Source: a virus
Lineage: Duplodnaviria; Heunggongvirae; Uroviricota; Caudoviricetes
Virus record (IMG/VR): IMGVR_UViG_2617270987_000001
Length of the DNA: 5,673 nucleotides
Direction: 5' to 3' (one strand)
Shown here: in pieces, positions 1 to 5,673 of the stretch
Numbering within the stretch: the first letter of the stretch is position 1
Layout of the letters: each line of letters opens with the position of its first letter
Notes under the pieces: generated by a model
Database searches by the model: none
Seen by the model: the letters and a program-made list of their open reading frames with translations, nothing else
Told to the model about the DNA's origin: nothing
Made by a program: the position numbers and the translations under genes

Positions 1-1160
1 TCACGCTCTACAGATGGTTCGACTTCCACTTTGCATTCGGTTTTTTCGTTGTCCGGAATTGCCGTTTCCACTGCATCAGTTTCTGGTACTGGCGACGAGA
101 GAGTATCAGTTGCGCTCTGATTTCTTCCTTCATCTTCAAACACGCCCTTTGTAGTCAGGTATTCAGTAATGTATTTGTTCAGTGCCACAGGGTCTTTGTG
201 AATGTCGATCGGACGTTCACGGACAAGGCCAAAAATAGTCTGGCGGTCGTAGCGAAGGGCATCAGGCTGTTTGCGCATTGATGCCGAGATACGCTTCCAG
301 TCTTCGCGGTCGTTGTCGATAACTTCATTTTTTGCCCAGCGATGGATGCTGCCGTCAATGTTTCCGGCATCCACATCACCAGGCCAGAGAGCGTAGGCCA
401 GTTCGTCATCCAGTGTTTTCCATGTCTGCTTGTATTCGCGATGAATGGCAGCAATGACCAGGCTGATTTTTCCTGTTGAATTTTCAGTGTGTTGTTGATT
501 GACTCTGGCGCGGGCGAGATCAACAACAGACGTGTATTTTCCGGTTTCCTTGCGTTCACCTTCGCGACGTTTTTTCCAGATGCGCATCTCTGCCTGAATT
601 TCGGGCCATTTGGCACCAGGCTTACATTTATGCTTAACCCACCCGATGGCATGCAGCTTAAGCTCCGGATACATGGCGTTAACATCTGGCATTTTCATCA
701 ACGCTTCAACGATATGTCCGTCGAATGTTGCCATGTCTTCCTGCAACAATTCCTGTGCGCTAATAACCATATCAACGGTGATGTTTTCACATGTGTCGAA
801 CTTAACCATGACAGCGTTCTGTACTTCAGGGGCCAGCTTGTCAAAAGTGACGTTCATCGGATCGGATTCAGTCTCAATCGGGACAAAGGAAGCAGACTCC
901 TCATCCCAGCGGTTTTCCTGCATATATTCAGCATCCCAGGAATCGAGGGCAGGGCGGGGTATACCGGGTTTATCCTCGCAGACAAGAAATTTATAAGCGC
1001 AGTCCTGAGCAGCCGGATAATGTTCCAGGAATTGCCAGTGAAATTTTGCGCGGGCGCGACGTTCATCACCGGCTTCAATGGCAGTGGCTACAGCGACGGC
1101 ACCTTCTTCCTTTATTGCCTGTTCGTCCGGAATGGCGGCGCAAATAAAGACTTTACTCAT
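1..1160 (-). CDS. Large hypothetical early-operon protein, N-terminal 386 codons only (3' end beyond left edge); RecE-like by position only
   Basis: I translated the minus strand from ATG 1160 by hand: the frame stays open to position 3 with no stop. GAGGT lies 8 nt upstream of the ATG. N-terminus MSKVFICAAIPDEQAIKEEGAVAVATAIEAGDE, acidic. Absent from the supplied track, presumably because it has no in-window stop. No family recognised. Confidence 0.8.
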   Translation of the reverse strand, partial: MSKVFICAAIPDEQAIKEEGAVAVATAIEAGDERRARAKFHWQFLEHYPAAQDCAYKFLVCEDKPGIPRPALDSWDAEYMQENRWDEESASFVPIETESDPMNVTFDKLAPEVQNAVMVKFDTCENITVDMVISAQELLQEDMATFDGHIVEALMKMPDVNAMYPELKLHAIGWVKHKCKPGAKWPEIQAEMRIWKKRREGERKETGKYTSVVDLARARVNQQHTENSTGKISLVIAAIHREYKQTWKTLDDELAYALWPGDVDAGNIDGSIHRWAKNEVIDNDREDWKRISASMRKQPDALRYDRQTIFGLVRERPIDIHKDPVALNKYITEYLTTKGVFEDEGRNQSATDTLSSPVPETDAVETAIPDNEKTECKVEVEPSVER

Positions 1161-1239
1161 TTTGTTTTACCTCATTACAGATTTAAGGGTGAACAAATCC
1201 CTGCCATTGCTGGCATATAAAAATGAAACTGGATATTAA

Positions 1240-1443
1240 TTACGGCGCTGTTTTTAATCCTGCCGGGATTTCGTTATTGTCCATGTGAATAACTTTATCG
1301 TCCGGATAACAGTTGCCGGGAATTTTCTGTTCCGCTGCGGCAGCCATGCATTCTTTCATTGAGTTGTACATGCCGGTGATTGCATCAAGCGACTCACCAG
1401 TATTGAGATGTACAGTCAGAATGAGTACGAATAATGTGTTCAT
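1240..1443 (-). CDS. Small hypothetical protein (67 aa) with N-terminal hydrophobic segment (possible signal peptide or membrane anchor) and two Cys
   Basis: ATG at 1443 preceded by GGAGAG. Its start overlaps the stop of the upstream gene as ATGA (1440-1443), typical translational coupling. N-terminus MNTLFVLILTVHLNTG is hydrophobic. The track starts it at a GTG two codons upstream. Confidence 0.6.
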   Translation of the reverse strand: MNTLFVLILTVHLNTGESLDAITGMYNSMKECMAAAAEQKIPGNCYPDDKVIHMDNNEIPAGLKTAP

Positions 1444-1628
1444 CGCCACTCTCCGAAAATACCGAGTTTAAGAAGGGCAATTCTGGAGAGTATGGAATTG
1501 TCATTCAGCAGGTAGGGTTCATATTTTCTCATATTGATTGCATCCTCGGTGAAATCCCTGTTACTGAGCAGAACACCAATATTAAAGCACCCGTCAGACG
1601 TATTAACGTTTGGTAGTGACGTTTCCAT
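1440..1628 (-). CDS. Small hypothetical protein (62 aa)
   Basis: ATG at 1628 with GAGGA 7 nt upstream; starts 10 nt after the rha stop and overlaps the next start by 4 nt. No family recognised. Confidence 0.55.
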   Translation of the reverse strand: METSLPNVNTSDGCFNIGVLLSNRDFTEDAINMRKYEPYLLNDNSILSRIALLKLGIFGEWR

Positions 1629-1638
1629 TATCGCGTCC

Positions 1639-2196
1639 TCAACAATGAATTTTTAGCAATTGCTCCACAGTCATATTTTTAATTGCGCTCCGGTTTACAA
1701 GAGTCCATCCTTGTTTCTCCAGATAAAACCGGAAGGTATCCAGGGTGCAGACCATTGCGCCGTCAGGAACGGTTTCAGTGAATTTGATATTGCCGTGTTC
1801 GTCGAGACGGATAACCAGGGTGCGTCCGTCCCCGTGAATCATTTTGTCGGGAGACGGGGCGTTATTCTGGCGCAGTTCTGCTTCCATGCGGTCGAACTCA
1901 GCAATGTATGCCTCTTTAAATGCAGCGGCTTTTTTGCCAGTGAAGCCCATCACCAGGAAAACGAAGCCGTTTTTGGTGATTTGGTACATTGGGAGTTTGC
2001 GCCCGGTTGAGTCGGTGTATTCGCTCGACACAAAATTGTGCTCAGTGAATTTTGCTGAACAGTCCAGATTGCGAATTTTATCCAACACTCGTTCGTGGCG
2101 TTTGCCAAAGAACTCGGCGATCGCAACAGACGTAGTGACAGCGCGACCATTTTCGATGGTTACGTCAGGGTGAGAAAGGGTAAGGATAGTAGCCAT
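1639..2196 (-). CDS. rha: Phage regulatory protein Rha (Rha-family N-terminal domain), 185 aa
   Basis: Sequence from MATILTLSHPDVTIENGRAVTTSVAIAEFFGKRHERVLDKIRNL ... GFVFLVMGFTGKKAAAFKEAYIAEFDRME matches the conserved Rha-domain pattern as I recall it. ATG 2196 has GGAGG 8 nt upstream. The track ORF runs a further 99 codons upstream to 2493, but those codons are G/R/P-rich and contain a promoter and hairpin, so I take 2196 as the start. Confidence 0.85.
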   Translation of the reverse strand: MATILTLSHPDVTIENGRAVTTSVAIAEFFGKRHERVLDKIRNLDCSAKFTEHNFVSSEYTDSTGRKLPMYQITKNGFVFLVMGFTGKKAAAFKEAYIAEFDRMEAELRQNNAPSPDKMIHGDGRTLVIRLDEHGNIKFTETVPDGAMVCTLDTFRFYLEKQGWTLVNRSAIKNMTVEQLLKIHC

Positions 2197-2365
2197 GATG
2201 GCAGCCTCCGCGATGAATTTGATTAACTCACCACCGAGGTTTTCCACGACCATAAGGGTGGTGAGACGTACAGGGGTGGAAATACCGGTCATCACGGAAC
2301 CCGGCCAGCCTTGCGGCTGCCCTGCACGCCCCACCATAATGCGAATGTGGCTGTGCTTAACGCAT

Positions 2366-2388
2366 AAAAAAACCGCCTGAGCGCGGTT
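2366..2388 (-). terminator. Candidate intrinsic terminator (short GC stem plus U7) on the minus strand
   Basis: Minus strand reads AACCGC-GCUCAG-GCGGUU followed by a run of seven U (plus 2366-2372 is AAAAAAA). The stem is only about 6 bp including two A-U pairs, so it is weak. Confidence 0.35.
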
Positions 2389-2448
2389 ATGCGCCGTGAA
2401 TGATTTCGGGTTTCCACGCCCGGCACCCGTTTTATGAGGTGCAGGTGC

Positions 2449-2477
2449 ACTATAATTCCACCCGTTCTGGTTTTCAA
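2449..2477 (-). promoter_or_regulatory. Sigma70-like promoter on minus strand: TTGAAA, 17-nt spacer, TATAGT
   Basis: Read base by base on the minus strand: -35 TTGAAA (2477-2472), spacer ACCAGAACGGGTGGAAT (17 nt), -10 TATAGT (2454-2449). Predicted start near 2442, about 77 nt upstream of the end of the U-run. Confidence 0.45.
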
Positions 2478-2675
2478 TAGCTACATTCAACATTTTCTCT
2501 ACCTTTCATCACCTAAGTGAACTTTGTGATGCGGTGCCTGGTGCCTCCAGGTGACATTAACCAGTTAACAATTAACGCCGGATGATTCACCCATAACACT
2601 TGTGTTTTTAACTGTTCTGCGTGCGCTGAGCCGCATTCACCGCATCACGAAATTCACTTTTTACTTCATAGACCG

Positions 2676-2684
2676 TGATATGAT
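2676..2684 (+). promoter_or_regulatory. Candidate extended -10 promoter (TGaTATGAT) for the DUF1883-like gene
   Basis: TG at 2676-2677, one base, then TATGAT at 2679-2684, about 30 nt upstream of ATG 2714. No convincing -35. Confidence 0.3.
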
Positions 2685-2713
2685 TTAGCTTTCCACAGTA
2701 AAAAGGAGTGTTT

Positions 2714-2977
2714 ATGTCCCATATACATAGTCGTGAACACATGAATGATGGTGACCTTGTCAGGGTTCAATGTTCACACCAGATTAATGTTTTATTAATG
2801 GATGATTCAAATTACCAGGCTTTCAAGCGGGGCGGGCGTTTTACCTATTACGGCGGTTTCTATGAACGATTCCCTGCCAATATTACCGTGCCCCACTCGG
2901 GTTACTGGAATGTTGTATTAGCACTCCCTCCCGGTCATCGAGCCAATATCAGATACTCCATTAACGTTATCAGATAG
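2714..2977 (+). CDS. DUF1883-like small protein (87 aa), function unknown
   Basis: ATG 2714 with AGGAG at 2704-2708. The sequence GDLVRVQCSHQINVLLMDDSNYQAFKRGGRFTYYGGFYERFPANITVPHSGYWNVVLALPPGHRANIRYSINVI fits the conserved DUF1883 pattern as I remember it (V.V..... NV.LMD..N...Y..G....Y.GG.......VP..G.W.VV). Opposite strand to its neighbours; GC about 44 percent by hand count. Confidence 0.75.
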   Translation: MSHIHSREHMNDGDLVRVQCSHQINVLLMDDSNYQAFKRGGRFTYYGGFYERFPANITVPHSGYWNVVLALPPGHRANIRYSINVIR

Positions 2978-3139
2978 CAGAATTTGGCTTGTCGCCTGAG
3001 TTAATGCACTTGCAAGGGCGGTAATGATTTTTTGTTGAGTACCGTCCTTTATAAAAGTCATATTCATTATGTGTTTCTGGCTGACGGTATCGTATGACCA
3101 GAGCAGCTTATTATTCCCGTCTGTGCATTGAACTATCAT
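2918..3139 (-). CDS. Small early protein, 73 aa, KilR-like by size and position (unverified)
   Basis: ATG 3139 with GGAGG 4 nt upstream (short spacer); the track extends it to a TTG at 3214. Protein MIVQCTDGNNKLLWSYDTVSQKH... Length matches my recollection of Rac KilR (73 aa) and the gene sits between the small genes and rha; similarity not verified. Confidence 0.55.
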   Translation of the reverse strand: MIVQCTDGNNKLLWSYDTVSQKHIMNMTFIKDGTQQKIITALASALTQATSQILLSDNVNGVSDIGSMTGREC

Positions 3140-3181
3140 TTTTCCTCCGGTTAGACCCCATATATCTATAGCAGTATGAGT

Positions 3182-3261
3182 TATGGCGGGGTTGTCACTT
3201 AAGCGTATGGTCAACCTGACAACCCGGTGTCCTCAACGGGGGAAGGAATAACCCCGCCATA
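3182..3261. repeat. Nested inverted repeats: 12-bp perfect IR TATGGCGGGGTT / AACCCCGCCATA enclosing inner IR GGTTGTCA / TGACAACC
   Basis: Indexed directly: 3182-3193 TATGGCGGGGTT and 3250-3261 AACCCCGCCATA are exact reverse complements; 3190-3197 GGTTGTCA and 3217-3224 TGACAACC likewise. Confidence 0.5.
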
Positions 3262-3499
3262 CTTACCGCCGCGCCATTTCGCGGAGTGCCACAACCGGAA
3301 GCGCACGGTCGAAGAAATTAACGACAAGCCTCATAGGTGAAGGCCTTCGCCGTACGCTTTCGTGTTATGCCCTGACTTTTCAGGGAAATATCCTTTCAGT
3401 AAACTGTCAGTGCCGGATTCTTATCCGTGTCCGGCGCACGACCACACGTAGCCCCGTATTGGTCTCCATTTCTAACCCAGAACCTAAATGGAGGATAAA

Positions 3500-3784
3500 A
3501 TGGCAAAATTTACAGTCAGGATCGAACTTCGCGATTCCAGTTCCGCTGATTACGATAAGCTTCATGAACGAATGGAAGCAAAGGGATTCTCCAGAACGAT
3601 TACAACCTCTTTAGGGAACACCTACCGTCTTCCTAATGCCGAATATATATATTCAAGCAAGAATGAAGACAAAGAATCTGTTGCTGACCTTGCTGAATCA
3701 GTGGCCTCAAAAGTTAAGAAAAATCCCGGTGTTCTTGTTACCGAATCTAATGGGCGCTATGTAAAAAACTTAGATGATGCTTAA
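3500..3784 (+). CDS. Hypothetical small protein (94 aa), unrecognised family, plus-strand insert at the position sieB occupies in Rac
   Basis: ATG 3500 with GGAGG at 3490-3494 and a 5-nt spacer; the track's upstream ATG 3488 has no RBS. Protein MAKFTVRIELRDSSSADYDKLHERMEAKGFSRTITTSLGNTYRLPNAEYIY... Stop overlaps the stop of the convergent 48-aa gene by 4 nt. Visibly AT-rich. Confidence 0.8.
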   Translation: MAKFTVRIELRDSSSADYDKLHERMEAKGFSRTITTSLGNTYRLPNAEYIYSSKNEDKESVADLAESVASKVKKNPGVLVTESNGRYVKNLDDA

Positions 3785-3927
3785 CCTTCATCATCACGAC
3801 CTGACTCAATAGCGTACAATGCCAGCCAGATGCGGGCTTCAGTGCCTGCATTTGGTTCCAGTTGCTGGAGGCGTTTTGCATCCTCCAGAAGCAGAGCGAT
3901 AACGTGTTTTAATTCTGTTTCGTTCAT
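3781..3927 (-). CDS. Tiny early protein (48 aa), YdaG/YdaF-class by size and position
   Basis: Translated by hand: MNETELKHVIALLLEDAKRLQQLEPNAGTEARIWLALYAIESGRDDEG. ATG 3927 with AGGTG 7 nt upstream; starts 1 nt after the stop of the 51-aa gene. Below the track's length cutoff. Confidence 0.6.
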   Translation of the reverse strand: MNETELKHVIALLLEDAKRLQQLEPNAGTEARIWLALYAIESGRDDEG

Positions 3928-3928
3928 T

Positions 3929-4084
3929 TTATTCACCTGAATGTCTTACCAACCAACGACGCGCGCCAGATTCGGTTTTAAACGTTTTGCTTTTGGTATA
4001 CGTCATCGCGGTGAACGTTCCGTCCTGGTTGGGAAACACGCCGTATACCAGAGATTCGTTGTTGCCAAGATCGATAGTATCCAT
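3929..4084 (-). CDS. Tiny early protein (51 aa), first gene of the leftward operon; YdaF/YdaG-class by size and position
   Basis: ATG 4084 with GAGG 5 nt upstream; protein MDTIDLGNNESLVYGVFPNQDGTFTAMTYTKSKTFKTESGARRWLVRHSGE. An in-frame upstream ATG at 4162 (GAGG 9 nt upstream) would give 77 aa; I cannot tell which is used. Confidence 0.6.
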   Translation of the reverse strand: MDTIDLGNNESLVYGVFPNQDGTFTAMTYTKSKTFKTESGARRWLVRHSGE

Positions 4085-4263
4085 GTTGACCTCATTTCCC
4101 CTTAACGCCGGGGTAGCGGAACAAAAACCTGCTGCATAGTTAAAGTTGAACCCTGCCGTCATGTTCTTACGCCTCGGGCTGGCTACTTAACCCCTGACCA
4201 CTGCCTGGTAACTCAAAGTATTGCCCTGCATTCTGTGGGGCGGGGTGGGTTGGTATGAAAAGA

Positions 4264-4304
4264 AGGATACCCATAGGTATTTAAAAAGTAAATACCCATG
4301 GGTA
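4264..4304 (-). promoter_or_regulatory. OL/PL-like region: two palindromic operators overlapping a leftward promoter
   Basis: TACCCATAGGTA (4268-4279) and perfect palindrome TACCCATGGGTA (4293-4304), centres 25 bp apart. Minus-strand promoter candidate -35 TTTACT (4292-4287), 17-nt spacer, -10 TATCCT (4269-4264). Confidence 0.5.
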
Positions 4305-4346
4305 ACTTTTTGCGGTGTCTTAACTGGTGACTAGTTGTTTGGTGAG

Positions 4347-4766
4347 CTATGATGCGTTTTGTGCTTTCTTTTTACGGATTTCTTCGTAGATCATATTGTA
4401 ATACTGTTTTTTCTCTTCAAGAGTTTTTAATAATTTATCCGCTTCACTTTCTGGCAGTTCGTCTAAGAGATCTAAAAAAATACGTTGTCGTGGCGTTAGA
4501 ACCCTTGTTTCATAACTGGAGGCTGTGTTCGTTGATGATGAAACGATACCATCCATCCATCCCCGGGGTAACCCAAAGGACTCTTCGATAATCTCCACCA
4601 TATCATCAGCGATCCGTTTTTTTCCCTTTTTCCCCTCTGGGTACAACATTCTTGATACATAAGAAGGCTCGCGCCCGATCTTTCTGGCCACGTTAACCGC
4701 TTTACCATCGCATTTCTCATCACGAATTTTGATGAGTTGCTGTCGTCTAAATTCATATTTGTCCAT
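4347..4766 (-). CDS. Prophage repressor, cI/RacR-like HTH protein (139 aa), no peptidase domain evident
   Basis: HTH-like segment AVNVARKIGREPSYVSRML near the N-terminus. Located between the two operator clusters and divergent from the Cro-like gene. No SD upstream of ATG 4766. Confidence 0.8.
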   Translation of the reverse strand: MDKYEFRRQQLIKIRDEKCDGKAVNVARKIGREPSYVSRMLYPEGKKGKKRIADDMVEIIEESFGLPRGWMDGIVSSSTNTASSYETRVLTPRQRIFLDLLDELPESEADKLLKTLEEKKQYYNMIYEEIRKKKAQNAS

Positions 4767-4841
4767 AGGTAAATAATAGATGCGATTACTGCAAGGTAAA
4801 CAACCTGTGGGTATTGACTTTTGTTTACCTGTAGGTATTCT
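4760..4841. promoter_or_regulatory. OR-like region: three operator-like sites with divergent PR-like and PRM-like promoters
   Basis: TACCTGTAGGTA (4826-4837), AACCTGTGGGTA (4802-4813, centres 24 bp apart) and a weaker TGTCCATAGGTA (4760-4771) over the repressor start. Plus-strand promoter TTGACT (4814-4819), 16 nt, TATTCT (4836-4841). Minus-strand -10 TATTAT (4778-4773) lies 6 nt before the repressor ATG. Confidence 0.5.
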
Positions 4842-4866
4842 TTGCTGTGTTTACTAAGGAGTAGCT

Positions 4867-5148
4867 ATGGAAGAATTAAGAATATTTCTCAATTCTCTTT
4901 CGTCAGATGAACAGCGTATGTTTGCATGCGAGTGTGGTACCAGCATCGGTTATCTAAGAAAGGCATTGAGTAAAGGTCAAGTGTTAGGGGCATCGTTATG
5001 TGTCCTTATTGAGCGAGCCAGTAATGGTGAAGTTACACGTCAGCAACTAAGGCCTTTTGATTGGATGAATATTTGGCCCGAGCTGGAAGATACCAAAACG
5101 TTAACACAACCACTTTCTAGGAGCTTGATTCATGAAAATCAAGCATGA
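4867..5148 (+). CDS. ydaS: Cro-like HTH regulator of the YdaS family (93 aa)
   Basis: AAGGAG at 4856-4861, 5-nt spacer, ATG 4867. First rightward gene, divergent from the repressor. The FACECGTSIGYLRKALSKGQ ... LRPFDW pattern resembles YdaS/Cro-like proteins. Overlaps the next gene by 17 nt. Confidence 0.8.
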   Translation: MEELRIFLNSLSSDEQRMFACECGTSIGYLRKALSKGQVLGASLCVLIERASNGEVTRQQLRPFDWMNIWPELEDTKTLTQPLSRSLIHENQA

Positions 5149-5557
5149 ACACATCCGCATGGCGATGAATGCCTGGGCGCGTCCTGATGGCGAAAAAGTT
5201 CCAGCAGCTGGAATAACCCAGGCTTATTTTGAGTTGGGTATGACGTTTCCTGAACTGTATGACGACAGCCATCCGGAAGCCCTGGCTCGCAATACCCAGA
5301 AAATTTTCCGCTGGGTAGAGAAAGACACCTCTGATGCAGTTGAAAAAATTCAGGCGTTGTTACCAGCGATCGAAAAGGCAATGCCACCTTTGCTGGTGGC
5401 CAGAATGCGCAGCCACAGTTCAGCTTATTTTCGGGAGCTGGTGGAGACGCGGGAGCGACTGGTGAGAGACGCTGATGATTTTGTCGCAGTGGCAATCGCC
5501 GGTTTCAATCAGATGAACCGTGGTGGCCCGGCAGGAAATGCTGTGGCAGTACATTGA
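5132..5557 (+). CDS. ydaT: YdaT-family protein (141 aa)
   Basis: AGGAG at 5119-5123, ATG 5132. Begins MKIKHEHI and ends VH, as I recall for Rac YdaT; immediately follows and overlaps the ydaS-like gene. Confidence 0.8.
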   Translation: MKIKHEHIRMAMNAWARPDGEKVPAAGITQAYFELGMTFPELYDDSHPEALARNTQKIFRWVEKDTSDAVEKIQALLPAIEKAMPPLLVARMRSHSSAYFRELVETRERLVRDADDFVAVAIAGFNQMNRGGPAGNAVAVH

Positions 5558-5628
5558 CTGACAATAGCCATATCGAATCGCTTCCGGCAACTCGTGAGTA
5601 AAAAGATTCGGTATCAGAAGAGGTGAGT

Positions 5629-5673
5629 ATGGCTAACGCCTGGCTCAGATTATGGCATGACATGCCAAATGAC
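5629..5673 (+). CDS. 5' end (15 codons) of the next rightward gene, YdaU-like by position
   Basis: GAGG at 5620-5623, 5-nt spacer, ATG 5629; MANAWLRLWHDMPND runs in frame to the window edge. Too short to classify. Confidence 0.45.
   Translation, partial: MANAWLRLWHDMPND

What the first reader, a model, noticed from the sequence alone, without database searches (positions are those of the whole stretch)
1..5673. Two plus-strand genes embedded in the leftward early operon, a layout typical of lysogen-expressed accessory genes
The minus-strand genes from the 51-aa gene to the large left ORF read as one leftward operon driven from the OL/PL side. The only plus-strand genes left of the repressor are the DUF1883-like gene and the 94-aa gene; each has its own RBS and ends in a convergent overlap with a leftward gene (60 bp and 4 bp). 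Counter-oriented, AT-richer inserts here recall sieB and rexAB, which are expressed in the lysogen and shut off when PL fires.
Basis: partly seen in the sequence, partly recalled or inferred. Interest (0 to 1): 0.6.

Follow-up and report, generated by a model that had tools for sequence, protein, structure and literature searches.

The report
Backward-facing cargo gene pairs in prophage
Two small genes that point against the flow of a prophage's early operon are real, rare, swappable cargo; each is locked tail-to-tail with a small partner gene, and most relatives carry their own promoter, so they are probably read while the virus is dormant, though what they do is unknown.

Summary
The sequence facts hold. 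A DUF1883 gene (2714-2977, +) and a 94-aa gene (3500-3784, +) lie left of the repressor. Each has a Shine-Dalgarno site, and they overlap leftward ORFs by 60 bp and 4 bp.

Both sit in mosaic modules (2661-3185 and 3441-3924). These occur in 8 and 5 of 5426 complete E. coli genomes; parts of the window match 4867. The second slot holds other rightward genes in relatives, and sieB in Rac.

- **Overlapped genes are cargo too.** The leftward ORFs belong to the modules. In IMG/VR, 78 of 80 DUF1883 loci have the same small convergent partner. The 94-aa gene has a GhoS/Cas2-like fold and is a remote homologue of e14 YmfI. Its partner matches the YmfJ N-terminus.
- **Own promoter.** An extended -10 motif precedes 62% of distinct upstream sequences in each family, against about 2% of controls. 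The window's 94-aa gene lacks it.
- **Not one operon.** An IsrK/C4/Rha module has its own strong promoter and terminator.

Lysogen expression is inferred from K-12 data on ymfI-ymfJ and sieB-ydaF. Function is unknown; no PADLOC defence model matched. I rate this a new variant of the moron/excludon theme, of moderate interest.

The parts
2661..3185 (.). Cargo module 1, a variable mosaic segment. It occupies the place of the roughly 80 bp that hold the DicF sRNA in phage Tritos and in Qin.
   Evidence: blastn block structure against relatives. DicF is annotated at L006 3242-3294, between the flanking blocks. The module is present in only 8 of 5426 E. coli genomes. GC is 41.5%.
2676..2684 (+). 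Extended -10 promoter element (TG at 2676-2677, TATGAT at 2679-2684) for the DUF1883 gene.
   Evidence: TGnTAnnnT columns are invariant in the alignment of DUF1883 upstream regions from E. coli, Yersinia, Klebsiella and Serratia. The motif is present in 24 of 39 distinct upstream sequences against 2.1% of control windows. PWM score is 8.2, above the top-0.1% cutoff of 7.4.
2714..2977 (+). DUF1883 gene (87 aa): a small cytoplasmic beta-sandwich protein, counter-oriented cargo gene A1.
   Evidence: Pfam PF08980, 86.7 bits. PDB 2B1Y by sequence, E 4e-6. AF2 pLDDT 91.4, all-beta with one helix, and only weak fold matches to binding modules.
2918..3139 (-). Partner gene B1 (73 aa from ATG 3139, GGAGG Shine-Dalgarno). 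It is convergent with the DUF1883 gene and shares a 60-bp 3' overlap with it. PGAP does not annotate it in E24377A (L001) or STEC005 (L004).
   Evidence: phrog_21096. It is 33-42% identical to the 59-62-aa convergent partners in Yersinia, Klebsiella and Serratia. A partner is present in 78 of 80 IMG/VR DUF1883 loci. Median dN/dS is 0.245.
3186..3440 (.). Conserved non-coding backbone block. Its leftward RNA is structured, and it holds a rightward promoter-like site (TTTTCA-17-TAAACT, 3377-3405).
   Evidence: About 90% identical in all relatives, including Tritos, and alignable with Qin. The minus-strand fold has z = -3.36. PWM score is 11.0, the second-best plus-strand site after PR. Its 5' part is homologous to the sequence upstream of Rac sieB and other slot-2 cargo.
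3441..3924 (.). Cargo module 2, a variable mosaic segment of the ymfI/ymfJ type.
   Evidence: blastn blocks. The full module is in only 5 of 5426 E. coli genomes. GC is 43.6%.
3500..3784 (+). 94-aa gene A2: GhoS/Cas2-like ferredoxin fold and a remote homologue of e14 YmfI.
   Evidence: Pfam GhoS scores 19.2 bits, below the cutoff of 21. NCBIfam YmfI_phage gives E 1.3e-13. hhalign against K-12 YmfI gives probability 90.7%. AF2 pLDDT is 93.2. The best PDB fold match is GhoS 2LLZ, TM 0.68, followed by Cas2-like RNases.
3781..3927 (-). Partner gene B2 (48 aa from ATG 3927; 51 aa if it starts at GTG 3936). It is homologous to the YmfJ N-terminal domain, is convergent with A2 with a 4-bp TTAA overlap, and sits one base after the stop codon of the upstream DUF1391 gene.
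   Evidence: Translations of the window, Yersinia, Kosakonia and e14 YmfJ sequences. A convergent partner of this type is found in 24 of 80 IMG/VR loci, nearly always with a 4-bp overlap. Median dN/dS is 0.161.
3929..4084 (-). DUF1391 (YdfA/YdaF-like) gene, the first backbone gene of the PL operon.
   Evidence: Pfam PF07151, 95.7 bits. PGAP homologues are 51 aa.
4264..4304 (-). OL/PL region: two TACC-N4-GGTA operators (4268-4279 and 4293-4304) forming a 37-nt palindrome, overlapped by the PL-like promoter TTTACT-17-TATCCT.
1654..2517 (-). An autonomous inserted unit: promoter 2477..2449, IsrK sRNA 2442..2366 with its terminator, C4-type RNA 2341..2254, and a Rha/AnrP-like antirepressor 2196..1639.
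   Evidence: Rfam hits. Promoter and terminator scans. Pfam Phage_pRha. Present in only some relatives. The Gifsy-1 homologue has its own PisrK promoter (PMC4825925).
4347..4766 (-). Repressor gene (phrog_5736; weak similarity to the DicA C-terminus).

Best explanation
The window is the early-left and immunity region of a Qin/Rac-like (DicB-type, PPompW-like) lambdoid prophage of E. coli. Two independent accessory modules have been recombined into its PL operon.

**Architecture.** Each module has the same layout. A cargo gene A points against the operon: DUF1883 in one module, and a GhoS/Cas2-fold YmfI-like protein in the other. A is locked 3'-end to 3'-end with a small gene B that points with the operon, and no terminator lies between them.

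**Proposed mechanism (inferred).**
- While the repressor keeps PL shut, A is transcribed from its own sigma-70 promoter. For DUF1883 this is an extended -10 element inside the module. For the 94-aa gene it is probably the promoter-like site in the conserved block about 100 nt upstream, or read-through from the DUF1883 promoter.
- The A transcript runs antisense into B and the PL operon.
- On induction, PL transcription runs through B (sense) and A (antisense). This makes B and silences A by collision and by double-stranded-RNA processing.
- In short, this is an excludon-type lysogeny/lysis toggle, as at sieB-ydaF in Rac and ymfI-ymfJ in e14.

**Shown:** the anatomy, the mosaic rarity, the family-wide counter-orientation, the conserved partners, the conserved promoter motif and the folds.

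**Inferred:** the timing of expression and the mutual exclusion.

**Guessed:** that A gives the lysogen an exclusion, regulatory or RNA-cleaving function. DUF1883 looks like a binding module. The 94-aa protein looks like a small RNA-binding or RNA-cleaving protein.
For: **Mosaic blocks and rarity.**, against matches to parts of the window in 4867 of 5426 genomes.

**Different cargo in the same slot.** Other plus-strand genes occupy slot 2 in relatives. Rac has sieB there, with a 4-bp overlap.

**Counter-orientation in unrelated prophage regions.**
- The 94-aa family sits between the lysis and terminase genes in Yersinia, Kosakonia, Citrobacter and E. coli.
- DUF1883 sits next to the repressor in Yersinia, among tail genes in Klebsiella, and between Q and the holin gene in Serratia.

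**IMG/VR survey.**
- DUF1883: 78 of 80 loci have the convergent partner. Both flanks are on the opposite strand in 55, and in none are both flanks on the same strand.
- GhoS-like: both flanks are opposite in 32 of 80 and both are the same in 1 of 80. A YmfJ-like partner is present in 24, and another convergent ORF in 53 of the remaining 56.

**Partners are real genes.** dN/dS is 0.245 and 0.161.

**Promoter.**
- TGnTAnnnT lies 30-34 nt before the ATG in 62% of distinct upstream sequences, against about 2% of controls.
- A shared promoter/leader stands in front of unrelated cargo, including K-12 ymfI.
- No plus-strand intrinsic terminator is predicted after either gene.

**Folds.**

**Expression data for homologues in K-12.**
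- ymfI-ymfJ and sieB-ydaF are in the core convergent excludome of MG1655 (PMC12288877).
- The YmfT (e14 induction) iModulon lists intE, xisE, ymfH and ymfJ but not ymfI (PMC12132413).
- In an SOS time course ymfJ rises by 4-4.8 log2 and ymfI by only 1-2 (PMC11002266).
Against: - No transcript data exist for this sequence.
- The window's 94-aa gene lacks the family's extended -10 (GTATTGG instead of TATGCT).
- Its candidate promoter lies in a block that is conserved even in Qin and Tritos, which have no cargo. That block also folds as a leftward RNA, so its conservation does not prove promoter function.
- ymfI is not shut off on SOS induction in K-12. It rises modestly, although I did not check whether those data are strand-specific.
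- Excludon calls are nearly automatic when two coding sequences physically overlap.
- A and B families are shuffled. A GhoS-like gene is paired with a B1-type partner in L054, and a YmfJ-like domain faces a different 92-aa gene in L002. This argues against a specific A-B protein pair.
- No known defence or toxin family matched either plus-strand protein or either partner.
Confidence: 0.55

Rival explanations
1. Each A/B pair is a toxin-antitoxin-like or abortive-infection module. For module 2 it would be a type V-like system: the GhoS-fold protein is an RNase that cleaves the mRNA of its convergent partner (or of the PL operon, which carries dicB) in the lysogen, and the partner or downstream product acts once the RNase is lost.
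For: - GhoS is the best structural match, followed by Cas2-type RNases.
- PGAP names the E24377A orthologue a GhoS antitoxin.
- The family has invariant polar residues R7, E9, H22, E48 and Y49. By their positions in the model's secondary structure these lie on or near the beta-strands. Their spatial clustering was not measured.
- The partner co-occurs tightly in close relatives.
- The module lies upstream of the toxic dicB gene.
Against: - There is no GhoT-like membrane peptide. The partner is a small acidic hydrophilic protein.
- The Pfam GhoS score is below the cutoff.
- Partners are interchangeable between A families.
- In other prophages the module sits in late regions, far from dicB.
- PADLOC and NCBIfam toxin/antitoxin models do not match.
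Confidence: 0.15
2. They are ordinary phage genes of unknown function. Their orientation has no regulatory meaning, and they are expressed during lytic growth like their neighbours, for example as anti-defence or host-takeover genes that happen to be inserted backwards.
For: - ymfI RNA rises rather than falls on SOS induction.
- In Yersinia the neighbouring gene is an Acb2/Tad1-like anti-defence protein, so these regions collect counter-defence cargo.
- No defence-family hits were found.
Against: - The orientation is almost invariant across independent insertion sites: 0 of 80 and 1 of 80 loci have both flanks co-oriented.
- A conserved sigma-70 extended -10 lies at a fixed distance from the start codon.
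- ymfI is absent from the e14 induction iModulon although it sits inside the operon.
Confidence: 0.2
3. The plus-strand transcripts matter mainly as antisense RNAs, and the proteins are secondary. Rightward transcription from the slot promoters damps leaky PL transcription of toxic early genes (dicB, the Rha antirepressor), stabilising lysogeny.
For: - The rightward promoter-like site in the backbone block is 100% conserved even in Qin and Tritos, which have no cargo gene there.
- No terminators follow the plus-strand genes.
- The modules lie between PL and dicB.
Against: - The A proteins are well conserved. The GhoS-like family has 15 invariant columns, and DUF1883 homologues are 51-95% identical across Enterobacterales.
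- The same modules occur in late operons.
Confidence: 0.1

Closest known systems
sieB-ydaF in the Rac prophage of E. coli K-12 (and lambda/P22 sieB)
   Same: It occupies the same slot: left of the repressor, next to the DUF1391 gene, counter-oriented to the PL operon, with a 4-bp convergent stop overlap. Its upstream sequence is homologous to the window's backbone joint. It is listed as a convergent excludon in MG1655. sieB is the textbook lysogen-expressed exclusion gene (my own knowledge).
   Different: Neither window protein resembles SieB; there is no PF14163 hit. SieB is, to my knowledge, a membrane protein. These proteins are small, and their models are compact globular folds; no transmembrane prediction was run.
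ymfI-ymfJ in the e14 prophage of E. coli K-12
   Same: - The 94-aa protein is a remote YmfI homologue.
- Its partner is homologous to the YmfJ N-terminus.
- Both have the convergent-overlap layout left of the repressor.
- ymfI carries the shared promoter/leader element.
   Different: - There is no BLASTP-level similarity to K-12 YmfI.
- The NCBIfam score is far below the family cutoff.
- The partner here is only the 48-aa N-domain, against 102 aa for YmfJ.
- The overlap is 4 bp here and 63 bp in e14.
- The functions of YmfI and YmfJ are themselves unknown.
Morons of lambdoid phages (extra transcription units with their own promoter, present in some relatives only)
   Same: Presence/absence polymorphism, deviant base composition and an own promoter.
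   Different: No own terminator was found. Each module carries a second, co-oriented small gene fused tail-to-tail to the cargo gene. The orientation is consistently antisense.
Excludons (convergent genes with overlapping transcripts and mutually exclusive expression)
   Same: Convergent genes whose coding regions overlap, so their transcripts must overlap. The K-12 homologue pair is in the published excludome.
   Different: Mutual exclusion has not been shown for these pairs.
GhoS/GhoT type V toxin-antitoxin system
   Same: GhoS is the best fold match (TM 0.68). Pfam GhoS is the only Pfam hit.
   Different: The score is below the Pfam cutoff. There is no GhoT-like gene. The partner is convergent rather than co-directional and does not look like a membrane peptide. 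The context is a prophage.
MrpA/MrpB of Clostridioides difficile (a small partner plus a DUF1883 protein that alters cell division; MrpA binds MinD)
   Same: A DUF1883 protein that works together with a small uncharacterised partner protein (bioRxiv 10.1101/2025.08.20.671228). In this window the module sits beside dicB and replaces DicF, both of which inhibit cell division.
   Different: - That system is from a Firmicute and is not described there as phage-borne.
- I did not compare the MrpA/MrpB sequences with these proteins.
- The same enterobacterial module also sits in tail and lysis regions, so its position beside dicB may be a coincidence.

Membership tests
Pfam DUF1883 (PF08980) | Score above the Pfam gathering threshold | tested here: met
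   86.7 bits against 26, covering 3-87 of 87 aa. Sequence match to PDB 2B1Y.
GhoS (Pfam PF11080) / type V antitoxin | Score above the Pfam gathering threshold | tested here: not met
   19.2 bits against a cutoff of 21. Some relatives (P0007, P0015, P0016) do carry a precomputed PF11080 hit.
GhoS (Pfam PF11080) / type V antitoxin | GhoS-like ferredoxin/Cas2 fold | tested here: met
   AF2 pLDDT 93.2. The top PDB hit is 2LLZ GhoS, TM 0.68, rmsd 2.5 Å over 82 columns.
GhoS (Pfam PF11080) / type V antitoxin | Adjacent co-directional GhoT-like small membrane toxin gene | tested here: not met
   There is no co-directional downstream gene. The convergent partner is an acidic hydrophilic YmfJ-N-like protein.
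GhoS (Pfam PF11080) / type V antitoxin | Sequence-specific cleavage of the toxin mRNA | not testable with these tools
   This needs an in vitro RNase assay.
YmfI family phage protein (NCBIfam NF051477) | Score above the curated cutoff (140 bits) | tested here: not met
   51.2 bits, E 1.3e-13. K-12 YmfI scores 161.5. Remote homology is supported by hhalign at 90.7%.
YmfI family phage protein (NCBIfam NF051477) | Convergent, overlapping YmfJ-like neighbour | tested here: met
Moron (lambdoid accessory transcription unit) | Present in some close relatives and absent from others, at a fixed joint | tested here: met
Moron (lambdoid accessory transcription unit) | Own promoter | tested here: inconclusive
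   DUF1883 has a conserved extended -10. In this window the 94-aa gene lacks the family motif, and only a backbone candidate at 3377-3405 was found. No transcript data are available.
Moron (lambdoid accessory transcription unit) | Own terminator | tested here: not met
   No plus-strand terminator-like site lies between 2977 and 4267.
Moron (lambdoid accessory transcription unit) | Expression from the repressed prophage | not testable with these tools
   Only indirect K-12 data for ymfI and sieB exist.
Excludon | Convergent genes with overlapping transcripts | tested here: inconclusive
   The coding regions overlap by 60 bp and 4 bp, so any full-length mRNAs must overlap. Overlapping transcripts have been observed only for the K-12 homologue pair.
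Excludon | Mutually exclusive expression of the two genes | not tested
   This needs RNA-seq of lysogenic and induced cultures.
SieB (PF14163) | Sequence membership | tested here: not met
   Neither protein hits SieB. Rac SieB scores 109 bits.
Known anti-phage defence systems (PADLOC-DB 2.0) | Match to any defence protein model | tested here: not met
   No family matched either plus-strand protein or either partner at E <= 0.1.

The most novel reading that the evidence does not exclude
The tail-to-tail A/B modules are an undescribed, widespread class of prophage 'dormancy-only' units across Enterobacterales. They would include DUF1883 with its roughly 60-aa partner, the GhoS-fold YmfI-like gene with YmfJ-like or other partners, and sieB-ydaF. 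A portable promoter/leader (GCCTG-N13-14-CAGGC, GGTGGTAT.CT, GTTCTCACACAaCCAG) would drive an interchangeable cargo gene in the lysogen. The phage operon running through the partner gene would act as the built-in off-switch at induction. The cargo would be new exclusion or RNA-targeting effectors, for example a Cas2/GhoS-like RNase acting on phage early or late transcripts.
Probability: 0.15. Interest if true: 0.75.

Novelty: new variant of a known kind. Interest (0 to 1): 0.5.

Why it matters
Counter-oriented accessory genes in prophage operons, with sieB as the model, are a known source of lysogen phenotypes. This analysis adds three points:

- The slot is a hot spot whose cargo is exchanged at a conserved joint.
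- Two cargo families travel almost everywhere as tail-to-tail pairs with a small operon-sense gene.
- Unrelated cargo genes share one promoter/leader.

If the toggle model is right, it gives a simple sequence rule for finding lysogen-expressed genes in prophages. The rule is: a gene antisense to the operon, an extended -10 about 30 nt before the start codon, and a 3' overlap with a small sense gene.

It also nominates two uncharacterised proteins, and the K-12 y-genes ymfI and ymfJ, for exclusion, defence or RNA-regulation assays. If it is wrong, these remain ordinary orphan phage genes.

Tried and rejected
- **Tool promoter scan.** The built-in scan found no plus-strand promoter before either gene at its 9-of-12 threshold. 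A PWM scan and comparative alignment were needed.
- **Direct comparison with K-12 YmfI.** BLASTP of the 94-aa protein against K-12 YmfI gave nothing. Homology appeared only with profiles.
- **PDB sequence search.** The 94-aa protein gave no hit.
- **PADLOC.** No defence family matched either plus-strand protein or either partner.
- **Partner B1 searches.** tblastn of the 73-aa partner against GenBank phages found no match. The word-indexed homologue search found only 3 hits, so no alignment-based structure of the partner could be made.
- **DicF.** Rfam finds no DicF in the window. DicF is replaced by module 1; it was not overlooked.
- **Gene-calling artefact, rejected.** Both plus-strand genes and both partners are conserved across genera and under purifying selection.
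- **Strictly specific A-B protein pairs, weakened.** Partners are shuffled between A families.
- **Division-related role for DUF1883.** Suggested by its position beside dicB and by the C. difficile MrpAB precedent. I kept it only as a lead, because the module also sits in tail and lysis regions.
- **Not pursued.** K-12 transcription-start-site tables and the source organism of the window.

Full report
**1. What is in the window**

The window reads as the early-left and immunity region of a lambdoid prophage of the Qin/Rac (DicB) type. ORF listing with Pfam and PHROG scans gives the following genes.

On the minus strand:
- the N-terminal 386 codons of a RecE-like exonuclease (3-1160, running off the left end)
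- DUF1482 (1240-1443)
- DicB (1440-1628)
- a Rha-family antirepressor (1639-2196)
- a 73-aa ORF (2918-3139)
- a 48/51-aa ORF (3781-3927, or to 3936)
- DUF1391/YdfA (3929-4084)
- the repressor (4347-4766)

On the plus strand:
- DUF1883 (2714-2977)
- a 94-aa gene (3500-3784)
- a Cro/YdaS-like gene (4867-5148)
- YdaT (5132-5557)

Five TACC-N4-GGTA operators cluster at 4268 and 4293 (OL) and at 4787, 4802 and 4826 (OR). There are 8 matches in the window against 1.24 expected by chance. A PWM scan puts PR at 4814-4841, a PRM-like site at 4800..4773 and a PL-like site at 4292..4264.

**2. Checking the observation**

- Both plus-strand genes are real. DUF1883 scores 86.7 bits in Pfam. The 94-aa protein has homologues in Kosakonia, Enterobacter, Citrobacter and Yersinia.
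- Each has a strong Shine-Dalgarno site five nt before its ATG, and the overlaps are exactly 60 bp and 4 bp.
- The two modules are AT-richer (41.5% and 43.6% GC) than the adjoining blocks (47-55%).
- 'One leftward operon' does not hold. Rfam finds an IsrK sRNA (2442..2366, 67.7 bits) and a C4-type antisense RNA (2341..2254, 81.9 bits) directly upstream of the Rha gene.
- That unit is preceded by the best promoter-like site in the window (TTGAAA-17-TATAGT) and contains an intrinsic terminator.
- In Gifsy-1 the homologous PisrK promoter drives isrK-orf45-anrP (PMC4825925).
- The unit (1654-2517) is itself an insertion, present in only some relatives.

**3. Mosaic structure and rarity**

No complete E. 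coli genome contains the whole window. The best covers 82% at 97% identity, although parts of the window match 4867 of 5426 genomes. blastn against seven relatives divides the window into backbone blocks and variable modules.

| Coordinates | Segment |
|---|---|
| 1-1653 | backbone |
| 1654-2517 | IsrK/C4/Rha unit (variable) |
| 2518-2660 | backbone |
| 2661-3185 | DUF1883 module (variable) |
| 3186-3440 | backbone |
| 3441-3924 | 94-aa module (variable) |
| 3925-4254 | backbone |

- The DUF1883 module is in 8 of 5426 genomes. The full 94-aa module is in 5.
- Module 1 sits where phage Tritos and Qin carry the DicF sRNA. Rfam finds no DicF in the window.
- In relatives, slot 2 holds other unrelated rightward genes of 66, 69, 91, 92 and 136 aa.
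- In Rac, slot 2 holds sieB, which overlaps ydaF by 4 bp.

**4. The overlapped leftward genes belong to the cargo**

*The 94-aa gene and its partner*
- Its homologues in Yersinia, Kosakonia, Citrobacter and another E. coli prophage lie between the lysis genes and the terminase.
- There too they are antisense to everything around them. They are also convergent, with 4-14 bp of overlap, with a 47-52-aa gene homologous to the window's '51-aa' gene.
- That small protein is the N-terminal domain of e14 YmfJ.
- The 94-aa protein is a remote homologue of e14 YmfI: NCBIfam E 1.3e-13, and hhalign probability 90.7%.
- In e14, ymfI is likewise the one rightward gene left of the repressor, and it overlaps ymfJ by 63 bp.

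*The DUF1883 gene and its partner*
- Its homologues lie next to the repressor in Yersinia, among tail genes in Klebsiella, and between Q and the holin gene in Serratia.
- In each case they are antisense and overlap a 59-62-aa gene by 21-24 bp.
- That gene is 33-42% identical to the window's 73-aa ORF.

*Surveys of IMG/VR*
- 78 of 80 DUF1883 loci have this partner. One of the two exceptions is cut off by the end of its contig. Both flanks are on the opposite strand in 55 loci, and in none are both on the same strand.
- Of 80 loci with a relative of the 94-aa gene, both flanks are opposite in 32 and both are the same in 1. 24 have the YmfJ-like partner. 53 of the other 56 have some other convergent ORF at the stop codon.
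- Many of these loci are redundant: there are 52 and 19 distinct partner sequences.
- Both partners evolve as proteins, with median dN/dS of 0.245 and 0.161.
- Pairing is not strictly specific. One GhoS-like gene faces a B1-type partner, and a YmfJ-like domain faces a different 92-aa gene in strain B19695.

**5. Promoters**

- Alignments of upstream regions show an invariant TGnTAnnnT (extended -10) about 30 nt before the start codon.
- The motif occurs in 24 of 39 (DUF1883) and 37 of 60 (GhoS-like) distinct upstream sequences, against 2.1-2.3% of control windows. Spacing is tight, at 30-34 nt.
- The window's DUF1883 gene has it (TG at 2676-2677, TATGAT at 2679-2684).
- A longer shared element precedes unrelated cargo genes, including K-12 ymfI. 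It reads GCCTG-N13-14-CAGGC, GGTGGTAT.CT, GTTCTCACACAaCCAG, AAGGA.
- The window's 94-aa gene has lost the -10 (GTATTGG). Its best candidate is TTTTCA-17-TAAACT at 3377-3405 in the backbone block, with a PWM score of 11.0, second only to PR on the plus strand.
- That block is homologous at its 5' end to the sequence upstream of Rac sieB and other slot-2 cargo.
- However, the block is also conserved in Qin and Tritos, which lack cargo, and it folds as a leftward RNA with z = -3.36. Promoter function there remains unproven.
- No plus-strand terminator is predicted after either gene. Read-through from the DUF1883 promoter into the 94-aa gene is therefore possible.

**6. The proteins**

- The 94-aa protein models confidently (pLDDT 93.2) as a beta-alpha-beta-beta-alpha-beta ferredoxin-like fold.
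- Its best PDB match is GhoS (2LLZ, TM 0.68), followed by Cas2-type RNases.
- It falls just below the Pfam GhoS cutoff (19.2 against 21 bits) and has no GhoT-like neighbour. It is GhoS-like in fold but is not a type V system.
- DUF1883 models as a small beta-sandwich (pLDDT 91.4). It has only weak similarity to binding modules such as GOLD, PliG and collagen- or carbohydrate-binding domains.
- PADLOC finds nothing for either protein or either partner.
- The only functional precedent for a DUF1883 protein is C. difficile MrpB. With a small partner, MrpA, it perturbs cell division through MinD. This is a lead, not a test.

**7. How it most likely works**

The anatomy is that of an excludon wired into a phage operon: an own promoter, antisense orientation, no terminator, and a 3' overlap with an operon-sense gene. 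A would be read while the operon is repressed. B would be read, and A opposed, when PL (or a late promoter in other phages) fires. Indirect support comes from the K-12 homologues:

- ymfI-ymfJ and sieB-ydaF are both in the core convergent excludome of 58 MG1655 transcriptomes (PMC12288877).
- The e14 induction iModulon contains intE, xisE, ymfH and ymfJ but not ymfI, which lies between them (PMC12132413).
- After DNA damage ymfJ rises by 4-4.8 log2 and ymfI by 1-2 (PMC11002266).

The last point also shows that ymfI is not simply shut off. None of this was measured on the present sequence.

**8. Verdict**

- The 'accessory, sieB-like cargo' interpretation is supported by comparative evidence, and the lysogen timing remains an inference.
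- The conserved tail-to-tail pairing and the shared promoter/leader appear not to have been described. Only five papers in the library mention DUF1883, and none treats it in a phage context. I found no functional study of ymfI or ymfJ.
- This is a new variant of the known moron/excludon theme, with unknown function and moderate interest.

Noticed in passing
window 1639-2493 (-): An IsrK sRNA (2442..2366), a C4-type antisense RNA (2341..2254) and a weak a1/b1 target hit (2455..2403) lie inside what PGAP annotates in relatives as a 284-aa 'Rha family' protein. The long ORF probably over-extends the Rha gene across two RNA genes; the likely start is ATG 2196. The layout matches the Gifsy-1 isrK-orf45-anrP locus and the P1 immI region (c4-icd-ant).
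   Followed up: partly
window 2661-3185, compared with L006 3242-3294 and L010 5383-5435: The DUF1883 module exactly replaces the short segment that carries the DicF sRNA in phage Tritos and in Qin. This prophage therefore keeps dicB but has lost DicF.
   Followed up: partly
upstream of plus-strand cargo genes: L009 5425-5497, L013 3690-3766, L018, L020 and L024 near 4930-5000: A roughly 70-nt promoter/leader is shared by unrelated cargo genes in several genera. It has an inverted repeat GCCTG-N13-14-CAGGC over the -35 region, GGTGGTAT.CT, the leader GTTCTCACACAaCCAG, and AAGGA. More distant loci instead show two direct repeats, TTCCACAGTCAA, bracketing the -10 (for example L084). These could be operator or RNA-control sites, but what binds them is unknown.
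   Followed up: partly
window 3186-3440; Qin K-12 L010 5040-5215: A conserved non-coding block between the dicF position and ydfC folds strongly as a leftward RNA (z = -3.36). It also carries a rightward promoter-like site that is 100% conserved even in Qin and Tritos, where it would produce an RNA antisense to ydfC.
   Followed up: partly
window 4268-4304: The two OL operators form a 37-nt perfect-stem palindrome with T-rich runs on both sides. It could also act as the terminator of the repressor gene, and possibly in both directions.
   Followed up: no
L011 5256-5737 (E. coli 08-00022): A RelE/ParE toxin gene and a small upstream gene lie between PL and the repressor gene, which is the position of rexAB in lambda. 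This is another accessory slot in this prophage family.
   Followed up: no
L015 5495-5731 (Yersinia prophage): An Acb2/Tad1-hairpin family gene (anti-CBASS/anti-Thoeris sponge family) lies immediately beside the YmfJ-like partner gene, in the lysis-terminase accessory region.
   Followed up: no
L002 4800-5201 (-), L003 3945-4265 (-), L007 3801-4166 (-): A family of leftward genes starts with MEFKDLP and has variable C-termini. In B19695 the C-terminus is a YmfJ-N-like domain. These genes are the convergent partners of several different plus-strand cargo genes. A related 'MKFSELP' family partners 16 of the distant GhoS-like loci.
   Followed up: partly
L013 2913-2990 (E. coli A34): PGAP annotates a 'tRNA-OTHER' fragment between the Rha module and the DUF1883 gene in a kil-type relative. 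No tRNA is found in the window itself.
   Followed up: no
window 2523-2645 (-): There is a sub-threshold Rfam match to STnc100 (31.9 bits against 47). In relatives PGAP places a 'DicB, incomplete' pseudogene over the same stretch. This is probably the original dicB leader, displaced by the Rha insertion.
   Followed up: no

Follow-up and report, generated by a model that had tools for sequence, protein, structure and literature searches.

Is the DNA just upstream of the phage gene rha read as protein, as regulatory RNA or as both? The interval in question (positions 2,197 to 2,493) lies in a 5,673-nucleotide stretch of Caudoviricetes DNA, hereafter the window. At this locus RefSeq holds only a 284-aa CDS, 'Rha family phage regulatory protein', with the RNAs unannotated; the segment annotated there as the N-terminal 99 codons of Rha overlies a predicted promoter, a terminated small RNA and an antisense RNA. 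We find that the two readings of the interval, small RNA or attenuator on the one hand and coding extension on the other, are both true, and that it very probably forms the control region at the head of an antirepressor switch run by RNA, of the P1 immI, P4 immunity or Gifsy-1 isrK type, in which the predicted RNAs would together decide whether an antirepressor-like protein is made. The RNA families and the switch logic are already known from P1, P4 and Gifsy-1, the case is ordinary rather than new, and the locus poses no new question; its practical warning is that Pfam Phage_ASH, like many 'antirepressor' CDS calls, consists largely of translated RNA genes.

The module lies in the early-left operon of a lambdoid prophage, adjoining dicB. 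An insertion of the module into dicB was considered, given the 81-84-nt 'DicB, incomplete' call that PGAP places just upstream, and rejected, as the translated fragment bears no evident similarity to DicB. Related sequence occurs in 3,176 of 5,426 complete E. coli genomes, with a median of 2 and a maximum of 8 copies per genome, and the same module lies between cII and O in Stx phages.

A predicted promoter and an IsrK-type RNA upstream of rha

A first-pass annotation had proposed, on the minus strand, a TTGAAA-17-TATAGT promoter followed by an RNA of about 77 nt, read either as a small RNA or as a leader terminator, and both elements are borne out. The promoter, of sigma-70 type and equivalent to PisrK or PLE, occupies 2477..2449 (-35 TTGAAA, 2477..2472; 17-nt spacer; -10 TATAGT, 2454..2449), matches the consensus at 10 of 12 positions, is the top promoter-like site of the whole window and sits within the 284-aa ORF, with a predicted transcription start at 2442. 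In 13 lineages, P4, Gifsy-1 and P1-like loci among them, the -10 hexamer (TATAGT, TACACT or TATATT) ends 6 nt 5' of the IsrK 5' end. From that point the Rfam model isrK (RF01394) aligns end to end with 2442..2366 of the minus strand (all 77 model positions; score 67.7 bits, above the gathering score of 50; E = 2.2e-13), and it overlaps a weaker match to c4-a1b1 (RF03163, 25.7 bits). Judged by its sequence, the predicted 77-nt RNA thus belongs, over its full length, to the known IsrK/seqA family of small RNAs, complete with two 5' hairpins, a Rho-independent terminator with U-run and a predicted promoter at its 5' end.

The GCACC/GGUGC and CGGG/CCCG pairings that had been noted in this RNA are the first two helices of the isrK consensus. 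In hairpin 1 (2442..2423, minus strand) four pairs carry compensatory changes across 18 loci. Hairpin 2 (2422..2407, minus strand) presents in its loop the element a1 (GUGGAAA, 2417..2411); the b1 element, UCAUUCACGG (2403..2394, minus strand), is single-stranded. The intrinsic terminator, AACCGC-GCTCAG-GCGGTT followed by T7, stands where it had been described (hairpin 2388..2371, minus strand; U-run ending at 2366), and its T-run is invariant in the 18 loci. Folding of 2442..2366 returned the hairpins and the terminator but no unusual stability: compared with shuffles, the 77-mer gave an unexceptional z of -1.16. Promoter-like sites in the window (6, against 8.4 expected from shuffles) were likewise not above chance, and the count of terminator-like sites (8 against 5.9) was without significance. 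Because none of these three quantities exceeds chance or shuffled sequence, they were left out as evidence; that the RNA observation itself exceeds chance follows from the covariance-model match, the fixed distance to the -10 hexamer and the covariation across homologues.

An antisense RNA within the rha leader

The distance from the U-run to the rha ATG, given earlier as 170 nt, stands (169-170 nt), but the leader is not the empty one that had been supposed, since a C4 RNA and two target sites lie inside it. Following a spacer of 24 nt, an 88-nt antisense RNA of the C4/CI type, equivalent to STnc1160, spans 2254..2341 of the minus strand and matches the C4 family (RF01695, clan CL00128) at 81.9 bits, against a gathering score of 45, over model positions 1-87 of 87. 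It has the C4 architecture of a long closing stem with two internal hairpins, bears compensatory changes at 13 of 27 consensus pairs (18 loci), and folds with an MFE of -47.3 kcal/mol (z = -4.37; none of 200 shuffles as stable). The b' element, GUUCCGUGAUGA (2300..2289, minus strand), occupies the loop of hairpin 2, the a' element, AUUUCCAC (2283..2276, minus strand), lies in the junction, and a CACCACC motif is found in the 3' part (2262..2256). In P1/P7 and in P4, C4 is cut from a longer precursor by RNase P. Scanning of the interval against Rfam at E <= 1 returned only c4-a1b1 besides isrK and C4; an upstream match to STnc100 (31.9 bits, gathering score 47) was discarded as sub-threshold.

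The order isrK, C4, gene recurs in Gifsy-1, P4, P1, ST64B, cdtI, several Stx phages, Citrobacter and Arsenophonus, with a C4-type RNA found directly downstream of IsrK in every case. IsrK corresponds to seqA and C4 to CI (PMC3632133). In Gifsy-1, IsrK is both a small RNA and, through read-through of its terminator, the 5' part of the antirepressor mRNA; a processed STnc1160 RNA has been described there, and accumulation at about 77 nt, Hfq binding and activation in trans of the translation of the read-through mRNA are known for the Gifsy-1 IsrK only (PMC4825925).

Downstream of C4, rha proper (1639..2196, minus strand; 185 aa) contains the Phage_pRha domain (E = 1e-30; residues 120-204 in the numbering of the long ORF) and begins at ATG 2196 with GGAGG at 8-nt spacing; start codon and Shine-Dalgarno sequence are conserved in all homologues. 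Rha is a member of the Bro/antirepressor network. By analogy, rha would be the gene under C4 control, the counterpart of P4 kil, Gifsy-1 anrP and P1 icd-ant.

Recognition elements covary three ways

The exposed C4 elements a' and b' have their complements in IsrK, as a1 and b1, and again in the rha leader, as a second pair of sites: a2 (GUGGAAA, 2241..2247, minus strand), which is the same as a1 and complementary to a', and b2, UCAUCGCGGAG (2216..2206, minus strand), which overlaps the rha Shine-Dalgarno GGAGG (2209..2205). Variation among 42 homologous leaders was concentrated in these six blocks. Across a covariation set of 27 loci, including P1, P4 and Gifsy-1, the six elements covaried three-way, with 11 a-types and 22 b-types that assort independently. 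Helices were consistently longer for cognate than for non-cognate combinations over the 27 loci: means of 7.0 versus 3.6 bp for a':a1; 7.0 versus 4.5 bp for a':a2, with 7-8 bp in 27 of 27 loci; 8.5 versus 5.1 bp for b':b1; and 10.3 (range 7-12) versus 6.5 bp for b':b2. Read from the sequence of the window, b':b2 forms 11 bp, two of them G-U pairs, and b':b1 just 6 bp without interruption, or about 10 bp if one U bulges out. At each of the 27 loci a purine-rich tract resembling a Shine-Dalgarno sequence (GGAGG, GAGG, GGGG or the GTGAGG of P1) directly follows b2 or is overlapped by it, ahead of the start codon that comes first downstream of the RNAs; the C4 loop has at its 5' end a constant UUC, which pairs with the GAG of the Shine-Dalgarno sequence.

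Helices were counted element by element because loop-loop pairing lies outside the pseudoknot-free model of RNAduplex and RNAcofold, which on whole RNAs either opened the C4 stem or predicted zero intermolecular contact. Duplex energies calculated on extracted elements separated cognate from non-cognate combinations for three of the four interactions and were noisy for C4 a' against the region downstream of C4 that contains a2. The elements were taken from alignment columns, as palindromic loops self-fold in single-sequence MFE folds. A scan of genome contigs for Rha yielded 8 loci, and most of the diversity came from viral contigs and phage records. Some prophages carry two tandem modules that have b in common and differ in a.

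We offer as a tentative reading, somewhat short of even odds, that the a and b elements act in combination as an RNA 'immunity code' that diversifies fast among E. coli prophages, in which partial sharing sets cross-repression and cross-induction, together with three in-frame Rha isoforms of 284, 232 and 185 aa. If so, the Rha-type antirepressor of each prophage would be gated by its own C4, shared a or b types would decide which co-resident prophages cross-repress or cross-induce one another, and, orf45 and Eta frames being fused to rha in this clade, the choice of promoter or start codon would set the isoform.

A long open frame across the RNA genes

The rha frame had been described as stop-free for 99 codons upstream of the gene, with a probability of about 1 per cent in random sequence. 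The open frame is real (ORF 1639..2493, minus strand; 99 + 185 codons, 284 aa; the annotated Rha CDS of RefSeq), and its openness is not due to chance: among 39 in-frame homologues the rha frame contains 0 stop columns and the other two frames contain 32 (17 + 15). From ATG 2493, 51 nt upstream of the IsrK start, this Eta-like ORF spans the promoter, IsrK, C4, a2 and b2 before entering rha in frame, and its internal ATG 2337 is the counterpart of the Gifsy-1 orf45 start. The same frame relative to C4 holds a long ORF in P4 (eta), ST64B, cdtI, four Stx or related phages, Citrobacter and the homologue L081; the frame is not kept open in Gifsy-1 and Arsenophonus. BLASTP aligns the long ORF with the P4 eta ORF (E = 4e-18), and Pfam Phage_ASH, which covers residues 14-109 here, matches the eta ORF as well. 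ATG 2493 has a weak Shine-Dalgarno sequence and an in-frame TGA five codons upstream. Two opposite-strand genes lie between the start of the operon and the long ORF, and no promoter upstream of the ORF was identified.

The first-pass annotation had also set the two readings against each other, such that a coding N-terminal extension of Rha conserved in homologues would speak against the RNA. That opposition was mistaken, because homologues keep the frame open and the RNAs coexist with it, as in the nested eta/kil genes of P4 (PMC10111431). The alignment that had been suggested for choosing between covariation and codon-like conservation gave both RNA covariation and an open frame.

An alternative interpretation is that the RNA module is real and the 284-aa frame is never translated, its openness being inherited by chance or by hitch-hiking on constraints that act on the RNAs, and the RefSeq CDS call and the Phage_ASH family being artefacts of calling ORFs across conserved RNA genes. 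Several observations fit it: changes in the six recognition blocks rewrite the encoded peptide entirely; three homologues (L017, L046 and L062) carry frameshifts, two of them through a change in the length of the terminator T-run; in Gifsy-1 a stop precedes orf45 by two codons and anrP is entered in another frame; the Shine-Dalgarno sequence at ATG 2493 is poor; and the 32 stop columns are not independent, because a1/a2 and b1/b2 are copies of each other. We nevertheless consider it unlikely, given that the rha frame is free of stop columns where the other two have 32, 16 of which fall upstream of ATG 2337; the indels of +1 and -4 in L081 and L083, which jointly restore the frame; and the fact that ten divergent lineages keep open the frame with the same offset from C4. 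The cro-cII-O phages, moreover, have the start codon of the long ORF overlapping the stop of the gene before it, an arrangement not seen in the window. The P4 homologue eta is itself reported, in PMC10111431, which summarises Forti et al. 1999, to be translated from an upstream promoter, this translation preventing termination and bypassing the RNA immunity.

Three further interpretations were weighed. That IsrK acts mainly as a free-standing, trans-acting, Hfq-dependent small RNA on mRNAs of the host or of other prophages, its position before rha being secondary, accords with the Rfam description of the family as an Hfq-binding RNA, with its own predicted promoter and terminator and with the multiple copies per E. 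coli genome (median 2, up to 8), which make cross-talk between prophages possible; we regard it as distinctly improbable, since IsrK varies only in a1 and b1, and these follow the C4 and leader of the same locus, a C4-type RNA always lies directly downstream, and the IsrK phenotype in Gifsy-1 needs an intact cis locus (PMC4825925). Far less credible still is a structured leader serving as a target of processive antitermination (put or nut type) or as a metabolite- or protein-sensing attenuator, a reading suggested by the stem-loops and then the terminator that, in a lambdoid prophage, come right after a strong promoter: it is not called for, because the isrK and C4 models account for every structured element, RNA-RNA complementarity explains the variable positions, and c4-a1b1 is the only further Rfam family at the cutoff used. 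We attach equally little weight to the interpretation that the 284-aa ORF is simply Rha as annotated and that promoter, hairpins and U-run are incidental to coding sequence, even though RefSeq has exactly that CDS with zero RNAs and Phage_ASH matches the extension. Two full-length covariance-model matches above curated thresholds, 13 compensatory pairs in C4 and the experimental demonstration of homologous RNAs in Gifsy-1, P1 and P4 all argue against it; three-way covariation of six short elements would make no sense for a protein, and the conserved GGAGG-N8-ATG at 2196 is the target of the C4 loop.

A proposed antirepressor switch

On the preferred reading, an RNA-based antirepressor switch, the near-consensus promoter inside the long ORF would start a transcript whose first 77 nt form the IsrK/seqA-type RNA with its intrinsic terminator. 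For this locus we infer the transcript start at 2442, the 3' end at 2366, the processing of C4 and the repression of Rha. If the characterised relatives are a guide, most transcripts would end at the IsrK terminator, and those that read through would yield C4, cut from its precursor, along with the rha mRNA; pairing of C4 with a2 and b2 would then block ribosome binding at the rha start and keep Rha off, with polar termination as a likely consequence. IsrK, carrying a copy of both target sites, could fold onto C4 in cis, and in trans it could titrate C4 or open the leader and so turn rha translation on, as shown for Gifsy-1 anrP. The conserved 284-aa frame, which starts upstream of the promoter, would correspond to P4 eta: on transcripts coming in from the upstream early-left operon, ribosomes in this frame may run over the IsrK terminator, C4, a2 and b2, and such translation would free expression from the RNA immunity and yield a Rha with an N-terminal extension. 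Should the switch work as in Gifsy-1, it would matter for how prophages are induced and for cross-talk among those that share a host. We caution that the dominant regulatory sign or step at this locus is uncertain because the characterised relatives disagree: regulation is a translational block of icd in P1 and premature termination in P4, and in Gifsy-1 IsrK activates through coupling to orf45.

Comparison with P4, Gifsy-1 and P1

The Salmonella prophage Gifsy-1 shares the promoter, a 77-nt IsrK with terminator, a C4-type RNA about 25 nt further on and an antirepressor-like gene (Rfam scores of 79.3 bits for isrK and 69.0 bits for C4), as well as the position of the orf45 ATG at the C4 5' end, about nt 106-107 of the transcript, and the overlap of the SD-proximal target site with the Shine-Dalgarno sequence of the downstream gene (Hershko-Shalev et al. 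2016, PMC4825925). It differs in that the orf45 TGA overlaps the anrP ATG in another frame, whereas here 47 codons run stop-free into rha, and in that the frame upstream through IsrK and the promoter is open here but not in Gifsy-1. The cargo differs too, AnrP having an ORF6N domain and Rha a Phage_pRha domain with no significant similarity between them, as does the position, which in Gifsy-1 is the late region adjoining antQ rather than the early-left operon next to dicB.

The immunity region of the satellite P4 (PLE - seqA - CI RNA - seqC) is matched by isrK at seqA and by C4 at CI in Rfam. There, as in the lambdoid prophage studied here, a long ORF has its first codon some 50-75 nt ahead of the start of the internal promoter, crosses both RNAs and enters a gene whose product begins ...EAAIMAT(T/I)LT.SHP, and the SD-proximal target site (b2 in P1 naming) overlaps the Shine-Dalgarno sequence, that of kil in P4. 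Kil, however, retains just a 65-aa stump of a Rha-like N-terminus, against the full 185-aa Rha encoded here; IsrK and C4 stand 107 nt apart in P4 but 24 nt apart here; and P4 uses a late activator-dependent upstream promoter, PLL, for which no equivalent was identified here.

The immI region of P1/P7 has the same order of promoter, a1 (in the hairpin 2 loop), b1, C4, a2 and, at the ribosome-binding site, b2 (Citron & Schuster 1990; curated record NC_005856). Its C4 belongs to the same Rfam family (68.8 bits), whereas its a1/b1 leader scores 35.1 bits against isrK, below the gathering score of 50. The P1 promoter is under the C1 operator Oc4; here no operator was found. What C4 blocks in P1 is the small gene icd, which Ant synthesis requires (PMC8201110), so that the blocked start is that of icd there, and would be that of rha itself here. 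In both systems the output is an antirepressor, and the in-frame nested products ant1 and ant2 of P1 are comparable to the proposed long and short forms of Rha. In P1 and P4 alike, the C4/CI-type antisense RNA is the repressor proper.

An IsrK-family RNA upstream of rha

Re-reading of the minus strand upheld every coordinate in the first-pass annotation, namely those of the promoter, the terminator with its U-run, the rha start codon and the open frame. The promoter TTGAAA-17-TATAGT (PisrK, 2477..2449) agrees with the consensus at 10 of 12 positions and is the top promoter-like site of the window, and the terminator AACCGC-GCTCAG-GCGGTT is followed by T7 (2388..2366). Generic scans of the window returned six promoter-like sites (8.4 expected) and eight terminator-like sites (5.9 expected), neither above chance, and the 77-mer folded no better than its shuffles (z = -1.16); thus, the case for an RNA rests on comparative evidence. 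An Rfam scan placed isrK (RF01394) on the minus strand at 2442..2366 (67.7 bits, gathering score 50, model positions 1-77 of 77), while a related model, c4-a1b1 (RF03163), gave a sub-threshold match of 25.7 bits overlapping the 5' half of isrK. Since the isrK match is full-length and above a curated threshold, the ~77-nt small RNA proposed earlier is identified by homology as an IsrK-family RNA, with ends exactly as predicted. Folding of 2442..2366, suggested at the time as a check, showed ordinary stability. In an alignment of 18 loci, four pairs of hairpin 1 carried compensatory changes and the T-run was invariant.

C4 and its predicted pairing partners

The 170 nt between the terminator and rha, earlier taken as merely the remaining leader, contain a second RNA, the C4 antisense RNA (RF01695; 2341..2254, minus strand), again as a full-length Rfam match (81.9 bits, gathering score 45, model positions 1-87 of 87). 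Its fold (z = -4.37) and the compensatory changes at 13 of 27 consensus pairs in the 18-locus alignment make C4 more strongly supported than IsrK.

Among 42 distinct homologous leaders (80-100% identity, from loci found with the Rha protein), nearly all variation fell within six short blocks, named here after the curated P1 record, all on the minus strand: a1, GUGGAAA (2417..2411, IsrK hairpin 2 loop); b1, UCAUUCACGG (2403..2394, single-stranded part of IsrK); b', GUUCCGUGAUGA (2300..2289, C4 hairpin 2 loop); a', AUUUCCAC (2283..2276, C4 junction); a2, GUGGAAA (2247..2241, rha leader); and b2, UCAUCGCGGAG (2216..2206, rha leader), which overlaps the Shine-Dalgarno sequence GGAGG (2209..2205). 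Potential pairing was scored as the longest uninterrupted helix in 27 loci, including P1, P4 and Gifsy-1, and was longer in cognate than in non-cognate combinations for a':a1 (7.0 versus 3.6 bp), a':a2 (7.0 versus 4.5 bp), b':b1 (8.5 versus 5.1 bp) and b':b2 (10.3 versus 6.5 bp). The a' element occurs in 11 different sequences and b' in 22. The a-types and b-types assort independently; for example, locus L069 combines the b-type of the window with the a-type of L003. In all 27 loci, b2 overlaps or abuts a Shine-Dalgarno-like tract (GGAGG, GAGG, GGGG or, in P1, GTGAGG) situated 6-9 nt upstream of the first start codon, and the GAG of the Shine-Dalgarno sequence pairs with a constant UUC at the 5' side of that loop of C4 which carries b'. 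Of the evidence that C4 would pair with both IsrK and the rha ribosome-binding site, this three-way covariation is the strongest.

Right after a2, a conserved GGUGGUGAG (2227-2235, minus strand) is complementary to CUCACCACC (2257-2265), the 3' strand of the stem that closes C4, and so could compete with the 5' strand of C4, where ATG 2337 lies. The two may form an alternative helix in the unprocessed transcript; P4 has a compensatory pair, GGCGAUAGC / GCUAUCGCC, at the equivalent positions.

A conserved open frame across both RNAs

The rha start (ATG 2196, minus strand) is preceded by GGAGG, and its frame is open for 99 further codons up to ATG 2493, giving a 284-aa ORF (1639..2493, minus strand; Eta-like ORF). 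The first-pass annotation had treated this frame as a rival to the RNA reading. The frame itself is real and conserved: between 2493 and 2196, 39 in-frame homologues have no stop-codon columns in the rha frame against 17 and 15, mostly variable, in the other two, 16 of these 32 lying upstream of ATG 2337. We caution that the nominal probability of such a stop-free frame, (2/3)^32 = 2e-6, is too favourable, since a1 and a2, like b1 and b2, are copies of one another. Indels of +1 and -4 in L081 and L083 jointly restore the frame, and three homologues (L017, L046 and L062) are frameshifted. P4, ST64B, Stx2a_1447, 1720a-02 and Stx1_EH1995, and also cdtI, Stx2_14040, Citrobacter L005 and L081, have a long ORF that shares this frame relative to C4 and continues in frame into the downstream gene, but the frame is not kept open in Gifsy-1 or an Arsenophonus locus. 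The window ORF matches P4 eta (BLASTP, E = 4e-18), and Pfam Phage_ASH matches both, covering in the window ORF residues 14-109, the translated IsrK-C4 region. The rivalry did not survive these comparisons, by which the open frame turns out to be a second layer coexisting with the RNAs.

In L046 and L062, the terminator T-run (alignment column 141; 2372-2366 in the window) is 8 nt instead of 7, and the extra T is what breaks the Eta-like frame in both; terminator strength and frame integrity are thus coupled at a single homopolymer.

Distribution and genomic setting

Eighty-five records carry the 411-nt region at >=99% identity. Of 5426 complete E. coli genomes, 396 cover at least 80% of its length and 3176 have part of it (median 2, up to 8 places per genome). 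RefSeq spans the whole interval with a 284-aa "Rha family phage regulatory protein" and annotates no RNA, leaving the predicted RNA switch absent from the public annotation of this genome. The module sits in a Qin/Rac-like lambdoid prophage, in its early-left operon, with minus-strand order HTH repressor, ydfA (DUF1391), Rha, dicB, DUF1482, exonuclease, xis and int. It lies between cII and O in the early-right operon of ST64B, cdtI and several Stx phages, and adjoins antQ in Gifsy-1.

Tandem pairs of isrK-C4 modules occur in some prophages: in L047 (1255-1443 and 2785-2973) each is followed by a rha gene, with a common b-type and different a-types, and in L085 (841-1029 and 1255-1443) the upstream copy is truncated right after a2. 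The sRNA-Xcc1 family (RF02221, gathering score 53) replaces isrK-C4 directly upstream of a rha homologue in L052 (1367-1456, 67.4 bits) and precedes isrK in L008, the Arsenophonus locus (1086-1172, 61.8 bits), which suggests that RNA modules are interchangeable in front of Rha-type genes. DicF RNA (RF00039) lies upstream of the module in L062 (130-181, 76.7 bits) and L041 (959-1010, 61.1 bits); in the window it had no match at E <= 1, although dicB is present (1443-1628, minus strand).

Just upstream of the long ORF, 2523-2645 (minus strand) partially matches STnc100 (31.9 bits, below the gathering score of 47; model positions 30-154 of 206) and in many loci is conserved ahead of the module. 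Within it, PGAP annotates 81-84 nt as an incomplete DicB pseudogene, but the translation, TQVLWVNHPALIVNWLMSPGGTRHRITK, does not resemble DicB. A palindrome-like site of 13-14 nt occurs four times (TACCCATAGGTAT, TACCCATGGGTAA, ACCTGTGGGTAT, TACCTGTAGGTAT), at 4263-4309 and 4803-4839. Two copies, lying between the repressor gene and ydfA, form an inverted repeat of 21 nt, and two are in the divergent region between the repressor and the cro-like gene. They look like operators of a DicA/RacR-like repressor and probably mark the early-left promoter, which could feed the Eta-like ORF. A stretch of ~310 nt (3170-3480) is free of ORFs and unusually structured on both strands (plus, z = -4.90; minus, z = -3.85); none of 100 shuffles folded as well, and no Rfam family matched at E <= 1. 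It may represent an extended structured 5' UTR or an RNA not yet described. Directly downstream is a plus-strand gene (3500-3784) named in RefSeq as a type V antitoxin of the GhoS type; its Pfam GhoS score, 19.2 bits, falls short of the cutoff (21).

Proposed mechanism and comparison with known systems

Parts, order, folds and complementarities are shown at this locus by sequence analysis and comparison; the steps that follow are modelled on P1, P4 and Gifsy-1. PisrK would fire, with most transcripts ending at 2366 as IsrK and read-through yielding C4 and rha mRNA. C4 would pair with a2/b2 and occlude the rha Shine-Dalgarno sequence, preventing Rha synthesis and imposing polarity on downstream genes, while IsrK, through decoy sites a1/b1, would compete for C4 or remodel the leader and could switch translation on. 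Transcripts from upstream would be translated through the Eta-like frame and escape control. The dominant step could be a translational block as in P1, premature termination as in P4 or IsrK-dependent activation as in Gifsy-1.

In P4, the homologous long ORF is eta, the last part of which is kil. According to the summary of Forti et al. 1999 in PMC10111431, a constitutive promoter sits inside eta, its transcript ends early through CI and seqA interactions, and read-through gives Kil; translation of full-length Eta occurs only when transcription comes from an upstream promoter, and this translation prevents termination. P4 seqA and CI are the structural homologues of IsrK and C4, respectively (PMC3632133). 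In Gifsy-1, the 45-codon orf45 starts at the equivalent ATG, at the C4 5' end, and stops on the anrP ATG, whereas in the window ATG 2337 opens 47 codons in frame into rha. The cargo is a full Phage_pRha protein here, ORF6N AnrP in Gifsy-1, the 65-aa Kil in P4 and Icd/Ant in P1. This locus further differs from the characterised examples in that the predicted block acts directly on the Shine-Dalgarno sequence of the cargo gene itself, the orf45 equivalent is fused in frame to rha, and the module adjoins dicB. At the level of sequence, everything that marks such a system is present, including both Rfam families and the P4 eta/kil layout, and the differences from P1, P4 and Gifsy-1 are variations within a known kind; the first-pass annotation was a correct, if incompletely described, rediscovery of it.

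Follow-up and report, generated by a model that had tools for sequence, protein, structure and literature searches.

A DUF1883 gene of a Qin/DicB-like Escherichia coli prophage forms a mobile two-gene cassette with a conserved, convergently overlapping partner gene

DUF1883 (Pfam PF08980) is a family of small proteins to which Pfam assigns no function, and its solved member, Atu1913 (PDB 2b1y), is a single-domain beta-sandwich protein. The family comprised 933 clusters at 50% identity (E < 1e-3) in our searches, its description mentions neither a convergent partner gene nor an association with prophages, and a literature search on Atu1913 and on PF08980 found no papers. The only studied homologue is MrpB of C. 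difficile, an 87-aa DUF1883 protein encoded adjacent to the 81-aa MrpA (CDR20291_1689/1690 for MrpA/MrpB). MrpB acts only together with MrpA; their expression leads to elongated cells and misplaced septa, and MrpA is pulled down by MrpB and itself binds to MinD (bioRxiv 10.1101/2025.08.20.671228). A preliminary description of the present locus referred to DUF1883 as a family with no assigned function; with the work on MrpB, some functional data on the family now exist.

DUF1883 is also a predominant N-terminal companion of bacterial TIR domains, and these fusions point to a role in biological conflict (PMC9153377). Fragments of such DUF1883-TIR fusions were seen in our data, and a complete fusion protein was encoded in a provirus (L165), although this fusion locus, the one examined, carries no partner gene. 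What recurs across the described systems is that a DUF1883 binding module works alongside either a small protein encoded next to it or an effector fused to it, frequently in mobile or conflict-related settings. Prophage morons and self-immune exclusion systems, such as HK97 gp15 (encoded after the tape-measure gene), SieB with Esc in lambda and P22, and BstA with aba, form a further group for comparison. Like the cassette described here, for which a promoter is predicted, they are small and variable accessory units with their own promoter in the same kinds of slots, and they resemble the logic that we propose below in that a lysogen-expressed factor is matched by a cognate phage-encoded antidote. 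To our knowledge, however, none of them is related to the cassette in sequence or fold; they are membrane proteins or large nucleases, and we know of none that is organized as two convergent, overlapping protein genes.

The locus was analyzed within a 5.7-kb window, by which we mean the whole stretch of DNA under study (5,673 nucleotides; IMG/VR record IMGVR_UViG_2617270987_000001). The window spans the immunity and early-left region of a lambdoid E. coli prophage of the Qin/DicB-like type, and its positions 1-4122 share 97% identity with the ompW-integrated prophage of strain E24377A. The minus strand carries genes for an exonuclease, a DUF1482 protein, DicB (1440-1628), a Rha/Ash anti-repressor (preceded by the C4 and isrK RNAs), ydfA/ydfB-like products, and a DicA-like repressor, after which cro/YdaS-like and YdaT-like genes are found on the plus strand. 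The DUF1883 gene (2714-2977, plus strand) is flanked by Rha/ant, dicB, DUF1482, and exonuclease genes on one side and by ydfA-like and ydfB-like genes on the other. All of these flanking genes are on the minus strand, so the gene runs against the leftward early operon of the prophage, as the preliminary description had pointed out. The cassette to which it belongs is located within the dicB cell-division-inhibitor operon, approximately 1 kb upstream of dicB.

The 87-aa product is basic (pI 9.4) and predicted to be a cytoplasmic beta-sandwich protein. Its DUF1883 membership, originally suggested by the motif pattern, was borne out by an HMM search against PF08980 (E = 1.1e-24; 86.7 bits with a cutoff of 26), in which residues 3-87 aligned to profile positions 3-87 of 89, i.e., nearly the full profile. 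The protein also matched phrog_9211 and Atu1913 (E = 4e-6), sharing with the latter the beta-sandwich fold and a single-domain length of about 87 aa. Compared with MrpB, it is 36% identical over 87 aa (E = 3e-20), and both are stand-alone DUF1883 proteins; the C. difficile mrp locus was itself recovered in our metagenome scan (as L074). The window protein ends at residue 87 and consists of the DUF1883 domain only, with no TIR or other effector domain, in which it differs from the TIR fusions. In the RefSeq annotation of E24377A, a "DUF1883 domain-containing protein" is given in a shortened 78-aa form; the conserved N terminus (H5 invariant and R7 nearly so) and the ribosome-binding site support the start that yields 87 aa. 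The DUF1883 proteins have a median pI of 8.9, with no signal peptide and no membrane segment. Catalytic signatures are absent from both the DUF1883 protein and the partner described below, and therefore no effector activity can be named for either. Scans of both proteins against NCBIfam and against the PADLOC-DB v2 defence HMMs gave no match. A 1,110-aa protein with "14 DUF1883 stretches" (P0100) was dismissed as a Sushi-repeat false positive. The gene itself is an already annotated member of a known, uncharacterized family; what is new is the overlapping, unannotated partner gene and the architecture of the cassette.

The earlier view of a single, stand-alone gene had to be given up. A second open reading frame (2918-3139, minus strand) converges on the DUF1883 gene and overlaps it 3' to 3' by 60 nt of coding sequence on both strands (2918-2977), and the two genes are tightly and anciently linked. 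This partner gene encodes 73 aa, comprising a core of ~59-60 aa (three strands and a helix) and a disordered tail of ~13-14 aa, and is preceded by a GGAGG ribosome-binding site 4 nt before its ATG. In the AF2 model (pLDDT 76, with the tail below 50), the three strands are followed by a long helix. Residues 60-73 are the antisense reading of the conserved DUF1883 C terminus and are predicted to be disordered, and the ~180-nt core shares only 14 nt with the DUF1883 coding sequence. With a median pI of 4.8, versus 8.9 for DUF1883, the partner is acidic, so that the two proteins are complementary in charge. It matched phrog_21096 (E = 4e-15), and no Pfam, PDB, or fold match was found for it. With an adjacent position, a small cytoplasmic product, and beta strands followed by a C-terminal helix, the partner recalls MrpA. 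However, homology between the two was rejected, as hhalign of the partner profile against MrpA returned a probability of 0.2%. The arrangements also differ: mrpA and mrpB are co-directional and co-transcribed with mrpA upstream, whereas the partner in the window is downstream, on the opposite strand, and overlapping. Moreover, mrpAB is not phage-borne but lies on the chromosome, is found only in C. difficile, and is under the control of CmrT.

Several features argue that the partner is a real, coding, and conserved gene. An HMM built from 30 diverse partners and run on six-frame translations, after tblastn, describes the consensus MxVxIxxxxGxxIWxR...GxTSxxYxxDGTQQxIIxALExALxQAxG, in which W14 and L42 are invariant. 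Differences between partner sequences were biased towards the third codon position (4453, 3675, and 6327 differences at positions 1, 2, and 3, respectively), the partner frame was the only frame open in all 21 of the 21 loci tested, and the protein-level profile is retained (E ~1e-20) across phyla where the DNA is saturated. Among 5.8 billion proteins, the profile matched just 19 (3 in an initial word-indexed search), so few because the partner ORF is rarely called. The partner is an essentially unannotated small-protein family that has been missed by gene callers.

To what extent the two genes occur together differed between viral and other genomes. With the HMM, the partner was recovered in the corresponding position and orientation in 30 of 61 species-representative genomes, among them Enterobacterales, Pseudomonas, Rhizobiales, Acidobacteriota, Leptospirales, Bacteroidota, and Bdellovibrio; in these 30 genomes, the partner core ends on the opposite strand within -14 to +19 nt of the end of the DUF1883 domain. 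In viral contigs from IMG/VR, it was present in 78 of the 79 that could be evaluated. Some overlap is kept in every partner-positive locus, reaching up to 117 nt, most commonly 21 nt (42 loci) or 24 nt (25 loci), while overlaps of 54-60 nt, as in the window, are a minority. For example, in Yersinia prophages the DUF1883 gene is located beside cI with a convergent 62-aa ORF and a 21-nt overlap, and a Klebsiella prophage carries the pair, overlapping by 24 nt, with tail genes on either side; the small proteins of the window, Yersinia, and Klebsiella are clearly homologous to one another. The linkage also holds in reverse, as every database homologue of the partner that was looked up is convergent to and overlaps a PF08980 gene. 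In a neighbor-joining tree of DUF1883 proteins, partner-positive and partner-negative loci are interleaved, and the pairing is therefore ancestral to this subfamily and has been repeatedly lost or replaced. About half of the nonviral DUF1883 loci have no partner, and therefore DUF1883 can work alone. Such partner-less stand-alone copies are often found beside a divergent pair of Xre-HTH and ImmA/IrrE peptidase genes, and others are followed by unrelated small ORFs. An 81-aa ORF downstream of DUF1883 on an Aeromonas plasmid was tested for homology to the partner and rejected. The pairing is ancient and, in phage copies, almost obligatory.

The pair moves as a unit. When compared by blastn with a near-identical prophage that lacks both genes (L001), the cassette appears as an indel of ~525 bp (2661-3185) among otherwise homologous prophages, with 80 unrelated bp in its place. 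The same module occurs with different flanks in E. coli strains 08-00022 and A34, and homology of A34 to the window starts exactly at the extended -10 element described below; at the A34 spot labelled "tRNA-OTHER" by RefSeq, ARAGORN found no tRNA. The GC content of the cassette is 41%, compared with 46.5% for the window, and the DUF1883 gene, at 43.9%, is AT-richer than its left (48.2%) and right (54%) flanks, in agreement with the preliminary description. The distribution of the gene is moron-like: of 5,426 complete E. coli genomes, just 8 carry it. As expected of a moron, the cassette shows both discrete presence or absence among close prophages and a deviating base composition. Together with its partner, the DUF1883 gene makes up a small prophage cassette of two genes that is mobile between genomes.

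The positions taken by the cassette vary. In phages it most commonly follows the tape-measure gene directly, as seen in Klebsiella and in many viral contigs; other slots are beside the repressor gene (cI, in Yersinia) and at the junction between terminase and lysis genes (Pseudomonas phage U8). Across partner-positive loci, the neighbors belong mostly to terminase, tape-measure, minor-tail, holin, and repressor families, and sometimes include toxin-antitoxin genes, e.g., TacA/GNAT and YafO. Both flanking genes are on the strand of the partner in 57 of 80 viral loci; therefore, DUF1883 is the reversed gene of the pair, and the partner runs with the phage operon. Roughly a third of the partner-positive chromosomal loci do not lie inside an opposite-strand operon. 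Stand-alone DUF1883 genes are also common at nonphage chromosomal loci, and plasmids carry the cassette in only 6 of 72,556 records searched by tblastn, none of them of the enterobacterial type.

The two genes also differ in the signals upstream of them. A putative DUF1883 promoter with an extended -10 element (TGaTATGAT, 2676-2684, plus strand) was recognized from its sequence, together with a Shine-Dalgarno sequence (AAGGAG, 2703-2708, plus strand) 5 nt before the ATG at 2714; both had been noted in the preliminary description as an extended -10 and a strong ribosome-binding site, and the former was found to travel with the gene. A generic sigma-70 scan of the window for -35/-10 pairs returned none for either gene, and therefore the extended -10 was judged by comparative conservation. 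The motif TGnTAnnnT was located 38-46 nt upstream of the DUF1883 start in 33 of 68 nonredundant cassettes (from E. coli, Yersinia, Serratia, Klebsiella, and Pseudomonas), compared with 2.8% of background windows. In a second type of cassette, which occupies tail slots, a conserved hairpin (GAGGGATGGCTGATTACCTCT) is found instead of the extended -10. No conserved promoter was seen upstream of the partner; of 91 cassettes, 41 have a terminator-like hairpin immediately before the start of the partner and on its strand, and 13 of these hairpins are bidirectional. Within the window, no plus-strand terminator-like site was found after the DUF1883 gene or beyond the partner. By geometry, a complete mRNA of either gene is antisense to the other: a complete DUF1883 mRNA is antisense to the partner's 3' end, a DUF1883 mRNA that ends at the far-edge hairpin would be antisense to the entire partner gene, and a read-through transcript over the partner would run antisense across DUF1883.

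The lysogenic-conversion or exclusion role put forward in the preliminary description fits the gene geometry and the phage context, and a moron-type reading appears reasonable on these grounds. We tentatively favor a more specific version of it, which we regard as quite possible, albeit short of probable: DUF1883 would be on in the lysogen, and the partner would be a lytic-phase antagonist or cofactor coupled to it by convergent antisense transcription. According to this model, DUF1883 would be transcribed from its own putative promoter while the prophage is repressed, and its product, a cytoplasmic beta-sandwich protein, would bind a target of the host or of an incoming phage, resulting in exclusion or a host-modulating effect. 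The partner, with no conserved promoter and often right behind a terminator, would be made only on antiterminated phage read-through, arising from the leftward early operon here and from the late operon elsewhere. The same read-through transcription would run antisense across DUF1883 and could silence it through antisense action or transcriptional interference, while the partner would bind DUF1883 and either neutralize or redirect it, serving the phage as self-immunity or as a switch during its own lytic growth. Because about one-third of the partner-positive chromosomal loci are found outside opposite-strand operons, this lysogeny/lysis switch logic cannot be general. The conflict-system flavor of DUF1883 (TIR fusions, Xre-HTH and ImmA/IrrE neighbors) counts in favor of the model, as do the complementary charges of the two proteins and the two-small-protein precedent of MrpB needing MrpA (bioRxiv 10.1101/2025.08.20.671228). 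Counting against it are that the one homologue studied experimentally suggests a role in modulating cell division, not in excluding phages, that about half of the nonviral loci have DUF1883 and no partner, that neither protein matched a PADLOC model, and that no intrinsic terminator was found beyond the partner in the window. Possible, but more doubtful, is the wider claim that the pair is an unrecognized, cross-phylum, and mainly phage-borne two-gene system whose mutually antisense layout acts as a lysogeny/lysis toggle, with DUF1883 on in the lysogen to exclude other phages or reprogram host division and its cognate neutralizer made only when antiterminated phage transcription is under way.

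Other explanations were weighed against the same evidence. The two proteins could form an MrpAB-like complex that acts on the division and shape machinery (Min or the divisome) as a form of lysogenic conversion, for which a role in defence is not needed. The full-length similarity of the window protein to MrpB (36% identity, E = 3e-20), the complementary charge of DUF1883 and partner, and the location inside the dicB cell-division-inhibitor operon are all in line with this, and what is known of DicB makes such an action on division compatible with an exclusion outcome. The dicB neighborhood is probably incidental, though, because most cassettes are located in tail or packaging regions unrelated to dicB. 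In C. difficile, both MrpA and MrpB are required for elongation and asymmetric septa, with MrpA binding to MinD (bioRxiv 10.1101/2025.08.20.671228), but the partner shows no relation to MrpA by hhalign, and the genes are convergent rather than co-transcribed, a mutually antisense layout that would be a poor design for stoichiometric co-expression. We therefore consider the MrpAB-like reading rather unlikely. Charge complementarity would equally suit an addiction module for prophage stabilization, in which a basic DUF1883 toxin is countered by the acidic partner as antitoxin, or the reverse. Two very small and tightly linked genes on mobile elements, TacA/GNAT and YafO among the occasional neighbors, and the Xre and COG2856-type peptidase pairs that adjoin partner-less copies also speak for a toxin-antitoxin system. 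Nevertheless, such a function appears improbable given the rarity of the cassette on plasmids (6 of 72,556 records, none enterobacterial), the convergent genes in place of an autoregulated operon or a co-directional type II bicistron, and a beta-sandwich binding module that is no known toxin fold. Moreover, about half of the loci retain DUF1883 without the partner, neither protein belongs to a Pfam, NCBIfam, or PADLOC toxin-antitoxin family, and no effect of MrpB by itself was reported in C. difficile (bioRxiv 10.1101/2025.08.20.671228).

The remaining alternatives dispense with a role for the partner. The abundance of stand-alone DUF1883 in phages, together with the frequent placement of DUF1883 at the N terminus of bacterial TIR proteins (PMC9153377), could indicate an anti-defence decoy, i.e., a free-standing sensor or oligomerization domain of DUF1883-TIR proteins that poisons or saturates host sensors. 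Such a decoy gives the conserved partner no role and is hard to reconcile with the stand-alone copies that are also common at nonphage chromosomal loci. Anti-defence genes are, in addition, normally early lytic and co-oriented, whereas DUF1883 is antisense with its own putative promoter, a lysogen hallmark; altogether, we find a decoy quite improbable. Finally, DUF1883 could be a truly solitary gene, the antisense ORF being without function and present only because an antisense frame happens to be open or a 3' UTR is conserved. This would explain why partner residues 60-73 merely mirror the antisense of the DUF1883 C terminus and are predicted to be disordered, and why annotations of the partner are so scarce (19 proteins out of 5.8 billion). 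However, most of the ~180-nt core lies outside the DUF1883 gene, with an overlap of only 14 nt, and the partner has its own ribosome-binding site, third-position-biased substitution, the only frame open in 21/21 loci, and a profile (E ~1e-20) that persists across phyla with saturated DNA. A solitary gene is accordingly very improbable, and we retain the lysogen-expressed DUF1883 with a lytic-phase partner as the preferred reading.

What the cassette means for prophage biology depends on which of these readings is correct. If an MrpAB-like action on division applies, a newly described cell-division modulator would be extended to Gram-negative prophages. If instead the antisense switch or the exclusion role holds, the cassette would represent a new design for prophage accessory modules, and a true toggle would place it in a new class of prophage modules, self-immune and serving exclusion or conversion, and may hint at what DUF1883 senses in the DUF1883-TIR immune proteins. 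For the DUF1883 family, on which there are almost no functional data, the near-constant partner in phage copies provides a two-component context that is genetically testable.

DUF1883 keeps varied company at the loci compared. At nine of them (L017, L023, L037, L046, L047, L050, L062, L065, and L066), an Xre-HTH and ImmA/IrrE (Peptidase_M78) pair or fusion adjoins DUF1883 on its left, divergently in eight and on the same strand in L017. DUF1883 in this setting mostly lacks the convergent partner, the small gene that overlaps its 3' end in the cassette of the window; the exceptions are L017 and L023 (two of the nine). At L018 and L028, an operon of SH3, RNase_T, and DUF1883 stands in place of Xre-HTH and ImmA/IrrE. 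In other lineages, different conserved small ORFs lie immediately downstream of DUF1883 in the same direction (L047 6204-6503, L062 2257-2502, L065 6268-6489, and L164 360-605, all on the plus strand). One such ORF, from Acetobacteraceae, contains ...HQPGLDGRHRDVDGRISEKHGNTRVDTLR..., and a 7.4-kb Aeromonas plasmid carries another, which is Cys-rich and 81 aa long. Various small partners seem to have been recruited by DUF1883. A complete DUF1883-TIR fusion protein is also encoded in an IMG/VR provirus (L165 3953-4768, plus strand), where the convergent partner is absent downstream of the fusion gene.

Upstream of the gene, cassettes of the tail slot carry, instead of a clear extended -10 element, a conserved hairpin-like motif, GAGGGATGGCTGATTACCTCT, ~12-35 nt before the DUF1883 start. 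This motif, present in L012-L014, L051, L052, L068, L070, and many viral loci, may be a regulatory RNA or DNA element. RefSeq represents the two cassette genes imperfectly, with annotation faults at L002 6102-6338 and L003 4279-4428: the DUF1883 CDS WP_235834889.1 starts at an internal ATG (78 aa), and the partner is unannotated in E. coli E24377A and elsewhere appears as a 49-aa fragment, WP_236927369.1.

On one side, the cassette of the window is directly adjoined by a GC-rich (54%) non-coding element (3176-3445), which is ~90% conserved in many cassette-less lambdoid and Stx phages. Strong structure is predicted for either strand of this element, with z values of -3.5 and -4.7, and it matches no Rfam family. 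On the other side, between isrK and the cassette, the minus strand of 2523-2645 gives a sub-threshold Rfam match to STnc100 (31.9 bits, E=3e-4). The counterpart of this spot in E. coli A34 carries the RefSeq label 'tRNA-OTHER', and ARAGORN finds no tRNA there; the spot may represent an sRNA or else a remnant resembling a tRNA. Further along, Rfam strongly matches C4 antisense RNA (2254-2341, minus strand, 81.9 bits) and isrK (2366-2442, minus strand, 67.7 bits), both within the 5' part of an ORF at 1639-2493 (minus strand, 284 aa) that RefSeq names 'Rha family phage regulatory protein' and whose N-terminus matches Pfam Phage_ASH. From these matches, the ORF looks like a P1/Gifsy-type anti-repressor under c4/isrK control, and its annotated start is probably too far upstream.

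A second gene opposed to the operon, at 3488-3784 (plus strand, 98 aa), is GhoS/YmfI-like only at scores that miss the curated thresholds: Pfam GhoS gives E=8e-4, and NCBIfam YmfI gives 51 bits where the cutoff is 140. RefSeq calls its E24377A counterpart 'type V TA antitoxin GhoS' despite these sub-threshold scores, and no GhoT-like gene was found near it. In L001, a near-identical prophage without the cassette, the variable stretch that matches window 3441-3925 in position holds another pair of convergent genes, at 4562-4840 (plus strand, 92 aa) and 4800-5201 (minus strand, 133 aa), which overlap by 41 nt and are unlike those of the window. This stretch lies a few hundred bases to the right of the 80-bp cassette slot and is distinct from it. 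Convergent two-gene cargo may have a hotspot at this locus.

What the first reader, a model, noticed from the sequence alone, without database searches (positions are those of the whole stretch)
4760..4866. Lambda-like three-site OR architecture with a probably leaderless repressor mRNA
Three TACC-N4-GGTA-type sites are arranged so that one overlaps the rightward promoter, one sits between the two divergent -35 elements, and a weaker one overlaps the repressor start. The repressor gene has no Shine-Dalgarno and its -10 candidate is 6 nt from the ATG, implying a transcript that starts at or near the AUG, as for lambda cI from PRM. This predicts cooperative, autoregulated immunity.
Basis: partly seen in the sequence, partly recalled or inferred. 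Interest (0 to 1): 0.5.

Follow-up and report, generated by a model that had tools for sequence, protein, structure and literature searches.

The report
Lambdoid prophage immunity switch region
This 100-base stretch is the on/off control region of an E. coli prophage: three repressor-binding sites interleaved with two back-to-back promoters, one of which probably starts the repressor's mRNA at its AUG; it is a well-conserved but ordinary variant of the phage lambda design, already shown by experiment in two sister prophages.

Summary
The sites are real and not chance. TACC-N4-GGTA (at most 1 mismatch) occurs 8 times in the window against 1.24 expected. Five copies flank the repressor gene: three in the repressor/ydaS gap (4787-4798, 4802-4813, 4826-4837) and two just after the repressor stop (4268-4279, 4293-4304).

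The true third site is 4787-4798, over the -35 and spacer of the leftward promoter.

In 34 of 44 loci compared (this window, two phages and 41 bacterial species), the same three-site layout sits at fixed distances from a conserved MDKYE start codon. A -10-like hexamer ends 6-7 nt before the ATG in 29 of the 44. The repressor has no Shine-Dalgarno.

The homologous CP-933P (PaaR2/YdaS/YdaT) and Rac (RacR) switches have experimentally mapped leaderless repressor transcripts.

The lambda-like, leaderless reading is therefore well supported by sequence and homology. Cooperativity, order of site filling and autoregulation remain inferred.

The repressor joins a DNA-binding domain shared with S24-type CI proteins (phage mEp043) to a DicA/PaaR2-like C-terminal domain.

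Verdict: a new member of a known kind, of modest interest.

The parts
4347..4766 (-). Repressor gene, 139 aa. It has an MDKYE-type helix-turn-helix DNA-binding domain (aa 1-75), a disordered linker (76-87) and a DicA/PaaR2-like helical C-terminal domain (about 88-139). There is no S24 peptidase domain.
   Evidence: ORF. PHROG 5736 'transcriptional regulator', E 6e-70. N-terminal 63-73% of the protein is 64-82% identical to S24-type CI proteins. C-terminal part matches the C-terminus of the NCBIfam DicA model, E 1.9e-5. PaaR2 BLASTP E 5e-9. AF2 pLDDT 85.5 with HTH_XRE-type fold matches.
4773..4778 (-). PRM -10 hexamer, TATTAT. It ends 6 nt before the repressor ATG, so the predicted start is at or next to the A of the ATG (4766).
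   Evidence: A -10-like hexamer ends 6-7 nt from the ATG in 29 of 44 related loci.
4795..4800 (-). PRM -35 hexamer, TTTACC. It is made of the O2-O3 gap plus the first half of O3.
   Evidence: (A/G)TTTACC is found in 28 of 34 loci.
4787..4798 (.). O3, TACTGCAAGGTA (1 mismatch). Centre at -26.5 from the predicted PRM start. It covers the PRM -35 and spacer and is the predicted autorepression site.
   Evidence: 73 of 80 copies of this prophage have the perfect TACCGCAAGGTA. The centre is YRYR in only 6 of 34 loci.
4802..4813 (.). O2, AACCTGTGGGTA (1 mismatch). Centre at -41.5 from the PRM start. It abuts the PR -35, and its PRM-proximal half-site is degenerate.
   Evidence: O2 is perfect in only 1 of 34 loci, and the O2-O3 spacing is 15 bp in 34 of 34.
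4814..4819 (+). PR -35 hexamer, TTGACT.
   Evidence: TTGnnn abuts O2 in 32 of 34 loci.
4826..4837 (.). O1, TACCTGTAGGTA (perfect). It lies in the PR spacer and shares TA with the PR -10. Centre at -65.5 from the PRM start.
   Evidence: O1 is perfect in 31 of 34 loci.
4836..4841 (+). PR -10 hexamer, TATTCT.
   Evidence: TAnnnT sits in this register in 31 of 34 loci.
4856..4861 (+). Shine-Dalgarno AAGGAG of the ydaS/cro-like gene. It contrasts with the repressor, which has none.
   Evidence: duplex energy -8.6 kcal/mol.
4867..5148 (+). Cro-type gene (YdaS-like, 93 aa).
   Evidence: PDB Cro 8c7k/8co2, E 1e-10. 73% identical to mEp043 Cro. 36% identical to CP-933P YdaS.
4293..4304 (.). OL2, TACCCATGGGTA (perfect). 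It abuts the PL -35.
   Evidence: The OL pair is conserved in 31 of 44 loci.
4268..4279 (.). OL1, TACCCATAGGTA (perfect). It lies in the PL spacer and shares TA with the PL -10.
4264..4292 (-). PL: -35 TTTACT (4292..4287), 17-nt spacer, -10 TATCCT (4269..4264). It reads leftward toward the DUF1391 gene.
   Evidence: Read from the sequence. The same register as PR is conserved in 31 loci. It falls below the scan threshold (8 of 12 matches).
5125..5142 (.). TTGATTCATGAAAATCAA, a perfect copy of the YdaT (CII-like) high-affinity site OM. It lies over the ydaT ATG.
   Evidence: The motif is from PMC9986795. Sequence identity with the CP-933P-like locus begins here.
5132..5557 (+). ydaT (CII-like activator, 141 aa).
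   Evidence: Pfam YdaT_toxin, 40.7 bits against a cut-off of 21. PDB 3c4r E 1e-87 and 8bt1 E 6e-78. 84% identical to the CP-933P-like YdaT.

Best explanation
Positions 4767-4866 are the right operator (OR) of a lambdoid E. coli prophage immunity module. The module also has a left operator (OL) at 4264-4304.

The 139-aa repressor binds 12-bp TACC-N4-GGTA dyads as a dimer.
- O1 sits inside PR and O2 abuts the PR -35. Occupying them shuts off the ydaS(cro)-ydaT(cII) operon.
- O2, centred at -41.5 from the PRM start, is placed where lambda CI at OR2 activates PRM.
- O3 covers the PRM -35 and spacer and would shut PRM off at high repressor levels.
- PRM's -10 ends 6 nt before the ATG, so the maintenance transcript begins at or next to the AUG. 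It is translated without a leader or a Shine-Dalgarno.
- The OL1/OL2 pair controls PL in the same register. Together with the oligomerising DicA/PaaR2-type C-terminal domain, it may allow OL-OR looping over about 560 bp.
- The YdaS-like Cro is expected to use the same sites. YdaT, through its OM site at 5125-5142, is expected to drive an establishment transcript.

Shown here: the sites, their enrichment, their conserved geometry, the conserved position of the -10, the lack of a Shine-Dalgarno, and the homology relationships.

Inferred: binding of the sites by this repressor, the order of filling, activation from O2, looping, and the exact transcription start.
For: - Enrichment: 8 sites against 1.24 expected, 0 of 200 shuffles reaching 8.
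- In the 5-kb related loci, perfect sites occur almost only at OR and as a pair 25-26 bp apart downstream of the repressor gene.
- 34 of 44 loci compared (window, two phages, 41 species of Enterobacterales, Aeromonas, Neisseria, Burkholderiales, Xanthomonadales) keep O1, O2 and O3. Spacing is 25 or 24 bp for O1-O2 and always 15 bp for O2-O3.
- The PR and PL hexamers keep the same register with the operators.
- A -10-like hexamer ends 6 nt (13 loci) or 7 nt (16 loci) before the ATG; no other distance has more than 4 loci. Only one locus has a well-placed Shine-Dalgarno.
- The window's repressor has no anti-SD complementarity (+1.9, against -8.6 and -6.5 for its neighbours). The first 26 nt of the predicted RNA are unpaired.
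- Sequence conservation begins exactly at M1 of MDKYE.
- Loci whose recognition helix departs from SYVSRML (L105, L121, L125) have lost the sites.
- Site quality differs in a conserved way. O1 is perfect in 31 of 34 loci. O2 is degenerate in 33 of 34. O3 lacks the YRYR centre that O1 and O2 keep: 6 of 34, against 28 and 30.
- Within 80 copies of this prophage, variation falls mostly in the N4 centres and the spacers, with few changes in the half-sites.
- Experimental precedent in homologues: CP-933P paaR2 is leaderless. PaaR2 and YdaS footprint the 97-bp gap. A low level of PaaR2 activates PRM and a high level represses it. OL/PL exists there too (PMC8630535). PaaR2 is homologous to this repressor (E 5e-9), YdaS is 36% identical and YdaT 84% identical. 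The strongest racR promoter is leaderless and Rac has three operators (PMC9638921).
- The AF2 model of the DNA-binding domain matches HTH_XRE repressors.
Against: - There are no 5'-end, footprint or reporter data for this element or for any member with this operator type. No paper with the motif was found.
- The promoter-scan hits alone are at chance level: 2 found against 1.5 expected. Only their conservation gives them weight.
- O3 has perfect half-sites in most alleles and loci, so it may not be the weakest site.
- The O2-O3 spacing of 15 bp (about 1.4 helical turns) is unlike lambda's.
- OL has two sites, not three.
- The repressor lacks the S24 domain, so lambda-style RecA induction cannot apply.
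- The CP-933P operators have a different sequence, and their exact binding sites were not resolved by the authors.
Confidence: 0.78

Rival explanations
1. The layout is as above, but the logic differs from lambda's. O2 and O3 lie 15 bp centre to centre, the spacing I recall (from memory, not tested) for the OL/OR boxes of restriction-modification C-proteins. They would form the cooperative unit: a distal activating dimer plus a proximal repressing dimer on PRM. O1 would act alone on PR.
For: The O2-O3 spacing is invariant (15 bp in 34 of 34 loci), while O1-O2 varies between 24, 25 and 35 bp. O2 is always degenerate and is flanked by a strong O3. The structural matches of the DNA-binding domain include the C.Esp1396I tetramer on its operator, 3clc, TM 0.69. 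Klebsiella loci keep O1 and O3 but lack O2, which shows that O1 can work without an O1-O2 pair.
Against: The OL pair and the O1-O2 pair share the 24-26 bp spacing. That argues that 25 bp is the spacing used for pairwise binding at the lytic promoters. O3's centre is unconstrained, unlike those of O1 and O2. In CP-933P, a low level of PaaR2 activates PRM while already repressing PR (PMC8630535).
Confidence: 0.15
2. One reading: a functional weak operator overlies the repressor start codon (4760-4771). This would give a site over the ATG, as reported for operator 3 of Rac.
For: TGTCCATAGGTA has one perfect half-site. In Rac the racR ATG lies within operator 3 (PMC9638921).
Against: With 2 mismatches the match is at chance level: 30 found against 17.3 expected. 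No related locus has a TACC/GGTA half-site at that position, whereas O1-O3 are conserved in 34 of 44. The conserved third site is 4787-4798.
Confidence: 0.05
3. The repressor is made mainly from leadered transcripts. These would come from a YdaT-activated PRE-like promoter near 5125-5142, or from other upstream starts as seen for racR. The hexamer next to the ATG would then not be a working promoter.
For: The YdaT OM site is present and perfect. CP-933P has a YdaT-activated PRE (PMC8630535). racR has three mapped starts. The PRM -35 is weak, at 4 of 6 matches.
Against: The -10 position is conserved 6-7 nt from the ATG in 29 of 44 loci across several orders of bacteria. There is no Shine-Dalgarno that a leadered mRNA could use. 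No promoter-like site was found at 5000-5350. In CP-933P and Rac the leaderless start is the start mapped in the repressed state. A PRE transcript would add to PRM, as in lambda, rather than replace it.
Confidence: 0.07
4. The repeats are chance matches or non-regulatory.
For: None beyond the short length of the motif.
Confidence: 0.01

Closest known systems
Phage lambda OR/OL with PR, PRM and leaderless cI
   Same: Divergent repressor and cro genes. Three dyad operators are interleaved with PR and PRM. With the start at the ATG, O2 and O1 are centred at -41.5 and -65.5, against about -42 and -66 for lambda OR2 and OR1 (own knowledge). A second operator cluster sits at PL, and the PRM -10 lies immediately upstream of the ATG.
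   Different: The operators are 12 bp (TACC-N4-GGTA), not 17 bp. O2-O3 is 15 bp centre to centre, not 23 bp. OL has two sites. The repressor has no S24 autocleavage domain. Cro is YdaS-like and CII is YdaT. The OL-OR distance is about 560 bp.
CP-933P/Sp12 immunity region (PaaR2-YdaS-YdaT) of E. coli O157:H7 (PMC8630535, PMC9986795)
   Same: The same module type. The repressor is a distant homologue with the same C-terminal domain. YdaS is 36% identical and YdaT 84% identical. The YdaT OM site is identical. The gap is about 100 bp, and the -10 lies 6 nt from the ATG. The leaderless transcript, the footprints, activation at low repressor and repression at high repressor, and OL/PL were all shown there by experiment.
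   Different: The DNA-binding domain and the operator sequence differ: GTTTAGTAA-type repeats, four equally spaced palindromes. There is no paaA2-parE2 toxin-antitoxin pair downstream of the repressor here. This is a hetero-immune cassette joined at the start of ydaT.
Phage mEp043 (and CharmingMan) cI-cro region
   Same: The same DNA-binding domain (65% identity over 86 aa). Cro is 73% identical. The O3-O2-O1 and OL layouts are identical, and the -10 lies 6-7 nt from the ATG.
   Different: Their CI proteins are 222-228 aa with an S24 peptidase C-terminal domain. They have a lambda-type cII and N. I found no published operator or transcription-start mapping for them.
Rac prophage RacR-YdaS-YdaT (PMC9638921)
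   Same: Divergent repressor and ydaS genes, three operators, and a strongest repressor promoter that gives a leaderless mRNA.
   Different: The operators are TAGGC-n3-GCCTA, and operator 3 covers the racR ATG. racR has several promoters. No close sequence relationship to this repressor was tested here.
Qin prophage DicA (NCBIfam NF007257)
   Same: The C-terminal 50 aa match the C-terminus of the DicA model (E 1.9e-5). The prophage sits at a Qin-like site beside rspB and carries dicB.
   Different: The whole-protein score is 24.5 bits against a cut-off of 101. The N-terminal DNA-binding domain is unrelated to DicA's.
Rep repressor of Salmonella phage SPC32H (PDB 5d4z, 5d50)
   Same: The best structural match of the AF2 model (E 9e-4). 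It is a short repressor that was crystallised in complex with an antirepressor.
   Different: Only 16-17% identity, with high rmsd over the full length. No antirepressor partner has been shown for this repressor.

Membership tests
Lambdoid immunity region (CI/Cro bistable switch) | Divergently transcribed repressor and cro-type genes separated by a short control region | tested here: met
   Repressor 4347-4766 (-) and ydaS-like gene 4867-5148 (+), with a 100-bp gap.
Lambdoid immunity region (CI/Cro bistable switch) | Three repeated dyad operators interleaved with PR and PRM | tested here: met
   O1-O3, conserved in 34 of 44 loci with a fixed register to the promoter hexamers.
Lambdoid immunity region (CI/Cro bistable switch) | A second operator cluster (OL) at a leftward early promoter | tested here: met
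   Two perfect sites at 4268-4304 in a PL register. The pair is conserved in 31 of 44 loci. It has two sites, not three.
Lambdoid immunity region (CI/Cro bistable switch) | A repressor with a RecA-stimulated S24 autocleavage domain | tested here: not met
   No Pfam S24 hit for the window protein even at E 10, whereas relatives P0046 and P0042 have it. The C-terminus is DicA-like.
Lambdoid immunity region (CI/Cro bistable switch) | A CII-type activator with its site and a PRE promoter | tested here: inconclusive
   YdaT and a perfect OM site are present. No sigma-70-like PRE was found at 5000-5350, as expected for an activator-dependent promoter.
Lambdoid immunity region (CI/Cro bistable switch) | Ordered, cooperative occupancy of the operators and autoregulation of PRM | not testable with these tools
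   Only indirect evidence: conserved differences in site quality and the CP-933P reporter data (PMC8630535).
Leaderless mRNA | The transcription start coincides with the A of the start codon | not testable with these tools
   Predicted from a -10 that ends 6 nt before the ATG. Mapped by experiment only in the homologues CP-933P and Rac.
Leaderless mRNA | No Shine-Dalgarno, and a promoter -10 placed 5-8 nt upstream of the ATG, conserved among relatives | tested here: met
   Anti-SD duplex energy +1.9 kcal/mol. The -10 lies at 6-7 nt in 29 of 44 loci.
PaaR2/DicA-type short prophage repressors | An N-terminal HTH domain plus the shared helical C-terminal domain | tested here: met
   AF2 model: HTH domain 1-75 and helices 92-138. 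The C-terminus of the DicA model is matched by the window protein, PaaR2, Tritos CI, P0024 and P0026. BLASTP against PaaR2 gives E 5e-9.
PaaR2/DicA-type short prophage repressors | Whole-protein membership of the NCBIfam DicA subfamily (NF007257) | tested here: not met
   24.5 bits against a cut-off of 101. Only the C-terminal 50 aa align.
mEp043-type (MDKYE) CI DNA-binding domain with TACC-N4-GGTA operators | A DNA-binding domain with MDKYE...SYVSRML...KKRIAD, together with the O3-3nt-O2-12/13nt-O1 layout and a homologous Cro | tested here: met
   This grouping is my own and is not a curated family.
Pfam YdaS_toxin (PF15943) | Score above the gathering threshold | tested here: not met
   25.8 bits against 30. 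Homology to the CP-933P-type Cro structures 8c7k/8co2 is nevertheless clear (E 1e-10).
Pfam YdaT_toxin (PF06254) | Score above the gathering threshold | tested here: met
   40.7 bits against 21. PDB 3c4r, E 1e-87.

The most novel reading that the evidence does not exclude
The MDKYE domain, the TACC-N4-GGTA operators and the YdaS-like Cro form one immunity-specificity cassette. Its half-sites and geometry have stayed essentially invariant across beta- and gamma-proteobacterial prophages. It is paired interchangeably with either an SOS-cleavable S24 domain or a non-cleavable DicA/PaaR2-type oligomerisation domain. If both repressor types bind the same operators, a cryptic prophage like this one would impose SOS-insensitive immunity on mEp043-type phages. 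It could block superinfection and possibly hold a co-resident S24-type prophage repressed after DNA damage. Its own release would depend on an antirepressor route, and the isrK/C4-Rha module lies 2.4 kb away.
Probability: 0.2. Interest if true: 0.55.

Novelty: new member of a known kind. Interest (0 to 1): 0.3.

Why it matters
The element gives a clean, sequence-defined operator set for a prophage repressor present in about 15% of complete E. coli genomes (822 of 5426), including O103, O145 and O55:H7 strains. It assigns the PGAP 'hypothetical protein' as the CI-type repressor.

The comparative data turn one lambda-like guess into a conserved rule for a whole repressor family:
- a fixed O1/O2/O3 geometry;
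- an O2 that is always degenerate;
- an O3 with a different centre;
- a -10 that ends 6-7 nt before the ATG.

That rule corrects gene starts that callers extend upstream for want of a Shine-Dalgarno. It also provides many natural variants for testing how operator spacing and C-terminal domain swaps shape lysogeny switches.

It does not reveal a new principle. Lambda, CP-933P and Rac already show the design.

Tried and rejected
- The weak site over the ATG (4760-4771) is at chance level and is not conserved.
- The promoter scan alone does not stand as evidence: 2 hits against 1.5 expected. Only the cross-species register was used.
- The repressor has no Pfam match, even at E 10. The PDB sequence search gave only noise, such as ADAR Z-alpha at E 0.08.
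- A viral-contig scan with the single protein returned only near-identical copies. These served as a population sample, but an alignment query was needed to reach distant loci.
- Phage Tritos shares only the C-terminal part of the repressor and has none of the sites.
- Searches for the motif, for mEp043 operators and for the RefSeq protein accessions found no paper describing this operator.
- A search for a LexA box as a possible SOS link found nothing beyond chance.
- No sigma-70-like PRE was found near the YdaT site.
- The terminator-like hairpin at 4268-4304 is simply the two OL palindromes pairing. I do not claim it as a terminator.
Full report
**What is in the window.** The finding lies between two divergent genes. 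On the minus strand is a 139-aa ORF (4347-4766). It has no Pfam match but belongs to PHROG 5736, 'transcriptional regulator' (E 6e-70). On the plus strand is a 93-aa YdaS/Cro-like gene (4867-5148). It matches the PDB Cro entries 8c7k and 8co2 at E 1e-10. It overlaps a 141-aa ydaT gene (5132-5557), which matches PDB 3c4r at E 1e-87 and 8bt1 at E 6e-78.

The region is a lambdoid prophage of E. coli. 822 of 5426 complete genomes hold at least 80% of positions 4200-5200. In O103 strain RM8385 it sits beside rspB, together with integrase, exonuclease, dicB, replication genes and a RusA-family gene. There the repressor is annotated only as 'hypothetical protein'.

**Checking the observation.** TACC-N4-GGTA with at most one mismatch occurs 8 times in the window, against 1.24 expected; none of 200 shuffles reach 8. 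Five of the eight flank the repressor gene.
- Three lie in the 100-bp gap: 4787-4798 (TACTGCAAGGTA), 4802-4813 (AACCTGTGGGTA) and 4826-4837 (TACCTGTAGGTA).
- Two perfect copies lie 43 and 68 nt after the repressor stop: 4293-4304 and 4268-4279.

The promoter scan finds PR as TTGACT (4814-4819), 16 nt, TATTCT (4836-4841). It finds a leftward promoter as TTTACC (4800..4795), 16 nt, TATTAT (4778..4773).

The 20 nt upstream of the repressor ATG have no complementarity to the anti-Shine-Dalgarno sequence. The duplex energy is +1.9 kcal/mol, against -8.6 for ydaS (AAGGAG at 4856-4861) and -6.5 for ydaT. The first 26 nt of an RNA starting at the AUG are unpaired in the minimum-energy fold.

At that stringency the window has 30 matches against 17.3 expected. 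The site has no equivalent in relatives (below). Two of the three sites and the -10/ATG geometry are right. The third site was mis-assigned. A left operator pair lies outside the stated range.

**Who the repressor is.** The N-terminal 63-73% of the protein is 64-82% identical to the N-termini of 221-242-aa CI/LexA-family proteins that carry an S24 peptidase domain. It is 65% identical to cI of phage mEp043 over 86 aa.

The C-terminal 50 aa instead match the C-terminus of the NCBIfam DicA model (E 1.9e-5; whole-protein score 24.5 bits against a cut-off of 101). PaaR2 of CP-933P, the 'CI' of phage Tritos and other short relatives match the same part of the model.

I recovered PaaR2 from a CP-933P-like contig (L126). 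BLASTP against the window protein gives E 5e-9 over 90 aa. YdaS is 36% identical and YdaT 84% identical.

An AlphaFold2 model (pLDDT 85.5) has a helical DNA-binding domain (residues 1-75), a disordered linker (76-87) and two long C-terminal helices. Its best PDB matches are the Rep repressor of Salmonella phage SPC32H (5d50, 5d4z), followed by HTH_XRE proteins: C-proteins, HigA, lambda repressor and TP901-1 CI.

The family is sizeable. 709 representatives of 50%-identity clusters match at E up to 1e-3, and 230 at E up to 1e-10.

**Comparative test of the architecture.** Phages mEp043 and CharmingMan show the same arrangement upstream of cI: O3, 3 nt, O2, 12-13 nt, O1. They also have two perfect sites 25-26 bp apart downstream of cI, and a TAGAAT hexamer 6-7 nt from the cI ATG. 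Their Cro proteins are 73% and 50% identical to the window's YdaS-like protein. The DNA-binding domain, the operators and Cro therefore travel together.

Using an alignment of 18 DNA-binding domains, I fetched 41 loci from different species: Enterobacterales, Aeromonas, Neisseria, Burkholderiales, Xanthomonadales and others. The set compared is 44 loci: these 41, the two phages and the window itself.
- In 34 of 44 the three sites are present at fixed positions. O3 starts 32-35 nt before the ATG. The O2-O3 spacing is 15 bp in all 34. The O1-O2 spacing is 25 bp in 28 and 24 bp in 5.
- Perfect sites in these 5-kb loci occur almost nowhere except at OR and as the downstream pair.
- PR is conserved in register. 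TTGnnn abuts O2 in 32 of 34. The spacer is 17 nt (28 loci) or 16 nt (5 loci). TAnnnT shares its TA with O1 in 31 of 34.
- PL has the same construction in 31 loci. In the window this gives TTTACT (4292..4287), 17 nt, TATCCT (4269..4264).
- Loci that have lost the sites have a changed recognition helix. L121 and L125 read ASISHML and ATISHLL, and L105 reads SYVNRIF, instead of SYVSRML. This links the domain to the motif.

**The leaderless question.** A -10-like hexamer (A at position 2, T at position 6, at least 4 of 6 matches) ends 6 nt before the ATG in 13 loci and 7 nt before it in 16 loci, out of 44. No other distance from 0 to 39 nt has more than 4 loci. Several loci that miss this criterion still carry an nnnAAT hexamer at the same place. 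Only one locus (L116) has a well-placed Shine-Dalgarno, and it also lacks the three-site layout.

Protein conservation starts exactly at M1: M1, K3, Y4 and E5 are invariant. Gene callers often add spurious N-terminal extensions such as MLMSMDKYE or MVNDVKIASMDKYE. That is what one expects when the true start has no ribosome-binding site.

In CP-933P the -10 (GATAAT) is likewise 6 nt from the paaR2 ATG. There, 5' RACE, N-terminal sequencing and mass spectrometry showed a leaderless transcript (PMC8630535). In Rac the strongest racR promoter gives a leaderless transcript (PMC9638921).

The prediction for this window is therefore strong, but it remains a prediction.

**How it most likely works.** With the start at 4766, O2 is centred at -41.5 and O1 at -65.5. 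From my own knowledge these are the positions of lambda OR2 and OR1 relative to PRM, about -42 and -66. O3 is centred at -26.5 and covers the PRM -35 and spacer.

Site quality is patterned in a conserved way.
- O1 is perfect in 31 of 34 loci.
- O2 is imperfect in 33 of 34, always in the PRM-proximal half-site.
- O3 usually has perfect half-sites (23 of 34) but lacks the pyrimidine-purine-pyrimidine-purine centre that O1 (28 of 34) and O2 (30 of 34) keep. Only 6 of 34 O3 sites have it.

My inference is as follows. O1 is the strong anchor. O2 is filled with help from O1. Together they close PR and place a dimer where it can stimulate PRM. O3 is a different, probably weaker site that turns PRM down. 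CP-933P reporters behave this way: low PaaR2 raises PRM about 4-fold while lowering PR, and high PaaR2 represses both.

PaaR2 octamerises in solution. If the shared C-terminal domain does the same here, OL and OR, about 560 bp apart, could loop.

This was recalled from memory and not tested.

Because the repressor lacks S24, induction cannot be by RecA-stimulated autocleavage. An antirepressor route is plausible but unshown.

**Population detail.** Among 80 copies of this prophage, 73 have a perfect O3 (TACCGCAAGGTA on the plus strand). The window carries the minority allele TACTGCAAGGTA (7 of 80), together with a centre variant in O1. Most other polymorphisms fall in the N4 centres and the spacers, and few touch the half-sites.

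**Comparison with known systems and novelty.** The design is that of lambda. It has been demonstrated in the homologous CP-933P module and in Rac. What is specific here is threefold:
- the operator sequence, for which I found no description in the searchable literature;
- its conservation across distant hosts;
- the combination of an mEp043-type DNA-binding domain with a DicA/PaaR2-type C-terminal domain.

The cassette is joined to a CP-933P-like ydaT exactly at the YdaT OM site (TTGATTCATGAAAATCAA, 5125-5142; motif from PMC9986795).

I rate it a new member of a known kind. It is well supported and useful for annotation and as an experimental system, but it is not surprising to a phage specialist.

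Noticed in passing
window 2254-2341 (-) and 2366-2442 (-): Rfam gathering-level hits to C4 antisense RNA (81.9 bits) and to isrK Hfq-binding RNA (67.7 bits). Both lie inside the mechanical 284-aa 'Ash + Rha' ORF (1639-2493, minus strand). The real Rha-type gene probably starts downstream of them. From memory, this resembles the P1 immI and Gifsy-1 isrK-anrP antirepressor modules. It could be the induction route for a repressor that lacks an S24 domain.
   Followed up: partly
window 5125-5142: A perfect YdaT high-affinity site (TTGATT-N6-AATCAA) lies over the ydaT start codon. Identity with the CP-933P-like locus L126 begins exactly at this site and is absent to its left. This marks a mosaic junction of the immunity cassette.
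   Followed up: yes
window 4268-4304 (-): The two OL palindromes can pair into a 16-bp hairpin followed by UCCUUCUUUU, 43 nt after the repressor stop. The scan flags it as terminator-like. It may be only a by-product of two near-identical palindromes, or it may double as the terminator of the repressor transcript.
   Followed up: no
window 4787-4798 compared with L001 8588-8599 and L005-L084: The window carries a minority O3 allele (TACT instead of TACC, 7 of 80 copies) and an O1 centre variant. This is a natural operator polymorphism that could alter autorepression.
   Followed up: partly
proteins P0031-P0120; loci L085-L125: The same DNA-binding domain, operators and Cro occur with two different C-terminal domains. 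Most loci have an S24 peptidase version (about 220-240 aa). The others have a short DicA/PaaR2-like version (about 135-150 aa) in E. coli, Salmonella, Serratia, Yersinia and Arsenophonus. This is a domain swap on a constant operator set.
   Followed up: partly
proteins P0010, P0016, P0019 (window frame 4496-4756, minus strand): Some E. coli strains carry frameshifted repressor alleles. Their N-terminus (MNLDDSNSSKFVM...) comes from the other reading frame and rejoins the repressor frame at about residue 50.
   Followed up: no
L086, L089, L090, L092 (Klebsiella): These loci keep O1 and O3 at the usual positions but have no O2. An unrelated AT-rich segment (ttgctatatttta) replaces it. They form a natural two-site variant of the switch.
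   Followed up: no
proteins P0028, P0036, P0042, P0059, P0064, P0082 and others: Database gene models of many family members carry short N-terminal extensions before the conserved MDKYE. These are probably start-codon miscalls caused by the missing Shine-Dalgarno.
   Followed up: partly
window 3488-3784 (+) and 3929-4162 (-): A 98-aa ORF has a sub-threshold GhoS (antitoxin endoribonuclease) Pfam hit (E 8e-4, 19.8 bits against 21) and no Shine-Dalgarno (duplex energy +0.2). Downstream of PL there is a DUF1391 gene whose long (77 aa) and PGAP-annotated short (50 aa) starts both have Shine-Dalgarno-like sequences.
   Followed up: no
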